Assembly (NCBI GenBank): GCA_905212085.1
Contig: CAJMDF010000001.1
Location: forward strand, 16,912 to 80,911
Reading direction: 5' to 3'
DNA: 64,000 nucleotides
Source of the DNA: an uncultured Clostridium sp.
GTDB taxonomy: Bacteria; Cyanobacteriota; Vampirovibrionia; Gastranaerophilales; Gastranaerophilaceae
Made by a program: the position numbers and the translations under genes. Under the pieces are notes generated by a model. The model was not told where the DNA came from. It did no database searches and worked only from the letters and a program-made list of their open reading frames with translations. This document shows, in pieces, positions 1 to 64,000 of this stretch; within the stretch, counting starts at the first letter, position 1, and the number at the start of each line of letters is the position of its first letter.

Positions 1-68
1 ATTTAATCGGCATATTATTTAGTAAAATTTAATTTATTATTGAAATTTTTACATTTATTAATATTTAT

Positions 69-1616
69 TTAATAAAATTTGTAAGTTAAATTATCTACTT
101 TTACATTTATTCCACATTTTTTTCTTAGCATAGTCTGTAGTTCATAAATATTGTATCCGGATATAAGTTGTTTATTTGATAGTTCTATTAATTTATTAAA
201 TGTTTCTTGTGGATTATGTTTGAAATATTCAAGTAGTAGACTTTTTGATAAATTTTTTAAACTTAAATTTTTCCCGCTTTCAAAGTGAATAGATTCACTT
301 TGTTGTAATAAGTCATCTAGTGAAATTAAGCCTTCATTTGCGGTTTTTATAATATCATCAAAATATAATTGAGGGTTCTTGGGATCATATTTATCAAGAA
401 TAATATTCATATTATTGTCAAGTCGTCTGTTATTATCAAAGGCACAGGCAAGTGCCCAATTCCCCATTTCATTTCTTCCCCCTTTTGCTGTTGGAGTAAT
501 ATGCTCAATTGTAACAATAGAGGGTTTAAATAGGTTATATCCTATTGTATTCGAGTCGGAGTATTTATGTTTGATTATAAAAGAATTAATATTCGATTGC
601 GATGTCGGAAGTTTTTGTCCGATTTTCATTATATTACTTACAATATTTCTGTCTGGACAATCTTCCAGTGCCATATTTAGATCATAGAGAAATGTTTTAT
701 TTCGAAAAGGAACTTTTACAGGTTTCCCTAGTAACATTTTTTCTGCATTTCTGCATAGATTTGTAATATCATTTGAATCTTGTCTGCCTGCAAGTTTCTT
801 AATTTCTTCAATAATAAAAAGTTTGATACTATTTACAGAATATGGTAGAGAATAGTCATATTTAAATCTTTTATTAAATATTTTGTTAAATGTTGAATTA
901 GAAATTTTTTCAGGTTCATTTGTTTTTAGCTCAGGGTCAGTTAAAATGTTGCATAATTGTGATATTTTTGATTTTTGTTCATTATTTAACATAATTGAAT
1001 CTGTTGCTATTTTTATTTTATAAACAAATTCTTTTGGGCTAAATTTTTCATTTTGAGCTATACCTTCCATTCTATTCTGGTGGAGGGTAAAGGCTTCCAT
1101 AGCTTTTTCTTTATGTTTTGGTGGTAGTTTATTTATTAGGTCTTCCATTTTGGAAAATATTGGTCTTTGTACGCTTTTTAGTTCAATCAATGATTCTTTG
1201 TATATCATTTTTATAATTCTTGATAAATTTGTTTGAGGAGCTTTTAGGCCTATGTTTTCAATATCATTAAAAGCTGCCAATTGCCCAGGTTTTAAAACTT
1301 CTCTGTATTTAGACATTTCTTTTAAGAAGTTTATTACAGGTCCGTTGAATAGACCAGACCTTTGATAATTTATTAGAGTGTCTGAGGTAATCATTGGTTT
1401 GTTGCAATATATACAATGAATGTTATGCGTTTTTATTAAGTTTCTGAATTCTGACTGTTTTGTTATGAAACCATTAAAACTTGGGGACTTTTTTATAAAT
1501 ATATCTTCATTAGAAGAATTTCTTACAGGTACCCTGTAAGAAGAATAATCAGTATGATTATTCTTATAATCTATTCTATGCTTTAGAAAATTATTAGAAA
1601 AAAGTATTACCTTCAT
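69..1616 (-). CDS. HNH-motif nuclease-like protein, paralog A (515 aa). N-terminal CxxC and C-terminal EHIxP...NN..N..LAC...NNRR
   Basis: Long ORF. The C-terminal EH-x2-P / NxxN / C..C pattern is typical of HNH endonucleases. Clear paralogy to the adjacent ORF. Confidence 0.4.
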   Translation of the reverse strand: MKVILFSNNFLKHRIDYKNNHTDYSSYRVPVRNSSNEDIFIKKSPSFNGFITKQSEFRNLIKTHNIHCIYCNKPMITSDTLINYQRSGLFNGPVINFLKEMSKYREVLKPGQLAAFNDIENIGLKAPQTNLSRIIKMIYKESLIELKSVQRPIFSKMEDLINKLPPKHKEKAMEAFTLHQNRMEGIAQNEKFSPKEFVYKIKIATDSIMLNNEQKSKISQLCNILTDPELKTNEPEKISNSTFNKIFNKRFKYDYSLPYSVNSIKLFIIEEIKKLAGRQDSNDITNLCRNAEKMLLGKPVKVPFRNKTFLYDLNMALEDCPDRNIVSNIMKIGQKLPTSQSNINSFIIKHKYSDSNTIGYNLFKPSIVTIEHITPTAKGGRNEMGNWALACAFDNNRRLDNNMNIILDKYDPKNPQLYFDDIIKTANEGLISLDDLLQQSESIHFESGKNLSLKNLSKSLLLEYFKHNPQETFNKLIELSNKQLISGYNIYELQTMLRKKCGINVKVDNLTYKFY

Positions 1617-1672
1617 ACTTTAGTAATACTACTGATAATTAAATTTTGTTAGTTTTTTAATATTTTGTTACG

Positions 1673-2638
1673 TTACTCGTCAAGATTTTTTATATTTAAA
1701 TCTATTATTTCGTCGGATAAGCATTTTAAGACTGTTTTTAGATTTTTTACATATTCCTTTTTGCACAAATCTTTTTTGCAAAGAGAAATTAATTTATCTG
1801 CTTGTAGTTGTGCATTTTGCGGCATATAAGGATTTTCTTCTATTTGTACGGATATTGGATAATGGTGTCGAGAATTGTTACAATAAGAACATTCTAATGC
1901 AAAGTTTAGAGAATTATTCATCCCTTTCATGCATTTTGGTAATAAATGTTCAAATGTCCCAACTGATGGATGTACAAGATTAAGAGCAATTACAGAAGCA
2001 GGTTTTCTTGCATTTTTTACGACAAAAGCGCATACTTCATCACTTGATCTTGGTAGACGTCTTGCTATTTCAAGAATTTCATTTTTTATTTTTTTATTTT
2101 CTAAGTTTCTCGTGATATTTTTTATTTTATGTATAAAAATGCGTCTAGAAAATGGCTTATGCGGTTCAGGATCAAAAATTATGTCATTTGTTTTAATCAT
2201 TAATTTTCGGAGTTGTCTGGCTGTTTTTTTAGGTAAAATTCTCCGATAAAAGCTGATTTTATTAAAAATTACGCTCTGAATTTTTACAAGAGCTAATTCA
2301 TGTACATCTTTTTTCATCATTAAAAGCTCTTTAAAATTTTTGTCGGGGTATTTTACAGCCATAGTTTTGAACATATTGAATACTTGTTTTTCAACAGGAT
2401 GCATAATTTTTTCATATGGCTCTAAAATTGGAATAGCTTCTATTGCAATCCCAGATAGTTTCTTGTCTTCCATTAATTTCATATATTCATCTGGGTGCAG
2501 CATTTCCATTCCGCAGCACAGGCATGGAATATGAAAATTGAGCAAATTCTTTAATTCTTTTCTTGTCAGAGGAATTTCTGGAATTTTACATTTAAATGAA
2601 ATATTTTCAGTTTTAACTATTTTCTTCTCCATACGCAA
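1673..2638 (-). CDS. HNH-motif nuclease-like protein, paralog B (321 aa)
   Basis: CLCCG zinc-ribbon-like N-terminus. C-terminal EHLLPK...NNSLNFALECSYCNNSR HNH-like motif. Shares blocks with the 515-aa neighbour. Confidence 0.4.
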   Translation of the reverse strand: MRMEKKIVKTENISFKCKIPEIPLTRKELKNLLNFHIPCLCCGMEMLHPDEYMKLMEDKKLSGIAIEAIPILEPYEKIMHPVEKQVFNMFKTMAVKYPDKNFKELLMMKKDVHELALVKIQSVIFNKISFYRRILPKKTARQLRKLMIKTNDIIFDPEPHKPFSRRIFIHKIKNITRNLENKKIKNEILEIARRLPRSSDEVCAFVVKNARKPASVIALNLVHPSVGTFEHLLPKCMKGMNNSLNFALECSYCNNSRHHYPISVQIEENPYMPQNAQLQADKLISLCKKDLCKKEYVKNLKTVLKCLSDEIIDLNIKNLDE

Positions 2639-2723
2639 CCATCAGGATTAATGTTCAATGTTATTATTCCCGTTTTTATAATTTTTAAAGCACAGAAAAT
2701 AGTTATATTTTTTATATTTTAAT

Positions 2724-3332
2724 TTATGCACCCATTGGAGGCGGTTGAATATAAAGAGGTTTAAGTTTTCTCCAGTTGCCCTCATCTTTTTTATTTTCTG
2801 CTAAGTCTGCTAAAATTTCACCAAGAGGGTATTCTTTTTCTTGATAAGATATACCACCTAATAATGGTTGTAATTTATTATCGGTAATTACTGTGTAACT
2901 CCCTGTTTTTATAATTTCTTGAACTTTGTCTAATTGTACAGCACCTTTAATTTCGTTATCACAATATAGGTATGCACAATTTTTTCTTGCATCTAAGGCT
3001 ACAAGAGGATTATTTTCTGCAAGTTTTGATAGAATTTCAAGAGATGAAACCCCTATTGCTTTGCAGTTTAATTGTTGAGCCATTACTCTTGCTACTGTAA
3101 CGCAGGCTCTAATACCTGTGAAACTTCCTGGTCCTATATTTACGGCAATTAGATTTACATCTTGAGGTTTTATATTATTAGCAGATAAAATTTCTTGCAA
3201 GGTAGAAATTAAAAATGCTGAATGATATTTATTATCTTTATTTTCTACAATTTTTGATGCAAGAATTGTAGAATCTCTTTTTAATACCGCATACATTTTG
3301 TCTAAACATGTATCAAATGCTAATGTAATCAT
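2724..3332 (-). CDS. tsaB: tRNA t6A modification protein TsaB (YeaZ-like)
   Basis: About 200 aa. MITLAFDTC...GPGSFTGIR motif is typical of YeaZ/TsaB. Adjacent to tsaE. Confidence 0.7.
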   Translation of the reverse strand: MITLAFDTCLDKMYAVLKRDSTILASKIVENKDNKYHSAFLISTLQEILSANNIKPQDVNLIAVNIGPGSFTGIRACVTVARVMAQQLNCKAIGVSSLEILSKLAENNPLVALDARKNCAYLYCDNEIKGAVQLDKVQEIIKTGSYTVITDNKLQPLLGGISYQEKEYPLGEILADLAENKKDEGNWRKLKPLYIQPPPMGA

Positions 3333-3790
3333 TTTGATAATCCCTCTATTATTTCATCTTTGCCTACTGATTCAAACTCATAAGTTCTAGAATCATCATC
3401 ATTATATTTTACGTTAATTTTAATATGATTAAAAGGAGCTTCATTTTGGTTAAATTCAGCCCATTCAACGAAAGTGACCTGTTTGCCTTCAGAATATTCT
3501 CTTAATTCATCATAAATAGTTTTAATCCCTTCATTTTCAAGTCTGTATAAATCAAAATGATAAATCGGAATTGAGCCTGTATGATATTCATTAAGGATTA
3601 CAAAACTTGGGCTTGTGACTTTTTCTTTTACATCAAGAGCATCTGCAACGAGTTTTACAAATGCGGTTTTGCCTGCACCGATTTCCCCGTATAGATTTAT
3701 AAAACACCCGTTTTTAATGAGGGATGCAAATTTATATGCTAATTTTTTTGTGTCATCTAAGTTATGACAAATTTGTTGGAATTTCTTCAT
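3329..3790 (-). CDS. tsaE: tRNA t6A ATPase TsaE (YjeE). Start is probably the internal Met, since the called ORF is extended upstream into the GGDEF gene
   Basis: P-loop YGEIGAGKT. Size about 150 aa from Met28. 4-nt overlap with tsaB. Confidence 0.7.
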   Translation of the reverse strand: MKKFQQICHNLDDTKKLAYKFASLIKNGCFINLYGEIGAGKTAFVKLVADALDVKEKVTSPSFVILNEYHTGSIPIYHFDLYRLENEGIKTIYDELREYSEGKQVTFVEWAEFNQNEAPFNHIKINVKYNDDDSRTYEFESVGKDEIIEGLSK

Positions 3791-5111
3791 AAACCTCTGT
3801 CCTGTTCCTTCCGTTATTTTTCGCATTATATAAGGCTTTGTCAGCTTTTTGTAAAAATATTTTTTCGTCATCGCCTGATTTGTATTCAGAGACTCCTAGA
3901 CTTATTGTAACATTAATATTTTTTTCGTCAGAATCTGTATTAATTTTTGAGATGTCAATTTGAGTTTTTTCAACAGCTTTTCTAAGTCTTTGAGCTACCA
4001 TGTTAGCTTCATCAATTTTTGTATAAGGCAGAATGATAGCGAATTCTTCTCCGCCATATCTTCCTGCAATATCATAATCTCTTAGTTGTCGTTTTATAAC
4101 TGCAGATACTGTTTTTAAAACCAAATCACCTGTTGCATGACCATATGTGTCATTAACATTTTTAAAGTAATCTATGTCAATCATAATGGCACAAAGATTT
4201 CTTTTTTGACGTTTTGCACTTGATACTTCTTGTTTAATACGTTCTTCTAGTTGTCTGCGGTTATAAAAACTTGTTAGAGCATCTAATGTCGCGTGTTTTA
4301 GAATTTCTGCATAAACATTAGCTCTGTTAATAGTCGTTGCAGCCTGATTTGTAAGCTGTTCAATATAGCTGATTTCTTTTTCGCTTAGAATGTTTTCTGT
4401 ACTTTTAGTTACAATACAGCCTAAGAGTTGATTTTCACTAATTAGCGGGAATAAACCTATTTTTTTGTCAGGTGTGAGTATGTATTCAGAGCTGTTGTTT
4501 ATGCATTTTAACAGCTCAAATATCTTTTCATCTTTGCAGGCAGAAGGCCATACAAGTTTGTTATTTATAAAAATATAGATTAAATGTTCACATACAAACT
4601 TATCAATCATTTCTCCGATGATTGGGATTATATAACTTGTTTCATATTGAGTTTCAATAATTTTTGCAATATTTTTCATTGCATCGTGAAAATCAATATT
4701 TTTTTGCATTTTATCAGATAGAATTATATTTTGAATTTTTAGAGAAATTAAAAAAGATGCAATTTTTAAAAATTCAATAGTATCATTATCCGGAATTTCT
4801 TTGAATTCAAGCATTCCAATAAGTTTTTGGCCTTGGTAAAGCCCGTAAAAAAGTTCATTATTTTCTTTTATGAAATTATTTTCCTTCAATTCTCCAAAAA
4901 TTTTATATAAATTTTTGGTATTTTCTTTTTTATAAAATTCATCAATAGAAATCCAGCTTTTAGAAAAATCCCTGAGAGTATCTGATGTTGAATCGAATAT
5001 GAAAATATTTACAGAACCGAATATATCCTCAAGAACACGTGTAATACCTATAGCATTACACGTGTCATTAAGTTTTATTGATAAGTTTTCTATATATTTA
5101 AAATTCTGCAT
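3762..5111 (-). CDS. Diguanylate cyclase (GGDEF) with an N-terminal sensor (GAF-like) region
   Basis: RYGGEEF active-site motif, DYFKNVND, and a C-terminal GGDEF fold. Start codon overlaps the yebC stop (TAATG). Confidence 0.8.
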   Translation of the reverse strand: MQNFKYIENLSIKLNDTCNAIGITRVLEDIFGSVNIFIFDSTSDTLRDFSKSWISIDEFYKKENTKNLYKIFGELKENNFIKENNELFYGLYQGQKLIGMLEFKEIPDNDTIEFLKIASFLISLKIQNIILSDKMQKNIDFHDAMKNIAKIIETQYETSYIIPIIGEMIDKFVCEHLIYIFINNKLVWPSACKDEKIFELLKCINNSSEYILTPDKKIGLFPLISENQLLGCIVTKSTENILSEKEISYIEQLTNQAATTINRANVYAEILKHATLDALTSFYNRRQLEERIKQEVSSAKRQKRNLCAIMIDIDYFKNVNDTYGHATGDLVLKTVSAVIKRQLRDYDIAGRYGGEEFAIILPYTKIDEANMVAQRLRKAVEKTQIDISKINTDSDEKNINVTISLGVSEYKSGDDEKIFLQKADKALYNAKNNGRNRTEVYEEIPTNLS

Positions 5112-5860
5112 TAAGCTTCCAGTTTTTGTAAAATCTCATCTGAAATATCAAAGTTAGCATAAACATTTTGAACATCATCATGTTCTTCTAATTTTTCTAA
5201 TAATTTCAATATTTGATCAGCAGTTTTTTCATCTGTGATTTCAATTGTATTTTGAGGAATTCTTGTAAGATCAGCAGATTCACTTTTAAATCCTGCAGCT
5301 TCAAGACCTTCTACAACGTTTTGGAAGTTTTCAGGAGATGTGATAACTTTATATTGTCCGTCTTCTTCTGTCACATCTAAAGCATCTAAACTGATTGCAG
5401 CTTCAAATAATTTATCAAAATCAACGTCATCACTGAATGTGATTACCCCTCGTTGATCGAACATCCAGCCTACACAGCCTGTAGCACCTAAACTACCATT
5501 ATATTTTGTGAAGAAACTTCTGATATCTCCGGCTGTTCTATTTCTGTTATCTGTCATTGCTTCTACTACAACAGCAACGCCGCCTGGAGCGTATCCTTCA
5601 TAAATTAATTCTTCATAATTATCTGAAGCTCCGGCTCCAGCTCCTTTTTCAATAGCTCTTTTAATATTATCATTTGGTAATCCTGCTGCTTTTGCTTTTT
5701 CTATAGCTGTTCTTAATCTGAAATTCCCTGCAGGGTCAGGACCGCCAAGTCTTGCTGATACGATTAATTCTCTTGAATATTTTTGGAATACAACAGCTCT
5801 TTGAGAATCTACTTTTGCTTTTTTGTGTTTAATGGTTGACCATTTTGAGTGTCCTGACAT
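5111..5860 (-). CDS. yebC: YebC/PmpR family transcriptional regulatory protein
   Basis: MSGHSKWSTIKHKKAKVD N-terminus is diagnostic. 249 aa. Confidence 0.9.
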   Translation of the reverse strand: MSGHSKWSTIKHKKAKVDSQRAVVFQKYSRELIVSARLGGPDPAGNFRLRTAIEKAKAAGLPNDNIKRAIEKGAGAGASDNYEELIYEGYAPGGVAVVVEAMTDNRNRTAGDIRSFFTKYNGSLGATGCVGWMFDQRGVITFSDDVDFDKLFEAAISLDALDVTEEDGQYKVITSPENFQNVVEGLEAAGFKSESADLTRIPQNTIEITDEKTADQILKLLEKLEEHDDVQNVYANFDISDEILQKLEA

Positions 5861-5969
5861 ATTTATTACCTCTTTTCAAATTAATTATTACTTTCTGATA
5901 TTATTTTAGCACAAAAACTATAGAATAAAGATATGGTAAAGAAATTTGTCAGTAAGGTACGAGAAATTT

Positions 5970-6587
5970 TTAATTTAATGTTTTGCCATGCAAATCTGTT
6001 CCGCCTGTTTTTATTAGATCATATTTATTAGCAATTCTTTCGACTTCTTTTGCTGTATGAAATTTTATAATCCCTCTGTGGCGTTTATATGGATAATACA
6101 CTTCAAGCCCGTCAAGACCGTATGAAATAAGCTTTTTTACGAATTTTTCAAGATTTATAGCCCAACAACAAGCAGGGTGAGCTAATACTGCAATTCCTCC
6201 TGCATTATGGATTGCTTGTATTAGTTTTTTTATATTTCTGGTTGAAAAAATTCTTATAATATCTAATTCTGTTTCTTTTTTGTTTTTTGCACAGAATGAT
6301 TGGAGTTCTATGTTATTTACATCAATATCATATGCTAATAGATGCATAAATACATAACCGCACCAAACATCAAATTCAATACCTGGAATTATTATATTTT
6401 CTTTAAGAATATCTGTTTTTTTATAGGCTTCAAGTGTGTTATGATCGCAAAAAGCAATTTTTTTATATCCGAGTTCTTTTGCTTGTCTAAGTATTTCATT
6501 TACATCTCCTTCGCCGTCTGAAAATGTTGAATGGAGATGTAGATTAACTTTTTTATTTATAAAATCTTCTTTTGTAAAATTTTCCAT
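5970..6587 (-). CDS. PHP-family metal-dependent phosphoesterase (start probably at MENFTKED)
   Basis: HLHSTFSDGEG motif is typical of PHP domain proteins. Confidence 0.6.
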   Translation of the reverse strand: MENFTKEDFINKKVNLHLHSTFSDGEGDVNEILRQAKELGYKKIAFCDHNTLEAYKKTDILKENIIIPGIEFDVWCGYVFMHLLAYDIDVNNIELQSFCAKNKKETELDIIRIFSTRNIKKLIQAIHNAGGIAVLAHPACCWAINLEKFVKKLISYGLDGLEVYYPYKRHRGIIKFHTAKEVERIANKYDLIKTGGTDLHGKTLN

Positions 6588-6638
6588 ATTTGTACTAAAA
6601 TTATTATACAATAAATGAAAAATTTTAACAGGAGAGAT

Positions 6639-7640
6639 ATGGCAAAAGAAGATAAAAGTGTTTGGTTAATATTTTTTGAAGGTATAAAAATTTATGCGTT
6701 AAATATTCATAAATTTTTCTTGTATATGGCATTTCCTGTTTTAGGTCAATTGTTAGGTCTTTTTATGATATTCGGCTTAACTTATTGGTATACAGAAAAC
6801 TTTCAGGACTTGACAGTTAAATATCCGGCTTTGAATGATTTTTCTACAATGCTTTTATGTATAATTCTTTCTGTAGTTCCCGGTTTGTTAATTTGGGCAA
6901 GAGCGTTTTGGGATTATTTAGTTTCTTATGGCGCATTGAATTCTATGACTGATGGGTACTTAAATACAGGCAGAGTTTATGATTTTAAGGCTCATAATTC
7001 GGTTGTTACTAAAAAGACTTTTTCATTTATTGCTTTGTGGTTTTTATTTAGTATATTTACAATAATTTCGGTAATTCCTGTATTTTGGATTATAGGTTTT
7101 GTATTTTTTATTTACTTTATACTTATATTCCAGGTATTTGCATTTGAAAACGGATTATCACCTATAGGTTATTTTAGAAGAAGTTTACAGTTAGTAAAAG
7201 GAAAATTCTCAAGAACATTTTTATTAATGACTTTATTGACAGTTTTTACTTATTATTTCTTGACTGCAGGTTTAGGTGTCGTATTTGATGCTCTTAATTT
7301 TACAAAACCTATTGCAAAAATGTTTGAGGCTTGGTCTTATTCATTGCCGTTGGAATACATTGAAAAATTTAATATTACTCCTGCTTTGATTGGGAATGAA
7401 CTTGTAAAACAGATTATATTTTTCTTGGTAATAGGCTTTACTCTTCCTATAAGAAGTATTTGTTGGACTTTATGGTATAACAATTTAGCGAAAGATAGTG
7501 ATATATCTATGGAAAAGCCTCAGCGTAAGCCAAGAAAAAATAATTCTAAAAAAATTGTTGCGAAAACTTTCAAGATTGAAAAAAGAGGTATTGATCCAGA
7601 AATAATCAGACGTGCAAGATTGGAAGATGATGAGTACTAA
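6639..7640 (+). CDS. Polytopic membrane protein of unknown function (start at MAKEDK preceded by GGAGAG)
   Basis: Multiple hydrophobic helices. RBS before the internal ATG. Confidence 0.4.
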   Translation: MAKEDKSVWLIFFEGIKIYALNIHKFFLYMAFPVLGQLLGLFMIFGLTYWYTENFQDLTVKYPALNDFSTMLLCIILSVVPGLLIWARAFWDYLVSYGALNSMTDGYLNTGRVYDFKAHNSVVTKKTFSFIALWFLFSIFTIISVIPVFWIIGFVFFIYFILIFQVFAFENGLSPIGYFRRSLQLVKGKFSRTFLLMTLLTVFTYYFLTAGLGVVFDALNFTKPIAKMFEAWSYSLPLEYIEKFNITPALIGNELVKQIIFFLVIGFTLPIRSICWTLWYNNLAKDSDISMEKPQRKPRKNNSKKIVAKTFKIEKRGIDPEIIRRARLEDDEY

Positions 7641-7643
7641 ATT

Positions 7644-7877
7644 ATGTTTATTTGTAAGAATTGCAAATCTATAGATAAGTTTGAATTGATGTTTTCTCCT
7701 GATTACAGGGGAGATAAAGTTTTTTTGCAAGAATACAATAAAGATGGTGATATTGTAATTACAGTTGATGGTTATAAATTTATTCCTGATTTGCAATTTA
7801 TGAATGACCATGCAGTATGTAAATATTGCGGGCAAATTTATATGTGGGATTATGAAGGTAAAAATTATAATTCATAA
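7644..7877 (+). CDS. Small zinc-ribbon-like protein (CxxC...CxxC)
   Basis: 77-aa ORF with CKNCKS and CKYCGQ pairs. Tightly packed between neighbouring genes. Confidence 0.3.
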   Translation: MFICKNCKSIDKFELMFSPDYRGDKVFLQEYNKDGDIVITVDGYKFIPDLQFMNDHAVCKYCGQIYMWDYEGKNYNS

Positions 7878-7889
7878 GAAAGGACAAAT

Positions 7890-8594
7890 ATGAAAAGAGA
7901 AGGTAGAGCAAATAACGAAACTAGAGAAATCAAGTTTATAAAGGATTATACAAAGCATGCATTAGGATCTGTTTTGGTACAATTTGGGGATACAAAAGTA
8001 ATAACAACAGCATCTGTGGAAGAAGGAAAACCAAAATGGATGGATAAAGATGAAAAAAGAGGTTGGATAACCGCAGAATATTCACTTTTACCTTCAGCTC
8101 CAAATACAAGATGCCAAAGAGAAAGAACAAAAATTTCAGGCAGAACTCAGGAAATTCAAAGACTTATCGGCAGAAGTCTAAGAGCTTGTGTTGACTTAGA
8201 AAAAATGACCGATTTAACAATAACAATTGATGCAGATGTAATTCAAGCGGATGGTGGTACTCGTACTGCAAGTATTTGTGGCGGTTTTTTGGCATTAAAA
8301 ATTGCAGTTGAGAAATTGTTGGCTAACGGTACGTTAAAAGAAGATCCTATAATTGAGCCGATTGGTGCAATATCTGCAGGTATTGTCGATGGAGAAGTCA
8401 GACTTGATTTAGATTATATCGAAGATTCTCATGCGCAAGTCGACAGTAATGTTGTTTTGACAAAAAGCGGAAAAATTATAGAATTCCAAACTACAGCAGA
8501 AGGTGAACCTTATGAACAAGCGAAAATGATTGAAATTTTTAATGTTGCTCAAGAGGGAATAAAAAAAATAGTTGCGATGTATGATTTAGTTTAG
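7890..8594 (+). CDS. rph: Ribonuclease PH
   Basis: GWITAEYSLLPSAPNTR, TRTASICGG and DADVIQADGGTR motifs. Confidence 0.9.
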   Translation: MKREGRANNETREIKFIKDYTKHALGSVLVQFGDTKVITTASVEEGKPKWMDKDEKRGWITAEYSLLPSAPNTRCQRERTKISGRTQEIQRLIGRSLRACVDLEKMTDLTITIDADVIQADGGTRTASICGGFLALKIAVEKLLANGTLKEDPIIEPIGAISAGIVDGEVRLDLDYIEDSHAQVDSNVVLTKSGKIIEFQTTAEGEPYEQAKMIEIFNVAQEGIKKIVAMYDLV

Positions 8595-8668
8595 TATAAT
8601 ATTTATTATTTCGATAAAAGGTTTTTATTTTATAATTGCTTGACTCCAAGTCAGCAGAAAGGGGAAAA

Positions 8669-8974
8669 ATGAAAAAACTATTAATTGCATCTTTAATCCT
8701 TGTTATGAGCAGTGCAGCATCTGTATATGCAGCAGATTCTCAATCTACTACTTATACAGAGCGTTTTATTCAAAAGCATACTCAAAAAATTGTTGACAAA
8801 GAAAAACAATTGCAAGAACAACAACAAGCTCGCGAAGATGCTCGTTTGAAACAAAAAGAAGAACTTCAAAAGAAATTAGAAGCAGACAGAAAAGCACGTG
8901 AAGATGCTGCAAATGCAAGAAAACAAAAATTTGAACAAAAGAAACAGTTGTTTAACCAATTAATTTCTGAATAA
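8669..8974 (+). CDS. Small secreted K/Q/E-rich coiled-coil protein, paralog 1
   Basis: Signal peptide MKKLLIASLILVMSSAASVYAA followed by a charged repeat region. Confidence 0.5.
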   Translation: MKKLLIASLILVMSSAASVYAADSQSTTYTERFIQKHTQKIVDKEKQLQEQQQAREDARLKQKEELQKKLEADRKAREDAANARKQKFEQKKQLFNQLISE

Positions 8975-8998
8975 GTTTAATTAATAAGGAGAATTATT

Positions 8999-9322
8999 AT
9001 GAAAAAGAAATTAGCTGCTTTATTAGCAATTGCTGTGATTTCTATGTCTTCAGTGTACGCTGCAGAAACTCAAGGTCCTGTATCAAGATGGCTAGATAAT
9101 GTTACAGGAAAAGTATCTCAAAAGGAACAATCAGCTTATCAAAAACAGCAAGAAAAACAACAAAAAATTGCAGCAAAGAAAAAAGCAAGAGAACAAAAAC
9201 TTGCACAAAAAAAAGCTAAAGCTAAACAAAAAGAATTAGAAAGAAAAAAGAAAGCTGCAGAAAGACAAAAAAAGATTGAGAAAAAGAAACAGCAATTTAA
9301 AGATTTATTCTCAAAAGATTAA
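8999..9322 (+). CDS. Small secreted K/Q/E-rich coiled-coil protein, paralog 2
   Basis: Signal peptide MKKKLAALLAIAVISMSSVYAA and a KKKAREQKLAQKKAKAKQKELERKKKAAERQKK region. Tandem duplicate of the upstream gene. Confidence 0.5.
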   Translation: MKKKLAALLAIAVISMSSVYAAETQGPVSRWLDNVTGKVSQKEQSAYQKQQEKQQKIAAKKKAREQKLAQKKAKAKQKELERKKKAAERQKKIEKKKQQFKDLFSKD

Positions 9323-9328
9323 TAATTA

Positions 9329-9358
9329 AAAAGGTACTTTTATAAAAGTACCTTTTTT
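9329..9358 (+). terminator. Rho-independent terminator (aaaggtactttta/taaaagtaccttt hairpin plus T-run)
   Basis: Perfect inverted repeat followed by TTTTTT. Confidence 0.7.
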
Positions 9359-9409
9359 GCATTCATGGATACTCTGTGATACAATGATTATATAATTGGA
9401 GTTATATAT

Positions 9410-11029
9410 ATGCAGACTTTAACAAAGACTCTTACTGGGGCACAAGTAGTATTAGAGACATTAGGCAGCTTAGGAGTGGATTCGATTTTCGGTTATCCAG
9501 GAGGGATTGTGCTTAATGTATATGATGAGTTATCGAAACAAGATAAGATAAAACATTATTTGATGCGTCATGAACAGGCTGCTGTGCATGCAGCCGAAGG
9601 GTATGCAAGAGTAAGCGGAAAATGCGGGGTTGCAATTGTGACATCAGGACCTGGTGCTACAAATATTGTAACTGGAGTCGCAAATGCTTATTTGGATGGT
9701 TATCCCTTAGTTGTAATTACAGGGCAAGTGTCTGCAGAATTATTGCATAAAGATTCTTTCCAAGAAGTAGATATTATTGATATTACAAAATCTTGTACTA
9801 AAGCTAATTTTCAGGTAAAAGATGTAAAAGATTTACAAAAAATATTAGTGGATGCTTTTTCTGTTGCAATGTCAGGGAAACAAGGTCCTGTTGTTGTTGA
9901 TATTACAAAAAATGTTTTTTCAGAAAAAGTGGATTATGATGATTCTTTAGCTCAAAATATTATTGAACCAAAAGCTTCTGATATTGATATTAATAAAGCG
10001 TTAGATGCTTTATTATCAGCCCAAAAGCCATTGATAGTTGCAGGTGGTGGAGTTATTTTATCAGATGCTTCAAAAGAAATTTTTGAGTTTGCAAAATTTT
10101 TAAATATTCCAGTCGTTTCTACTATGATGGGATTAGGTGGATATCCTTCAAATGATAAAAATTATTTAGGAATGGTCGGAATTTTTGGACATCCTTCTGC
10201 AAATAAGGCTGTAAGAGATAGTGACTTGATTTTTGCTGTCGGAGCAAGGTTTAATGACAGAATACGATGTTGTTTCCCTAATAATGACCTTTCTAAACGA
10301 CTTATCCATCTAGATATTGATGAGAATGAAATATCTAGAGTTGTCCCTGCTTCAATAGCTCTTGTCGGAGATGCAAAACAAGTATTAAGTTTGATGATCG
10401 CAAAATTGAAAAATCTATCTGTAAAAACTGCCTATTCTTGGACGGATGATTTGCGCTTTCAAAATGTAGTCCCTTTAAAACGTTCAGATACTATGCATTC
10501 TTTTGAAGTTATGCAAGAGATTAATAATTGTATAAAAGATAAAGAGATTGTAATTACAACAGAAGTCGGTCAGCATCAGGTTTGGGCCGCAAGATATTTA
10601 GAATTTAATTCTCCAAGAAAATTTATAACATCAGGAGGATTAGGAACTATGGGATTTGGCTTTCCTGCAGCAATAGGTGCCAGTGTTGCAAAAAAAGAAC
10701 CCGTAATTTGTATTGCCGGAGATGGATCTTTTCAGATGAATATTCAGGAATTAGCTGTTTGCATGGATTACAATTTGCCTGTAAAAGTTTTTATTTTAGA
10801 TAACGGTTATTTGGGAATGGTAAGACAATTCCAAGAAAAACAGTGTGATGAAAGATATTTTGCTACTCATATATCTAATCCTGATTTCATAAAATTTGCT
10901 GAAGCGTATGGCGCAAAAGCAATACAAGTTGATAAATTAAGTGATGTAAAAAAAGCAATAGATTTTGCCTTTTCTATAAAAGGTCCTGTGATAGTTGATT
11001 TTATAATAGAACCAAAGGAGTTGTTATAG
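9410..11029 (+). CDS. Thiamine-pyrophosphate enzyme, acetolactate synthase large-subunit family
   Basis: 539 aa. TPP-binding GDGSFQMN...LDNGYLGMV motif. No small subunit adjacent. Confidence 0.75.
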   Translation: MQTLTKTLTGAQVVLETLGSLGVDSIFGYPGGIVLNVYDELSKQDKIKHYLMRHEQAAVHAAEGYARVSGKCGVAIVTSGPGATNIVTGVANAYLDGYPLVVITGQVSAELLHKDSFQEVDIIDITKSCTKANFQVKDVKDLQKILVDAFSVAMSGKQGPVVVDITKNVFSEKVDYDDSLAQNIIEPKASDIDINKALDALLSAQKPLIVAGGGVILSDASKEIFEFAKFLNIPVVSTMMGLGGYPSNDKNYLGMVGIFGHPSANKAVRDSDLIFAVGARFNDRIRCCFPNNDLSKRLIHLDIDENEISRVVPASIALVGDAKQVLSLMIAKLKNLSVKTAYSWTDDLRFQNVVPLKRSDTMHSFEVMQEINNCIKDKEIVITTEVGQHQVWAARYLEFNSPRKFITSGGLGTMGFGFPAAIGASVAKKEPVICIAGDGSFQMNIQELAVCMDYNLPVKVFILDNGYLGMVRQFQEKQCDERYFATHISNPDFIKFAEAYGAKAIQVDKLSDVKKAIDFAFSIKGPVIVDFIIEPKELL

Positions 11030-11035
11030 TAAGTT

Positions 11036-11662
11036 ATGTCAAAAAATGTTAGATTTATAGCTTTAAATTGTGTATATATTATTGTAATATCCCTGGGAGT
11101 TGCATATTATGTTGGAAATTTGGTCAATAAAGCTGCGGTGGTATCTTTTAAAAATTTATATTCCGTTTATTCTCAGGCTTTAAATTATACGGTTTCTCAA
11201 ATGGGGGGAGAAACTTCTTGTTATTATAGTTTAGATAGAAATGTTAAATCTAATTTTTCAGGTTGTGAAAAATTTTATAAAAAATTTGCAACTAATTTGA
11301 GAGTTCAAAAATATTGTAAGAATAATGCTCTATCTAACGGGTGTATTCCAGTTTATAAATATTATGCCAAAACACCTTCTTGTGCAGGTTTTTCTGAAAG
11401 TATGATGAATAGGTATAATCCAGCTTTTGTGATGGCAGATAGTACTAATTTAACGGTATTCAATTTGCCTAAAAATTCTCCAAAGCCGATGTTTGCAGTA
11501 GATAGTAACGGAAAGTTATTTCCTAATAAGACAGGATATGATTTATTTAGTCTTGTAATTATAAGAAATTCATATGGAAATTATTCATTCCACCCAAATA
11601 TAACATATTGTTTGCCTCGAGAAAAAAGAGGAATAAAATTTATTCAAGATGTTTATAAATAA
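11036..11662 (+). CDS. Cys-rich exported protein related to the C-terminal domain of the two prepilin-type genes, with a degenerate N-terminus
   Basis: Shares a VDxNGxxxPNxxGxDLF block and scattered Cys pairs with ORFs 30672..31511 and 52693..53547. N-terminal TM helix. Confidence 0.35.
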   Translation: MSKNVRFIALNCVYIIVISLGVAYYVGNLVNKAAVVSFKNLYSVYSQALNYTVSQMGGETSCYYSLDRNVKSNFSGCEKFYKKFATNLRVQKYCKNNALSNGCIPVYKYYAKTPSCAGFSESMMNRYNPAFVMADSTNLTVFNLPKNSPKPMFAVDSNGKLFPNKTGYDLFSLVIIRNSYGNYSFHPNITYCLPREKRGIKFIQDVYK

Positions 11663-11678
11663 TTTGCCGGAAAAGAGA

Positions 11679-12278
11679 TTAATCCATTTGGGAATAAACT
11701 CTTTTAATCTCTTGAATATCTTGCCACATAAGCCATTTGGGGCTTCCTTTTTCTCTGGAATCATTTCTTAAAAGATAGGATGGGTGAAATATAGGCATCA
11801 TTTTAGACATATGAGGTCCTTCAAACCATTTCCCCCTAATTTTTGAAATTCCTTGAGTTGTGCCAAGTATTGAATTTACAGCAACTCTGCCACATAGCAA
11901 TATAATTCTGGGCTTTAAAATATTTATTTGAGCATCTAAATATTCTTTGCAAGCAGCTTTCTCTTCAGGCAGCGGATCTCGATTTTCAGGAGGTCGGCAT
12001 TTTAGTGTGTTGCAGATATAGACATCTTTTTGTCTTGATAATCCAACTGAGGCAAAGATTTTATCTAACAACTGTCCAGCTTTTCCAACAAATGGTTCTC
12101 CTTTTTGATCTTCATAATATCCGGGAGCTTCTCCGATAAGCATTAATTTATGATTTGGGATACCACCAGAAAATACAATATTAGTTCTAGTCTTTCCAAG
12201 TGGACATTTCTCACAAGAAAGACATTTTTCTCTAATCTTTTCTAATTCTTCAATCTCCGTTTTTGTTGCTTCTTGCAT
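11679..12278 (-). CDS. Uracil-DNA glycosylase, family 4 (Fe-S type)
   Basis: CLSCEKCPLGKTRTN motif and GEAPG motif. Confidence 0.8.
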   Translation of the reverse strand: MQEATKTEIEELEKIREKCLSCEKCPLGKTRTNIVFSGGIPNHKLMLIGEAPGYYEDQKGEPFVGKAGQLLDKIFASVGLSRQKDVYICNTLKCRPPENRDPLPEEKAACKEYLDAQINILKPRIILLCGRVAVNSILGTTQGISKIRGKWFEGPHMSKMMPIFHPSYLLRNDSREKGSPKWLMWQDIQEIKRVYSQMD

Positions 12279-12306
12279 AGTTATTAATCCTTGTTAAGCA
12301 ATAGAA

Positions 12307-13632
12307 TTAGGCTTCAGGTTCTAATATTGATATTACTGCATTATTAATACTTAAATATTTTTTAATGGTATTTTCTAGATCTTCGATTGTTATATCTTCT
12401 AAGTCTTTAAGATAATTCTCGATTAGTTTCAAGTCTTCGCAAACTGTCATATAATAACCGATTGTCTCACCGATTTCAGATACAGTTTCAGCAGAATATG
12501 CAAAACGTGATTTAATTTTTTTCTTAGCTTTTGCAAGTTCTTCTTCTGAAATCCTGTTATTTAAAAGATTTGCGATTTCTTTTTTTATTAATTCAACAGC
12601 TATTTCTTTTTTCTCAGGTTTAAAATTAGCTTGTACAAAGAAATTGTTTCCGTCTTTAAATTGATAATGCTCAGCATTTGCCATATTGAATATTTGCTCA
12701 GGCTGTTTTTCGATTAAATTTTGGTACAGTCTTGAACTAGTGCTTTCACCTAAAATTATGCTTATTATATCAAGTTCAATATTTTCTTTTAGTTGATTAG
12801 CTTTTGGCCCTAAAAATCCTACCATTAAGTAAGATGTGTTAGTTTTAGCTTTATTTTCAACTACTATTGTATGGTCAGTAGGTGAATCTATTTCATTAAT
12901 TTTTTTAGGAGCGTTAGGACGACTTTTAAAATCAAATTCTTTTTCTACTTTTTCCAAAACTTTTTGTTTATCAAAATCTCCGACAATAATTGTTGTCATA
13001 TTTTCTGGAGAATAGAATGTTTTGTAATAGTTCATAATTTCATCTCTTGTAACTTGAGAAATTATTTCAGGAGTGCCTATTACATCACGTTTGTACGGGT
13101 GTTTTTTATACATATTGAAGTTGCATGCATTGTATACTTTAGTCCAGTTTTGGTCTTTGCGCATTCTAATTTCTTCAATTACAACGTGTCTTTCCCTTTT
13201 GTCGGTAACTTTTGGATTGTTTAGATCGAACGGAGCTCCGATTTCTTCTTCAGGTAAGACTGGGTCAAGCATCATATCTGCGTGTAATTCAATAGCTAAA
13301 TATAAATCTTTATCTTGAGGACCTTTAGGTAGGGTTACATAATAAAAAGTATAATCCTTCCAAGTTGCAGCGTTTACAATTGCGCCTTTAGCTTCCAAAG
13401 TTTTGTCAAAATATCCTGCTTTATGTTTATGTGTTCCTTTGAACATAAGATGTTCAAGAAAATGTGAAATTCCGTTAATTTTGTTATCTTCATTTATTGA
13501 ACCTGTTTTGACCCAAGTGCTTATATTTACAAGTTCACCTTCTTTGTGTGCTAAAACTATTTTATGACCGTTTTCTCTTTCATAAATTTCTACATCTTCT
13601 GTAAGGTAAGGATATTTTACTAAAGTTTTCAT
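12307..13632 (-). CDS. M16 family zinc peptidase (pitrilysin-like)
   Basis: Inverted zinc motif HFLEHLMFKGT. About 440 aa. Confidence 0.8.
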   Translation of the reverse strand: MKTLVKYPYLTEDVEIYERENGHKIVLAHKEGELVNISTWVKTGSINEDNKINGISHFLEHLMFKGTHKHKAGYFDKTLEAKGAIVNAATWKDYTFYYVTLPKGPQDKDLYLAIELHADMMLDPVLPEEEIGAPFDLNNPKVTDKRERHVVIEEIRMRKDQNWTKVYNACNFNMYKKHPYKRDVIGTPEIISQVTRDEIMNYYKTFYSPENMTTIIVGDFDKQKVLEKVEKEFDFKSRPNAPKKINEIDSPTDHTIVVENKAKTNTSYLMVGFLGPKANQLKENIELDIISIILGESTSSRLYQNLIEKQPEQIFNMANAEHYQFKDGNNFFVQANFKPEKKEIAVELIKKEIANLLNNRISEEELAKAKKKIKSRFAYSAETVSEIGETIGYYMTVCEDLKLIENYLKDLEDITIEDLENTIKKYLSINNAVISILEPEA

Positions 13633-13698
13633 TTTGCCCTCTTTCAATAATTTTTTCTTTATTATACACTAAATAAATTTTTAGGTTATAATAATTTT

Positions 13699-14382
13699 AT
13701 GAATATAATAAATCGTTTAAAGGGAAAAGTAGTGGTTTCAGTTCAGGCAATGCCTTCTGAACCTTTGTATTTGGAAAAATGTATGGTCGCTATGATGAAG
13801 TCTGTTATAAAAGGCGGAGCTGGCGGTTTGCGTGTAGCAGGTGCAAGAGATGTTAAAAATGCAAAGCATCTTTTTGATGTGCCGATTATAGGACTTACAA
13901 AACCTGATATTATCCCTTCGAATTGGCAGGAAATCGTCTATATTACTCCGACTTTAAAAGAGGTGATAGAACTTGTAGAGGCTGGTGCTGATATTATTGC
14001 TTTTGACGGTACTATGAGGGAAAGACCTAATGGTGCTAAGTTAGAGGAATTAATTAAGTATGTAAAAATTAATAATCGAGTTTCTATGGCTGATATTTCT
14101 ACGTTGGAAGAAGGCCTTAATGCCGAAAAATTGGGTGCAAATATTTTGTCCACAACTCTTTCAGGATATACTCAATTTTCGCAAAACAGAGGCTCCGGTC
14201 CTGATTTTGAATTATTAAAACAATTGGTTGATAATACGAATTTGCCTGTAGTTTTGGAAGGTCGTATTTGGGAACCTGAAGAAGTAGATAAAGCATTTGA
14301 GCTTGGTGCGCATTGTGTAGTAATTGGATCAGCTATTACAAGACCGCAATTAATTACTAAAAGATTTGTGCAAAGAGGTTAA
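13699..14382 (+). CDS. nanE: N-acetylmannosamine-6-phosphate 2-epimerase
   Basis: 227-aa NanE-like TIM-barrel protein. Followed by a ROK kinase. Confidence 0.65.
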   Translation: MNIINRLKGKVVVSVQAMPSEPLYLEKCMVAMMKSVIKGGAGGLRVAGARDVKNAKHLFDVPIIGLTKPDIIPSNWQEIVYITPTLKEVIELVEAGADIIAFDGTMRERPNGAKLEELIKYVKINNRVSMADISTLEEGLNAEKLGANILSTTLSGYTQFSQNRGSGPDFELLKQLVDNTNLPVVLEGRIWEPEEVDKAFELGAHCVVIGSAITRPQLITKRFVQRG

Positions 14383-14401
14383 TTAAAAAAGGATTGCATA
14401 T

Positions 14402-14575
14402 ATGAAAATTCGTATAATGTCTAATTACGATATTGCTAAAAATTTAATAAATATAATTAATAATTCTGCAGAGTATGCATGTAGAAACAAAAATAATGCT
14501 TCAGCTGTCGCTCAAAAAGTTTTAAATAATAGTGATGTGTTTGTTAAAAATTCGGAAAAGGGTATAAGAAAATGA
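14402..14575 (+). CDS. Unannotated small ORF (57 aa) between nanE and the ROK kinase. Its stop overlaps the kinase start (ATGA)
   Basis: ATG at 14402 preceded by AAAAGGA. TGA at 14573-75 overlaps ATG 14572. Not in the supplied ORF track. Confidence 0.3.
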   Translation: MKIRIMSNYDIAKNLINIINNSAEYACRNKNNASAVAQKVLNNSDVFVKNSEKGIRK

Positions 14576-15438
14576 AAAAAGCATTAGCAATCGATGTAGG
14601 TGGAACAAAAATTTATAATACGATAATTAATGAAAAAGGTGAAATTCTTTCGGAAGTTGAGAAGCACCATACTCCTAAAACATTTAATGAAATTAGAGCT
14701 TTGTTTGAAGAAATTATTGCAAAACATGAAAAAGAAGTTGATGTGATAGCTTTTGCAACTTGCGGAGCTGTAAATAATGAAAATAACAAAATTCTAGGTT
14801 CAACAGGAAATATTGCTGCAGGTTATCCTGAAATGGATTTTAAAAGTTTGAGTAAGAAACGAGTATTTGTAGAAAATGATGCAAATGCTGCTGCTTGGGC
14901 AGAACATGTAGTTGGCTCATCAAAAGGGATGCCTTATTCTGTTATGTTAACATTAGGTACAGGAGTAGGCGGCGGAATTATTTTGGATAACAAATTATAT
15001 AAAGGCAAAAACGGCGCAGCAGGTGAAATGCATTTTAAAATGCGTACGGATAAGCATAGAAAATGTACTTGCGGAAGCTATGATTGTTTTGAAGCATATG
15101 CATCAGGTACTGGTTTGAAAAGAACTGCAGAGGAAATTTCAGGGGATCAGGAAATTACAACTTATGATGTTATTCAAAATCAAGATAGACCGATGATGAA
15201 AAAGATTTTTGAAAAATGGCAAAATGACATTTTAGAAGGAATTATCGGGCTTGCTAATATATTTGATCCTGATGTTGTTGTACTATCTGGTTCAATGGCT
15301 GAATTTGTTGATATTGAATTTTTAGAAAAACAAGCGAATAAAGAGATTGTAACAACTCCTTTTAAAGTCGTGAAAGCTTCTGCTGGTAATTATTCTGGAA
15401 TGATAGGTGCGGCATTACTAGCTTTGGGGGTAAAATAG
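14572..15438 (+). CDS. ROK family sugar kinase (N-acetylmannosamine kinase/glucokinase-like)
   Basis: DVGGTK N-terminus, ROK CxCGxxGC-type zinc motif (CTCGSYDCFEAY). Next to nanE. Confidence 0.75.
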   Translation: MKKALAIDVGGTKIYNTIINEKGEILSEVEKHHTPKTFNEIRALFEEIIAKHEKEVDVIAFATCGAVNNENNKILGSTGNIAAGYPEMDFKSLSKKRVFVENDANAAAWAEHVVGSSKGMPYSVMLTLGTGVGGGIILDNKLYKGKNGAAGEMHFKMRTDKHRKCTCGSYDCFEAYASGTGLKRTAEEISGDQEITTYDVIQNQDRPMMKKIFEKWQNDILEGIIGLANIFDPDVVVLSGSMAEFVDIEFLEKQANKEIVTTPFKVVKASAGNYSGMIGAALLALGVK

Positions 15439-15439
15439 A

Positions 15440-15658
15440 TTGGGAAAATCGAAAAAAAGAATTATTTACAAAGGAAAAAATCTTCAATTTACCAATCTTA
15501 CTCGCGAGGAAGCCGTAAAAACAGCTGTTGAATTTATTAATTCTAACAGTAAAGAGGCTTATTCGCTGATTACTCTTTTTGGGCTTACTGCTGAGGAGAT
15601 ATTGGAAGCAGGTGCGAGTTACGAGGCTGTAAAAGGAATGGAAAGTCTTTTAGGATGA
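15440..15658 (+). CDS. Small hypothetical protein (72 aa), translationally coupled to the downstream prenyltransferase
   Basis: ORF stop overlaps the downstream ATG (ATGA). Confidence 0.3.
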   Translation: MGKSKKRIIYKGKNLQFTNLTREEAVKTAVEFINSNSKEAYSLITLFGLTAEEILEAGASYEAVKGMESLLG

Positions 15659-16527
15659 TAAAAAAAATATTATTTTGGTTGGAAAATTCTAGGATATTTT
15701 CTTTGCCAATGACACTTTTATCTTGGCTTGTAATTTTTATTTATTCTTTAAAATTTGGCGGAAATGTTTTAAATGGTCTTGTCGCATTGATTGGGATATC
15801 TTTTGCGCATTTAGCGACAAATCTTTTTGATGATTATATTGATTATAAAAAACTGACTGATAGTTCTCAAAAATGTAAATGTGCTTATATAAAAGATGGG
15901 AAAGCAACGTTAAAAGATGTTTTATTTGTTGTAATTATTTATTGTGTAATAGCTTCTTGTGCTGGATTATTTTTACTTTTAAGGTGTGGTTTCCCAGTTG
16001 TTATTCTAGGTTTAATCGGAGGAATTATTACTCTTGTTTACGCAAAGCTTTCCCAAAAAGGTTTGAGTGAATTAGCAGTTGGGATAGCTTTTGGCCCTTT
16101 GTTATTTGAAGGTGTCTATTTTGTAATGACAGGTAAATTTTCTTTAGTAGTTTTTGTTTTGTCATTAGCTGTTGTAATGTTTACGATAGGTCTTTTGTAT
16201 GTGCACACTCTATTAGATTTTGAAGGAGATATGTATGCACATAAAAAGACTTTAGTATGTAGAATTGCTGATAAAAATTTAGCATCAAAAGGTGTATTTA
16301 TTGTCTATGGTTTAGGCTATGTATTTACATTCTTACTTGCTTTTATGTTGAAAAATTATTATATTTTACTTACTTTTCTGCTTATCCCTCTTATTTTTGA
16401 TATGTATAATTCATTAAAAACTTTTACTTGTGGTGATGAGGTAAAAGAATTCTATTTTAGATTGCTAAAAGCAAGGAACTTAATGGTTTATTATTCTTTG
16501 TTAATTACATTATTTTTACTATTTTAA
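15655..16527 (+). CDS. UbiA family prenyltransferase (MenA/UbiA-like)
   Basis: Polytopic. NLFDDYIDY aspartate-rich motif. Confidence 0.7.
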   Translation: MIKKILFWLENSRIFSLPMTLLSWLVIFIYSLKFGGNVLNGLVALIGISFAHLATNLFDDYIDYKKLTDSSQKCKCAYIKDGKATLKDVLFVVIIYCVIASCAGLFLLLRCGFPVVILGLIGGIITLVYAKLSQKGLSELAVGIAFGPLLFEGVYFVMTGKFSLVVFVLSLAVVMFTIGLLYVHTLLDFEGDMYAHKKTLVCRIADKNLASKGVFIVYGLGYVFTFLLAFMLKNYYILLTFLLIPLIFDMYNSLKTFTCGDEVKEFYFRLLKARNLMVYYSLLITLFLLF

Positions 16528-16576
16528 TTTTATTAGACTTATGCTATTCTAATAATATAAGAAGTAAGGAGCATCA

Positions 16577-17905
16577 ATGAATAGCACAAATCAGAATTTA
16601 AAACCAATTACTACTAAAATAAATCAAGCAGGGAACCTTGAAATTGGTGGTTGTGATTTGATCGAATTAGCTGAAAAATATGGTACTCCTTTGTATGTTT
16701 TGGATGAAAAGACAATTAGATCAATTTGTCATGATTATAAAAAAGCTTTTGAAGCTTATCCGAAAGTAAATATGATGTTTGCTTCAAAAGCATTATGCAC
16801 TATGGCAACCTCTAAAATTCTTGCAAGTGAAGGCTTTGGATTTGACGTTGTGTCAGCAGGTGAAATTTATACTGTATACAAAGCCGGAGTCGATATGTCT
16901 AAGGTTTTGTTTAACGGGAATAATAAATCCTTTGATGAATTAACTTTAGCTATTGAACTAGGAGTTGGAAGAATATCTGTTGATAATTTCTTTGAATTGG
17001 AGTTATTAAACGAAATTGCGAAATCTCATAATAAAATTGTTGATATTTTATTAAGAATTACCCCTGGTATTGAATGCCACACACATGAATATATTCAAAC
17101 TGGTCATTTGGATTCAAAATTTGGTTTTGATTTGACTCAAATTGATGAAGCTGTTGAATTGATTTTAAATGATTATAAAAATTTAAAATTGCATGGATTG
17201 CATGCGCATATCGGTTCTCAGATTTTTGAGACTTCAATTTATGGAGATGAGATTGAAATCCTTGTCAAAGAAATAGCAAGACTTGATGAAAAATTTAATT
17301 TAAAACTCGATGAAATAAATGTTGGAGGCGGTTTAGGTGTTAAATATACAGATAGTGATTGTCCGCCATCAACTTATACTATCGCTGAAATTATTATAAA
17401 TCGTTTAAATGAATGTATAAAAAAATATAATATTGATACTCCTGCTTTATTTATAGAACCAGGTAGAAGTGTAATTTCTACATCTGGAGTTACTTTGTAT
17501 ACTTTGGGTAGTTCTAAACAAGTGCCTAAAGGTAAAAAATATTTTGCTGTTGATGGTGGAATGGCTGATAATCCTCGACCATCTATGTATCAGGCTGAAT
17601 ATTATGCTGAAATTGCAAATAAAACGGATTTAGAAATTGCTAGTACTGTTACAATTGCAGGACGATTCTGTGAATCAGGTGATATTTTGATTAAAAATAT
17701 TAAATTGCCTGAAATTGATGAGGGTGATATTCTTTGCGTTTATAATACAGGTGCTTATAATTATTCTATGGCTTCTAATTATAACAGAGTACAAAAACCT
17801 GCAATGGTACTTGTAAATAATTCTCAATCTGATATTATAATAAATAGAGAGACTCTAGATGATTTGATTTCACACGATATAATTCCGGATAGGTTGAAAA
17901 AATGA
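16577..17905 (+). CDS. lysA: Diaminopimelate decarboxylase
   Basis: PLP-lysine FASKAL, EPGRSV and CESGD motifs. 442 aa. Confidence 0.9.
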   Translation: MNSTNQNLKPITTKINQAGNLEIGGCDLIELAEKYGTPLYVLDEKTIRSICHDYKKAFEAYPKVNMMFASKALCTMATSKILASEGFGFDVVSAGEIYTVYKAGVDMSKVLFNGNNKSFDELTLAIELGVGRISVDNFFELELLNEIAKSHNKIVDILLRITPGIECHTHEYIQTGHLDSKFGFDLTQIDEAVELILNDYKNLKLHGLHAHIGSQIFETSIYGDEIEILVKEIARLDEKFNLKLDEINVGGGLGVKYTDSDCPPSTYTIAEIIINRLNECIKKYNIDTPALFIEPGRSVISTSGVTLYTLGSSKQVPKGKKYFAVDGGMADNPRPSMYQAEYYAEIANKTDLEIASTVTIAGRFCESGDILIKNIKLPEIDEGDILCVYNTGAYNYSMASNYNRVQKPAMVLVNNSQSDIIINRETLDDLISHDIIPDRLKK

Positions 17906-18801
17906 TTAATGATTTTATTACATACATATTAAAATATATTTCAACTCTTGAAGTGACTTTTAATTGGTCTGATTTTTTACAGATAGCATTTCTTGCAGGA
18001 TTATTATTGTTTTTATATCGAAAATTTATTAAAAATACATCTTCAGAAAAGTTTGTTAAAGGTCTTTTAATTTTAGTTTGTGTTTGGGCTTTCAGTGAAG
18101 TATTGATGCAAATTGATTTAAAAATTATTGGTATGTTTTTGAAATCGATTGTAACGCTTGTATCTTTAAGTTTAATAGTAATATTCCAACCTGAATTAAG
18201 ACGGTTTTTAGGCTTTTTAGGTCAAGTTGATTTTGTTACTCGTATTTTTAACTCAAATCATGACAAATCGAAAAGTCAGAAAATTGATGTTGTAAAAGAA
18301 TTAATTGAAAGCGTTAAGTATCTTTCTAAATCGCATACAGGTGCATTGATTGTATTCCAGAGTGATTTGAGAAATACATATTATGATGTCGGTACAAAAT
18401 TAAATGCAGATTTATCTACTGAATTGATTTTGACTATTTTCCATCCTAATACCCCATTGCATGATGGTGCTGTTGTTATAAACGGAGATAAAATAATTTC
18501 AGCAGGAGTTTTGCTCCCATTGACAGAAGATCCAAAACTCAGTTGGAAATATGGTACTCGCCACCGCGCTGCTATTGGGATGACTGAAAATAGTGATGCT
18601 GCTTGTCTTGTTGTTTCAGAGGAAACCGGAGATGTATCTGTTGCTATTGATGGCAGTTTGAAAAAATACGAAGATTTAGTTACGTTGAAATCTGATTTAG
18701 AAAATATTTTAGGTTATAAGGATAAATCAGAAGAAGAAAAAAATACAATTTTTAAAATTAATAATTTTATGACAATAAAAAAATCTTCTAAAGATGAATA
18801 A
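17902..18801 (+). CDS. cdaA: Diadenylate cyclase CdaA (DAC domain, membrane-anchored)
   Basis: N-terminal TM helices. DGAVVI...GTRHRAAIGMTENSDAACLVVSEETG DAC motifs. Confidence 0.85.
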   Translation: MINDFITYILKYISTLEVTFNWSDFLQIAFLAGLLLFLYRKFIKNTSSEKFVKGLLILVCVWAFSEVLMQIDLKIIGMFLKSIVTLVSLSLIVIFQPELRRFLGFLGQVDFVTRIFNSNHDKSKSQKIDVVKELIESVKYLSKSHTGALIVFQSDLRNTYYDVGTKLNADLSTELILTIFHPNTPLHDGAVVINGDKIISAGVLLPLTEDPKLSWKYGTRHRAAIGMTENSDAACLVVSEETGDVSVAIDGSLKKYEDLVTLKSDLENILGYKDKSEEEKNTIFKINNFMTIKKSSKDE

Positions 18802-19702
18802 TGAGAGGTTAAAAAAATTACGTATGCCTGAAGAAAAATTGACAAAAAAGGAATTATTTTTTTCTATTTTAACAAAGATGTTCTTTTTGACAGTTGGTCC
18901 ATTTGTTGCAGCTTTTGCTTTAGAAGTTTTTTTAGTTCCAAATAATATTATTGATGGTGGTATTGTTGGTATTTCTATTATTTTAAGTTATTTAACAAAG
19001 ATTAATTTAGGGTTATTAATTTTTATAATTAACATTCCATTTTTCTTTCTTGCTTTTAACAAAATTGGTAAAAAATTTGTACTTCAAACTTTTTATGCAA
19101 TTGGCATGTTGTCTTTGGCTTTAAACTTATTTACATCTCATGATCATCCTGTAACTCATGATTTATTGTTATCAACCGTTTTTGGCGGAATTATTTTAGG
19201 CACAGGAGTTGGTTTGGTTCTAAAAAATGAAGGATCTTTAGATGGAACTGAAATTATGTCTTTAGTATTATCTAAAAAATTCGGATTTTCTGTTGGCGAA
19301 TGGATAATGTTATTTAATATATTTATTTATGGCGCAGCAGGTATTGTTTTTGGTTGGAATAAAGCAATGTATGCTGTACTTACTTATTTTATAGCCTTCA
19401 GAGTAATTGATGTTGTTTTAGAAGGTCTTAATTCTGCAAAATCAATTGAAGTTATAAGTGATAAAGCTACAGAAATAGGTGATGAACTTTTAGAAAAATT
19501 GGATATAGGTGTTACTTATTTAAAAGGAATAGGAGCTTATTCCGGAACAGAAAAGACATTGATTTATTGCGTGGTATCAAGACTAGAACTCGCTAAAATG
19601 AAAGAAATTATAAAAAGGATTGATCCTACTGCCTTTATTTCGATTGTAGATGTCCATGAAGCATATGGCGGTAGAACCCGTGGTAGTATTGACAAAATTT
19701 AA
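18794..19702 (+). CDS. YitT/DUF161 family membrane protein (DUF2179 C-terminal domain)
   Basis: Polytopic N-terminus plus a soluble C-terminal domain typical of the YitT family. Confidence 0.55.
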   Translation: MNNERLKKLRMPEEKLTKKELFFSILTKMFFLTVGPFVAAFALEVFLVPNNIIDGGIVGISIILSYLTKINLGLLIFIINIPFFFLAFNKIGKKFVLQTFYAIGMLSLALNLFTSHDHPVTHDLLLSTVFGGIILGTGVGLVLKNEGSLDGTEIMSLVLSKKFGFSVGEWIMLFNIFIYGAAGIVFGWNKAMYAVLTYFIAFRVIDVVLEGLNSAKSIEVISDKATEIGDELLEKLDIGVTYLKGIGAYSGTEKTLIYCVVSRLELAKMKEIIKRIDPTAFISIVDVHEAYGGRTRGSIDKI

Positions 19703-19755
19703 CAAAATAGACAAGTTATTGAAAATATAGTATTATTTATAAAAAGGATAAAAAT

Positions 19756-20103
19756 ATGGCAAAAAATATTGATACAGTACCTATAGAAGTAAGTATATTA
19801 ACAGCAGATCATGATATTAAAGGGGTTGTGCATGTTTCTAAATATACTAATACAAATAGAGAACTTACAGATTTATTAAATGATAAAGAACGTAGATTTT
19901 TAGCAGTTACAAATGCTGAAATATATCCGAGAAATTCAAATCAATCTCCAAGAAAATACAATTTCTTAGAAATTCACATGGATTACGTTCTTATGGTACA
20001 TCCTTCAACTCAAGCAGTTTTCCAAGAATCAGGAAGAACTCAAGAAGATATTTCAAGATTCAGAGATTTAAGACTAAAACTAAATCAAACAAAACCGTTT
20101 TAA
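19756..20103 (+). CDS. Hypothetical protein (115 aa)
   Basis: ORF with an upstream AAAGGA RBS. Followed by a strong terminator. Confidence 0.4.
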   Translation: MAKNIDTVPIEVSILTADHDIKGVVHVSKYTNTNRELTDLLNDKERRFLAVTNAEIYPRNSNQSPRKYNFLEIHMDYVLMVHPSTQAVFQESGRTQEDISRFRDLRLKLNQTKPF

Positions 20104-20119
20104 ATAATCAAAAAACAAT

Positions 20120-20146
20120 AAAAGCGGAGTTTAAACTCCGCTTTTA
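20120..20146. terminator. Bidirectional intrinsic terminator (gcggagttt/aaactccgc)
   Basis: A-run, perfect 9-bp palindrome, then a T-run. Lies between convergent genes. Confidence 0.7.
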
Positions 20147-20154
20147 TTATTTAT

Positions 20155-21048
20155 TTATTTATTTGTTTGTTTATTTTTAATGTCATTTAATAGGTTTGTG
20201 TTTTTATTTTCTTGTGTATTACCAGAGAATTGAGTTTTTTTATCTTTTTCATCAACTATAGCTGCTGGTCTTTCTGTATTATATGTATTTTTTGTATCTT
20301 TATGAGTTTCTAATGGTTTGTCATTTCTAGACATCCAAGCTTTTGTTTTGTCAGCTAAAGGTGTCGCAATAAACGGAACTATTATACGTTTTGCAATTAA
20401 TGTAGCTGCAGCTAATGATATTAAATAACTAAATGCATTTTTAAGACCTTTTTTATCAGATTCTCTTGCAGTATGGAAGTCTTTTCCTGTCATTCCTTTT
20501 AGTTTATCTATTGAACTAAGTTTAGCTTGTAATGCTTTGTCTGCAGATCTTGTGAAGTATTTTCCAAATAATTTATTAAATATTTTGTTTTGAACTTTTT
20601 TATTTGAAATAGTGAAGAACATTAATAATTGCATACCAATCATTAAGCCTCCGTTTGCCAAGTCTAATGCTGCAACAAATTTTCTTTTATCTTCTGGTAT
20701 TTTTTTGTTGTTTAAACTTTGTTTTACATATAAATAACATCCTAAACCATCTTTTAGAACAATAGATGTTACACCTATTGCTGACATAAATTTAGCGTTA
20801 TCTATTTCATAGTTAGGAAATACTTTATTTTTTATAAATTTTGTTTCGGATAACCATTTTATAGTTTTTTCAGCCCAATTCTTTTTATAACCAACTACTC
20901 CTAAGGCTCCTATTCCGGTTGCAATCGCAACGTTTTTAGCAATTTTAGCTGTTTTGTTAGAATTATTGTTATTATTTTTTTCTTTTGCTTCAAAAGTAAT
21001 ATTAGGCTTGTTATTTTGTTTAATTTGATTAACTGCAAGAATAGTCAT
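20155..21048 (-). CDS. Hypothetical K/N-rich protein with three hydrophobic segments
   Basis: 297 aa. No recognisable domain. 1-nt overlap with the upstream ORF. Confidence 0.4.
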   Translation of the reverse strand: MTILAVNQIKQNNKPNITFEAKEKNNNNNSNKTAKIAKNVAIATGIGALGVVGYKKNWAEKTIKWLSETKFIKNKVFPNYEIDNAKFMSAIGVTSIVLKDGLGCYLYVKQSLNNKKIPEDKRKFVAALDLANGGLMIGMQLLMFFTISNKKVQNKIFNKLFGKYFTRSADKALQAKLSSIDKLKGMTGKDFHTARESDKKGLKNAFSYLISLAAATLIAKRIIVPFIATPLADKTKAWMSRNDKPLETHKDTKNTYNTERPAAIVDEKDKKTQFSGNTQENKNTNLLNDIKNKQTNK

Positions 21049-22466
21049 TATTTCACCTCGCTATTCTTGGTTGCTTTGTCAACCAGTTCTTTTGATTCGT
21101 TATTATGTTTTTTACTTGATAGTTTTGGAAATGCTATATCCATAAATTTTGGATATATACGGTTCAATAAATCGCAACTTATAGGTAGTATTATCAATGC
21201 CCCTGCTAATGTTGCAATTCTTTTTACACCTTCTATGTGTTTTTTAGTTAATTCTTTTAATTTATTTGCAACTTCTTTGGCAAATATTTTGTCTGATAAG
21301 CGGAATTCTTTATTTGCGGCTTTCGAATCTTTTATTTTTTGTTTGAACATTTCTTCGATTTCGCTTACAGTTTTATTTTCGGATATTGCTTGTTTTACTT
21401 TATTTAAGAAATCAATAGAATCAGTATGTTCTTTAATTCTGTCTGATATACTTGCTTTTACAGATTCAACTACTTGATCTCTAGAGGTAAAGCCTTTATA
21501 TTTTTCAACGTGACCTTGCATTCTTTTAACTTTTTCAAGCATTTTAGCTTTTCCTGCAGAACCAAGTGTTCTAGTTTCATTAATTATATCAAGAAGTTGT
21601 TTGTCAGCTTTGTTATGTTTTAATTCTTTATGTTTTTGTTTTAAGAATTTTGTAATTTCTTTAACATCATCTGTACTATTGATTTTATTTTCTATTTCAT
21701 TTAGTAAATTTTTAGAAATGTCATAATTATTTCTATAAAATTCACTTCTTTCAATACGTTTTGTTAATTTAACTTCATTACATACTTGGAGTCGTTTATT
21801 TTCTTCTTCAAGCATTGATTCTACTGTTTTATTAAGAATTTCTGTATATTTTTCTTTTGTTATTGGGACTGGAGTTGTTTGTCCTTTAACTGTATAGTAT
21901 ACTGTATTTTCTTTTCTTAAAGTATTAATTAAATTTTCATCTTGTTTAGCTACATATTTGTCAGCAAGAGCTTCTCTTTGTTTTTTATTTAGACCAGGAT
22001 GTAATTTTTTCATTAAATTCATTGCATAATCTTTATCTTTAAAAGGTGTTTTGTTGCAATCTATGTTCATAGCACCTTCATTTGCCATTGAATTAATTTT
22101 GTTAACGATTGGAATTGTAAATAATCCTTGTGTTGCAACTGCTAACACTGCTGATATTGGTTGACGCCATGCTGAATAAGTTCTAGTATCTTCATCTGTT
22201 TTGGATAAAGGATTGTATTTGATAAAAATAGGAGCTAACAAGCCTGTTCCTAAGGCATTAATACATATATCCTGAAACTCTCCAATATTATTTTTTAATT
22301 TATTTATTCCTCTTAGTATTGACGGATTTAAAGAATTGATTTCTTTTTCAATTGTTGCTTGAGGTATATTACTTGTAAAACCTATTTGATTATGTGTTGT
22401 ATTATTTGGCTTTTTGTAATAATACCCGTTGTTTTTAATATTCTGATTAATCTTGTCTATGTTCAT
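21048..22466 (-). CDS. Hypothetical K/N-rich protein with hydrophobic segments and a long charged coiled-coil-like middle
   Basis: 472 aa. Same architecture as the downstream partner. Confidence 0.4.
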   Translation of the reverse strand: MNIDKINQNIKNNGYYYKKPNNTTHNQIGFTSNIPQATIEKEINSLNPSILRGINKLKNNIGEFQDICINALGTGLLAPIFIKYNPLSKTDEDTRTYSAWRQPISAVLAVATQGLFTIPIVNKINSMANEGAMNIDCNKTPFKDKDYAMNLMKKLHPGLNKKQREALADKYVAKQDENLINTLRKENTVYYTVKGQTTPVPITKEKYTEILNKTVESMLEEENKRLQVCNEVKLTKRIERSEFYRNNYDISKNLLNEIENKINSTDDVKEITKFLKQKHKELKHNKADKQLLDIINETRTLGSAGKAKMLEKVKRMQGHVEKYKGFTSRDQVVESVKASISDRIKEHTDSIDFLNKVKQAISENKTVSEIEEMFKQKIKDSKAANKEFRLSDKIFAKEVANKLKELTKKHIEGVKRIATLAGALIILPISCDLLNRIYPKFMDIAFPKLSSKKHNNESKELVDKATKNSEVK

Positions 22467-22530
22467 GATTATTTTCCCTACAACGATGAAACCTTCTATA
22501 TATATAGAGGTTCAAACATAATAAAAATTG

Positions 22531-24177
22531 CTAATTTGGTGTTAAATTATTAAGTTTTGTAAACTTAATAAGTGTCCAATTCCCTTTCTGCTCAAACTTA
22601 ACTATAGCAAGGTTATTCATCATTTCATAAAAAGTTTTATTTTTTATATATGAAAAAATTAGGAATAATAAAGGTTCTTTATTATATAAAACCTCATTAT
22701 TTGCAATTAGTGTTAAATTATCCGGAGAATAAAATGCTACACTGTTTAATACTACCATTACTATACTTTGACCCGGTTTTAATTCCGAGAAAATTTTTGA
22801 ATTTAGCATGCTCTCAAAATAATTATTTTGATTAGATAAGAACATGTTTTTGTATATAGATTTTCCATTTTTATATGCCATTTCATATGATATTGATTTT
22901 GACAAATATTGAGGGAAATTCCCTTTTTGGATTTCAACTACTCGATAATTTGAAAAATCAAAGTATTTTTCAAATCTATTTTTTGGATAATATTCTAAAA
23001 GAATCATGTCGTCTTTTTTTAAATTCATTCTGGTAAGGATATCTGTCATTATTTTGTGACCTTCAGCTCTTCGCATTTTAGGTGCTGAATATGGATGTAC
23101 GATGATATATCCTAGTGAAATAAGTGAATAAATTATAATTAATGTATTTTTTAGAATTTTATTATTAATTGAACAAATTCCAAAGCTTGCAAGATATATT
23201 AGTATTGGATAAACTTCAATTGAATATTTTGTAATGAAAACTAATTTCCCAGAGATTGAGGCTAATATTAATATTGAAATAGTTGCAATAAACAATGAAA
23301 ATATTTGAATATTTATTTTATTTCTAAATAAGGATTTGATAATTCCGATAATTGCAATTATTGCAGGTATTATCATAAATAATGCAAGTTTTGGCGCATA
23401 TAAAAATTTATCCGGAGCATTTGTCAGATTTGTAAGTACTGGTGAAAAATAGTCTGTAAATAAAAATCCTATTTTAGAGATAGAAAAATGTCCCCACCAT
23501 TGTGAAAAAGATTTGGTTGTCAATATTTTAAATATTAATGGAGTTAATAAAATACCGCCTGTAAATATTGAAATCCAGACGGTAGTTATTACTTTTTTAA
23601 ATTGCTTAAATAAATTAATACTTAGCACAATTAAATTAAAGAATACAAATACAAATCCGATTGTATGTGTAAATAATATTAAAAAATTCGAAACCGCATA
23701 TAAAATAAAGTTTTTTTTATCAGGATTTTTTATGCATTTAATTGTGTATAAAAGGCTAAATGCTGAAAAAAGAAATAATATTGAGTATAGTCTTACTTCT
23801 TGAGAATAATATATTAAAAAGGAGCTAATTGCAGTAATTGCAGAGCATAAAAGCCCTGTATTTTCATCTTTTTCTTTTCCAACAAGATACATTACCGGGA
23901 TTGATAAAACCCCTGCAAATACAGAAGTTAATCTAAGTAAAATATCACTTTGCCCAAATAGTGTCATACAAAATTTTAAATATAAATAATAAAAAGGCAT
24001 GTGACATTGTGATTTTATTGCATTAATAAATCCATCAGAAAATGGGGTAGCTGCAATCATCCAACTAACATATTCATCATTCCATAACCCATCAGGCTTG
24101 TTTATAAATATTAGTCTTAAAGCTATCCCTAAAAGAATTATTAAAGATATTTTCCAAAAATTTTTCACGTTTGTCAA
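22531..24177 (-). CDS. GT-C glycosyltransferase, ArnT/PMT (family 39/83-like), polytopic
   Basis: 548 aa, more than 10 TM helices. DGLWNDEY N-terminal loop motif as in ArnT/PMT_2. Confidence 0.7.
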   Translation of the reverse strand: MTNVKNFWKISLIILLGIALRLIFINKPDGLWNDEYVSWMIAATPFSDGFINAIKSQCHMPFYYLYLKFCMTLFGQSDILLRLTSVFAGVLSIPVMYLVGKEKDENTGLLCSAITAISSFLIYYSQEVRLYSILFLFSAFSLLYTIKCIKNPDKKNFILYAVSNFLILFTHTIGFVFVFFNLIVLSINLFKQFKKVITTVWISIFTGGILLTPLIFKILTTKSFSQWWGHFSISKIGFLFTDYFSPVLTNLTNAPDKFLYAPKLALFMIIPAIIAIIGIIKSLFRNKINIQIFSLFIATISILILASISGKLVFITKYSIEVYPILIYLASFGICSINNKILKNTLIIIYSLISLGYIIVHPYSAPKMRRAEGHKIMTDILTRMNLKKDDMILLEYYPKNRFEKYFDFSNYRVVEIQKGNFPQYLSKSISYEMAYKNGKSIYKNMFLSNQNNYFESMLNSKIFSELKPGQSIVMVVLNSVAFYSPDNLTLIANNEVLYNKEPLLFLIFSYIKNKTFYEMMNNLAIVKFEQKGNWTLIKFTKLNNLTPN

Positions 24178-24227
24178 AATCCCTCTTTAATTATATAATA
24201 AAAAGAAAATTTTAAAAGAGGATAGTT

Positions 24228-25172
24228 ATGAAGTTAATAATACAAATACCTTGTTACAATGAAGAAAAAGCTTTACCGGTAACATTAGAGGCTTTGCCTA
24301 AACAAATAGAAGGAATTGATGAAATAGAAGTTTTGATAATTAATGATGGATCTACTGATAAGACTGTAGATGTTGCAAAAAGCCTTGGAGTAAAGCATTT
24401 TGTAGATATGCCTCATAATTGCGGCTTAGCAAAGGCTTTTGTTGCCGGTATTAATACTTCTTTATCTTTAGGTGCAGATATTATTGTTAATACAGATGCA
24501 GATAATCAATATTGTGCAGATGATATAGAAAAAATAATTAAACCTATATTAGATGGCTCTGCAGATATTGTAATAGGTTCAAGACCTGTATCTAAAATTC
24601 AGCATTTTTCTTTAATGAAAAAATTCCTTCAAAAATTGGGATCTTTTGTAATGCGTTTAATTAGTTCTACAGACGTGGAGGATGCTCCAAGCGGTTTTAG
24701 AGCATTTTCTCGAAATGCAGCAATTCAGTTAAATATTTTTGATAATTATACATATACACTGGAAACAATTATTCAGGCAAAAGCTAAGGGTCTAGTGCTA
24801 GAATGTGTTCCGATAAGTGTGAATCCTGATTTAAGAAAATCTAAATTGGTAAAAAATATTTTTGATTATGTAAGACGATCAATGTTTACGATGATTAGAA
24901 TGTTTATAATATATAGACCGTTCAGATTTTTTGCAATTTTATCAGGATTATTTCTATTTTTCGGAATTTTAATTGGGATTAGATTTTTATATTATTTTAT
25001 AAATGGAAGTGGCACAGGACATATACAATCCCTTATTTTATCTGCAATTCTAATTATTACTGGGGTGCAGGTTGCTGTAATTGCAGTTTTGTCAGAATTA
25101 ATGTCTATAAATCGAAAATTGCTTGAAGATATTCAAAGACGCTTGAAATTGCAAGACTTGAAAAAATTTTAG
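24228..25172 (+). CDS. GT2 polyprenyl-phosphate glycosyltransferase (ArnC/GtrB/DPM1-like)
   Basis: IPCYNEE, DDGSTD and TDAD motifs, plus two C-terminal TM helices. Confidence 0.8.
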   Translation: MKLIIQIPCYNEEKALPVTLEALPKQIEGIDEIEVLIINDGSTDKTVDVAKSLGVKHFVDMPHNCGLAKAFVAGINTSLSLGADIIVNTDADNQYCADDIEKIIKPILDGSADIVIGSRPVSKIQHFSLMKKFLQKLGSFVMRLISSTDVEDAPSGFRAFSRNAAIQLNIFDNYTYTLETIIQAKAKGLVLECVPISVNPDLRKSKLVKNIFDYVRRSMFTMIRMFIIYRPFRFFAILSGLFLFFGILIGIRFLYYFINGSGTGHIQSLILSAILIITGVQVAVIAVLSELMSINRKLLEDIQRRLKLQDLKKF

Positions 25173-25216
25173 GAAGTAATAATATATTAAAAGATTGAAA
25201 AAATAGGAAATTTTAT

Positions 25217-27424
25217 ATGGCAAAAGTTGAATTTATTTCTAATTTGAAGAATTTTTTTACCTCTGCACAAACTTTAAAATATTTATATTTTATAGGCTTT
25301 ACAGTATTAATGACAGCAGTGATTGCGTCTCAAAATTTCTTTTTCCAAAATATTATAGAAAATGGAATAAGTAAACGTGATATTATTGCACAAAAGACAT
25401 TGACTGTAGAGGATGTAAAAAGAACTGAGCAGCATAGAAAAGAGGTTGCACAGAAAGTAGAGCCTGTTATGGCTCCTGCAGAGGATGATTTTATAAAAAC
25501 AAATCTTCAAACATTGCAGTCTTCTGTAATGCAGATTCGGAAAAAGAATGTAGAATTATCTATAAAAAAAGAGGAATTAGGTATTCTTTTTGATTTGTCA
25601 GATAATTCAAAAAGGGATTTTATAATAAACTTTTTGTTAAAAGCAGATGATAATATATTGCATGAAGTCTTTGATAAATCTAATCTTACTCTTACTAATA
25701 TTTTACATGAAGGTATTACTGAAAAAGATTATGAAAAAGATAATATAGATCAGATAATTTTAAATAATATGGTATCTAATGTCTCCAAACGACAGGTTTC
25801 AGTAATAAAGGCTATGTTAGAACAGGTAATTGTACCTAATCTTGTTGTGGACGAGTTTGCAACGGAAATAGCCAGAAAAAATGCTCAAAATTCTGTAAAA
25901 CCATATGAAGTTGTTTTTCAAAAAGGTGATAAAATATTATTTGAAGGAGAACCTGTCACAAGATTAAAAAGGGATGCTCTAAGACAAGCAGGTTATAATG
26001 TATACCAGTTAAATTGGCAGGGGCTTGCAGCTATTTATATAATAGTTTTTATCGGAACGTCTTTATTTTTAAGTTATATGAAATTTTTTGAGAAAGATTT
26101 TATTCAGCCAAGATATTTATCAATATCAGCTTTCTTATCATTATTAATTGCAATTATAGCTGTTTTGATTCCTACAGGTTTTTCTCCGTATGTAATTCCT
26201 ATACCGGCTTTTTTAATTTTAATGTCAATATTTACAAAACCTAGAATAGCATTTGTTGCTGCTGTAATTTTATTATCGGTAATGTCTATAGGTTATCAAT
26301 ATAATATTCAGTATTTGGTAGCATTTTTGCTGTTAAGTATTTTATCTGCAGTAGCTGTATCGCAAATCCGTTATGCAGAACGTGTTGATGTAATTAAAAC
26401 AGGCTTTTATATTGGCCTTTCGGGGTTAATAATTGTTTTGAGTATATATATTTTAGAAAAATGTCTAATAGAAGTTGATAATGTATTATTATTAAAAAAT
26501 TGTATTTATATTTTATTAAATGGTATTTTCAGTGCAATAATTGCATCTGGTTTAATGCCTTTATTTGAAAGTGCTTTTAAAATAATTACTCCCTATGGTT
26601 TAGCAGAATTGGGAGATCATAATCAAAAACTTTTAAAAAGATTACAAATGGATGCTCCTGGAACTTATCATCATAGTCTAATGGTATCTAATTTATGTGA
26701 AGCTGCTGCTGAGGCAATAGGAGCTGATCCTATTTTAGCGAGAGTTGGTGCTTTGTATCATGATATTGGTAAATTAAAGCGACCATTATTTTTTGTGGAA
26801 AATCAATCTTATTTCTTAATTGAAAATCCACACAATAAATTTACACCAAGAATTAGTAAGATGATAATTACAGCCCATCCAAAAGATGGTCTTGAGATTG
26901 CCAAATCGAAAGAATACCATTTACCTCAAGTTATTCAAAACTTTATTATTCAACACCATGGTGAAGGTTTAGCCAGTTATTTTTATAATCAAGCTGTGAA
27001 AGAAGAAGGTGCTGAAAACGTAAAAGAAGAACAATTTAGATATCCAGGTCCTAAACCAAATACAAAAGAAACTGCTATTTTGATGATTGCGGATGCTGTT
27101 GAATCTGCTGTTCGTTCACTAAAAAGCCCTACTCCAGAAGAAATTGAAGGCATGATTAATAAAATAATAGTAGAAAGATTAAATGATGGGCAACTATCCG
27201 ACAGTCCTTTAACTTTAAAAGATATAAAAACTATTGCGTCAACATTCTCAAGAATTTTGAGAGGAATGCAGCATAATAGAATAAAATATCAAGAAAATTT
27301 AGCAGAAGAGTTACAAAAACAAAAAATCAATATGCCGGCTAAATTGCTAGATGAAGATTTAGAAAATAAGATAAAACAATTAGAAGGAGATCAAAAATCT
27401 CATAACGAGGAAAAAAATGACTAA
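25217..27424 (+). CDS. 7TM receptor with intracellular HD hydrolase (PgpH-like, putative c-di-AMP phosphodiesterase)
   Basis: Extracellular N-terminal domain, 7 TM helices, HD motif (HSLMVS...YHDIGK). Conserved position upstream of ybeY-dgkA. Confidence 0.8.
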   Translation: MAKVEFISNLKNFFTSAQTLKYLYFIGFTVLMTAVIASQNFFFQNIIENGISKRDIIAQKTLTVEDVKRTEQHRKEVAQKVEPVMAPAEDDFIKTNLQTLQSSVMQIRKKNVELSIKKEELGILFDLSDNSKRDFIINFLLKADDNILHEVFDKSNLTLTNILHEGITEKDYEKDNIDQIILNNMVSNVSKRQVSVIKAMLEQVIVPNLVVDEFATEIARKNAQNSVKPYEVVFQKGDKILFEGEPVTRLKRDALRQAGYNVYQLNWQGLAAIYIIVFIGTSLFLSYMKFFEKDFIQPRYLSISAFLSLLIAIIAVLIPTGFSPYVIPIPAFLILMSIFTKPRIAFVAAVILLSVMSIGYQYNIQYLVAFLLLSILSAVAVSQIRYAERVDVIKTGFYIGLSGLIIVLSIYILEKCLIEVDNVLLLKNCIYILLNGIFSAIIASGLMPLFESAFKIITPYGLAELGDHNQKLLKRLQMDAPGTYHHSLMVSNLCEAAAEAIGADPILARVGALYHDIGKLKRPLFFVENQSYFLIENPHNKFTPRISKMIITAHPKDGLEIAKSKEYHLPQVIQNFIIQHHGEGLASYFYNQAVKEEGAENVKEEQFRYPGPKPNTKETAILMIADAVESAVRSLKSPTPEEIEGMINKIIVERLNDGQLSDSPLTLKDIKTIASTFSRILRGMQHNRIKYQENLAEELQKQKINMPAKLLDEDLENKIKQLEGDQKSHNEEKND

Positions 27425-27914
27425 ATTTAATATTTTTAGCGAAAATATTTATGAAAATTGGCTTATTGATGAAAAATTTTTTATAAATATTGCAAAAAAG
27501 ATATTAAAATTTTATATTTCATTGCCTGATGTCTATGAAAAATCTTGTTTAAATTCTTTTGAATACAATACTATATCTTTTGATTTTTTGTATTGCGATA
27601 GTGTAAAAACTCATGAAATAAATAGGGAATATAGAAATAAAGATTATCCTGCTGATATAATTACATTTGCAATATTTGCAGACAGTGAAGATAAGTTTAT
27701 ATTTGATGGAGAGATTAATTTAGGTGAAGTTATGATTGCTCTGGATAAAGTTGAAGAGGAAGCTGTAAAAAAAGGTGTAACTAAAGAGTATGAATTATCG
27801 TTTTTAATCAGTCATGGAATTTTGCATTTACTTGGATTTGACCATCAAACAGAAGAAGATTATAATTTTATTATAAATTTACAAAATAAAGCATTGGAAA
27901 GTATAGGGGTATGA
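27417..27914 (+). CDS. ybeY: Endoribonuclease YbeY
   Basis: HGILHLLGFDH zinc motif. Confidence 0.85.
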   Translation: MTKFNIFSENIYENWLIDEKFFINIAKKILKFYISLPDVYEKSCLNSFEYNTISFDFLYCDSVKTHEINREYRNKDYPADIITFAIFADSEDKFIFDGEINLGEVMIALDKVEEEAVKKGVTKEYELSFLISHGILHLLGFDHQTEEDYNFIINLQNKALESIGV

Positions 27915-28285
27915 CAAAGTTTAAGCAGCAAGGGTTTTCAAATACTTTTAAAAACGCAAGAAAGGGAATGCGTCTTGTCCTAAAATCTGAAATAAATATA
28001 AGAGTTCATTTTTGTATAGCAATGATAGCTTTAGCATTAGCTTTTTTGTTAGATTTTAGTGTAGAAAGAATGTGTATATTGCTTTTGACTATAGGTTTTG
28101 TCATAGTGACAGAAATGGTAAATTCAGCAATAGAATATTCTCTTGATGCTGTATTTCATAATAGATATTCAAGATTAGTTGGTATGGCTAAAGATATTTC
28201 AGCAGGTGCTGTTATGTTTGCTTCTGTAATTGCAATAGTTATAGGAGTTTTATTATTCGGATCTGCTTTGATGGCTAAATTATAG
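27911..28285 (+). CDS. dgkA: Diacylglycerol kinase (DgkA family)
   Basis: 124 aa, 3 TM helices, EMVNSAIE motif. Confidence 0.8.
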   Translation: MTKFKQQGFSNTFKNARKGMRLVLKSEINIRVHFCIAMIALALAFLLDFSVERMCILLLTIGFVIVTEMVNSAIEYSLDAVFHNRYSRLVGMAKDISAGAVMFASVIAIVIGVLLFGSALMAKL

Positions 28286-28306
28286 TTTAATTCTTTTGTA
28301 TACAAC

Positions 28307-28333
28307 AAAGCCCTGAGGATATCAGGGCTTATT
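28307..28333. terminator. Probable terminator hairpin (aagccctga...cagggctt)
   Basis: 8-9 bp stem after the dgkA stop. Weak U-tract. Confidence 0.4.
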
Positions 28334-28362
28334 ATATAATTGGATAATTTCTGGCAAGAGTA

Positions 28363-28566
28363 TTAATTGTTGCTTAAAACTAATCTAAGAGTCGCAAGAT
28401 TTTTGATTGAAAGCATAGCATGTTTGTTATGTTGACTTTCAGCGATGTTAAAAATTCTAATAATTCTTTGAATTTCTTCTAAATCTTTTCTTGATTCAAT
28501 CTTATAAACATTTTTAATTGGGTCTGAAACTACAGACATCAATGTATTTAATTCCTGTTCTTTCAT
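28363..28566 (-). CDS. Small hypothetical protein (67 aa)
   Basis: ORF only. Confidence 0.2.
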   Translation of the reverse strand: MKEQELNTLMSVVSDPIKNVYKIESRKDLEEIQRIIRIFNIAESQHNKHAMLSIKNLATLRLVLSNN

Positions 28567-28658
28567 AAAATCTTATCCTCTTTCCTGTATATATATAAAG
28601 GATTTTTTTATTAAGGAATTGCTTTTTTAGGGTAACGATACTTAATATTTCTTAACAA

Positions 28659-29429
28659 TTAATATCCCAAATTCTCCTTAGCCCGCTTCCATAATATATC
28701 ATATTCCCTAAAATCATATTCTTCTAACGGTTTTTCCGCGAGTTCTTCCATTTTTCTGAATCTTTGCATAAATTTTTTATTAGCTTTTAATAGAGCTTGT
28801 TCTGCGTCAATTTTATTCCATCTTGCAAGGTTTACGACTGCAAATAAAATATCACCCATTTCTTCTTCCATATGTTCTTTATTATTTTCCTGCACAGCTT
28901 CTTTAAATTCGTCAAATTCAGAGGAAATGCAAGCATATAATGATTTTTCATTTGGCCATTCAAACCCTTGTTTAACAGCTCTTTTACTGATTTTTTGAGC
29001 ACTCATTAATGCTGATTGAGATTTTGAAATACCATCCATTGCAGATTTTCTATGTGGTTTTTCTTCTTTTTTTAATTTATCCCAATTATCAATTATATCT
29101 TGAGTCGAATTTACTTTCACATTGCCAAATACATGCGGATGACGATGTATTAGTTTTTCATTTAATCCTTTTGCGACATCGTCAAGGTTGAATTCACCTT
29201 CATCATCAGCTATTTGAGCATGCAATAAAACTTGGAGTAGTACATCGCCTAATTCTTCTTTAAGATGTTTTATATCTCCTGAATCCATAGCATCTACTGC
29301 CTCATATGCTTCTTCGAGCATGTTCGGTCTTAGGCTGTTGTGAGTTTGAGCTCTATCCCATTCGCATCCTTCCGGGGAGCGCAAAACCCTTACAGTTTCT
29401 ATCAATTTATCTAAATTTTCATATCCCAT
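28659..29429 (-). CDS. mazG: Nucleoside triphosphate pyrophosphohydrolase MazG (tandem MazG domains)
   Basis: EELGDVLLQVLLHAQIA and EEMGDILFAVVNLARW motifs. Confidence 0.85.
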   Translation of the reverse strand: MGYENLDKLIETVRVLRSPEGCEWDRAQTHNSLRPNMLEEAYEAVDAMDSGDIKHLKEELGDVLLQVLLHAQIADDEGEFNLDDVAKGLNEKLIHRHPHVFGNVKVNSTQDIIDNWDKLKKEEKPHRKSAMDGISKSQSALMSAQKISKRAVKQGFEWPNEKSLYACISSEFDEFKEAVQENNKEHMEEEMGDILFAVVNLARWNKIDAEQALLKANKKFMQRFRKMEELAEKPLEEYDFREYDILWKRAKENLGY

Positions 29430-29567
29430 TTTTTTCCCCTTTTAGAATTGATTTTACAACTAAAGTATAAGAAATTCAAATAAGAATACATCAAAAGGTT
29501 GAGCCATATTTTTTTTGATAATGATATTCTATAAAAGTCGATAAAGTTATACGAAAGGATATTAACA

Positions 29568-30086
29568 ATGGCAAATTTATCAATCCCATCTATTCGTGAA
29601 AGACTTTTTAATACAAGTAAGCACGAAACAAACACTCAAAGAAATTCAAATTCAACAAATCCTTTTGCAGCATCTTCTTTCAAAGGAAATGTATTAACTG
29701 CAGATGTGTTTGAATCTTCTAACAAAAAAAATGACAACAATATTAGCTTTACAGGAAAGTTAAAAGCTAGTGCGTTGGTAGGCTCAATTTCTGGTATCGG
29801 TGAAAGATTCCATAATATGATTGAATCTGCAAAAGCTTTTGGCAACAGAATGAAAGATAGCATCGTAAATGGCTGGAATAAGTTAAATGAAGTTGAAATT
29901 TCTTTCGCTCCTGCTAAGGAAAAGGCTATTTCTATGTTTAATTCTGTTAAGGAAACATTAGGAACCTCTGTTACTGATTTGATCTCGTCAGGAGTATCTG
30001 CTAAATCAGTTTCAAAAATGGAAGATATGACAGCAGCTAGACAATTAGCAACTGATAAAATTGCGCTATGGGAAGCTTCTGTATAA
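29568..30086 (+). CDS. Hypothetical protein (172 aa)
   Basis: RBS AAAGGA. Co-oriented with the next ORF. The overlapping minus-strand ORF is judged a shadow. Confidence 0.4.
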   Translation: MANLSIPSIRERLFNTSKHETNTQRNSNSTNPFAASSFKGNVLTADVFESSNKKNDNNISFTGKLKASALVGSISGIGERFHNMIESAKAFGNRMKDSIVNGWNKLNEVEISFAPAKEKAISMFNSVKETLGTSVTDLISSGVSAKSVSKMEDMTAARQLATDKIALWEASV

Positions 30087-30105
30087 GTAGGAGGAGAGAA
30101 AGTAA

Positions 30106-30477
30106 ATGGTAGATAAAAAAATAGTAAAAGATGTTGCAAATATAATTGAAGGATTAGGACTTAATCAAAATCCTGAAACAATTTCTATTCTAGAAGATGT
30201 TGGTACAAATTCTAAAATAGATGCAATTAGAGAAATGACTGCTCGTGCATTAGTAAAGAAGAATATGCATGATTCTTTGAAAGTAGTTATTACTAACAAA
30301 GGAAAAGGTATAAATGATATGTCAACAGTTGTTGCAATGAGCACAATTAATGAACTCTTATCATTAAATGACAAGTCAGAAGCTATGAAAATATTAGAAG
30401 ATACAGTAAATGATCATTCTGATGAGGAAGTAAGAGACAACGCGCGTTCAGTGAAAGCTTTAATGGCACTTTCATAA
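30106..30477 (+). CDS. Hypothetical protein (123 aa)
   Basis: Strong RBS GGAGGAGAG. Confidence 0.45.
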   Translation: MVDKKIVKDVANIIEGLGLNQNPETISILEDVGTNSKIDAIREMTARALVKKNMHDSLKVVITNKGKGINDMSTVVAMSTINELLSLNDKSEAMKILEDTVNDHSDEEVRDNARSVKALMALS

Positions 30478-30524
30478 AATAGCGCGGCAAACAAAATATA
30501 TTAAATTTGCCAGATTTCATATAT

Positions 30525-30557
30525 AAAAAAATCGCCTGATTATAAGGCGATTTTTTA
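30525..30557 (+). terminator. Intrinsic terminator (atcgcc...ggcgat plus T6)
   Basis: A-run, 6-bp GC-containing stem, T-run. Confidence 0.6.
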
Positions 30558-30586
30558 TTGAAATATTAATAAAAAATTGATATAAT
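30558..30586 (+). promoter_or_regulatory. Consensus sigma-70-type promoter TTGAAA-17-TATAAT for prepilin-type locus 1
   Basis: TTGAAA at 30558-63, TATAAT at 30581-86, 17-nt spacer. Directly upstream of the leader ORF. Confidence 0.5.
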
Positions 30587-30618
30587 CATCAATGTGATAA
30601 AAATGAAAGGAGCTAGGA

Positions 30619-30720
30619 ATGAAAAGATTTGAAGTCGAGCAGGTACAAAAGTCATACAAATTTGCAGATAATTGTGTAAAAGTGTCTACCTGCCAAGCAG
30701 TCGGGGGGGGGGCAGTTTAA
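30619..30720 (+). CDS. Upstream leader ORF (33 codons, MKRFEVEQVQKSYKFADNCVKVSTCQAVGGGAV). It ends 2 codons after the G tract. One extra G would fuse it to the pilin-like body
   Basis: ATG with RBS AAAGGAGC. Homologous leader at 52640. Frame relationship read directly from the sequence. Confidence 0.45.
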   Translation: MKRFEVEQVQKSYKFADNCVKVSTCQAVGGGAV

Positions 30721-31511
30721 AGCTTGTTACAAAAGCCTTTCATGGGTTATGTAAAAATTTACTATCGGATCAATCAGTACGATTTGGATTTACTTTAGCG
30801 GAAGTATTAATAACTATAGGCATAATAGGTATAGTTGCTGCAATGACTTTACCTTCTCTTATTTCAAATTATAGAAAAAAGCAATATGTCTCTCAATTAA
30901 AGGTTGCTTATTCTTTATTATATAGTATGTCTAGAGACATAATGTCAGAGTCAGATACAACCAGTTGGAAAGATACTTTATTAATATCTGAATTAAAAGA
31001 AAATTTAGGTGATATTGGAAATAGTAATTGGTCATCTCAAGTAAAAAAGCCTGAATATAAAGATATTGTGTATAAGTATCTAAATAAATCTATGAAAATA
31101 GTTCAAGTATCCACATGCAATGGTGATGAGTGTGATTATTCTTATTTGAATGTCCCATCTCAAAAAGGTTCTCATTCCGGTTTGTATTTATTTAAGTTAG
31201 CAAATGGTATTGTTATGGAATTTAGATTTTTTACAGAGGAAAATAGCTCAAATATGGGGTATGTTAATGTTGATGTAAATGGATTTAAAAGACCAAATCA
31301 ATTGGGGCGAGATATATTTCAATTTTATTTTTGGGATGATGGTTCTGTAGTTCCTTGTGGGGCTCAAGCCTTAGCAGTAAAATCGACTCAAAAACAAGAC
31401 TATTGGAGGGAAGATAATTCTTATGCTTGGTCTAATTGCTCTGTGTCAAAGACTTCTTATGGACAAGGCTGTACAGGTAGAGTTTTAGAAGAAGATGCTA
31501 TGTTATATTAA
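30672..31511 (+). CDS. Prepilin-type (type IV pilin/pseudopilin-like) Cys-rich exported protein, locus 1. The called ORF begins at a TTG with no SD
   Basis: G|FTLAEVLITIGIIGIVAAMTLPSL prepilin N-terminal methylation-type motif. C-terminal Cys pairs. Paralog of 52693..53547. Confidence 0.6.
   Translation: MCKSVYLPSSRGGGSLKLVTKAFHGLCKNLLSDQSVRFGFTLAEVLITIGIIGIVAAMTLPSLISNYRKKQYVSQLKVAYSLLYSMSRDIMSESDTTSWKDTLLISELKENLGDIGNSNWSSQVKKPEYKDIVYKYLNKSMKIVQVSTCNGDECDYSYLNVPSQKGSHSGLYLFKLANGIVMEFRFFTEENSSNMGYVNVDVNGFKRPNQLGRDIFQFYFWDDGSVVPCGAQALAVKSTQKQDYWREDNSYAWSNCSVSKTSYGQGCTGRVLEEDAMLY
30703..30712 (+). repeat. Homopolymeric G10 tract (candidate slipped-strand phase-variation switch)
   Basis: Ten consecutive G (count implied by the ORF-track translation RGGGS) in an approximately 30% GC genome. 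Same tract and context in the paralog at 52724. Confidence 0.7.
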
Positions 31512-31553
31512 TAAGATATTCTATATTTTATAATTTTTATCTAATAATATTCT

Positions 31554-31583
31554 AAAAAAGGCTCCTTTTTAGGAGCCTTTTTT
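31554..31583. terminator. Bidirectional intrinsic terminator (aaaaaggctcc...ggagcctttttt)
   Basis: A-run, hairpin, T-run. Between convergent genes. Confidence 0.7.
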
Positions 31584-31586
31584 AGT

Positions 31587-32837
31587 TTAATTAAAAGTAA
31601 ATCCGTCAGCTTTAAATCTGTCTATTACCTCTTGCAATTGTTCATCTGAACATACAAATGATAATCTAAAGAAGCCTTCACCGTGATTTCCAAATGCGTT
31701 ACCGGGAACTAGTACTACACCTGATGTTTTTAAGACATCTTCGCAGAATTTGAATGCGGAATCATATCTTTTTGGAATCGGTAGCCATAGATAGAATGTT
31801 GTGTGAGGGACTGTTTTTTCATCAATTGGCCAGCCAAGTTCTTTGAAGCCTTTTACCATAATTGCTTGTTTTTTTGCATAGCCTTTATTTCTTTCTTCTA
31901 TGTATTTATCGCCTTCTTCTGAATTAAGAATTTCCGCGCAAGCTTTTTGTAATGCCTTGAAAATCCCGTTGTCAATAGTTGATTTGCCTTTGCCAAAACG
32001 TTGTACAACTTCTTTATTCCCGCAGACCCAGCCTAATCTCCAGCCTGTGATTGCATAAGGTTTTGAAAAACTGTAAAATTCAATACCGATATCTTTTGCA
32101 CCATCTAATTCAAATATACTGAATGGTTTTTCTTCTTCTGTGAAATACATATCGCAATATGCTGCATCTGATACAAGCAGAATGTCATATTTTTTACAAA
32201 AATTGATAACTGATTGTACATATTCTCTTGAGGTAGAAGTTCCAAGCGGGTTATTAGGGTAGTTTATAAACAGTGCTTTAATATTTTCTGGTTTGTAGCC
32301 ATCTTTAATTATTTGGTGATAAATTTTTTCAACATCAGGTTTGTAATTATTTTCTTGAGTTAGAGGCATTGGGTATGCTTTAGCTCCGGAACATTGAATA
32401 AATTGTAAATAGGAAGCGTAGCAAGGATCAGGTACCATAATGACATCTTTTTCAAATTCTTCATGTTTTGGAGTTGTAATAAATCTTACTAAGTTTGCGA
32501 TACCTTCTTTTGAACCTACAAGTGAGAATATTTCTGTTTCAGGGTCAAGATCCACCCCAAAACGATTTTTCATTCTTTGAGCTATTGCTTTTCTAAGGTA
32601 TGGTTCTCCTTTGGGTGTTGAATACATATGAATACCGTCTTCATCAAGAATTTCTTTTAATCTGTTTAAAAGTGCTGCAGGAGGGTTTGCAGTAGGTGCT
32701 CCCATTGATAATGATATTGGAGCTCTGTTTTTTGCAATAAGTTCGTCTTTTAGTTTAGCTGTTTGTTCCTTTAATCTAAACATAATATATGTCTCAAGTG
32801 ACATTACTTCTTTGTTGAATAATCTTTCTATATTCAT
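31587..32837 (-). CDS. Class I aminotransferase, LL-diaminopimelate aminotransferase (DapL)-like
   Basis: 416 aa. SFSKPYAITGWRLGW PLP-lysine region. The DapL assignment is an inference from overall pattern. Confidence 0.5.
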   Translation of the reverse strand: MNIERLFNKEVMSLETYIMFRLKEQTAKLKDELIAKNRAPISLSMGAPTANPPAALLNRLKEILDEDGIHMYSTPKGEPYLRKAIAQRMKNRFGVDLDPETEIFSLVGSKEGIANLVRFITTPKHEEFEKDVIMVPDPCYASYLQFIQCSGAKAYPMPLTQENNYKPDVEKIYHQIIKDGYKPENIKALFINYPNNPLGTSTSREYVQSVINFCKKYDILLVSDAAYCDMYFTEEEKPFSIFELDGAKDIGIEFYSFSKPYAITGWRLGWVCGNKEVVQRFGKGKSTIDNGIFKALQKACAEILNSEEGDKYIEERNKGYAKKQAIMVKGFKELGWPIDEKTVPHTTFYLWLPIPKRYDSAFKFCEDVLKTSGVVLVPGNAFGNHGEGFFRLSFVCSDEQLQEVIDRFKADGFTFN

Positions 32838-32848
32838 ATTTCCCTTCC

Positions 32849-33574
32849 TTAACTTTCTGTGATCATTTGCATAGGGCCTTCTAATGATGCTGTAACGAAT
32901 TGTTTTGTGTATTCGTTGTCTTGTCGCATCATTTCTTCCGGGGTTCCTTCAAAAACAATTTTCCCTTGGTAAAGCATAATTAATTTATCTGCGGTTCTGT
33001 TAATTGTAGACATCTGGTGAGTAACAACAACGGAAGCTGCATTTGTTTCATCTTTCAAGCGAACAATATAATCTTCAATCAGAGTTGATGAAATCGGATC
33101 TAATCCTGCAGTCGGTTCATCATAAAGTATTGAATTAGGTTCTGTCACAATCGCACGAGCAAAGCTTACCCTTTTTTGCATACCGCCTGACAATTCTGAC
33201 GGGAATTTGTTTTCAATACCTTTTAGTCCTACTAGTTCTAATTTTTCTGCTACAATATTTCTTATTTCTTTTTCGGTGTATTTTTTTCTTAAATCTTTTC
33301 TTTCATGTAGTGCAAATGCAATATTATCAGCTACATTTAGAGAGTCAAACAGGGCTGAGTATTGAAAAACCATTGCGATGTCACCTTTTGAAGTGATTAT
33401 TTCTCCGCTGTCGGGGGTTAAAAGTCCGCATATAAGTTTAAGAATTGTACTTTTCCCTGACCCTGAAAATCCTACAATTGCAAGAGTCTCTCCGTTTTCT
33501 ACTTTAAAAGATACGTTATCAATTACTCTTTTATCATCAAATGTTTTTATTAAATTTTTTACTTCTATACTCAT
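32849..33574 (-). CDS. ABC transporter ATP-binding protein (MlaF-like)
   Basis: Walker A GFSGSGKST, signature LSGGMQKR, Walker B ILYDEP. Confidence 0.8.
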   Translation of the reverse strand: MSIEVKNLIKTFDDKRVIDNVSFKVENGETLAIVGFSGSGKSTILKLICGLLTPDSGEIITSKGDIAMVFQYSALFDSLNVADNIAFALHERKDLRKKYTEKEIRNIVAEKLELVGLKGIENKFPSELSGGMQKRVSFARAIVTEPNSILYDEPTAGLDPISSTLIEDYIVRLKDETNAASVVVTHQMSTINRTADKLIMLYQGKIVFEGTPEEMMRQDNEYTKQFVTASLEGPMQMITES

Positions 33575-33595
33575 TATGTTAAAATTTTACCTCTA

Positions 33596-34420
33596 TTAAA
33601 AGAAAAATGCTATAGCAAATATCATATCCCATATTACAATTGCAACAAAAGACCATACAACAGATTTTGTTGTAGCTTCCCCGACTCCTTTTGCTCCACC
33701 TTTTGCGTAATATCCGCAAGAGCAGCTGATTAAAGATATTGTTCCTCCGAAAAATAAAGCTTTTAAAAGGCACACACCTAAATCTTTCATGTAAATACCA
33801 AGCCAAGCAGAGTCAAAAAATGCTCGATAGCCGAGTCCTGCTGTTAATTTTGCTGTGACAGCCCCAGCCAGAACTCCGACAGTTGATGCAATTACAACAA
33901 TTGGGGGCATCATAATTAATCCTGCTAAAATTCTTGGTACAAATAAATAATTAATCGGATTAACTTTTAAAACTTCAATTGCATCTATTTGTTCAGTTAC
34001 TCTCATTGTTGCAATTTCAGAAGCTAATGATGAGCCAATCATTGAAATTATTGCAAAGCCTGACATAATTACTCCTACTTCTCTTACTATAAGAATAGTC
34101 ATTAAAAGCCCGACAAAATTGCTTCCGCCTTGTTTTACCATTTCTAATGCAACTTGTGATGCAACGATTACAGAGGTCATTCCGACAATAGATAAAGTGA
34201 TAGGTAATGATGTTACACCAAACCTATGGCATTGTTCAATTAGTTCTTTTTTATCAATTTGTCCTTTGAGTAAGCATTTTATTACATCAATTCCGTTAAG
34301 TGTTATTTTGCCGAGAGTGTCAAGAAATTCTTCAAATTCTTTGAACATTCCGGTAAATATCTTATATGTAGCTGATTGTTTGTAATATTTTTGTAGACTG
34401 CCCATTCCTGAATTATACAA
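33596..34420 (-). CDS. ABC transporter permease, MlaE family
   Basis: 274 aa polytopic. Conserved position with the MlaF-like ATPase. Confidence 0.7.
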   Translation of the reverse strand: MYNSGMGSLQKYYKQSATYKIFTGMFKEFEEFLDTLGKITLNGIDVIKCLLKGQIDKKELIEQCHRFGVTSLPITLSIVGMTSVIVASQVALEMVKQGGSNFVGLLMTILIVREVGVIMSGFAIISMIGSSLASEIATMRVTEQIDAIEVLKVNPINYLFVPRILAGLIMMPPIVVIASTVGVLAGAVTAKLTAGLGYRAFFDSAWLGIYMKDLGVCLLKALFFGGTISLISCSCGYYAKGGAKGVGEATTKSVVWSFVAIVIWDMIFAIAFFF

Positions 34421-34508
34421 AAAATTTTTGATTAATGCAATTTATGTTGAAATATTATGAGTATTTTATATGTTTGATAAACAGTGTAATTTGTGATATT
34501 CTTCAAAT

Positions 34509-35033
34509 ATGATTGAACTCTTAATTTTATATGTTTTGTTGAAAAGAGATTTGACGATGTATGCTATTCAAAAGCGTATTGAAGATAATTTCGCTCCATT
34601 TACAAAACCAAGTTTTGGTGCTTTGAAACCTGCTTTAAGACGTCTGGAAGATAAGCAATGTTTGACTTCAAGAAAAAGTATGTCTGAAGGTGGAAAATTA
34701 TCTGTGTATTATGAAATTTCAAAAAATGGTATTGCAGAATTAAAACGTTTGGTACTTGAAGACTTGAGTGATAATCCATTGCAATTTCTATCAAATGCAA
34801 GAGTAAAACTTTCTTGTGCTGATTGTTTGGATTCCGCTGAAAGAAAAAGATTGTTTTTCTCAATCAAATCTCGTGCGATGCAATTTAAACTTGCAGCTCA
34901 AAATATTTTAAATGATGAGTATAGTCATATAAATTTTTATCAAAAAATTGTGTTAGATAATGCCCTTTGTGAATTTTCGAATTTTATAGTTATAATTGAA
35001 GGACTGGAGAAAGATAATGCCAGCAATTGTTAA
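34509..35033 (+). CDS. PadR-like winged-helix transcriptional regulator (tentative)
   Basis: N-terminal LILYVLLKRDLTMYAIQKRIED...LKPALRRLEDKQCL resembles the PadR wHTH. Confidence 0.4.
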   Translation: MIELLILYVLLKRDLTMYAIQKRIEDNFAPFTKPSFGALKPALRRLEDKQCLTSRKSMSEGGKLSVYYEISKNGIAELKRLVLEDLSDNPLQFLSNARVKLSCADCLDSAERKRLFFSIKSRAMQFKLAAQNILNDEYSHINFYQKIVLDNALCEFSNFIVIIEGLEKDNASNC

Positions 35034-36285
35034 TGGAGTAGTCGAAGGATCTATAGCTGAAGAATTAGGTATTGAAAAAGGTGATGAAATTTTGTCAATC
35101 GATAATTCTAAAATGATTGATATGATTGATTATAATTTTTTGTGTAAATCTGATTTTTTGACATTAGAAATTAAAAAGATAAATGGCGAGATTGAAGAAA
35201 TTGAGCTTGAAAAAGACTTTGATGAAGAATTAGGGATTATTTTTGAAAGTGCTGTATTTGACAGAGTAAAACCTTGTCTTAATCATTGTATTTTTTGCTT
35301 TGTTGATCAACAGCCAAAAGGATTGAGAGAAACTCTTTATGTAAAAGATGATGATTACAGATTATCTTATTTGCAAGGAACTTATATTACTTTAACAAAT
35401 TTATCTGAAGATGATAAAGAGCGCATTAAAAGAATGCATTTAGGCCCTTTTTATGTTTCTGTTCATACTACGAATCCTGAATTAAGAGTAAAAATGCTTA
35501 AAAATCCTAATGCTGGTAAGGCTTTAGAAAATTTAAAATGGTTTAGAAAAAATAAAATTCCGTTTCATGCTCAAATTGTTTTGTGCCCAGGATATAATGA
35601 TGGCACTGAATTAGAAAGAACTCTTTCTGATTTGTCAGAACTTAAAAATACTGTGTTGTCCGTTGCAATTGTTCCAGTTGGGATTACTCAGTTCCGAAAA
35701 GAAGGGTTAAGGCAGGTTGATAAAAAATGTGCAGAAGAAACTATAAAAATTGCTTCAAAATATAAACGTGTATGCTGCTCTGATGAATTTTTCTTACTAG
35801 CAGGACAGGATATTCCTCCAACTAAGTATTATGGGAATTTTAATCAATTGGAAGATGGTGTTGGATCTATCAGAATCTTACTTGATGATTTTAAATCAAG
35901 AAAATTGCCTAAAAAGATTAAAACTCCATTGAAATTGTCGTTTGCGACTAGTTATGCTGCCAAGTATGCAATAGATAAAATCGCAGAAAAATTAAATAAA
36001 ATAAAAAATTTATCTGTAATGGTAAACCCTGTAAAGTCTGATTATTGGGGACAAGATATTACTGTTGCAGGATTAATTACAACAGATGATTTGATTAAAA
36101 CCGTTAAAAATATTGATGCAGATATTGTGATAATTCCATCTGTTATGCTAAGACCTTATTCTGAGGATTTCCTTGATGGTAAGAATTTGGCTTACGTCAA
36201 AGAAAAAACAGGAAAAGAATTTTTTGTTGTAAAAAATATTTATTCAATGGGTGAAATTGTTGATTATTTAAAAAGGATACAGTAG
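35017..36285 (+). CDS. PDZ domain plus DUF512 (radical-SAM-associated) protein
   Basis: N-terminal PDZ-like GSIAEELGIEKGDEILSIDN. CLNHCIFCFVDQ cysteine motif. Start at the internal ATG with GGAG. Confidence 0.55.
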   Translation: MPAIVNGVVEGSIAEELGIEKGDEILSIDNSKMIDMIDYNFLCKSDFLTLEIKKINGEIEEIELEKDFDEELGIIFESAVFDRVKPCLNHCIFCFVDQQPKGLRETLYVKDDDYRLSYLQGTYITLTNLSEDDKERIKRMHLGPFYVSVHTTNPELRVKMLKNPNAGKALENLKWFRKNKIPFHAQIVLCPGYNDGTELERTLSDLSELKNTVLSVAIVPVGITQFRKEGLRQVDKKCAEETIKIASKYKRVCCSDEFFLLAGQDIPPTKYYGNFNQLEDGVGSIRILLDDFKSRKLPKKIKTPLKLSFATSYAAKYAIDKIAEKLNKIKNLSVMVNPVKSDYWGQDITVAGLITTDDLIKTVKNIDADIVIIPSVMLRPYSEDFLDGKNLAYVKEKTGKEFFVVKNIYSMGEIVDYLKRIQ

Positions 36286-36288
36286 ATA

Positions 36289-36319
36289 AAAAAAAGCTCC
36301 TTTTTAAAGGAGCTTTTTT
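36289..36319. terminator. Bidirectional intrinsic terminator (aaaaaagctcc...ggagctttttt)
   Basis: Hairpin flanked by an A-run and a T-run, between convergent genes. Confidence 0.7.
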
Positions 36320-36323
36320 ATGA

Positions 36324-37688
36324 TTAAAATCTTTCTAAATATCTTTCGATTTCCCATTGAGAAACATATGTTCTGAAAGAATCCCATTCTTTTTTCTTAG
36401 CAGACATAAATTCATTAAATATGTGATCGCCTAGTGCTGCTCTTGATACAAGTGATTTGTCAAAATAATCAAGAGCTTCAGCAAGACTGCCGGGAAGTGA
36501 ATCAATTCTTTGTTTTTTACGTTCTTTTGTTGTTAATTTATAAATATTGCTTTCTACTGGAGCTGGCGGGTCAATTTTGTTTCTTACCCCGTCAAGACAA
36601 GCTTCAAGAATTGCTGCAAATGCTAAATATGGGTTGCAAGATGGATCTGGGGATCTTAATTCTACTCTCGTAGAGCTGCCGCGTTTTGCAGGAACTCTTA
36701 ATAATGCACTTCTGTTAGCAAGTGACCAAGCTAAGTATACAGGTGCTTCATATCCTGGAACTAAACGTTTAAAGCTGTTTACTGTAGGGTTTAAAATCGC
36801 CGTAATACTTTTTACGTGTTTTAACATCCCGCCAATTGAATATTTTGCAATGTCTGATAATTGATAATCAGCTTTTTCATCATAAAATGCGTTTTTGCCG
36901 TTTTTAAATAATGATACGTTGCAATGCATTCCTGAACCGTTAATACCATAAATTGGTTTTGGCATAAATGTTGCATGTAAATTATGTTTTGCTGCAATTG
37001 CTCTTACAGCTACTTTGAATGTTGCAACGTTATCAGCTGCTGTCAAAATATCAGCATATCTAAAATCGATTTCATGCTGTCCGTCAGCTACTTCGTGGTG
37101 AGATGCTTCAATGTCAAACCCCATTTCTTGAAGTGTCAGCACAATATCTGATCTTACATCTTCTCCTAAATCTTCAGGTCCTACATCATAATATCCTGCT
37201 GTATCATTCGTTGAAGTTGTTACATTCCCGTCTTTATCTTTTGCAAATAAGAAAAATTCTGCTTCCGGTCCGATATTCATTGAAAAACCTAATTTTTCAG
37301 CTTCTTTCATTACTCTTTTTAAGTTACATCTAGGACAGCCTTCAAATGGTGTTCCATCTGCATTATAGATGTCACAAATTAATCTTGCTGAATTTACTCC
37401 ATCTGAACCTCTCCAAGGTAAAATTTGGAATGAGTTTTTGTCAGGGTGGAAGAACATATCAGATGTCTCAATACTTCTGAACCCCTTAATTGATGATCCG
37501 TCAAGCATTATTTCGTTATTCAAAGCTTTTTCGATATGCTGTGAAGGAATGGTCATATTTTTTACTTGTCCGTTTATGTCAACGAATTGTAATTTGATAA
37601 ATTTGATGTTGTAATCTTTGATGAATCCTTTGATATCATCTTCACTGAATTGTCTGTTGTCTAATCTTGTGTGCATAAATTCTTTCAT
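36324..37688 (-). CDS. glnA: Glutamine synthetase, type I
   Basis: 454 aa. GS beta-grasp N-terminus and catalytic-domain motifs (e.g. KPIYGINGSGMHCNVSL). Confidence 0.9.
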   Translation of the reverse strand: MKEFMHTRLDNRQFSEDDIKGFIKDYNIKFIKLQFVDINGQVKNMTIPSQHIEKALNNEIMLDGSSIKGFRSIETSDMFFHPDKNSFQILPWRGSDGVNSARLICDIYNADGTPFEGCPRCNLKRVMKEAEKLGFSMNIGPEAEFFLFAKDKDGNVTTSTNDTAGYYDVGPEDLGEDVRSDIVLTLQEMGFDIEASHHEVADGQHEIDFRYADILTAADNVATFKVAVRAIAAKHNLHATFMPKPIYGINGSGMHCNVSLFKNGKNAFYDEKADYQLSDIAKYSIGGMLKHVKSITAILNPTVNSFKRLVPGYEAPVYLAWSLANRSALLRVPAKRGSSTRVELRSPDPSCNPYLAFAAILEACLDGVRNKIDPPAPVESNIYKLTTKERKKQRIDSLPGSLAEALDYFDKSLVSRAALGDHIFNEFMSAKKKEWDSFRTYVSQWEIERYLERF

Positions 37689-38039
37689 GTAGACCTCTTT
37701 CCTTCTAAACTGTATTTTTATAAATTACTTTTTTATTAGAATACTTTTTTTTCAAAAGGTCAATACTTTCGACATTAAGATTAGATAAAGACAAAACAAG
37801 CGGATTTAATAAATATATGAATGTTTTTCTAAAAATAGTGTTAATTTTTAAAAAATCAGGGAATATATTAATTACAAAGGGAGGTACGGGAAAGTTTCAG
37901 TATAAAAATAAAGATTATTGAGCATATTTTTTAATGCTTAAATCTTTAAAATGCTTTGTAATATTGCTTTACAGAACTTTGTAAAGATATGTAAAGAAAT
38001 AAATAGGATATAGCAATTATATACTATAAAAATACTTTA

Positions 38040-38202
38040 TTAATATGTAAGTAATAAATACCAAATAAAACGATTAAATAAACACGAGATATAAATACAC
38101 ACACTAACTATTTACACTACCTACTACACACTAACCTTCTACACACACGAGGAATTACTAAAAAGAATTCCAAACTCTATCGAAAGATAGGGTTTTTTTT
38201 TG
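38040..38202 (+). ncRNA. Candidate small RNA: CA-rich transcript ending in a GNRA-loop hairpin plus U9 terminator
   Basis: Plus-strand hairpin cucuauc-GAAA-gauaggg followed by T9 at 38176-38202, with no plus-strand CDS upstream. The 5' end is not defined. Confidence 0.2.
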
Positions 38203-38217
38203 AGTAAAAGTTATGCT

Positions 38218-40155
38218 TTAGACTATTTGAGGGAAAACTATATCAATATATTTTTGATAGTTTTCAGGTTCAAAAAATCCGACTGAAAATTCTGCAGAAT
38301 TAGCCCCTAATTGTTGTGCTTCCAGTACTTCTATCGGAGGTCCTGCCGGAGTTGAACGAGATGGATTTTTAGGGTTAGAAATTACACCTGTGCTTCTTAA
38401 AAGAGTTATAAGTAGAGATTTCCCTTTTACTTCATATTCTGTAAGTCCTTTTGTAATTACTCCAAAGCCTTGTGTTCCGACATATCTTTGCATTGGTGCA
38501 AAATTTGTTTTAACTTCAATTCCTCTGACTTTTGGCAAGTGTTCTCTCATGTCATAATTCGGATCAAATTCTCTTTTAATAATAGAGTTTAAATCTTCTG
38601 AGTATGTTTCTGTAACTGGTGATTTCAGGTTAAATTTTACTTGCCATAATTTATTTTTTAGCTTGTTATCCCATTCTATTTTAAAATTGATTAGTTCTTC
38701 ATTTTGTTCTACTTGAATGTCAAAAAAACTTGTTTTAATTATATTATTTTTGAATGAGTAAATTTCAGCTTTTTCTCCGATATCATCTGCAACAGCTCCA
38801 AAGTTATATGTATCACCTTCATCTTTGAAGCGTACAAATTCCATTTCGACATTTCCTATACGTATTTTACCGTTTTTAACTTCGAAGTTGATTTGTGGCT
38901 TAACTGCAGGTGAATATTTTAGAGTATAAATATCTGTAAAGTCTTCTGTTACAGGGATTTTTTGAGTGTCATAAAGAAGCGAATTTTCTACTCCGAAATG
39001 TTTTCCGATAACTTTGTATTCAGGGAGTAAGTCTTTATTTTCCATTATTGGAGTTTTGAAATTGTATTTAAATCTTAATTCTTCAATGATAGTATTTGCT
39101 ATTTGGATTATTTTTTCATACCTTGTGATATTTTCTCGATGAACTAAATCTGTGGAGCAACCGCAAATTCCGTCATGGGCTTGATTTTTAAGTAATAATT
39201 TATATGCGTATTCAATTATTGAGGTATATTCTGATCCGTATTTTTTCTGTAATTTGTTCGCTTGCTCAAGTAAATATGTGCATTTAACATTGTATTGTTT
39301 AAGTTTTAACCTAGCAGAATATGAACCTTGCAAGATAAATGTTTTGCTATTATCTCTTAGTTCATCGTTCCATTCAAATTGTTTAAAATTGTCTTTTACA
39401 AGTTCAAAGTATTCAAACGGATTAGATAGGTTAATTTCATATTCAGTATCGTCATTCTTAAATTGTTTCAGAATTTTATTTATTTTTTCGATTTGTTCTG
39501 TAATATCAGGTTCTACTCCTAAATGATCTGCGCCGATTGGAAGAAGTAAATAATCACCAGATTTTTCTGCAATTTTATCTAAATTCCCTTTTAGCCATTC
39601 AGCTTTTTTTTCAATCGTCATTGGTGCTGAAAATATGTCCATAAAGTATCCGCGGATAAGATTTACTGTATTAATCCCGTTAAATGTGAATTCTGAGGGA
39701 ATATCACCACAGCCGCGCCATACAACACATTTATCAATCCCAAATTCTTTAAATATTTTAGGAATATTTTGACTGTGTCCGAAAGTGTCAGCTAGATATC
39801 CTATAAAATCAGTGCAGCCAAAATTTTTTGAGATATTTAGACCTATTTCTAAATTCTTTTCAAATGCGGTTTTGTCTGTAAGAAATTCATCTACAAGTGT
39901 ATAGCAAGGTCCGATATATAATTTTTTTTCTGCGATAAGTTTTCTTACAAGTTCTTCTTTTTCAGGTCTGATTTCTAAGTAGTCTAAAAGAGCACTTACT
40001 TGTCCGTCAAAATAGAAAGATGGAATTTTATTTTGCTCAAGCATATTTAAGACGTTATCAAAAACTCTCAACAGTCTTAGTCTAAAAACTTCAAATTCTC
40101 TATACCATTCTCTATCCCAATGTGTGTGTAAATATGCTATAACTTGTTTTTTCAT
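38218..40155 (-). CDS. Glycoside hydrolase family 38 (alpha-mannosidase-like), short form
   Basis: N-terminal LHTHWDREW motif characteristic of GH38. 645 aa. Confidence 0.6.
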   Translation of the reverse strand: MKKQVIAYLHTHWDREWYREFEVFRLRLLRVFDNVLNMLEQNKIPSFYFDGQVSALLDYLEIRPEKEELVRKLIAEKKLYIGPCYTLVDEFLTDKTAFEKNLEIGLNISKNFGCTDFIGYLADTFGHSQNIPKIFKEFGIDKCVVWRGCGDIPSEFTFNGINTVNLIRGYFMDIFSAPMTIEKKAEWLKGNLDKIAEKSGDYLLLPIGADHLGVEPDITEQIEKINKILKQFKNDDTEYEINLSNPFEYFELVKDNFKQFEWNDELRDNSKTFILQGSYSARLKLKQYNVKCTYLLEQANKLQKKYGSEYTSIIEYAYKLLLKNQAHDGICGCSTDLVHRENITRYEKIIQIANTIIEELRFKYNFKTPIMENKDLLPEYKVIGKHFGVENSLLYDTQKIPVTEDFTDIYTLKYSPAVKPQINFEVKNGKIRIGNVEMEFVRFKDEGDTYNFGAVADDIGEKAEIYSFKNNIIKTSFFDIQVEQNEELINFKIEWDNKLKNKLWQVKFNLKSPVTETYSEDLNSIIKREFDPNYDMREHLPKVRGIEVKTNFAPMQRYVGTQGFGVITKGLTEYEVKGKSLLITLLRSTGVISNPKNPSRSTPAGPPIEVLEAQQLGANSAEFSVGFFEPENYQKYIDIVFPQIV

Positions 40156-40282
40156 AATTAATTTTTAGCATATTTATTTGTATTGTGCAAAGAATTAACA
40201 AAAATTATCTAAGTGTCACCCCTTTTAGAGAATGTGGATTTTTATATATTTATTTATTTTAACTTAAAAGAGGTGAGGTTAA

Positions 40283-41116
40283 ATGAAAAAAATAATTTTA
40301 TTGTCAAGTTTGTTATTATTTATTGCAGGATCTGCTCAGGCAGGCATTTTATCAAATATTTTCGGGTTTGGAAACTACAATAACGGATATTATTATCCGC
40401 CCAATTACCGCTATACAAACAGCAGTTATTACAGACCTCCAAGATACAACACTTATTATAATAACAGGTATTATTATAATCGAAATCCTTATCAATATAA
40501 CAGGTTTTATAATAACAGTTATCCAGGAAATTATTACAATTATAATTATAGGCAGCCTGTTATTTACAGAACTAATGTGAAAAGAAGCATGATCGATGCA
40601 AGTAGTAATGAAAAAATTGTTGCAGATAAAATGTCAGGTATAGACAAGCTGGAAAGACAAATGTTTCATCAAACTTATGAGTATGAAACACCCAAGACAC
40701 GTATTGAAAGACTTGAACAAAAGATATTTGGGGCATCTCAATCCGGAGAGTTAAAAGATCGCTTATCAACTTTAAAAAGTGCTGCAAAAAATTACAAAGC
40801 TTACAATCATAATATGTATAACTCTTATAATCCTGATTATTCAAATTATTCAGCAAATAATGCTTACAGACCTCCAATTTTTACTGGTTCATCAGGTGCA
40901 GGATGGCAAAATACGCTATGGGGAAATTTTAAGAATCAATTTACAGGCATGCCTACAGGTTTTACTCCAGCCATGGATCCGGCTTATATGGATTACTTTG
41001 AAGCAGAACGTGCAATGATGGGTAATGGTCAATCTATCGATGTTAGAACAAACAGAGGGTATTACACGTCAAATACAAATCGCGGCATGACAACAGGTGT
41101 GACAATATTAGATTGA
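40283..41116 (+). CDS. Secreted Tyr/Asn-rich low-complexity protein
   Basis: Signal peptide MKKIILLSSLLLFIAGSAQA, then a YYRPPRYNTYYNNRYYYNRNPYQYNRFYNN region. Confidence 0.5.
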   Translation: MKKIILLSSLLLFIAGSAQAGILSNIFGFGNYNNGYYYPPNYRYTNSSYYRPPRYNTYYNNRYYYNRNPYQYNRFYNNSYPGNYYNYNYRQPVIYRTNVKRSMIDASSNEKIVADKMSGIDKLERQMFHQTYEYETPKTRIERLEQKIFGASQSGELKDRLSTLKSAAKNYKAYNHNMYNSYNPDYSNYSANNAYRPPIFTGSSGAGWQNTLWGNFKNQFTGMPTGFTPAMDPAYMDYFEAERAMMGNGQSIDVRTNRGYYTSNTNRGMTTGVTILD

Positions 41117-41159
41117 CTTTTTTTATAATGTCATTAAATCATACATATAGATGTTTATG

Positions 41160-41199
41160 CCACTCTTAAAATAGGTAATAATATCTATGATAAGAGTGG
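41160..41199 (+). promoter_or_regulatory. Inverted repeat (9-bp arms ccactctta/taagagtgg, 22-nt spacer) overlapping the probable SD of fliJ
   Basis: Seen directly. The right arm GAGTGG ends 6 nt before the ATG at 41206. Confidence 0.3.
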
Positions 41200-41205
41200 T
41201 ATAAA

Positions 41206-41694
41206 ATGCCTTTCAGATACAGGTTACAAAAAGTTCTGGAATTTCGTATTCGTAAAAAAGAAGAACAATTGGCCGTAGTTCAAAAAGCTCAACAAGCAGT
41301 ATTTATTGCGGAAGAAAATATTCGAAAAAACGAAGAAGAAATAAGGACAACAAAACAGAATATGCGTCAAGCAGATCCTATGATGTATGAAACGTATGAT
41401 AAATACTTAATATATCTTTGGGACAAAGCAGAAAAACTTGAACAAATCAGAGTAGAAGCTCAACAAAAGCTTGATGAAGAAAAAGCAAAGCTCGTAAAAC
41501 TGGAACAAGGTGTTAAAGTCTTAGAAAAACATAAAGAAAAACACAGAGAGGCTTACATCGCAGAAGAAAAAGCCGCAGAATTAAAACAGTATTCAGAATT
41601 AGGAGTTACAAGGTTTTTCAGGCAAAGCCACGAAAAAATAGAAGAGGAAGAAGAAATCCTCAAAAAGTTAGAAGAAATAGACGGAGGTAGTTAA
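41206..41694 (+). CDS. fliJ: Flagellar export chaperone FliJ-like coiled-coil protein
   Basis: MPFRYRLQKVLEFR N-terminus resembles the FliJ family. 162 aa coiled coil. Flagellar neighbours. Confidence 0.55.
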   Translation: MPFRYRLQKVLEFRIRKKEEQLAVVQKAQQAVFIAEENIRKNEEEIRTTKQNMRQADPMMYETYDKYLIYLWDKAEKLEQIRVEAQQKLDEEKAKLVKLEQGVKVLEKHKEKHREAYIAEEKAAELKQYSELGVTRFFRQSHEKIEEEEEILKKLEEIDGGS

Positions 41695-41699
41695 TTAAA

Positions 41700-42551
41700 A
41701 TGAATGTAAGTACATCTTCAGCAGCAGCAACTGCAAGCACTTCAGATGTTAGTTCTACTCAATCACAATCTAAGACAAGTAAAACTAAGTCTACTGATAA
41801 ATCTTTTGAAGATGAAATGAAGACTGCTTCTGAGTCTGAAAAAGATAGCAAAGTAGAATCTTCTAAAGATGATAAAAAAGCAGAAAATAATAAAAAAACT
41901 GAAAAAGATTCAACAAAAGAAGCAAATAAGTTATCTCAAGAATTACAAAAAGATGTTGATGATATTGTCCCTGATGATATGTTAAAAGGCGGTGTTAATT
42001 TTACAGATTTTAAATATCATAATGAAGGTCAATCTATTCTTTCTCAAAATATTCAAAACTTAATTAATACAAAAGATTTGATGAGTACAATAAATTCAGC
42101 TTCAACATTTGATTATGATGTGATTAATATGTCTGATAGTGATGCAAATTTCTTTGCTAATCTTGTTCAAAATACTGATATGTCAATGAAAAGCATTGCT
42201 ACTCAAATAAATGATGCTATGGCTAATGGTACAGAAGGAATTCAACAAAATGTTCAAGTATCTACTGTTTTGATGGATAAGTTATCTGAATCAATGAAAA
42301 CAAATCAACCTTTCAGAATTGATTTTGATAAAGATGTTTCTGTTATTTTGAAGGTGAATAAAGACGGTAGTCTTGCAGCTAATTTTATTCCCGGAGATAA
42401 GGCTGTAGAGCAATATTTGAGAAATAATATTTCATCATTACGACAAAGATTTGATGATCAAAATTTACCATATTCAGAATTAAGCTATAGTAATTCTCGT
42501 CAGCAGCAACAAGAAAGACGTAGAAATAATAAGGAGAATAGAAATGAATGA
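41700..42551 (+). CDS. fliK: Flagellar hook-length control protein FliK-like
   Basis: Acidic and K-rich N-terminus. C-terminal Flg_hook-like block. Position between fliJ and a rod/hook gene. Confidence 0.45.
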   Translation: MNVSTSSAAATASTSDVSSTQSQSKTSKTKSTDKSFEDEMKTASESEKDSKVESSKDDKKAENNKKTEKDSTKEANKLSQELQKDVDDIVPDDMLKGGVNFTDFKYHNEGQSILSQNIQNLINTKDLMSTINSASTFDYDVINMSDSDANFFANLVQNTDMSMKSIATQINDAMANGTEGIQQNVQVSTVLMDKLSESMKTNQPFRIDFDKDVSVILKVNKDGSLAANFIPGDKAVEQYLRNNISSLRQRFDDQNLPYSELSYSNSRQQQQERRRNNKENRNE

Positions 42552-43380
42552 TTCTTTTATAACTGCTTTAAATACGCAAAAATCCACTACAAACTGGATG
42601 GATGTTATTGCAAGTAACATGACAAATGTCTATACTCCTGGTTTTAGAGAACAACAAGTTACTTTTAAAACCTTTTTAGGTGGTGCTATTTCTGATGATT
42701 ATGATAAAAAAATGAGTCAAGGTAAGTCAACACCTGGTACTTCAAATGAAAACTTATTTTTAGAAGGTAAGGGGTTTTTCTTGGTAAAAAATGAAGAAGG
42801 TAAAAGTATTTACACAAGATTAGGTGAATTTACCTTTGATAAAGAAGGTGTCTATAGAGATAAAAGTGGCAATACCGTTCAAGGATATATTTTGAATGAT
42901 AAAGGTGAAATTATGCAGGGAACTAAATCAATTACTTCTGACCTTTATCAGCAAACAGCCTTGAAAGGTGGAGCATTAGATATTCCTACAACTAATATTA
43001 AATTGTGGATTGATCCTAATAATGGGAAATATCTTGGGAAATACGATGACTATGAAATCAAAAATGACGGTACAATTTATGGAAAAGCTGATGGCGGAAA
43101 ACGTTCAGTTCCATTATATCGTGTAACTACAAGAAATTTCCACAATGCTGCGGCTCTTTATGAATTTAAACCTGGACAGTTTTTAGAAACAGAAGAATCT
43201 GGAAAACCTGTAATTGGTGTTGGTGAAATCAGATCAGGTCTTTTAGAAATGTCAAATGCTGATTTTAGGGCAAATATTTCTTACTTCCAAATGGCTAAAT
43301 TGCAGATGGAAGTTTCAAATAAATTGATTTCTTCTAATAAAGAGTTACTCGAAGAAGCTCTGAGATTAGTTGGTAACTAA
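42544..43380 (+). CDS. Flagellar basal-body rod/hook family protein (FlgG/FlgF/FlgE-like)
   Basis: N-terminal rod motif SNMTNVYTPGFRE and a C-terminal Flg_bbr_C-like block. Confidence 0.65.
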   Translation: MNDSFITALNTQKSTTNWMDVIASNMTNVYTPGFREQQVTFKTFLGGAISDDYDKKMSQGKSTPGTSNENLFLEGKGFFLVKNEEGKSIYTRLGEFTFDKEGVYRDKSGNTVQGYILNDKGEIMQGTKSITSDLYQQTALKGGALDIPTTNIKLWIDPNNGKYLGKYDDYEIKNDGTIYGKADGGKRSVPLYRVTTRNFHNAAALYEFKPGQFLETEESGKPVIGVGEIRSGLLEMSNADFRANISYFQMAKLQMEVSNKLISSNKELLEEALRLVGN

Positions 43381-43412
43381 TTTTTATATAGTTTAAATTT
43401 TTAAACTCCATT

Positions 43413-44372
43413 TTATGAAGGGACTTTGGTCCCTTTTATTTCTTTTATAATTTCAATAATTTCTTGAGATGCATCATTGATATCAGCAATATTTAGGTTT
43501 ACTAGTTGTGCAAATTCTGCTTTTTTAAATTCGTGCAGTCCCCTATGTTTAAAAAAGTTTTCAAGAAATTCTACTTTTGAGGAGCATTTTTCTAAGTCTT
43601 CAATTGGAGCTAATGAAATATTTTGGGTAGCATAATTCAAGGTTTTTATTATTAATGAATTAGGTAGCATATCTTCAAATTCTCCGCTTTTAAGAAGATG
43701 AATTTTATCTATTTCTCGCAATTTAGGCTTAATTTCCATTAAATTGGATTGTGCATCATTATCCAAAAGTACAAAAATAGGAATTTTTAATTTGTCTGCA
43801 AAGTTGTAAAAATATTTTACAACTTGATTTTTACCGCCTGCCGATAATATATGAATGCCATATTTATTGAAATCATACCCGCAAATTTGAGAAAATTTTG
43901 GAAGTAATATTTCTTCTGTTATTCCCTCACATAAGATTATAGTTTTTATCGGATAGCCAAAGCTTTGGTTATCAGGAATAGTTGCAGAAAGTGTTTTTAG
44001 CCATTTTAGGTTGTTAGGAATATTTTCAGGCAAAAGTTCTATAATTTTATTGTAATTAATATTATTTTTTAAAAGTTTTTTTGTATTTTCACTTAGTTTG
44101 AACAAAGAATTTTCATAATCATAAAGTCGTTGATTTATAATTAAATTATTATTTTTTTCGTTAAAGGAAGAATTAATTATATCTTCTGCGATATTTGTTA
44201 ATTCTTCATAATCCATGTTATCGAGTTCTTGTTTTTTTAATTTAGGTTCAATAAGGTTATTTATTATTATATCTTTAAAGACCCTCAGATATTTTATTTC
44301 AGTATCTTTAAATCTGGTGAGTCTGTCAGCTGATATAGTTAGTTGTTCTTTTGTGAGCGGTTTTATTTTCAA
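43413..44372 (-). CDS. Standalone OLD-type TOPRIM domain protein (putative nuclease) with an uncharacterised N-terminal domain
   Basis: IILCEGITEEILLP (TOPRIM Glu) and VLLDNDAQ (DxD) motifs. No ATPase domain. Confidence 0.5.
   Translation of the reverse strand: MKIKPLTKEQLTISADRLTRFKDTEIKYLRVFKDIIINNLIEPKLKKQELDNMDYEELTNIAEDIINSSFNEKNNNLIINQRLYDYENSLFKLSENTKKLLKNNINYNKIIELLPENIPNNLKWLKTLSATIPDNQSFGYPIKTIILCEGITEEILLPKFSQICGYDFNKYGIHILSAGGKNQVVKYFYNFADKLKIPIFVLLDNDAQSNLMEIKPKLREIDKIHLLKSGEFEDMLPNSLIIKTLNYATQNISLAPIEDLEKCSSKVEFLENFFKHRGLHEFKKAEFAQLVNLNIADINDASQEIIEIIKEIKGTKVPS
43418..43440 (+). terminator. Terminator hairpin after the rod gene (gggac-tttg-gtccc plus T-run), overlapping the 3' end of the convergent TOPRIM gene
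   Basis: Seen directly. Confidence 0.5.
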
Positions 44373-44475
44373 AATTTTATCCCTGATTGTAACATTTGTT
44401 AATTAAATGTAATAAATTTAGCAAATTTTTTCCATTTTATTTTTTTATTATAATAAGTAGTAGTGGAGTGGAATT

Positions 44476-45888
44476 GTGTATTCATTAAACTTTAATACCC
44501 AGCAATATAATAATTATAACACAGTAAAGTCTGTTAGTGCTACCAGGGTTGAAAAAAATGAGCATGCAAAGGAAAACAAACCTTCTTTTACATCAAACCC
44601 TATTATGACACAAGTTCCGTATAATCCTGCTCTTACTGCTTCGAGATTGCGAACAGAATTATCATCAAAAGATGAAAAAAATAAATATAATGAACTTGTA
44701 AAAATTTCTGATAGAGAGACTAAAAAGAATTTAAACATGCTTTTGAAAACAGGCATTTTATTAAATGCTGATTCAAATGATAATTCAACAACTTTGGATA
44801 ATTTGTATAAAATAGCAACTACACAAAGAGCTCAAGGGCTTAGTAATGTTGTTATTTTGAAAAATACAATAGATACACTTGCAAATCCTTATGTGATTAC
44901 ACAACAATTTGGTAATATCCCTGATAAATATAGGGCTCAAGTAGAAGCTGCGGAAAAGAATAAAAATGTTAATTCTACATCTTCATTGCCATTTTCAGGA
45001 GCTTCTGATATTGATGTTGACCATTCAGGAACTTGTGTTGCATCAAGTATTGAATTTAATTTAGCAGATAAACATCCTGCAGAATTCGCAAGATTTGCAG
45101 AAGGTTTAAGTTCTCCTTCTATGAGTGTTCAAAAAACTATTAAGATGAATAATCTTGCTGATAATACATTAGATGCAATTTGGTTATTAAATGCTTTTGA
45201 AATTCCTTATGAAGCTCATGATTTTGACAAGGCAAAATTAACTTTTGCACCTGATAAAAATGCAATAGTAAGAGCATTTATCCAAACTGTAGATAAAGAT
45301 AATCTTGAAAGGACTCCGTTAGATGTATTAATGCAATCTACATTTATGCAAGTTGGTTCTCAACAGTCTTATGATACATTGACAGATAAACGTGCCGGAA
45401 AATTTAACCAAAATGATAAAGGTTTAATTGAATTTGAAAAAACATTCACAGAATCAGTTGTAGAAGATAAAAATAAGATTTCAGTTACATACCAGACAGT
45501 TGATGAAAATGCTCGATTAGTAGGATATGAAACTGATTTTAATACTATGAAAAAACAAATTACAGATGCTTTAAATTTAGGCGAAAATGTAATTATCGGT
45601 TATACTCAAGTTGATAATAATAATACTATAATTAATGGTCATGAGATAACTATTATAGGAACAAAGACTGATAAAAACGGTAAAATGATTTTCATTTGTA
45701 ATGATACGGATGATAATATGTCGAAACCGATAGAATATTCAGAAGATTATTTATTACCGAAAATTCACCATGCAGCATTGCCTCAGGCAGTTGTTGCTGA
45801 TGATGTAAATCTTGTTGAAAACTGGGTGGAAGGATTAAAGACATATAAGGAATTGAAAAAACAATCTCAGTTAAAACAAGCGGCTTAA
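44476..45888 (+). CDS. Hypothetical protein with a papain-like (C39-like) cysteine peptidase signature
   Basis: HSGTCVASS (candidate Cys), NGHEITIIGT (candidate His), ICNDTDD. Confidence 0.3.
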   Translation: MYSLNFNTQQYNNYNTVKSVSATRVEKNEHAKENKPSFTSNPIMTQVPYNPALTASRLRTELSSKDEKNKYNELVKISDRETKKNLNMLLKTGILLNADSNDNSTTLDNLYKIATTQRAQGLSNVVILKNTIDTLANPYVITQQFGNIPDKYRAQVEAAEKNKNVNSTSSLPFSGASDIDVDHSGTCVASSIEFNLADKHPAEFARFAEGLSSPSMSVQKTIKMNNLADNTLDAIWLLNAFEIPYEAHDFDKAKLTFAPDKNAIVRAFIQTVDKDNLERTPLDVLMQSTFMQVGSQQSYDTLTDKRAGKFNQNDKGLIEFEKTFTESVVEDKNKISVTYQTVDENARLVGYETDFNTMKKQITDALNLGENVIIGYTQVDNNNTIINGHEITIIGTKTDKNGKMIFICNDTDDNMSKPIEYSEDYLLPKIHHAALPQAVVADDVNLVENWVEGLKTYKELKKQSQLKQAA

Positions 45889-45967
45889 TGTTTATTTACA
45901 TTAAGTCATTTTTTAGCAAAAAAAATATTGATGATATTTAATTAATTTAAATAAAGGGTGAAAAAAT

Positions 45968-47626
45968 ATGAATTTAATAATAAACGGCTTACCAAAGGTA
46001 TCATTTAAAGCTACAGGTAGTGTGAATCAGGTCCAAAATCAGCCAACTCAACTTGCACCTCAAATAAAGCAGGATACTTTTGAAAAAACAGATAATAAAT
46101 CTGAAGCTAAAGCTCAGGAATATAGTTATCCTAAAAATACAGCAACTCCTCAGTATTCAAAGCCTGATCATATAACCACAAGTATATTTTATATTTCAGA
46201 TTTGCATGGCAAGATGACAAATATGGAAAGAATTTGTGAAATGGCAAGATTATTTGATACCAATAGTACATCTACAGCAAAATTGAAACTTGCATCAGGT
46301 GATATTTTGCTTGGTTCAAATCCAATGACGAATAAAGTAGCCAGTCACTTCCTTAATTGGATTGGTATTAAGGATAACAGCTTAGGAAATCATGAACTTG
46401 ATGCAACTCCTGCTGCATTTGCCGAATCTCTAAAGGATGCAAAATATAATTTGTTAGCCACAAATGTAACTGTAAATCCAAAAAGCCCAATGGCAGGAAA
46501 GATAAAAAAATCAATTATCGAAGAAGATAATGGTGAAAAATTCGGAATAATTGGAACTGCTCCTTCAGATGCTTTGGAAAGAGTTGGTACAAGAGAGTCT
46601 TTAGAAGATATCAAAATTGATAATGTTGATACGACTATTAAAAAAATTCAAGAAGAAATTAATAAATTAAAAGCTCAAAATATTAATAAAATTATTCTAT
46701 TATCACATTCAGGGAAAGATGTGGATAAACGTATTATACAAGAAACATCTGGTATTGATATCGTTTTAGGCGGTCATACTCATGATTTATACAAAGGAGT
46801 AAAAGAAGGTGAAAACCTATTGTATTCAAAATCGGGAGAACCGGTTGTTTTAACTCAAATCGGTAAAGATGGAGAATATGTCGGTGTTCTAAATGTAGAA
46901 TTTGATAAAAACGGTATTTTAACAAAAGTTCAGAATAATGTTATGAGAACAGGTTCTTTTACAAGAAAATTGCCTTTTAAAACAGCAGTAGAATCAATAA
47001 TCGGAAAACCTGAAGTGTTAGGTACAATAAAATCAGCACCTCCTTCTCCAAAAGATAGATTAATTGCAAATAATCCTCATGGAAATATTATTGTAGATGC
47101 AATGAGAAAAGAATTAGGTACTGATATTGCAATCTTGAATGCAGGAAATTTACGTGGATTCTTTGCTGAAGGAGAAGTTGATTCAAGAAGAATTAATGAT
47201 GTAACTCCATTTGAAGATAAAATGATGATTTGTAATTTATCTGAAAAACAAATAGTTGATGCTCTAAAAGTTGGGGCAAAATCATTTGTAAATCCTGCGC
47301 ACAAACCAGGTTTATTACTTGTATCAGGTTTAAATTATACAGTATCTGACAAAGGGCAACTTTTAGATTTATCTTATATTGATAAACAAGGTAATAAAAT
47401 CCCTATTGATATTAATAACCCTAGTACAACAAAAAAATACAGCGTAGCTTGTGATGATTTCTTTGCATATGGTGGGGATGATTATTTACCTGTAAATCAA
47501 AATCCTGATTATATTGTGAAAAAATTTGATGTAGATAAAAATGTGTATACCGCAAATTATATTAAAAATCACAATGGACCAATAGAAATTAAAGAAGATG
47601 ACAGAATAAAAATAGTTAAAGCTTAA
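45968..47626 (+). CDS. Bifunctional metallophosphoesterase/5'-nucleotidase (UshA/CpdB-like)
   Basis: ISDLHG, GNHELD, LSHSG and GGHTHD calcineurin-like motifs, plus the 5'-nucleotidase C-terminal domain. Confidence 0.75.
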   Translation: MNLIINGLPKVSFKATGSVNQVQNQPTQLAPQIKQDTFEKTDNKSEAKAQEYSYPKNTATPQYSKPDHITTSIFYISDLHGKMTNMERICEMARLFDTNSTSTAKLKLASGDILLGSNPMTNKVASHFLNWIGIKDNSLGNHELDATPAAFAESLKDAKYNLLATNVTVNPKSPMAGKIKKSIIEEDNGEKFGIIGTAPSDALERVGTRESLEDIKIDNVDTTIKKIQEEINKLKAQNINKIILLSHSGKDVDKRIIQETSGIDIVLGGHTHDLYKGVKEGENLLYSKSGEPVVLTQIGKDGEYVGVLNVEFDKNGILTKVQNNVMRTGSFTRKLPFKTAVESIIGKPEVLGTIKSAPPSPKDRLIANNPHGNIIVDAMRKELGTDIAILNAGNLRGFFAEGEVDSRRINDVTPFEDKMMICNLSEKQIVDALKVGAKSFVNPAHKPGLLLVSGLNYTVSDKGQLLDLSYIDKQGNKIPIDINNPSTTKKYSVACDDFFAYGGDDYLPVNQNPDYIVKKFDVDKNVYTANYIKNHNGPIEIKEDDRIKIVKA

Positions 47627-47632
47627 TCCTTA

Positions 47633-48295
47633 TTAATATCCGTATTGTTCATGCGAATTTAGGTATTCTTTAACAGTATTCAAAGATGCTTGTACAATTC
47701 TTGTTACTCGAGAAGAAGATAGCCCTACTTGTTTTGCAATATCTTTTACCTGCATATTTCTGTAAAATCTATATTCTACAACAGTTCTTTCTTTAGGTGG
47801 AAGTTTCGCAATAGCTTCTCTAATCATTCTTCCCATTTCTGTAATTTCAGCATTTTCATCTGGTTGAGCATGAGGATCTTTCAAAAAGTCAAATGGTGAA
47901 TCATTATCACTAGCTGCAGCAGCAAGACCGTCAATTGAAAGAATTGTTTCATAGACAGCTTCACGCACTTTAGCTTTTTGCATATCCATTCCTTCAACTG
48001 CTTCTTCTTCATCATATTGATCATCAGGTTTATGTTTTAAAGAGTACCATTTATATCTGATTCTTAATTCATTTCTTATAGCCCATCTTACAGCTGTTGC
48101 AATGTATGCTGAATTATATTTTTCTAATTGCTCTGGTGTTTTATTTTTTATTAATGCTTGGATAGCTAAAATTCCGATTGAAACTAATTCTTCATAATCT
48201 ACCATATGAGCAGGGATTCTTCGATGCTCAACTTTAGCAACTTTTTGAACTAAATCTATATATTCTTGTAATTTATTTTTATTTTCCATAACCAT
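47633..48295 (-). CDS. fliA: RNA polymerase sigma factor, FliA/sigma-28-like (sigma-70 family regions 2 and 4)
   Basis: Region 2 YIATAVRWAIRNELR. Region 4 HTH VKDIAKQVGLSSSRVTRIVQ. Adjacent to flhB. Confidence 0.55.
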   Translation of the reverse strand: MVMENKNKLQEYIDLVQKVAKVEHRRIPAHMVDYEELVSIGILAIQALIKNKTPEQLEKYNSAYIATAVRWAIRNELRIRYKWYSLKHKPDDQYDEEEAVEGMDMQKAKVREAVYETILSIDGLAAAASDNDSPFDFLKDPHAQPDENAEITEMGRMIREAIAKLPPKERTVVEYRFYRNMQVKDIAKQVGLSSSRVTRIVQASLNTVKEYLNSHEQYGY

Positions 48296-48322
48296 GATTA
48301 TAAAATTATTCTAGCATAGAAT

Positions 48323-49399
48323 TTACTTAATTGTACCTTTATTTGTTGTATTTTTCAATTTGTATACAAAAAGTAAGATTTCAGCGATTGCTTTGTATAA
48401 TTCAGGAGGTATTTGCTGGTTTAAATCTACCATTTTGTATAGAGCTCTTGCAACCGGAGCATTTTCAATTACTGGAATCCCATGTTCTTTTGCTATTCCT
48501 ATAATTTTTTTTGCAATTAATTCTGTTCCTTTTGCAATAAGCATAGGGGATGCCATTTCTTCAGCTTTATATTTTAAAGCACAAGCGATGTGGGTAGGAT
48601 TTGTAACGACAAAATCAGCATCTGGTACTGCATCCATCATGCCTTTTTGAAGCATTTGCATACGTCTTTGCCTTAGGGCAGCTTTTACGTTTGGGTCACC
48701 TTCTGTGTTTTTATATTCATCTTTAATTTCTTTAAAAGACATTTTTTGATCTTTTAAAAATTTCCATTTCGTAACTCCATAGTCAGCTGCTGAAATTACT
48801 AAAAAGGCAATGCAGGCTTTGAAAATAAAGTCAGTGATGAGTTTGCCGAATTCAATCATTACTGCGAAATTGTTATCTATAGCTGCGAGCATTAATATGC
48901 TTTCAATGTGCTGCATATAAACGCTCCAACCTATGTAGCCGAGTAAAGCTACTTTTAAAATATTTTTAAATAATTCAAATAATGTCTTAATTGACATGAT
49001 ATTTTTAAAATATTTTGTAGGGTTTAATTTATCAAGTTTAGGCATTAAAGGGGCAGTTGCAACAAGTGGTCCTACTTGAATAAAATCAGCCATTATCGCA
49101 ACGAACCAAGCTATAAAAAGTATAGGCCCAATTATCAAAGCTGCACATTTTATAGTGACTGTTGTAATGTATGTCATGCCTATTTCTGACAGATGCCCAT
49201 TTGGTATTTGTTCATATAGTAAGGTATAGAGCTGTACAATTTGATCCCATACAAAAGGAGCAAGACCAAATATGACGGAAAATAAAATAAGCAAAGATAA
49301 GGCTGTTGAAAAATCTTTTGATTTAACAACCTGTCCTTCTTTTCTTGCCTGCTCGAGTTTCCTCGGGGTGGCGTCAAATTGTTTATCTTCATCACCCAT
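48323..49399 (-). CDS. flhB: Flagellar biosynthesis protein FlhB (type III export gate)
   Basis: N-terminus ...KQFDATPRKLEQARKEGQV, 4 TM helices, NPTH autocleavage motif. Confidence 0.85.
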   Translation of the reverse strand: MGDEDKQFDATPRKLEQARKEGQVVKSKDFSTALSLLILFSVIFGLAPFVWDQIVQLYTLLYEQIPNGHLSEIGMTYITTVTIKCAALIIGPILFIAWFVAIMADFIQVGPLVATAPLMPKLDKLNPTKYFKNIMSIKTLFELFKNILKVALLGYIGWSVYMQHIESILMLAAIDNNFAVMIEFGKLITDFIFKACIAFLVISAADYGVTKWKFLKDQKMSFKEIKDEYKNTEGDPNVKAALRQRRMQMLQKGMMDAVPDADFVVTNPTHIACALKYKAEEMASPMLIAKGTELIAKKIIGIAKEHGIPVIENAPVARALYKMVDLNQQIPPELYKAIAEILLFVYKLKNTTNKGTIK

Positions 49400-49439
49400 A
49401 TGCTATTCCTTTAATGAATATTATAGCATGGTCAAATTA

Positions 49440-50090
49440 TTAAGAAATGATTTTTACGCCTGAACTTGTTCCAAGTCTTTCAGCTCCTGCTTCAAGCATT
49501 TGTAGTGCTGCTTCTTTATCTCTTATTCCGCCGGATGCTTTTACTTTTAGTCCGTATGGTGATACTGTATCGAACATTAATTTTACATCTTCAGCTTTTG
49601 CGCCGACTCCTCCTTTTACAAAACCTGTTGATGTTTTTACAAAATCAGCTTTTGCTTCTATACATAATTCACAGGCTTTTTTTATTTCATCTTTTGTCAA
49701 TAAATCTGTTTCTAAAATAACTTTAAGCGGTTTATCTTTACAAGCTGTTTTTACTGTTTTTATATCATTTATTATGAAGTCATAATCTTTGTCTTTTAAC
49801 TTTGATACATTAATTACCATATCAATTTCATCTGCACCGTCTTCTACAGCTTTTGATGTTTCAAATGCCTTAACATCAGATCTGTTAGCACCGAGAGGAA
49901 AACCTACAACTGTAACTATTTTAACACCTGAACCATGCAAATTTTCTTTAGCAAGTTTTACATAGGCTGGATTGATGCAAACACCTAAAAATTTGAATTC
50001 TTTTGCTTCATTGAATAGTTTTATAAAATCTTCTAATTTTGCATCTTGTTTTAATAATGTATGTTCAATGTGTTCATTTAGATTTTCCAT
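49440..50090 (-). CDS. deoC: Deoxyribose-phosphate aldolase
   Basis: KVKASGGIR Schiff-base lysine motif. 216 aa. Confidence 0.85.
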   Translation of the reverse strand: MENLNEHIEHTLLKQDAKLEDFIKLFNEAKEFKFLGVCINPAYVKLAKENLHGSGVKIVTVVGFPLGANRSDVKAFETSKAVEDGADEIDMVINVSKLKDKDYDFIINDIKTVKTACKDKPLKVILETDLLTKDEIKKACELCIEAKADFVKTSTGFVKGGVGAKAEDVKLMFDTVSPYGLKVKASGGIRDKEAALQMLEAGAERLGTSSGVKIIS

Positions 50091-50094
50091 ATAT

Positions 50095-50931
50095 TCACTC
50101 CTTTATGTTGTTTAAAATTTGATCTGTAGAATATGACTTATTGAGTGTATAAAAATGTAAGCCCTTAATTTCGTTTTTAATTAAATCTTCACATTGAGAA
50201 GTTGCATATTCAATCCCAAATTCAATTAGGTCTTTCTCTTTTAGTTTGCAAATATTTTCTTGAACAATTTTTGGTACTGTAATATTTGCAAGATTTACCA
50301 TTTTTTCAACTTGTTTTTGACTAATTATTGGCATAATCCCTGGAATTATAGGGATATTTATGCCTGCTTTGTTTGTTTTATCAATAAATTTATAAAATAT
50401 TTCATTATCAAAAAACAGTTGAGTAAAAATTACATCAGCTCCTTTATCGACTTTTTCTTTTAAAAAATTAATATCTGTATCTAAATTAGGACTTTCAATA
50501 TGCCCCTCCGGGTATCCAGCAACTCCTATTGATAAATCTGTTCTATTTTTAATAAATTCAACAAGGTCAATTGCATGTAAAAAATCATGTTTTTGTAATT
50601 CTTTGTTTTCTGGGATGTCCCCACGAAGAGCTAGAATATTTTCAATATTAAGATTAATTAGCTTATTTATGTTTGCTTCAACATTTTCTTTCGTACTTGT
50701 TATGCAGGTAAAATGAGGCATAACATTAATTCCAGTGTTTTTAATTTGTTTTAAAAGTTCAAATGATTTGTTTTCATTTCCCCCTGCACCATATGTTAAT
50801 GATATAAAAGATGGATTATGTTGTTTTAGAATTTTAATTTCTTCTAATAATTTTTCATAGTTTTCTTTTGGAGGAAAAACTTCAAAAGAAATTACTGTTT
50901 TACCTGTTTTATAAATCTCTCTCAACTTCAT
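50095..50931 (-). CDS. metF: Methylenetetrahydrofolate reductase
   Basis: SFEVFPPK and LTYGAGG motifs. 278 aa. Confidence 0.8.
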   Translation of the reverse strand: MKLREIYKTGKTVISFEVFPPKENYEKLLEEIKILKQHNPSFISLTYGAGGNENKSFELLKQIKNTGINVMPHFTCITSTKENVEANINKLINLNIENILALRGDIPENKELQKHDFLHAIDLVEFIKNRTDLSIGVAGYPEGHIESPNLDTDINFLKEKVDKGADVIFTQLFFDNEIFYKFIDKTNKAGINIPIIPGIMPIISQKQVEKMVNLANITVPKIVQENICKLKEKDLIEFGIEYATSQCEDLIKNEIKGLHFYTLNKSYSTDQILNNIKE

Positions 50932-50969
50932 AGGTTGATTATAACATAAAGATTAATTATAATAGTCGC

Positions 50970-52598
50970 ATGGATTTTAAAAATAAATTACAAATAATAT
51001 TAGGGGATATACTAGGCGGGCTGAACGCTGCGATAATTACTTTGCCACAGGCTCTTGCTTTTGGTGTAGCTACAGGATTTGGTGCAAGTGCTGGAATTTG
51101 GGGTGCTATAATTTTATCAGTTATCGCTGGTGTTTTAGGAACTAAAATTCCTATGATTTCAGGAGTTACTGGACCTGTTGCTATTGTTGTAGCTTCAATA
51201 ATGCATGCGTTGAATAAAGATATTTCATCTGTTATTTTTATTATATTTTTGGCTGGGATTATTCAAGTATTGTTATCTTTAACTAAACTGCCTGAAATTG
51301 TTAAATATGTGCCTTACCCTGTGATTTCCGGTTTTATGAACGGAGTAGGTTTAATTATCATAATTATGCAGTTAAATCCTTTGTTAGGAATTGCTCCATG
51401 TTCAAATACTATTGAAAGTTTGGAAATGATATTTAAATCTTTCAGCAATTTAAATTTACAGGCTTTTTCCATAGGGTTATTAACTCTTCTGATTGTATTT
51501 TTATTTCCAAAGAAGTGGAATAAATATGTTCCATCTCAAATTTTAGCATTAATAATTTGTACTATTATTTCAATAAAAATGGGCTTGAATATTGAAAAGA
51601 TTTCGGAAATTTCTGTATCTTTGCCTGCAATTCAATTGCCTCATACAAATTTGCATGATTTAATTACTTATTTTCAATATTCTATAACTTTAGCTGTAAT
51701 TTTATCATCAGAAAGTTTATTAACAGGGCTTGTGTGCACATCTATTACAAAAGTACAATTACCGCCCAAGAGTTTATTATCATCTCAGGGAATAGGGAAT
51801 ATATGTTGTGCTTTGACTGGGACTTTACCCGGTTCAGCAGCGACTATGAGAACAGTTGCAGCTTTAAAGACTGGTGCATCTACAAAATTAGCTGCAGTGG
51901 TAACTTCTTTGGTATTAGTTTTATTAATTTATAAATTTTCAGGATTTGTTGCTGAAATTCCACTAGCTGTACTTGCAGGAATTTTGATAAAAATAGGCTA
52001 TGATATAATTGATACTAAATTTTTGCGTGTTATAAAATTGGCGCCAAAAGATGATTTGTATGTGCTTATTCTTGTTTTCTTATTAACTGTATTTTATAAC
52101 TTAATTGTTGCTGTAGGTGCAGGAATTACTCTTGCAGCACTTTTATATGCCAAAAGAGCTGCAGATAAAGCAAAACTTGTCAATAAAGAAGTTTATGATA
52201 AAGATATTATAAAGTTAGAAAGAGTTTTAGAGAAGGATTACAGGCATAAAATTCGTGTTGTGCATATAAACGGGGCGTTTTTCTTCGGCTCTGCAACTCA
52301 ATTAATTTCTCAGTTTGATGAGTTTTTGGGAACGAGATATTTGATATTGGTGTATGATAGTGATGATTTATTGGATATTTCAGCTATTTTTGCACTTGAA
52401 GATATTATTTTACGCTTAAAATCCCAACATATAAAAATATTGATGGTAATTAATAATGAAGATGTTAATAAACAATTGGAGCAATACAAAATATCAGAAC
52501 AAATTGGGGAAGATAAAATATTTTTCTCAGAGATTGAAGCAATTGAATTTGCCAAATTATCTTTTAAAAATCGCATAAAGAAAAAGTATTTTGGTTAA
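50970..52598 (+). CDS. SulP family anion transporter with a C-terminal STAS domain
   Basis: About 11 TM helices plus STAS. Confidence 0.85.
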   Translation: MDFKNKLQIILGDILGGLNAAIITLPQALAFGVATGFGASAGIWGAIILSVIAGVLGTKIPMISGVTGPVAIVVASIMHALNKDISSVIFIIFLAGIIQVLLSLTKLPEIVKYVPYPVISGFMNGVGLIIIIMQLNPLLGIAPCSNTIESLEMIFKSFSNLNLQAFSIGLLTLLIVFLFPKKWNKYVPSQILALIICTIISIKMGLNIEKISEISVSLPAIQLPHTNLHDLITYFQYSITLAVILSSESLLTGLVCTSITKVQLPPKSLLSSQGIGNICCALTGTLPGSAATMRTVAALKTGASTKLAAVVTSLVLVLLIYKFSGFVAEIPLAVLAGILIKIGYDIIDTKFLRVIKLAPKDDLYVLILVFLLTVFYNLIVAVGAGITLAALLYAKRAADKAKLVNKEVYDKDIIKLERVLEKDYRHKIRVVHINGAFFFGSATQLISQFDEFLGTRYLILVYDSDDLLDISAIFALEDIILRLKSQHIKILMVINNEDVNKQLEQYKISEQIGEDKIFFSEIEAIEFAKLSFKNRIKKKYFG

Positions 52599-52603
52599 AA
52601 ATA

Positions 52604-52612
52604 TGTTATAAT
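52604..52612 (+). promoter_or_regulatory. Extended -10 element (TGnTATAAT) for prepilin-type locus 2
   Basis: TGTTATAAT is 27 nt upstream of the leader ATG. Confidence 0.4.
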
Positions 52613-52639
52613 AATATATAAAAAGGAAAGGAGCTGTAT

Positions 52640-52741
52640 ATGAAAAGATTTCAGGTAGAACATACACAAAAATCTTGCAAATTATACGATAATTGTGTTG
52701 GATTACCTACGCACGTAGTGCTCGGGGGGGGGGCAATTTAA
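52640..52741 (+). CDS. Upstream leader ORF (33 codons, MKRFQVEHTQKSCKLYDNCVGLPTHVVLGGGAI), homologous to 30619..30720. One extra G would fuse it to the pilin-like body
   Basis: RBS GGAAAGGAG. Frames checked: ATG frame differs by +1 from the TTG/pilin frame, and G11 joins them. Confidence 0.45.
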   Translation: MKRFQVEHTQKSCKLYDNCVGLPTHVVLGGGAI

Positions 52742-53547
52742 AGCTTGCAGGACAAGGCTTCCAAGGAGTTGAAAAAGTAAATAAAAAATGCTATATTAGT
52801 GATATGTTACATCACGATAAAAATAAAAAAGCATTTACCTTAGCAGAGGTTTTAATAACTTTAGGTGTAATTGGTATTGTTGCAGCAATGACAATGCCAT
52901 CTTTAATTTCAAAGTATAATGAAAAGGCTTGGTTGACTGCATTTAAACGCTCTTATACTATTTTGAATCAAGCTTACCTAAGAGTTTATGAAGATATTGG
53001 AATATCTAAAAATTGGTGTGATAAAAAAAATGCAGAATGTTCTCAAGTTTATTTTAATTTGTTATCACCATATTTAAGTATTTCAGAAGTTTGGGGAAAT
53101 AATCTCCCTCAGCATTTGAAAAGAATAAAATATCGAGATTTAGATGGATCTGCTTTTAGTTTATTTAGTAATTATTATTGGTTTGTCTTAAATGATGGTG
53201 CTTTTGCTGGAATATCATATGATTCAGAGTATAATATGCCATTATTGTTAGTGGATACAAATGGTAGTAAGAGGCCTAATCAATTTGGAAAGGATTTGTT
53301 TTTTATAACTTTAAATAATCGAGATGATTCTCCTGTTCTTTCAGGATATTCAAAATGGTGGTTGTATGATGGGGTATTTTGTTCTACAACAAATTCCTCA
53401 GGTGCTTGGTATAGAGGTGGAGGTTGTTCTCTATGGGTAATTGCTACGGGTAATATGGATTATTTACATAGACAAATTACTTTAGATGAATGGAAAAAGA
53501 ACATTAAAAAGTTATTAGTAAAATCAGGGGCCAGTTCGTTAAATTAA
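52693..53547 (+). CDS. Prepilin-type Cys-rich exported protein, locus 2. Alternative short-leader start at ATG 52804 (MLHHDKNKKA|FTLAEV)
   Basis: A|FTLAEVLITLGVIGIVAAMTMPSL prepilin motif. Paralog of locus 1. Confidence 0.6.
   Translation: MCWITYARSARGGGNLKLAGQGFQGVEKVNKKCYISDMLHHDKNKKAFTLAEVLITLGVIGIVAAMTMPSLISKYNEKAWLTAFKRSYTILNQAYLRVYEDIGISKNWCDKKNAECSQVYFNLLSPYLSISEVWGNNLPQHLKRIKYRDLDGSAFSLFSNYYWFVLNDGAFAGISYDSEYNMPLLLVDTNGSKRPNQFGKDLFFITLNNRDDSPVLSGYSKWWLYDGVFCSTTNSSGAWYRGGGCSLWVIATGNMDYLHRQITLDEWKKNIKKLLVKSGASSLN
52724..52733 (+). repeat. Homopolymeric G10 tract (candidate phase-variation switch), locus 2
   Basis: Ten consecutive G. Same position as in locus 1. Confidence 0.75.
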
Positions 53548-53585
53548 AAAAAATATAACCCGTAATAAACGGGTTATATTTTTTA
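53548..53585. terminator. Bidirectional intrinsic terminator (ataacccg...cgggttat plus T-run)
   Basis: A-run, hairpin, T-run. Between convergent genes. Confidence 0.7.
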
Positions 53586-53588
53586 ATT

Positions 53589-55853
53589 TTAGAATTTATA
53601 CTCAGGAATTTCAAAAGGTTCGTTATTTGCATCTTTATCTACAAATTTTAAATAGCATTCCATAGCTATGTCTTTTGTTTTGTTATACAACTCTTCTGAA
53701 ATATATTTTTTATGAAATTCATTTAATTCCCCTGAATAATTTCCAAGAATACTTGCATAAGTCTCAATTGCAGCTTTGTTAGAGCCGCCGCCGTATGCTT
53801 TAGTTTTTGCATCAGTACCTGAAGGTCTGATTTCAATATATTTATCTGTGAATTCGAGGTATGTTCCGTCACCGACAAATTTTATTGATTGTAAGTTATC
53901 GAAAAGAAGACTTTTGAATGTATTGTTTAATACTTCTTTTACATTTTCAATAGTCATTTTCCCTTCTTTTACAGCTATTGCCATAGATAAGTAGAACAAG
54001 TCATTTTTAGTTCTTTTAGCTTCTCCTGCTATTTTATCAGCCTTCAATTTATTAATATCAGGTTCAGACTCATTGTAGTATGCAATATCTACTCTTGTAT
54101 CAAAACGTCCTATAATATTATTTTCTTCAAAGATTTGTGTAAGATATTCAGATAGGGATACCTGTTCTTTTTGAAGTTTTGAAATTAGAGCAGAAGCTAC
54201 AATAATTGCTTCTGTTGCACTTTTTTCTCTCATTGCGATAGCAAACCTGCCTGCTTTTGATTTGATGAGTTCTTCTGTTCCCATAATCATACCGCCGGAT
54301 TCTTCGCCGCCAAATAATAATCTAGGATTAATGCCAAGGTTGACAGAATTCCCAAATACATCATCAATAATTACTTCACTGCTGTGAGCTTTTTTAAGTT
54401 TTAGTTCAACTTTTTTCATTATATTGGCAATTTCTTTAAATCCTACAGGTACATTGACAACTTTGATTCCTTGCTTTTTCGCCCATTCATCCCAAGATAT
54501 TGCCGAAGCTGTAGTTTTAATCATAAATCTTGGATGATTATTCCATAACCCTTGAGCTTTTAATTGTTTTGCCCAAAAATCCATCAGCATTAAAAATGCT
54601 TGGTTAGCTGTGAAGATTGTAAGAATTAGATCTTCGTTCAATTGAATATAATCAATACCTGCTTTTTCAAGTTCTGGAATTGTACATGAATATTCTGTTT
54701 GTGCGATTGTAAGTCTGTCATGATCCGGATCTGTTATTAATACAGCTGTGCCGACAGGCATTTTAGTTAGTTTTTCATCATAATGTAATGTCTCAATTAC
54801 AGGGAAGAATTTTTCACCGTTTTGTCTTTTTGCTGTAACTGTTGCATCTACAGAATAGTCATAGAAAGCTTTTTCCCCTTTTGGAGTATGGTCGTATTTC
54901 CCAATTGAGTGGAAAAATGGATCTTCTTCTGTATTAAACCAAGTGAATTTATCAGAAATTTCAAGTTTTTTCAATACTCTGCTTAAAGTTCTGTATGCAG
55001 AGCCTCCAACATTTTCAATTACAATTTTATCTTTGATTTTTTTGATTAAATCTAAGTTGATTTTTTGAGCAACTCCTGATTTTAAATATTCTACATATAA
55101 ATCAACCCCATCATCAATATTTGCAAGCACTTTTTCATCAATCAGCGGGTTATTTTTTGCTGCAATTTTTATTTTATAAGTTCCTTTTTTGTTGGTTTCG
55201 TCAAAAATTTCTTGGATTTTATTAACAAATTCCATTGATTCTTCTGGTAAATATTGACTTCCTTGACAGTTTAAGTCTTTGGTTGCATTTTTAACAGAAA
55301 TACCATGGCTTGATGTAATGTATTCTCCGCCAAGTAAATCAAGTTTGAATGCTAAAAATGAGGCAAGCCATATTGGAATAGTTTTTCTATCTTTTGGAAC
55401 AAGTGTTCTTATACCGTTTGCAGCTTGAATTCTTGATATTGCATCAAGAAATAAATCAGAATTATATCTTACTTCTCTACCTGCAACTTTTACAATTTCT
55501 TTGCCTTTGTATTTTTCATTTGCAACTAACGCTTTTGCAAGTGTTGCTAAAACTATTCCTACTAAATTTATAGGAAATCTTGTATCTTGTGGATATAAAA
55601 TATTTTGTGGTCCTCTAATTCCTGCTGTTGAAACTTTTGCTTCTTTTGCATAGTTTGCAAACCATTCTTCTAAGTTTAAACCTTCTGGATTATTTTTTTC
55701 GTCATAAGGTTTAAGATGTTCTTTTTTTAATGTAAACGTAAATTCTCCATCATTTGAAAAATCCATTAAGTTAAGATTTTTAATGTATTCCGGAGTTTTG
55801 TCATAAACACTTTTGAACAATTCATTTTCTAATTCTATATTTGATGTTTTCAT
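53589..55853 (-). CDS. Phosphoglucomutase/phosphomannomutase superfamily protein, long divergent form (754 aa)
   Basis: GTAGIRG N-terminus, Mg-site DPDHDR, phosphate loop RPSGTDAKTKAY. The active-site Ser region is atypical (TSSHGIS). Confidence 0.6.
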   Translation of the reverse strand: MKTSNIELENELFKSVYDKTPEYIKNLNLMDFSNDGEFTFTLKKEHLKPYDEKNNPEGLNLEEWFANYAKEAKVSTAGIRGPQNILYPQDTRFPINLVGIVLATLAKALVANEKYKGKEIVKVAGREVRYNSDLFLDAISRIQAANGIRTLVPKDRKTIPIWLASFLAFKLDLLGGEYITSSHGISVKNATKDLNCQGSQYLPEESMEFVNKIQEIFDETNKKGTYKIKIAAKNNPLIDEKVLANIDDGVDLYVEYLKSGVAQKINLDLIKKIKDKIVIENVGGSAYRTLSRVLKKLEISDKFTWFNTEEDPFFHSIGKYDHTPKGEKAFYDYSVDATVTAKRQNGEKFFPVIETLHYDEKLTKMPVGTAVLITDPDHDRLTIAQTEYSCTIPELEKAGIDYIQLNEDLILTIFTANQAFLMLMDFWAKQLKAQGLWNNHPRFMIKTTASAISWDEWAKKQGIKVVNVPVGFKEIANIMKKVELKLKKAHSSEVIIDDVFGNSVNLGINPRLLFGGEESGGMIMGTEELIKSKAGRFAIAMREKSATEAIIVASALISKLQKEQVSLSEYLTQIFEENNIIGRFDTRVDIAYYNESEPDINKLKADKIAGEAKRTKNDLFYLSMAIAVKEGKMTIENVKEVLNNTFKSLLFDNLQSIKFVGDGTYLEFTDKYIEIRPSGTDAKTKAYGGGSNKAAIETYASILGNYSGELNEFHKKYISEELYNKTKDIAMECYLKFVDKDANNEPFEIPEYKF

Positions 55854-56014
55854 AAATATTCTCTCCTTGAATAACGTTTAGTAATTAATATATACAAAAA
55901 ATTTGTATTATGCAATTAATTCTCTTGTTTTGTTATTTTTATATACTTGTCTTATTATTTTATTAAATGTATAATTAAATAAAATGTCTATCATTCAGTA
56001 GAGGATATAAGATA

Positions 56015-56719
56015 ATGTTTTGGGATAAAGATAAAAATTATACAAAACGCACAGCAAAAGAATACAATATTTGGAGAACTATATTTCAGTTTATTATTTG
56101 TAAAATATTTTACATGATTCGTTTAAAACTTGTATACAGATTAGAGGTATACGGGTTGGAAAATGTACCTAAGGATAATAAATATATTGTATGCCCAAAT
56201 CATTTATCGACTCTTGACCCTCCAATGATTGCAGGAATTTTGCCAAGAAGAGTATCTTTTATGGCTAAAAAAGAATTATTTGATATTCCGTTTATAAGAT
56301 GGTGGATTGATTGGCTTGGAACTTTTGCGGTAAATAGAGAAAGTCTTGGTCCTTCTACTATTAAAACCGTTATGGAAATAAAGAAAAGTAAATGGGTGTT
56401 TGGGATATTCCCACAAGGTACAAGAGGGGTTCCCGGAACTATTACTGGTGTTACAAAAGGTTTTGCAGGTCTTGCAAAAATTACTAAATGCGCAGTTTTG
56501 CCTATTGGTATTGTTGGTACTCAAGAAGCAAGACATTTGCCTTTTACAGGTAAAGTTATCGTAAAAATCGGGAAACCGATACCTTATGATGATAATCCTG
56601 ATATAGTTATGCAAAAGTGGATTGATGCAATTCAGGAATTGACAGGTTTTAAGTATATTCCGCATGATGATAATGTTAATTTAGGAGTAAAGAATGGTGA
56701 TGAAGGAAAGAAATTATAA
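56015..56719 (+). CDS. 1-acyl-sn-glycerol-3-phosphate acyltransferase-like (PlsC family), paralog 1
   Basis: NHLSTLDPP (HxxxxD) and FPQGTR motifs. Confidence 0.75.
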   Translation: MFWDKDKNYTKRTAKEYNIWRTIFQFIICKIFYMIRLKLVYRLEVYGLENVPKDNKYIVCPNHLSTLDPPMIAGILPRRVSFMAKKELFDIPFIRWWIDWLGTFAVNRESLGPSTIKTVMEIKKSKWVFGIFPQGTRGVPGTITGVTKGFAGLAKITKCAVLPIGIVGTQEARHLPFTGKVIVKIGKPIPYDDNPDIVMQKWIDAIQELTGFKYIPHDDNVNLGVKNGDEGKKL

Positions 56720-57398
56720 TAGAAGATATCCTAAGGAATACAATATATTTAGAACATTATTTTATTATAGTTTTTTGTATATTGTGGTTATTCCCTTTAT
56801 GAAAATTTTCTATAATTATACAATTACAGGTCGTGAAAATTTACCAACAAAAGCTAAAAGCGGTAAATTTATTTACACTGCAAATCATGTTTCTCATTTT
56901 GATCCTCCTATGGTTACAATGGCATGTAATAGACCTATTGCTTATATGGCTAAAAAGGAATTGTTTCAAAAGGGTGATAAGTTCGAATGGCTTGTAAAGC
57001 GTCTTGGAGCATTTGCTGTTGATAGAACGAAACCAGAAATCGCGACTTTTAAAACTGTTAAAGATATTCTTTCAACAAGCTGGTCATTGGGTGTATTCCC
57101 TCAAGGAGGAATTCGTCCTTATGGTTCAGAATTAGGAGATTTGAAAAAAGGTTTTGTCGTAATTGCGAAAAATGCAAAAGCCGATATTGTCCCAGTTGCA
57201 ATTGGCGGATTTACAGGTTATCCAAAATTAAAACCATTTACAAGACGTGAAGTGCATCTACATGTTGGAAAGCCAATTTCTTATAAATTATCTGAAGAAG
57301 AAATTATATATGAATGGTGTAAGCAGATATCAGAATATGCTGATTATATTAATAATGCACCTGTACCTGCTTCGTATAAGGATATTCAGTCTGTTTAA
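56694..57398 (+). CDS. PlsC family acyltransferase, paralog 2 (overlaps paralog 1 by 26 nt)
   Basis: NHVSHFDPP and FPQGGIR motifs. N-terminal KEYNIFRT block shared with paralog 1. Confidence 0.75.
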   Translation: MVMKERNYNRRYPKEYNIFRTLFYYSFLYIVVIPFMKIFYNYTITGRENLPTKAKSGKFIYTANHVSHFDPPMVTMACNRPIAYMAKKELFQKGDKFEWLVKRLGAFAVDRTKPEIATFKTVKDILSTSWSLGVFPQGGIRPYGSELGDLKKGFVVIAKNAKADIVPVAIGGFTGYPKLKPFTRREVHLHVGKPISYKLSEEEIIYEWCKQISEYADYINNAPVPASYKDIQSV

Positions 57399-57426
57399 TA
57401 ATTATAATTTAAAATTTTTAATAATT

Positions 57427-57460
57427 AAAATCCCTTGAAATAAACTTCAAGGGATTTTTT
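57427..57460. terminator. Bidirectional intrinsic terminator (aaaatcccttgaa...ttcaagggatttttt)
   Basis: Seen directly between convergent genes. Confidence 0.7.
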
Positions 57461-57486
57461 ATATATAGAAAGAAATTATTTGATTA

Positions 57487-58704
57487 TTATGCAGCTTGTG
57501 CCGGTGCTTCTTGCGGTTTTAATTCCGGTTGAGGTTTAGCTGCTGCTGTTGTTTGATTTTGTTCTGCAGCAGGTAATTGATCTAATTTTGCAAGAGCTGC
57601 TGTTGCTGCTTCCTGAACATTTTTATCTTGGTCGTTCTTAGCGATTGTGAATAATGTTGTCAGGTCTTGTTTGTAAGCTGGTTGTTGAATATAGCTTAGT
57701 GCTTCGATTGCTGATGTTCTAACCATTGGGTTAGGGTTGTTTTTCAATTGTTCAACAATTGTAACAGCTCCAGGTAATTCAGTTAGAGGAACTGTAGAGC
57801 CTGTTAATTTAGCTACTTCATCACCATATAGTTTTTGCATTATTGATGATGTGAACATTGCATAGCTTTTATTTCTTTCAGATTGTTCCATCGGAGTGAT
57901 TGTTGTTGCTAATTTTTTATCAGCATCTGAAAGTTGTTCACCTTTCATTAATTTTTGTCTTGCAGCTATTTGTTCAGCTGTGGGTCCTGCTAATTTGCTT
58001 GAATCATTATTTACAATTGTATTTAAAGCGTTAACAACTTTTTCATCTAATAATTCAGTAGCTTTTTGAGGTTCGTCTTTTACCATGTTTGCAATTTCTT
58101 CCATTGCATTTGCTTGAACTTCAAAGTCTGGGTTTGTCAATTTTGCTATGAAAGAATTTAAATCAACTTGTGGAGTCATTGGAACAGGTTGTTCAATTTC
58201 AACTTTAGGAGTTTCTGCAGGTTTTTGTTCTGCTACTGCAGGTGCTTTAGGTGCTTCAGCAGGTTGTGTTACAACCGGAGCTGGTGCATTATAGTTTTGT
58301 TGAATTACTTGTTGAGGAACAACTTGTTGAGCTACTGCAGGTTCAATCGCTTGAGGTTGAGGAGCAGGAGCTACTGGTTGAGTTTGAACTGGAGCTGGAG
58401 CTTGTGGCTGTTGAGCTACAGGACATGGTGGGCAGACATATTGTTGTTGTGGAGGCATGTAATAAGGTTGAGCCTGTGTCTGCGGATAATCATATAATTG
58501 AGCTTGTGGGTATGAATAATATGGCATTGTAGGTGCTGCATATTGAGGAACATTCATTGCAACTTGTCCTACCCCAGGTGCGCTCACTGAAGGATTGTGT
58601 ACGTCAATCTTTACAGCATTGTAATTAGGTGCAGGTAATGGTTGTGTCATATACTGCATTTGGGGTTGCATGTAAGGATTTACTAAATTTGGAGCTTGAA
58701 TCAT
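57487..58704 (-). CDS. P/Q/A/Y-rich low-complexity protein with C-terminal HEAT (PBS-lyase-like) repeats
   Basis: N-terminal 170 aa dominated by P, Q, A, Y. C-terminal repeats (NPMVRTSAIEALSYI; NVQEAATAALAKL). Confidence 0.4.
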   Translation of the reverse strand: MIQAPNLVNPYMQPQMQYMTQPLPAPNYNAVKIDVHNPSVSAPGVGQVAMNVPQYAAPTMPYYSYPQAQLYDYPQTQAQPYYMPPQQQYVCPPCPVAQQPQAPAPVQTQPVAPAPQPQAIEPAVAQQVVPQQVIQQNYNAPAPVVTQPAEAPKAPAVAEQKPAETPKVEIEQPVPMTPQVDLNSFIAKLTNPDFEVQANAMEEIANMVKDEPQKATELLDEKVVNALNTIVNNDSSKLAGPTAEQIAARQKLMKGEQLSDADKKLATTITPMEQSERNKSYAMFTSSIMQKLYGDEVAKLTGSTVPLTELPGAVTIVEQLKNNPNPMVRTSAIEALSYIQQPAYKQDLTTLFTIAKNDQDKNVQEAATAALAKLDQLPAAEQNQTTAAAKPQPELKPQEAPAQAA

Positions 58705-58900
58705 TTAATTTCTTCCTTTCAATAAAATATCTTCTATATTTTTATTCTACTGTTTAAATATCCCTCAAGATAGAAAATTGCTAAAATTAAAAAATTTTTT
58801 AATAATTCTTAACAAAATCAGTCTAAAATTTACATTTTCCAATAATTTATGTTTATGCTATAATATTGATGTAACACAGATGAGTGGGATGTATATAAAT

Positions 58901-59869
58901 ATGATTATAGATAAAAATAATAGAAAATCTATTAGATCAGTATTTGGTAAAACATTAGCGGAATTAGGAAAATCTAATCCAAACATTGTCGTATTAGATG
59001 CGGATTTGTCATGCTCTACTCAGACTCAAATATTTGCCAAAGAGTTCCCTGAAAGATTTTTTAACTGTGGAATTGCGGAACAAGATATGATTACAACAGC
59101 AGTAGGGTTAGCATCTGTTGGTAAAATCCCTTTTGCTTCAAGTTTTGCTATGTTTGTAACTGGCAGGACGTATGATCAAATAAGAAATTCTGTTTGTTAT
59201 CCGGAATTTAACGTGAAAATTGTGGGTACTCACGGTGGTGTTACTGTAGGAGAAGATGGGGCTAGCCATCAGGCATTAGAGGATATTTCACTAATGCGTG
59301 GAATCCCTAATATGTCTGTTATTGTTCCAGCTGATTGCAGAGAATGTGAACAAGTAATTAAATTTGCTGCAGAAAACTATGGCCCAATGTATATAAGAAT
59401 CCCAAGAACAAATGTATGTGATATCTTTGATGAAAATTATGAATTTGATTTTTGTAAAGCAAGAGTTCTTGAGGATGGTACAGATGTTACTATTATTACT
59501 AATGGCGAAACTTTAGCTGAAGTAATTGAAGCATGTGAAAATTTGAAAAAATCAGGTTATTCTGCTCAAATTATTCATGTTCCTGTTGTAAAACCTCTTG
59601 ACGGGGCTACAATTATTGAAAATGTAAAGAAAACAAGGTTTGTAATGACAGTTGAAAATCACTCAATTACAGGCGGTTTAGGCAGTGCAGTTTGTGAGTT
59701 GCTTGCTGAATATTATCCATTACCGGTTCATAGAATTGGTGTAAATGATAATTTCGGGCAAAGCGGAAAATGGGATTTTCTGCTTGATTATTATGGCTTG
59801 AGTTCTGAAAAGCTTACAATAACAATAAAAAAATATATCGATAAATATCGTCTTATTCAATCGATATAG
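58901..59869 (+). CDS. Transketolase, C-terminal (pyrimidine-binding) subunit. Start is probably MIIDKNN, since the called ORF is extended
   Basis: About 320 aa. No N-terminal subunit gene adjacent. Confidence 0.75.
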   Translation: MIIDKNNRKSIRSVFGKTLAELGKSNPNIVVLDADLSCSTQTQIFAKEFPERFFNCGIAEQDMITTAVGLASVGKIPFASSFAMFVTGRTYDQIRNSVCYPEFNVKIVGTHGGVTVGEDGASHQALEDISLMRGIPNMSVIVPADCRECEQVIKFAAENYGPMYIRIPRTNVCDIFDENYEFDFCKARVLEDGTDVTIITNGETLAEVIEACENLKKSGYSAQIIHVPVVKPLDGATIIENVKKTRFVMTVENHSITGGLGSAVCELLAEYYPLPVHRIGVNDNFGQSGKWDFLLDYYGLSSEKLTITIKKYIDKYRLIQSI

Positions 59870-59926
59870 ATTAAAATTAAATCCAAAGTATTGAAATATA
59901 CGGGATGAAAAAGATAAGGAAAAATT

Positions 59927-60604
59927 ATGATTCAATTTAGATCAGTTACAAAAAAATACAAAAATGATCATTATGCATTGAAAAATATTAATTTAGATAT
60001 TCTTTCGGGTGAATTTGTATTTATTGTAGGGGCTTCTGGTGCTGGGAAATCAACATTGATGAAGCTTTTATATAATGAAGAACGTCCTACTAGCGGAACT
60101 GTAACTATTGGCGGTATTAATATCGCAAATCTTTCAAATGATAAAGTTCCAAATTTAAGAAGATGTATGGGAATTGTTTTTCAGGATTATAAATTGTTAC
60201 AAAACATGAGTGTATATGATAATGTTGCTTATGTTATCAGAACTTTAGGAATTAGTTCAAAAGAGATTAATGCTCGTGTATCTGGAGCATTAAAAATAGT
60301 AGGTTTGTACGATAAAATGAATGCTACCCCTTCTGAATTATCAGGTGGAGAACAACAAAGAGTAGGAATTGCTCGTGCTATTGTGAATGGTCCTCCTCTA
60401 TTAATTGCAGATGAACCTACCGGAAACTTGGATCCTAAAAACTCAATGGAAATTATGCAAATTTTGGATCAAATTAATCAACGCGGAATTACTGTTATCG
60501 TATCTACTCATGATAATGCAATGGTAGATTATTTTAGAAAAAGAGTTATTACTCTTGATAAAGGTGAAATTGTAAGGGATATACAAGCAGGTACTTATGA
60601 ATAG
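59927..60604 (+). CDS. ftsE: Cell division ATP-binding protein FtsE
   Basis: Walker A GASGAGKST, LSGGEQQRVGIARA, Walker B LLIADEP. Confidence 0.85.
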   Translation: MIQFRSVTKKYKNDHYALKNINLDILSGEFVFIVGASGAGKSTLMKLLYNEERPTSGTVTIGGINIANLSNDKVPNLRRCMGIVFQDYKLLQNMSVYDNVAYVIRTLGISSKEINARVSGALKIVGLYDKMNATPSELSGGEQQRVGIARAIVNGPPLLIADEPTGNLDPKNSMEIMQILDQINQRGITVIVSTHDNAMVDYFRKRVITLDKGEIVRDIQAGTYE

Positions 60605-61505
60605 TTCAAAAACTCAAATAAAAAAACAAGTAAAAAAGCATATTCCAAAAGATTGGTTATGCGAATTAAGAATATTATATCGTTTAACAAAGCAGACAAT
60701 ACTTGATGTTCATAGGACAGGTATTGTTAATTTGGTAATTATTACGACAATGGCTGCTATTTTAACAATATTTGGATCATTTTTTAGATCAGCTTTATCG
60801 ATTTCATCTTTTGCTCATGAATTAGGTAATGTATTAGAAATATCTGTTTATTTAAAAGAAAATTCAGATGCTAATGTTGTAAAAAATAGAATAAAAGAAT
60901 TCCAGCATGTTGAAAATGTTACAATTATACCAAAAGCTTCCTCTTGGGCTAATTTAAAACGAGAAATGGATTTGCCTGATATTGAAAATCCTTTACCTGA
61001 TACATTACACGTAAAAGTTGATAAGCCTGAAAATATAGAAGAAGTATTCAAAAATGTCAAACAGTTAAAATCTGTTGAAGATATGAGTTATGCTCAAGAT
61101 TTAGCTAAAAAAATTGAGGCCTTAAATCATATTGTAAATATGATAACAGTATTTGTAGTTATAATAATGGGTATTTTAACTATAACGATTATAAACAATA
61201 CAATCCAGTTGGTAATTCAATCAAGAAAAGAAGAAATTGAAATTATGAGATTAATGGGTGTATCAAACTGGTATATAAGATTCCCATTAATTATGCAAGG
61301 TGCTTTTTATGGCTTTTCTGGGGCTGTAATTGCTTTGTTACCTTTAAATTTTGTTCAAAACGGTCTGAATCATATGCATCAGTTCTTTATGGTGCCAACA
61401 CCTTTGCATGCTCAGAATTTTGTAATAGCAGTAATGTTTACTATGGCAATATTGTTTGGTGCCGGAGGTAGTTTCCTTTGTATCAAAAAACATTTGCAGG
61501 TATAA
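60597..61505 (+). CDS. ftsX: Cell division permease FtsX
   Basis: 302 aa. 4 TM helices with a large extracytoplasmic loop. Overlaps ftsE. Confidence 0.8.
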   Translation: MNSSKTQIKKQVKKHIPKDWLCELRILYRLTKQTILDVHRTGIVNLVIITTMAAILTIFGSFFRSALSISSFAHELGNVLEISVYLKENSDANVVKNRIKEFQHVENVTIIPKASSWANLKREMDLPDIENPLPDTLHVKVDKPENIEEVFKNVKQLKSVEDMSYAQDLAKKIEALNHIVNMITVFVVIIMGILTITIINNTIQLVIQSRKEEIEIMRLMGVSNWYIRFPLIMQGAFYGFSGAVIALLPLNFVQNGLNHMHQFFMVPTPLHAQNFVIAVMFTMAILFGAGGSFLCIKKHLQV

Positions 61506-61509
61506 TTAG

Positions 61510-62745
61510 ATGAATGATAAAAATAATATACTATTAATTTCAGATGATATAAATTTATCAAAGGTTATTGAAGCAAAATTAATTTTTTTGAGATCAAATG
61601 ATTTTATTATTTTGTCTGGATATAATGATGCAATTTCAAAATTGAAATATACTAATGCGGATATTGTCTTAATTCATGAAAATTCTTCTAAAAATGCAAC
61701 TATTGACTTAATAAAAAAGATAAGAGAATTTAAAAATGTATGTATTATATTTATTGCAAATTCATATGACAAAGATATGATTTTAGCTTGTTATGATGCA
61801 GGGATAAATGATTTTACTTTTTATACAGCAGATGATTTTGAATTAGTTATAAGAACAGTTAATAATATAAAACATAATTCTATAAAGTTAGAATCTTACA
61901 GGTATGTACAATTATTAGAACAGCTAAATGTAATAGATGAATTAACAGGTTTGTATAATTATAATTATTCAAAACAAGTTATTGAAAATTATATCGATGA
62001 TAATTTGTTAGATGACGGTGTCTTTTTGGCAATATCACCATCTGAAAATAGTAAAACAAAATTTTCTGTAGAGAATATGGCAAAAGCAATTTTAGCATCT
62101 ATTAGGGTTGATGATATTGCAACATTAGGACGTGGTGCAAAATTTTATATTCTTTTACCTAAGACAGATGTGGATGGTGCTATTGTTGTTTTAAATAAAA
62201 TAAAAGAAAATTATGGTGATAATTTCGAGATATGTGGAGGAATATCTAATATTTCTCATAAATCTTTTGAGGCTATGGAACATGGAGCTTTGCAGTCACT
62301 TTCTGATGCTATAGCTACTAATACTCAATATGTAGTTGCACAAGAAAAAGAAGAAAATACTTTAGATGATTGGCTTGTAAGTGATGATGACGAGCCTAAA
62401 AATTATAAAATATTTAGGCAAATTTTTAATAAAAAAATGGAAAAAGTAATTGCTCCTGTGTTTTTTAGGTTGCAAAAAGCTTGGGAAGAAAAACTTTTTG
62501 ATACAGAGATTGACCAGTATACAGATAGTGAGCAATGTGTTTTTCACTTAAAAAATAAAAAACAAGATAGTATGTTGCGTATTGTATATCCGGGGTTTGC
62601 AAAAATCGTTATTTATATTACGCATGAAGGTCTTGACAGCCCTGAGAATAAAGAAATTCAACTATCATTAACTAAAATAAGTCAAAAAGAACTTATTACG
62701 ATTGTGGAAGATTTTATAAAAGATTTTAAATATACATCAGCTTAA
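61510..62745 (+). CDS. Degenerate receiver plus degenerate GGDEF-like domain protein
   Basis: REC-like N-terminus lacking the canonical phospho-Asp context. DELTGLYN start of a GGDEF fold, but no GG(D/E)EF motif. Confidence 0.45.
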   Translation: MNDKNNILLISDDINLSKVIEAKLIFLRSNDFIILSGYNDAISKLKYTNADIVLIHENSSKNATIDLIKKIREFKNVCIIFIANSYDKDMILACYDAGINDFTFYTADDFELVIRTVNNIKHNSIKLESYRYVQLLEQLNVIDELTGLYNYNYSKQVIENYIDDNLLDDGVFLAISPSENSKTKFSVENMAKAILASIRVDDIATLGRGAKFYILLPKTDVDGAIVVLNKIKENYGDNFEICGGISNISHKSFEAMEHGALQSLSDAIATNTQYVVAQEKEENTLDDWLVSDDDEPKNYKIFRQIFNKKMEKVIAPVFFRLQKAWEEKLFDTEIDQYTDSEQCVFHLKNKKQDSMLRIVYPGFAKIVIYITHEGLDSPENKEIQLSLTKISQKELITIVEDFIKDFKYTSA

Positions 62746-62765
62746 TAAATAGTAAAGGAGATAAC

Positions 62766-63311
62766 ATGAATACATTATCAGCAGAAAATAGTTTAGTATT
62801 AATAATTGATATACAAGAAAGATTAGTTGCTGCATTAAATAAAGATGTAATTGTAGATAATGCTGTAAAAATTGCAAGTGCAGCTAAATCATTAGGTATC
62901 CCTGTAATTTTAACAGAACAATATCCAAAAGGTTTAGGGCATACTGTTCAACAATTAACTGATGCATTACCTGATAATAGTGAAATCGTTGAAAAAACAT
63001 ATTTTAATGCGTTATTAGAAGATGGGATGTTAGAAAAAATTAAATCATATGGTAAAAAACAAATTGTAATTTTTGGGATTGAAACTCATATTTGTGTTCA
63101 TCAAACTGCATCAGCTCTTATTGAAGCAGGTTTTGATGTATATGTAATTAAGGATGCATGTGCAAGCAGAGCTAAATATGAATTTAAACAAGGTATTGAT
63201 GCAATGGTTGCAAATGGAGCTAAAATATCATGTGTTGAAATTGCATTGTTTGAATGGTTAAAGGGAGCTAAAAATCCAAAGTTTAAAGAAGTTCAGGCTT
63301 TGATTAAATAG
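62766..63311 (+). CDS. Isochorismatase-family cysteine hydrolase
   Basis: 181 aa. LVLIIDIQERL N-terminus typical of the isochorismatase fold. Confidence 0.65.
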   Translation: MNTLSAENSLVLIIDIQERLVAALNKDVIVDNAVKIASAAKSLGIPVILTEQYPKGLGHTVQQLTDALPDNSEIVEKTYFNALLEDGMLEKIKSYGKKQIVIFGIETHICVHQTASALIEAGFDVYVIKDACASRAKYEFKQGIDAMVANGAKISCVEIALFEWLKGAKNPKFKEVQALIK

Positions 63312-64000
63312 ATTTTATATCTAATTTAATTTGATTTTTTAACGCATCGAGAGAAGGAAATTTTTTCTCGGTGCGTATCATTTTATTGAAATTGACATTT
63401 ATAATTTCTCCATAGATGTCTTTTTGAAAGTTTAAAATATGTACTTCTAAAGTTGCATATGAGCCATTGATTGTCGGTCTTATCCCAAAGTTTGCTATTC
63501 CTTTTCCATATGTTGTATTTACTGAATAGACTCCATATGGAAGTTCTATAAGTTCTGGGGGATAAACTAGGTTTGCTGTTCTAAATCCTATTGTCCTGCC
63601 TATTTGATTCCCTTTGACTACTTCTCCTTCGATTGAGAATTTTTGTCCAAGCATTATGTTTGCTTTTTCAATATCTCCTTTATTAAGAAGTTTTCTTATT
63701 TCTGTACTGCTAATTATTTCATCATCTATTTTTTGAGGAGGTATTTTAAAGTATTTATAGTTATATTTAGTTGCTTCTTCTGCTAAAAAGTTAATATTTC
63801 CTGATTTATTTTTTCCAAAATTGTGATTCCAACCAGTAGAGATTGATATTGGGTGAAAATAATTTATCAGTATATTATTTAAGTATTCTTGTGCTGTTAA
63901 ATTTGCAAAATTTTCAAAGTTTAGTTCATATAAATAATCAACACCTAGAGATGCAATTCTTTTTTCTCTTTCTTTTCTTGTGAGAATATATTTCGGGCAA
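63304..64000 (-). CDS. ribF: Bifunctional riboflavin kinase/FAD synthetase, partial (5' end beyond the window)
   Basis: Riboflavin kinase C-terminal domain (GRTIGFRTAN...LEVHILNF). The same frame stays open upstream to the window edge and encodes FAD-synthetase-like sequence. Confidence 0.8.
   Translation of the reverse strand, partial: CPKYILTRKEREKRIASLGVDYLYELNFENFANLTAQEYLNNILINYFHPISISTGWNHNFGKNKSGNINFLAEEATKYNYKYFKIPPQKIDDEIISSTEIRKLLNKGDIEKANIMLGQKFSIEGEVVKGNQIGRTIGFRTANLVYPPELIELPYGVYSVNTTYGKGIANFGIRPTINGSYATLEVHILNFQKDIYGEIINVNFNKMIRTEKKFPSLDALKNQIKLDIKSI

Follow-up and report, generated by a model that had tools for sequence, protein, structure and literature searches.

The 64 kb window, which is the whole stretch of DNA analysed here, carries two solitary genes for type IV pilin-like proteins. 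At each of them a short leader open reading frame (ORF) runs into a homopolymer of ten G residues (G10), and the pilin-like body follows in another frame.

Two pilin-like loci with a G10 tract in the leader

The features of locus 1 are as follows.

30525..30556, + strand: terminator-like hairpin upstream of locus 1 (A-run, stem tcgcc/ggcga, T-run; read from the sequence)
30558..30586, + strand: sigma-70-type promoter TTGAAA-17-TATAAT with an extended -10 TG (consensus scan 11/12, TG present)
30606..30613, + strand: Shine-Dalgarno (SD) sequence aaaggagc, 5 nt 5' of the ATG at 30619
30619..30702, + strand: leader coding segment before the tract, MKRFEVEQVQKSYKFADNCVKVSTCQAV, starting with ATG 30619
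30703..30712, + strand: G10 homopolymeric tract, the proposed hypermutable switch; G11 is the in-frame (ON) length
30713..30788, + strand: remainder of the leader, read in the body frame, ..SLKLVTKAFHGLCKNLLSDQSVRFG, up to the predicted prepilin cleavage site G|F
30718..30720, + strand: TAA closing the leader ORF when the tract is G10 (OFF), 5 nt past the tract
30789..31511, + strand: mature type IV pilin-like protein, FTLAEVLITIGIIGIVAAMT..., 240 aa plus stop
31552..31585, unstranded: bidirectional intrinsic terminator 3' of locus 1 (scan: 15-bp stem, T-runs on both strands)

The hairpin at 30525..30556 is terminator-like and may both end the upstream gene and insulate locus 1. It was missing from the output of the consensus scan, probably because its A and T runs pair into the stem. 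The initial annotation had described a perfect promoter after a terminator; the terminator-like element, the promoter and its TG all stand, but the match is near-perfect rather than perfect. The ribosome binding site, the ATG at 30619 and the 33-codon ORF through the G10 were found as described there, with the stop confirmed at 30718-30720, so that the ORF ends GGG GGG GGG GCA GTT TAA. An SD of the GAAAGGAG type precedes the leader ATG in most homologous loci, and locus 2 and many metagenomic loci have a conserved version of the leader itself, with the motif MKRFxxExxQKSxKxxDNCV. The NL[KE]L subfamily has a TA[AG] stop at the position of the locus 1 TAA in 10/10 loci.

The body of locus 1 (RFG|FTLAEVLITIGIIGIVAAMT...) lies in a frame that is open from 30672 to 31511 and is gained by adding one G. 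It had been assigned to the +1 frame, which is right in that one added G reaches it, but in ribosomal terms this is the -1 frame. The body was also said to have no ATG of its own and no SD before its TTG, and this is what we find: the interval from the tract to G|F contains no ATG, GTG or TTG, and no SD lies ahead of the TTG at 30672.

Locus 2 is a paralogue at 52640-53547 in which the layout of locus 1, G10 included, is repeated.

52604..52612, + strand: extended -10 promoter element, TGTTATAAT (read from the sequence)
52627..52634, + strand: Shine-Dalgarno sequence aaaggagc
52640..52723, + strand: leader before the tract, MKRFQVEHTQKSCKLYDNCVGLPTHVVL
52724..52733, + strand: G10 tract, with the same frame offset as at locus 1, one G short
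52734..52833, + strand: post-tract leader in the body frame, ..NLKLAGQGFQGVEKVNKKCYISDMLHHDKNKKA, with the conserved motif KKCYxSD[MI]xHH
52739..52741, + strand: TAA closing the leader ORF in the OFF frame
52834..53547, + strand: mature pilin-like protein, FTLAEVLITLGVIGIVAAMT...
53548..53584, unstranded: terminator hairpin 3' of locus 2, shared with the convergent gene (scan)

The promoter element at 52604..52612 lacks a -35 match and was not reported by the consensus scan. An identical copy of the 33-aa OFF product of locus 2 is recorded on ~29 contigs. The post-tract leader contains one internal ATG (52804), which has no SD; since the Met of KKCYxSD[MI]xHH is I, V or L in homologues, this ATG is not a conserved start. 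The two fused proteins share 36% identity over their full length (E = 1e-36).

Both products match the prepilin N-methylation domain PF07963 (21.5 and 26.6 bits at loci 1 and 2, cut-off 21.2) and TIGR02532 (21.9 and 21.3, cut-off 16.3). A cleavage/methylation motif followed by a hydrophobic alpha1N helix is present in each, RFG|FTLAEV at locus 1 and KKA|FTLAEV at locus 2, where position -1 is Ala instead of the canonical Gly. They share with type IV pilins the G|FTLxE motif with Glu5, the ~21-residue hydrophobic alpha1N helix and above-threshold N_methyl matches, and may share the lollipop-like helix plus alpha/beta head that is predicted for them (PMC4471445). PF20318 (DUF6613) was not recovered by hmmscan from the window proteins and four homologues; it is present in the precomputed annotations of many homologues. 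Gastranaerophilus genomes encode pilA, pilB, pilC, pilT and pilD (PMC5877343); pil or gsp machinery was not identified in the window around both loci.

One additional G (G11) yields fusions of 297 aa at locus 1 and 302 aa at locus 2, whereas G10 yields the 33-aa peptide. The ON-state leaders would then measure 56 aa at locus 1, 64 aa at locus 2 and 75 aa in the homologue P0125, and an inferred 56-75+ aa in the family. Known class III signal peptides have 6-26 aa, up to about 30 (PMC4471445), which would make the leaders deduced here about twice as long as the longest known. The initial annotation had put the locus 1 leader at about 58 aa and called it atypically long; it is indeed atypical, and the figure of 56 is close to that estimate. 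The ON-state leaders thus depart from the short hydrophilic leader ending in Gly that characterizes type IV pilins. An AF2 model of one ON-state protein, in which a folded leader domain was sought, gave only a low-confidence beta-hairpin, with the tract region disordered.

Tract position, length and frame among homologues

With the base composition of the window (G = 16.6%, C = 13.7%), ~0.001 G or C runs of at least 10 nt are expected in 64 kb. Two were seen, both at the same functional position, and after them the longest G run is one G6, which bears out the earlier claim that a G10 is unlikely by chance. A comparison with related genomes and MAGs, which the initial annotation had called for, revealed that the tract is present in homologues and that its length varies. 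A G or C tract occupies this position in ~40% of homologous Gastranaerophilales pilin-like genes; the mode is 10, and ~80% of the tracts have exactly this length, G or C alike. Of 41 tracts of at least 8 nt within 365 kb, 38 occupy the leader-to-body position. In 38/38 loci the body frame can be read without a stop from the tract into the pilin, across spacers of 22-462 nt, as opposed to 1/38 and 4/38 in the control frames, and in most homologues ATG, GTG and TTG are absent from the stretch that separates the tract from the cleavage site. Poly-G and poly-C are found at the same position, encoding GGG or PPP, and this interchange speaks for the homopolymer, not the peptide, being the target of selection. 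Codon-position entropies of the leader on either side of the tract (0.76/0.71/0.84 and 0.47/0.35/0.46), examined for a sign of coding selection, have no clear wobble signature.

Judged from the sequences, this architecture is not a one-off and spans a type IV pilin-like paralogue family, poly-C versions included. The initial annotation missed this breadth, the poly-C versions and the skew towards tracts that are one nucleotide short.

Tract length was compared with frame in ~38 homologous loci from species-representative genomes. In these, ~25 tracts of length 10 (G or C) leave the body one nt short, both G11 loci (L031 and L038) are in frame, and three of the four G12 loci are one nt too long. 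Unbiased samples gave ~46 loci one nt short, 2 in frame and 3-4 one nt long. None of 26 metagenomic loci of the locus 1/2 leader class was ON, nor was any of six tract-bearing loci in a single assembly.

Length also varies within alleles. A syntenic locus (L087; GCA_964324235.1, NCBI) carries G11 and encodes an in-frame fusion of 316 aa (P0125), as predicted when G11 was proposed to be the ON length. The same allele occurs in two other samples (L092 and L093) with G10 and otherwise identical flanks, so that L001, L092 and L093 represent G10 alleles and L087 a natural G11 allele. Locus 2 orthologues from four samples (L088-L091) have G9 and an identical 97-nt spacer, where the window has G10. 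Contigs were grouped into clusters of at least 90% identity and their ON and OFF states counted: 7 ON versus ~84 OFF at the P0336 locus, 3 versus 36 at an L010-like locus and 2 versus ~35 in a locus-2-like cluster. At three loci, roughly 3-8% of contigs have an ON allele as the assembly consensus. Proteins in the ON state are P0125, P0322, P0336, P0399, P0403, P0341, P0408 and P0417. A query with the short leader-only protein returned mostly fragments, along with a few ON examples.

A putative slipped-strand switch and its alternatives

The reading that we prefer, with a probability of about 0.7, is that the two loci are simple-sequence-repeat contingency genes, each encoding a type IV pilin-like surface protein that is phase varied by slipped-strand mispairing. 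It builds on the anatomy of the loci, the polymorphism within the same allele, the correlation of length with frame, the natural ON alleles and the conservation of frame across the spacers. The strong promoter, SD and ATG would drive initiation, and the ribosome would read a hydrophilic leader containing the G10. In the G10 state of this assembly, translation would end five nt past the tract, and as the body lacks a start codon of its own, no pilin would be made. Slipped-strand mispairing during replication may add one G, and the resulting G11 would join the leader to the body in a prepilin with a leader of 56 aa (locus 1) or 64 aa (locus 2). Such a prepilin would enter the membrane through its class III signal helix, presumably be cut by a PilD-type prepilin peptidase at G|F (A|F at locus 2) and be assembled by the pilus machinery. 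As many paralogues have their own tract, most of them one nt short, a population would be expected to display a small and stochastically changing subset of pilins.

Slipped-strand phase variation with the assembly in the OFF state had been put forward in the initial annotation, and it is supported by the G10/G11 pair at the same allele, by G9 versus G10 at locus 2 and by the relation of length to frame. A long homopolymer in the 5' coding region, a +/-1 toggle, polymorphism at the same locus and ON as well as OFF alleles in nature occur together here, and mechanistically this is a classical contingency locus. What is new is the lineage, the spread over a large paralogue family, the "one short" default and the inferred leaders of 56-75+ aa. 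Some points weigh against the switch. Tract lengths are very skewed, and free switching might give more spread; the codon positions of the leader have no clear wobble signature; locus 2 has Ala at position -1; and the cleavage of a prepilin leader of 56-75 aa would be unprecedented (PMC4471445).

The skew could instead mean that the one-short G10 or C10 is itself the selected functional state, and that prepilin is made by programmed RNA-level recoding set to a low efficiency, either by RNA polymerase slippage that adds one G or by a ribosome that slips by -1 on G GGG GGG. Alleles with G11 or G12 would then be occasional mutants. We regard this as possible but unlikely. It would suit the striking uniformity of the tracts, nearly all of which need +1 nt (a -1 shift), and the assembly with six tract loci and none ON. 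A tract of 10 also equals the length of the RNA polymerase hybrid (RNA:DNA hybrid of 9-10 bp); slippage is efficient at runs of 9 A or T, and low-level frameshifting at a G7 rescues HSV thymidine kinase (PMC5009743). However, a mutational equilibrium biased towards contraction, selection for the OFF state or polymerase deletion bias in sequencing can also produce such a skew. In-frame G11 alleles recur at the same locus and one-too-long G12 loci exist, so the frame offset is not fixed, as it should be in programmed recoding. Moreover, the OFF frame meets a stop immediately after the tract. When 30 nt upstream and 45 nt downstream of the tract were folded at 37 loci and compared with shuffles, there was no conserved hairpin or pseudoknot (mean z of +0.34 upstream and -0.37 downstream). 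An Rfam scan of 30450-30900 gave nothing above the gathering score, with sub-threshold matches only at the upstream terminator hairpin. The closest experimental analogue is Bifidobacterium breve, whose G tracts were demonstrated to switch in the DNA (PMC9187656).

Two candidate recoding signals were rejected. Small hairpins seen by eye at the window loci had suggested hairpin-stimulated slippage or programmed ribosomal frameshifting (PRF), and the 37-locus shuffle test found no consistent structure. A T TTA AAG heptamer past the tract is phased only with the body frame and leads into a closed frame, and is therefore not a productive -1 site.

A doubtful elaboration is that "exactly ten, exactly one short" is a functional design, in which a large pilin repertoire is kept genetically OFF, with low-frequency readthrough through RNA polymerase slippage on a tract as long as the RNA:DNA hybrid or through a -1 ribosomal slip. 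Were this so, the long, insertion-tolerant and cleavable leader would serve as a disposable recoding cassette, and DNA-level G11 variants would constitute a second, heritable tier of the switch.

It is very improbable that the 33-codon ORF stands apart as an upstream or regulatory small ORF and that the body initiates by itself, at TTG 30672 or ATG 52804, without gating by tract length. Gene callers do pick these two codons, and at locus 2 an ATG in the body frame, ten codons ahead of the cleavage site, would produce a leader of ordinary appearance, MLHHDKNKKA|F. Yet both candidate starts lack an SD, TTG 30672 lies upstream of the tract within the leader ORF, and at locus 1 and most homologues the tract-to-cleavage interval has no usable start. 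Homologues have I, V or L where locus 2 has its Met. Initiation near the pilin would not need a frame that is open back to the tract in 38/38 loci, and natural leader-body fusions occur.

That a true G11 was turned into G10 by a homopolymer error in sequencing or assembly, or that the genes are frameshifted pseudogenes, can hardly be credited: homopolymers are error-prone and mixed populations can be mis-called, but identical G10 tracts came from independent assemblies and different pipelines (Logan, ENA, NCBI) and from dozens of diverged loci; the G9, G11 and G12 calls each agree with frame, indicating that callers resolve length; the polymerase deletion bias at G/C11 in synthetic controls, ~5% -1 versus 1% +1 (PMC9187656), is too low to overturn a consensus; and the stops expected of pseudogenes in spacer and body are absent, with 38/38 spacers open and the bodies intact.

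Gastranaerophilales and known phase-variable systems

Gastranaerophilales inhabit human and animal guts; they are uncultured relatives of cyanobacteria that do not photosynthesize, and to our knowledge almost nothing is known of their interaction with the host. Our results suggest that they keep a large type IV pilin-like repertoire under stochastic ON/OFF control. Stochastic surface switching is a hallmark of immune, phage or niche-switching pressure and was until recently documented mainly in pathogens. We found no earlier description of such a system in the literature on phase variation or pilins of Melainabacteria or Gastranaerophilales. The phase state could be readable straight from metagenomes, and if leaders of 56-75+ aa are really processed, the limits of class III signal peptides would be extended. 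The loci also pose an annotation problem: gene callers routinely mis-start or truncate the proteins at a spurious TTG or an internal Met, and add orphan ORFs of 33 aa.

The sortase-dependent pilus switches of B. breve UCC2003, bbr_0113a/b (G11) and bbr_1889a/b (G10), offer the nearest comparison (Penno et al. 2022, PMC9187656). There too, in a gut commensal, an upstream ORF with promoter, SD and secretion signal leads into an intragenic G-tract of 10-11 nt, the downstream pilin ORF has neither an SD nor a signal of its own, and the switch is OFF in the reference genome. The pilus is regained when a G is added or removed, equivalent tracts are conserved genus-wide, and G10 is markedly more stable than G11 (PMC9187656). 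The B. breve pilins differ: they belong to a Gram-positive actinobacterium, are Sec-dependent LPXTG sortase substrates, and each pilus operon has a single tract. The genes described here come from a diderm Melainabacterium; they are solitary, encode type IV pilin-like proteins with a class III signal, and have the tract inside an extended prepilin leader, in a large paralogue family that includes poly-C versions.

In Neisseria, the poly-G tract of pilC sits in the region coding for the signal peptide. Phase variation of pilC through poly-G frameshifting was described by Jonsson et al. 1991, as cited in PMC4471445. The gene is alike in being type IV pilus-associated, with a 5' poly-G by which it is turned ON or OFF through +/-1 G. 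PilC is, however, a pilus tip/assembly adhesin with a Sec signal and not a pilin with a class III signal, and it has 1-2 copies rather than a large repertoire. By analogy, the putative switch closely parallels both the B. breve pilus G-tract switch and Neisseria pilC.

The Opa proteins of Neisseria form a multi-paralogue repertoire in which copies switch independently and most are OFF, by means of pentanucleotide repeats. Campylobacter jejuni and Helicobacter pylori are AT-rich and have rare, function-associated G/C runs of ~8-12 nt in genes for surface structures. The gene classes at poly-G/C and Opa loci differ from those here, being glycosyltransferases, flagellar modification genes and outer-membrane adhesins. 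About half of the loci are ON per genome in C. jejuni, as against more than 90% OFF here, at one particular length.

Architecture of the two tract-bearing loci

Re-reading the sequence of locus 1 recovered the layout described in the initial annotation, in which a terminator, promoter, Shine-Dalgarno (SD) sequence and ATG precede a G10 tract, a stop codon and a pilin-like body that lacks a start. The leader is the coding part before the prepilin cleavage site (G|F at locus 1, A|F at the paralogous locus 2, 52640-53547).

~30525-30556, + strand: terminator-like element (A-run, hairpin, T-run), read from the sequence
30558-30586, + strand: promoter TTGAAA-17-TATAAT with upstream TG
30606-30613, + strand: SD aaaggagc of locus 1
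30619, + strand: leader ATG of locus 1
30703-30712, + strand: G10 tract inside the 33-codon leader ORF (GGG GGG GGG GCA GTT TAA)
30718-30720, + strand: TAA stop of the locus 1 leader ORF, after the tract
52724-52733, + strand: G10 tract of locus 2

The promoter had been called perfect; its hexamers and 17-nt spacing are present, but it scores 11 of 12 consensus matches, not 12. At locus 1 one additional G leads into a frame that stays open over 30672-31511. Its product, ...SVRFG|FTLAEVLITIGIIGIVAAMT..., has a prepilin-type N-terminus exceeding the cut-offs of both Pfam N_methyl and TIGR02532. There is no ATG, GTG or TTG in the body frame between the tract and G|F, and no SD at TTG 30672, the start used by ORF callers, in keeping with the earlier remark that the body has no ATG of its own.

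Such tracts are improbable by chance, as had been argued: in this window of 30.3% G+C, base composition predicts about 0.001 runs of at least 10 G or C, and two are present. These are the only G runs longer than six, the next longest being a single G6. Locus 2 repeats the aaaggagc SD, the MKRF... leader, the 33 codons, the stop five nucleotides past the tract and the frame offset of locus 1, and its body starts KKA|FTLAEVLITLGVIGIVAAMT. The conceptual G11 fusions, of 297 aa (locus 1) and 302 aa (locus 2), are 36% identical (E = 1e-36), and in the fused frame their alignment extends to either side of the tract (MKRFxVExxQKSxKxxDNCV...GGGG[SN]LKL..F.G).

The DNA following the tract, C[AG]A-TTTA[AG][AG]GC, is conserved (30713-30720, 52734-52741 and 10 related loci) and always sets a TAA or TAG 5 nt past the tract when read in the G10 (OFF) frame, whereas the body frame shows non-synonymous K/E/R changes there. 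In public data, automated gene calling places the start at a spurious TTG within the leader ORF or at an internal Met (30672 and 30843; 52693 and 52804; products of 279, 222, 284 and 247 aa) and adds an orphan ORF of 33 aa, a systematic annotation artefact of the family.

Tract distribution, length and frame in the pilin-like family

More than 1,500 homologues of the body were found, essentially all in gut MAGs of Candidatus Gastranaerophilales (Melainabacteria), and many of the called ORFs start just 5' of a GGG(G) motif. We surveyed 80 loci of species-representative genomes together with loci from an exact protein look-up, comprising 92 pilin N-termini. This comparison with related genomes, which the initial annotation had proposed, identified a G or C tract of at least 8 nt no more than 600 nt upstream of 38 of the 92, about 40% of the paralogue family. 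The body frame was open across the entire spacer (22-462 nt) in all 38, versus 1/38 and 4/38 for the control frames. Of 41 tracts of at least 8 nt in 365 kb, 38 occupy the pre-pilin position; tract-less paralogues carry ordinary SD-ATG-MKK[GA]|FTLAEV leaders. C10 replaces G10 at some loci (L023 1469-1478, L027 1395-1404, L034 1257-1266, L043 1461-1470, L044 1458-1467, L060 1471-1480), with the same position and one-short offset and a different leader class (M.YNKA.. / ..APPPP). Since PPP is then encoded in place of GGG, the comparison suggests that selection acts on the homopolymer and not on the encoded peptide. Several records of this pilin type carry unrelated taxon labels (Brachyspira sp. 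CAG:484 for L045, L058 and L065; Clostridium sp. CAG:967 for L044 and L069; Heliobacteriaceae bacterium for L067 and L081), probably legacy mis-assignments of MAGs.

Tract length and frame of the SD/ATG leader relative to the body, species-representative genomes
10, G or C (~25 loci): short by one nt
G11 (L031, L038): in frame
G12 (3/4 loci): long by one nt
G9 (2 loci), G8 (1 locus): short by one nt, each in its own register

Both states, ON (leader in frame with the body) and OFF (leader ORF stopping just after the tract), occur in the same allele. L087, on a syntenic contig of assembly GCA_964324235.1, has G11, which puts leader and body in frame as the 316-aa protein P0125 (MKRFEVEQAQKSYKFADNCVEVSTCETVGGGGNLEL...RFG|FTLAEV); L092 and L093 are the same allele with identical flanks and G10, in agreement with the earlier proposal that G11 is the ON length and that this assembly is OFF. 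Locus 2 was found with G9 in four samples, its 97-nt spacer unchanged. Full-length ON proteins that include the whole leader exist at other loci (P0322, P0336, P0399, P0403, P0341, P0408, P0417). When sequences are clustered at 90% identity or more, ON is the consensus state of some 3-8% of contigs (7 ON and ~84 OFF at the P0336 locus, 3 and 36 at an L010-like locus, 2 and ~35 in a locus-2-like cluster). In two human gut metagenome contigs, L114 and L106, the C bounding the tract is lost (G11+ATTTAAAGC and G10+AATTTAAAGC), single-base edge changes, a way of altering the frame distinct from gain or loss of G.

A metagenome scan for the leader class gave 26 human-gut loci, none in frame. Twenty-three had G10, two G9 and one G11, the last out of frame through a compensating deletion of the next C; all 18 G10 loci with a resolvable frame were one nucleotide short. 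A single assembly, ERZ773145, held six leader-class loci, all OFF. Pooled with the species-representative loci, about 46 lack one nucleotide, 3-4 have one too many and 2 are in frame.

Probable phase variation and possible RNA-level recoding

The relation of length to frame and the ON and OFF forms of one allele are comparative signatures of a hypermutable simple-sequence contingency locus. With same-allele length polymorphism and natural ON proteins, the slipped-strand phase variation first proposed ranks first, and we put DNA-level switching at a probability of roughly 0.7. Programmed RNA-level recoding, as a rival or an addition, is an unlikely but live minority reading: it would also yield the skew to one-short tracts, ten nucleotides match the 9-10 bp RNA polymerase hybrid, and slippage is efficient at runs of 9 A or T (PMC5009743). 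However, in-frame and one-too-long alleles mean that the offset is not fixed, flanking RNA structure is not conserved (37 loci; mean z of +0.34 on the upstream and -0.37 on the downstream side), and Rfam gave no match above gathering score. As the hallmarks of recoding that were tested for were not found, DNA-level phase variation is placed above it.

Phase variation accommodates the skew if selection favours a default-OFF repertoire and the mutational equilibrium is biased towards contraction. Deletions outnumber insertions when polymerases copy such tracts, and in B. breve G10 is far more stable than G11 (PMC9187656). The skew is the most interesting loose end.

The G-tract switches of B. 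breve sortase pili are a mechanistic match: there promoter, SD and signal belong to an upstream ORF, a G10/G11 tract and a downstream ORF without SD come next, and the reference genome is OFF (PMC9187656). Neisseria pilC, as cited in PMC4471445, is likewise a match. The lineage appears to be new, as a literature search for Melainabacteria found no earlier report of this system. New too are the gene class (type IV pilin-like, with a tract that lies in a lengthened class III leader), the spread across the paralogue family by G and C tracts alike, and the near-uniform default of ten, one short. The pilin tract finding is solid and useful, but not surprising.

The pilin-like protein and its leader

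In the AF2 model of the body, which is confident (pLDDT 87.9), a disordered leader precedes an N-terminal helix of 52 residues and an alpha/beta head. Because Foldseek gave no significant match in the PDB, we describe the protein as divergent and type IV pilin-like; its motif places it among type IV pilins, and the modelled fold hints weakly at the same membership. ON-state leaders of 56 aa (locus 1), 64 aa (locus 2) and 75 aa (P0125) are, as had been remarked, unusually long for a prepilin, the known class III range being 6-26 aa, with type IVb leaders reaching about 30 (PMC4471445). The ON-state model contains no confidently folded leader domain. The leader is presumably cleaved by a PilD-type peptidase; pilD, pilB, pilC and pilT are reported for a Gastranaerophilus genome (PMC5877343). 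Within the window, pilus machinery was not detected in the vicinity of the two loci. A flagellar cluster at 41206-49399 (FliK-like hook-length protein, FlgD/E-type hook domain protein, FlhB and a sigma-28-like factor whose match is limited to region 4) is consistent with a motile Gastranaerophilales genome.

A Cys/His motif, KKCYxSD[MIV]xHH, is conserved in the post-tract leader of many paralogues (52780-52815, KKCYISDMLHH; P0155, P0322, P0336, L020, L031). This motif and the pre-tract xKSCKxxDNCV may jointly make up a small element for metal binding or recognition; AF2 models just a short, low-confidence helix there. Leaders of more than 100 aa in relatives result from repeat-element sequences inserted in frame. 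In many relatives such inserts lie between tract and pilin (L087 2610-2700; N-termini of P0274, L082 and P0006-P0036), with repeat-like translations (HSEGEYPKESSQLLK..LLRQKSRNDR, CHPELVSGS.., MLKRVQHD) that leave the body frame open. Other leaders (L022, L047, L071, L074, L085; P0031, P0296, P0329) carry at least one truncated copy of the cleavage-site module (..AFTLAEGATHV....[RK]xA) in tandem before the real G/A|FTLAEVLI N-terminus, and these copies may be decoy or duplicated prepilin sites.

Follow-up and report, generated by a model that had tools for sequence, protein, structure and literature searches.

Two prepilin-type loci in the 64-kb window (the whole stretch of DNA analysed here), which comes from an uncultured gut Melainabacterium (Gastranaerophilales), probably undergo poly-G slipped-strand phase variation, in which a G tract in the cleavable leader of a pilin-like gene sets whether the protein is made, the genes being mostly OFF. 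The mechanism is already known, while the lineage and the layout, which extends over a large gene family, are new. Members of this order are related to Cyanobacteria, common in the gut and uncultured; what is known of their biology comes from MAGs only, and our literature search found no paper tying them to repeat-mediated phase variation.

At locus 2, the upstream promoter P1 (52604..52612, + strand, as are all stranded features below) was read from the sequence as an extended -10 element, TGTTATAAT, with a weak -35 element, and aligns with the locus 1 promoter TTGAAA-17-TATAAT. A GGAG Shine-Dalgarno (SD) sequence (52630..52633) lies 6 nt 5' of the leader ATG at 52640, and the block GAAAGGAGC at this SD is kept in the orthologues L084-L087, L029 and L004. 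Read with G10, the leader ORF (52640..52741) encodes a 33-aa OFF-state product of the form MKRF...GGGAI, namely MKRFQVEHTQKSCKLYDNCVGLPTHVVLGGGAI, and stops at the TAA 52739-52741. The G10 homopolymer that constitutes the switch (52724..52733) falls at about codon 28-29 of the leader and is followed by a translated spacer (52734..52833), in which no stop interrupts the pilin frame before the A↓F cleavage site. The mature pilin-like protein and its stop codon (52834..53547) begin with FTLAEVLITLG and continue into a DUF6613 globular part, after which a bidirectional terminator hairpin (53548..53584) closes the monocistronic unit. A synonymous interrupted version of the G tract, in the out-of-frame state, would be GGAGGTGGAGG. 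The coordinates that the sequence-only reading had given for this locus (ATG, ORF, G10 tract, stop and a second ATG at 52804) were all correct when the sequence was re-checked.

Locus 1 has the same arrangement. Specifically, it comprises a promoter P1 (30558..30586; TTGAAA-17-TATAAT with TG, 11/12 matches), a leader ORF that in the G10 state spans 30619..30720 (33 aa, stop at 30718-30720, also called as an ORF in contigs L082 and L083), a G10 tract (30703..30712) paralogous to that of locus 2, a spacer plus pilin-like coding region (30713..31511) with the G↓F cleavage site at 30786/30789, and an unstranded terminator hairpin (31552..31585). The 5' regions of the two loci align with 77% column identity, and the conserved blocks that had been listed from inspection were all recovered in this alignment. 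In particular, the leaders differ from each other by synonymous changes (gtc/gta, gag/gaa, aag/aaa, tca/tct and acc/acg), which shows that the leader is translated. An Rfam scan of the whole window at the gathering threshold returned zero matches, so the conserved blocks are not explained by a known RNA element, and folding found no stable RNA structure at or after the tract.

The two G10 tracts are the only runs of at least eight G in the 64-kb window, and the window contains six overlapping G 8-mers against 0.06 expected, a count equalled in 0 of 100 shuffles. Both 33-codon leader ORFs have a strong SD and stand 1 nt short of the frame of the prepilin-type gene. When tract lengths were varied in silico, G11 or G8 fused leader and pilin at both loci into products of 302 and 297 aa, whereas G9, G10, G12 and G13 led to a stop after 33-45 codons. 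The offset between the leader and pilin frames, and its repair by G11, had been proposed from the letters alone and is borne out by translation at both loci. As in contingency loci, a homopolymer is over-represented in the 5' coding region and its repeat number toggles the product between full length and truncated. Since a single added G brings leader and pilin into one frame, this arrangement probably constitutes a classical slipped-strand on/off switch.

We propose the following sequence of events. Each locus stands alone as a monocistronic unit encoding a type IV pilin-like (prepilin-type, DUF6613) protein, and its translation would begin at the strong SD and ATG far upstream of the prepilin cleavage site. 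Replication slippage would lengthen or shorten the hypermutable G10 run by 1 nt. In a G11 (or G8) allele, the ribosome would read from MKRF through the tract and the spacer into the [A/G]↓FTLAEV segment, whereas with G10 or G9 it would meet a stop a few codons past the tract and make no pilin from the SD-led ATG. Prepilin peptidase should then cut the leader away, and the Gly run (a Pro run where the tract is of C) and the variable spacer would for that reason be absent from the mature protein. Both loci are one nucleotide short in the window and would be OFF there, as they would be in most natural populations.

The prepilin N-terminal methylation motif was recognised in both downstream ORFs (PF07963, 26.6 and 21.5 bits, cutoff 21.2; TIGR02532, 21.3 and 21.9, cutoff 16.3), each of which also has a DUF6613 part, and both proteins have the [G/A]↓F-x-x-x-E motif with a hydrophobic helix. 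They are the only two prepilin-type genes in the window, and both bear a tract; the ten large ORFs of the window are housekeeping genes, and the genes adjoining the pilin loci are unrelated to pili. The proteins may have a surface or pilus role. Measured from the SD-led ATG, the leader is 64 aa long at locus 2 and 56 aa long at locus 1, and at neither locus is it a short basic prepilin leader of about 5-30 aa; tract-free paralogues have leaders of 4-8 aa. A leader of some 59-63 aa is unusually long for a prepilin, which counts against the phase-switch reading, and its processing by the peptidase is presumed.

Length alleles at orthologous loci show that the tract varies. L085 and L086, syntenic orthologues of locus 2 (SulP-pilin-PGM), and L087, a syntenic orthologue of locus 1 (MazG-172aa-123aa-pilin-aminotransferase), all have G11 and are in frame, and these G11 orthologues of loci 2 and 1 encode fused proteins of 313 aa and 316 aa. 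A third locus follows the same pattern, with G11 in L084 and G10 in L029. Additionally, the G9-state leader products P0170 and P0173 are near-identical variants that fall in the same 90% cluster as the window leader, although the products that the window alleles themselves would give with G9, G11, G12 or G13 have no exact match in the sequence collection. Repeat number thus differs among related strains at the same locus (G9, G10 and G11), contrary to the invariance across strains that had been named beforehand as grounds for abandoning the switch.

At each of two loci, in-frame alleles form a small minority, on 2-3 contigs compared with about 35, and the exact G10 leader peptide of locus 2 is called on 29 contigs from public assemblies. 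The consensus tract state is very stable, G10 being the commonest by far, which counts against the phase-switch reading. Look-ups through the flanking genes, meant as an unbiased tract sample, returned few places, with similar places collapsed, among which L082 and L083 have G10 and L081 ends before the tract. A word-index-based protein search with the leader alone gave a single 42-aa match, which makes it unusable for ON:OFF counts. The Logan contigs L081 and L083 break at or just before the tracts, and these breaks are the sole hint toward switching within a population; high-frequency, reversible switching of this kind would be expected of such a tract.

Such breaks would also speak for the reading that G10 is a homopolymer sequencing or assembly error of a true G11, long G runs being error-prone, or that the genes are decaying pseudogenes, and we consider this reading extremely improbable. 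Independent MEGAHIT, SPAdes and IDBA assemblies give tracts from G8 to G13, with G11 and G12 among them, and assembly calls are therefore not capped at 10. Moreover, the frame state follows the locus and not the length, and the coding regions, intact and conserved, show no further frameshift or stop codon. The main claim of the sequence-only reading, that the two loci share a selected frameshift switch and not an artefact, is upheld by these G11 and G9 alleles and by dozens of paralogues across the order.

The paralogues were surveyed at 160 related loci, taken from MAGs of Gastranaerophilales and from gut metagenomes; because loci were sampled through the mature-pilin motif, tract state did not bias the survey. 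Of the 147 usable pilin-like genes, 61 (about 40%) have in their leader a run of 7 nt or more of G or C, mostly of 10 nt. In 423 kb of related DNA with about 30% GC, 69 of the 77 G or C runs of at least 8 nt are found within the 330 nt that precede a pilin cleavage motif. Across the family a G tract can stand in for a C tract and the reverse, so that the leader reads GGG or PPP, and this speaks for a role of the tract at the DNA level. Between tract and cleavage site, the pilin frame is open at 61 of 63 loci, against 4/63 and 6/63 for the other frames; where the spacer is at least 60 nt long, it is open at 37 of 39 loci and either of the other frames at none. The frame between tract and pilin is thus under family-wide selection to stay open.

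The frame states of the 58 classifiable loci are unequal, with 42 one nucleotide short, 10 one nucleotide long and 6 in frame (chi-square against equal thirds, p about 2e-9; one-short versus one-long, binomial p about 1e-5), and one-short loci occur at several absolute lengths (G8, G9, G10, G12 and C10). This excess could be taken as a sign of programmed recoding, in which G10 would be functional, a fixed fraction of full-length prepilin would arise by -1 decoding, either because the ribosome shifts by -1 on G GGG GGG or because RNA polymerase adds one G, and G11 in the DNA would mark rare over-expressing variants. Such recoding is unlikely in our judgement. It would fit the exact -1 shift that leads from leader to pilin, the one-short state of 42/58 loci whatever their absolute length, the recurrence of the locus 2 G10 consensus on the 29 contigs, and the finding that homopolymer transcriptional slippage gives mostly single-nucleotide insertions, the direction needed here (PMC5574713). 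However, documented RNA polymerase slippage concerns A/T runs, and in E. coli and Buchnera, genomes without long G runs, slippage insertions fell exclusively in A/T runs, with none at G/C runs (PMC5574713). The out-of-frame state is also not fixed, given the 6 in-frame and 10 one-long loci and the G11 and G9 alleles at the same loci. The leader frame does contain the slippery heptamer G GGG GGG, as any G run trivially would. No stimulatory RNA structure was found, as folds of the 67 nt after the tract at five loci gave z-scores of -0.37 to +0.69, and the post-tract spacers are unrelated between subfamilies. A hairpin in the conserved TTTAAAGCTTG...CAAGGCTT post-tract block was considered as a frameshift stimulator and rejected; its stability does not exceed that of its shuffles, and it is missing in the other leader subfamilies.

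A selected one-short state was at first read as recoding, and splitting the loci by length class reduced it largely to a preference for length 10 combined with avoidance of the in-frame length. In particular, in the class for which 10 is the in-frame length, the OFF states are symmetric (G9 x4 and G11 x4), which fits a length equilibrium near 10 with avoidance of ON and not a requirement for the -1 state (Fisher p 2.5e-4). The phase-switch reading therefore needs this length equilibrium near 10, together with selection against ON, as an extra assumption to account for the excess of 42 over 10. A composite scheme is also conceivable, and we hold it to be doubtful. Here the one-short state would be a selected family set-point, with dozens of pilin-like genes per genome held at n(ON)-1 and giving a low, constant output through -1 decoding at the G or C run, DNA slippage would form a second, slower layer, and an embedded promoter would add a third, leaderless route at some loci including locus 2.

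This embedded element, P2, is a promoter-like cassette in the locus 2 leader (52769..52806; TTGAAA-N17-TGCTATATT-AGTGAT-ATG, 10/12 matches plus TG). The in-frame ATG 52804, 6 nt downstream of the promoter part, opens a short leader of 10 residues, MLHHDKNKKA↓FTLAEV, and both this start and its canonical prepilin leader, pointed out in the first reading, were confirmed in the sequence. The cassette recurs in 17 loci with near-invariant -10 positions T1, A2 and T6 while the encoded residue varies, and in two paralogues that have no tract, L022 and L161, it lies in non-coding DNA. P2 may, at locus 2 only, drive a tract-independent leaderless transcript from ATG 52804. Such possible tract-independent expression counts against a pure tract switch.

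The same ATG underlies the suggestion, also made in the first reading, that the tract sets the length of a small leader ORF and thereby controls a separate start at 52804. This would resemble the pilus attenuation of Streptococcus gallolyticus. The canonical 10-residue leader, the conserved promoter TTGAAA-17-TGCTATATT lying 6 nt before the ATG, and the reported precedent of a phase-variable leader peptide upstream of pilus genes (PMC3894217) would suit such a device, yet we judge it very unlikely. Locus 1 has no in-frame ATG, GTG or TTG from tract to cleavage site, and the internal start is likewise absent from several locus 2 orthologues; in P0001 and L085 unrelated sequence replaces the cassette, and in L088 and P0002 the tract lies only 22 nt from the cleavage site. 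ATG 52804 itself has no Shine-Dalgarno sequence, so it would be a poor internal start on the long transcript, and no terminator-like hairpin or stable structure was found at 52741-52831 or 30720-30786. The pilin frame is open from tract to pilin at 61/63 loci, which a regulatory uORF would not need.

If the phase-switch reading is true, these gut commensals diversify their surface by many pilin-like genes that switch independently. The family has hundreds of matches in species-representative genomes, and with about 40% of it bearing the tract, the switch repertoire would be comparable to that of Neisseria or Campylobacter and would probably matter in interactions with IgA, phage or host surfaces. 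Placing the switch in the part of the protein that is cut off, with translation running through a former promoter or repeat element, would be a tidy design, and the same layout may be sought in other families with class III signal peptides. These genes also pose a practical annotation problem, as gene callers split or truncate them, with products of 219, 247, 249, 284 and 294 aa for the same locus and 33-aa leader ORFs called on dozens of contigs.

Among known systems, programmed -1 frameshifting and transcriptional slippage (dnaX, IS elements) resemble the present loci in that a slippery homopolymer links two overlapping frames and that genomes most often show the one-short state. Unlike those sites, the Gastranaerophilales loci have no stimulatory structure, occur in all three frame states and include in-frame DNA alleles. 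The Pil1 pilus of S. gallolyticus is reported to be controlled by attenuation through a leader peptide with GCAGA repeats and to be expressed stochastically in the population, with a transcription terminator and a separate start for the structural gene (PMC3894217). A short leader ORF with a slippage-prone repeat upstream of pilus genes is common to both; compared with the Pil1 arrangement, the present loci have no terminator, and the in-frame leader is translationally fused to the pilin.

Campylobacter jejuni carries poly-G contingency loci with G8-G11 runs that are strongly over-represented in a genome of approximately 30% GC, have a narrow modal length and mainly target glycosylation, capsule and LOS genes. 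The present tracts share with them the position of G runs inside coding regions of surface-structure genes and the narrow modal length, whereas the C. jejuni tracts reach beyond any single protein family and beyond cleavable leaders. In the opa genes of Neisseria, much as predicted here, the repeats lie in the part that encodes the signal peptide and are absent from the mature protein. The opa switch is a pentanucleotide repeat in genes for outer-membrane proteins, as opposed to a homopolymer in genes for pilin-like proteins here; its CTTCT pentamers occupy the 5' coding region at 11-12 loci per genome (PMC5320596).

Finally, pilC1 and pilC2 of Neisseria gonorrhoeae and N. meningitidis are phase-variable at the level of translation through poly-G tracts (Jonsson et al. 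1991, tabulated in PMC5320596), with tracts from G9 to G15 among six strains (PMC5320596). In both systems a change of +/-1 nt toggles the protein, and every paralogous copy has its own tract. The pilC tracts vary widely, whereas the Gastranaerophilales tracts cluster tightly at 10, which counts against the phase-switch reading. PilC, on the other hand, is a Sec-exported pilus-associated protein and not a prepilin, while the tract described here lies in a class III (prepilin) leader of 25-115 aa, and in comparison with pilC the Gastranaerophilales layout is spread over a very large paralogous family.

The two pilin-like genes in the window share a common layout, with locus 1 lying 22 kb upstream of locus 2 on the same (+) strand. 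In locus 2, the leader ORF spans 33 codons (ATG at 52640, TAA at 52739-52741), encloses the G10 tract (52724-52733) and is preceded by a promoter with an extended -10 (TGTTATAAT, 52604-52612) and by a strong Shine-Dalgarno sequence (GGAG, 52630-52633). Shifted by -1 relative to the leader, the pilin ORF that follows bears KKA/FTLAEVLITLG (cleavage A/F) and an in-frame ATG at 52804. Locus 1 repeats this order with its promoter (30558-30586), leader ORF (ATG at 30619, stop at 30718-30720), G10 tract (30703-30712) and cleavage motif RFG/FTLAEV (30786). The two 5' regions align with 77% column identity, and several of the substitutions between them leave the encoded residue unchanged, upstream of the tract when read in the leader frame and downstream of it when read in the pilin frame. 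The two G10 tracts are the only G runs of at least 8 nt in the 64-kb window (0.06 expected), and both of its only two prepilin-type genes are tract-bearing. In simulated tract lengths, G11 or G8 joins leader and pilin into fusions of 302 aa (locus 2) and 297 aa (locus 1), whereas G9, G10, G12 and G13 lead to a stop within 33-45 codons at either locus. The sequence-only reading had described the leader ORF, tract and internal ATG of locus 2, the leader, tract and frame offset shared with locus 1, and the fusion by G11, all of which the analysis confirms. Additionally, a scan picked up a terminator-like hairpin at 52872-52899, followed by a T-rich stretch and lying within the conserved part that encodes the hydrophobic helix (GIVAAMTMPSLIS), probably a by-product of coding constraints.

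PF07963 and TIGR02532, the models of the prepilin N-terminal methylation motif, hit both window products, and DUF6613 (PF20318) is present in homologues. Nearly all related loci stem from MAGs of Candidatus Gastranaerophilales (Melainabacteria/Vampirovibrionia) or from gut metagenomes. Each gene is a monocistronic orphan amid housekeeping genes with its own promoter and terminator; locus 2 neighbours a SulP transporter and a PGM-like gene, and locus 1 has MazG and two small ORFs on one side and an aminotransferase on the other. No pilus machinery was found among the large window ORFs tested. Locus 1 is preceded by two ORFs (172 and 123 aa, 29568-30477) that lack any recorded Pfam match and whose synteny with the pilin gene is kept in the related loci L082, L083 and L087.

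The tract varies between strains. The 90%-identity clusters of both window proteins contain truncated calls together with full fused forms (P0140, 313 aa, for locus 2; P0127, 316 aa, for locus 1), and the DNA behind the fused forms has an in-frame G11 and a syntenic setting: L085 and L086 (G11) keep the SulP-pilin-PGM order of locus 2, and L087 (G11) the MazG-172-123-pilin-aminotransferase order of locus 1. A third locus has G11 in L084 and G10 in L029, its ON protein occurring on 3 contigs and its 33-aa OFF leader on 36. G9-state products (P0170, P0173) fall in the cluster of the window's locus 2 leader, and G10 dominates, with the exact 33-aa locus 2 leader peptide on 29 contigs. The consensus tract state is strikingly stable, though G9, G10 and G11 all occur, and the invariance across strains that would speak against a switch was not found. 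Logan assemblies of other samples end near the tracts, L081 60 nt before that of locus 2 and L083 7 nt past that of locus 1; these breaks are compatible with length heterogeneity or a drop in poly-G coverage.

Across the family, 160 loci were collected by their conserved mature N-terminus, so that the tract had no influence on which ones were chosen. Of the 147 pilin-like genes that were usable, 61 have a G or C tract of 7 nt or more in the 330 nt that precede the cleavage site, and its length is 10 nt in 43 of the 61. This stretch also holds nearly all long G/C runs, 69 of 77 in 423 kb of this DNA. C tracts encode PPP and G tracts GGG at the same position, which argues for selection on the DNA run rather than the peptide. 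Between tract and cleavage site, the pilin frame is open in 61/63 loci, against 4/63 and 6/63 for the remaining frames; when only spacers of 60 nt or more are counted, the figures are 37/39, 0 and 0. No other evidence speaks as strongly for the long-leader fusion being the real product. Taken together, the G9 and G11 alleles and the open pilin frame support the shared frameshift switch that the sequence-only reading had favored.

The frame states are strongly skewed: 42 of 58 classifiable loci are one nt short, 10 one nt long and 6 in frame (chi-square against equal thirds, p ~2e-9; short versus long, p ~1e-5). Genes that are one nt short would be rescued by ribosomes slipping to -1 or by RNA polymerase inserting a nucleotide, yet all three states exist, and ON alleles are found in the DNA of the very same loci. 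Where 11 is the ON length, 36 of 43 loci have length 10, whereas the class with ON at 10 is symmetric (G9 four times, G10 three, G11 four, G12 once; Fisher p 2.5e-4 between classes), which points to a mutational length equilibrium near 10 and avoidance of the ON length rather than a need for -1. Folding revealed no stable RNA structure after the tract, and the transcriptional slippage insertions recorded in E. coli and Buchnera were confined to A/T runs (PMC5574713). Programmed recoding of the one-short state therefore appears unlikely, conceivable as a minor contribution beside switching by tract length. The finding would gain interest if the one-short set-point proved to be decoded by programmed slippage.

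A second option had been a uORF device acting on the internal start of locus 2. Because the pilin frame is open in nearly all loci, the small ORF is unlikely to be an independent uORF; moreover, an attenuator-type terminator is missing, and neither a Shine-Dalgarno sequence at ATG 52804 nor an equivalent start at locus 1 was found. The ATG nevertheless pointed to a real embedded promoter, though not via the proposed uORF mechanism. The whole cassette (52769-52806, +) comprises a -35 element (TTGAAA, 52769-52774) 17 nt upstream of a -10 element (TGCTATATT, 52789-52797), which ends 6 nt before the ATG. Its form, TTGAAA/TTTACA-N17-TG(Y)TATAAT-AGTGAT-ATG-nnn-CAT-CAC, recurs in 17 loci, including window locus 2, L005, L019, L043, L055, L089, L091, L092, L118, L128, L022 and L161. 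Positions T1, A2 and T6 of the -10 hardly change, yet the residue encoded there can be N, T, I, H, Y or D, indicating constraint on DNA, not peptide. L022 and L161, two paralogues that lack a tract, have the cassette in non-coding DNA, upstream of an ordinary short-leader gene with Shine-Dalgarno and ATG. On both grounds, the conserved "peptide" GVEKxNKKCY[NIT]SDM(xHH) is a consensus sigma-70 promoter that ribosomes read through once the tract is in frame. Judged from sequence alone, it could yield, at locus 2, a leaderless mRNA beginning with the AUG of MLHHDKNKKA/FTLAEV, a tract-independent and probably weak route. The embedded promoter is dispensable; it is missing at locus 1 and in several locus 2 orthologues.

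Spacers are heterogeneous and mosaic even at orthologous positions, being promoter-like (window), repeat-element-like (P0001, L085, L087, L004) or almost absent (L088, P0002). The spacer looks like translated filler on which no demand is apparent except an open frame, in line with its presumed removal, with the leader, by prepilin peptidase. Leader spacers are swapped between strains at a given locus. The alternative cassette (L085:1596-1740, L087:1596-1745, L004:1380-1510; orthologues and paralogues of the window loci) encodes RRYSHSEGEYPKESS..LLRQKSRNDRFG, resembles a REP/MITE-like inverted repeat (GTCATTCTGAG...CGAAATGAC), here translated, and holds an internal AGGA+TTG start chosen by gene callers.

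Other variants were seen in the family. Ten loci (L006, L007, L011, L025, L043, L051, L096, L118, L123, L129) carry a second switch module, C10 in a leader ..ALR[VI]APPP.., flanked as TTG-C10-G; reverse-complemented, this gives C-G10-CAA, the typical context of G-type tracts. L033 has two tandem, near-identical pilin-like genes, each with an in-frame G10 (1476-1486 and 2392-2402) and the cleavage site (MYRFNFNHGGGASSRLKA/FTLAEV) only 17 nt further on; here the switch has a short leader and is ON. Many paralogues (L024, L032, L046, L056, L057, L067, L068, L079, ~60-90 nt upstream of the true N-terminus; P0023) bear an in-frame decoy copy of the N-terminal motif (AAFTLAEGATHVAH.D..RRA) just upstream of the real AFTLAEVLITLG, which may be a recombination scar or repeat element.

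Among known systems, the opa family has a similar multiplicity of switch genes, and Campylobacter poly-G loci share the tract type and have a comparable genome composition. For the uORF reading, the closest parallel is the S. gallolyticus Pil1 leader-peptide attenuator (PMC3894217), whose defining terminator is missing in the window pilin leaders. Searches of the full-text literature returned nothing on repeat-mediated phase variation in Melainabacteria. Unlike the known systems compared, the switch here sits in a class III (prepilin) leader lengthened to 25-115 aa, uses both G and C runs, has lengths that cluster closely at 10 and a consensus strongly biased to OFF, and is limited to one very large pilin-like family of an uncultured lineage. 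The mechanism is known; its setting and layout are new.
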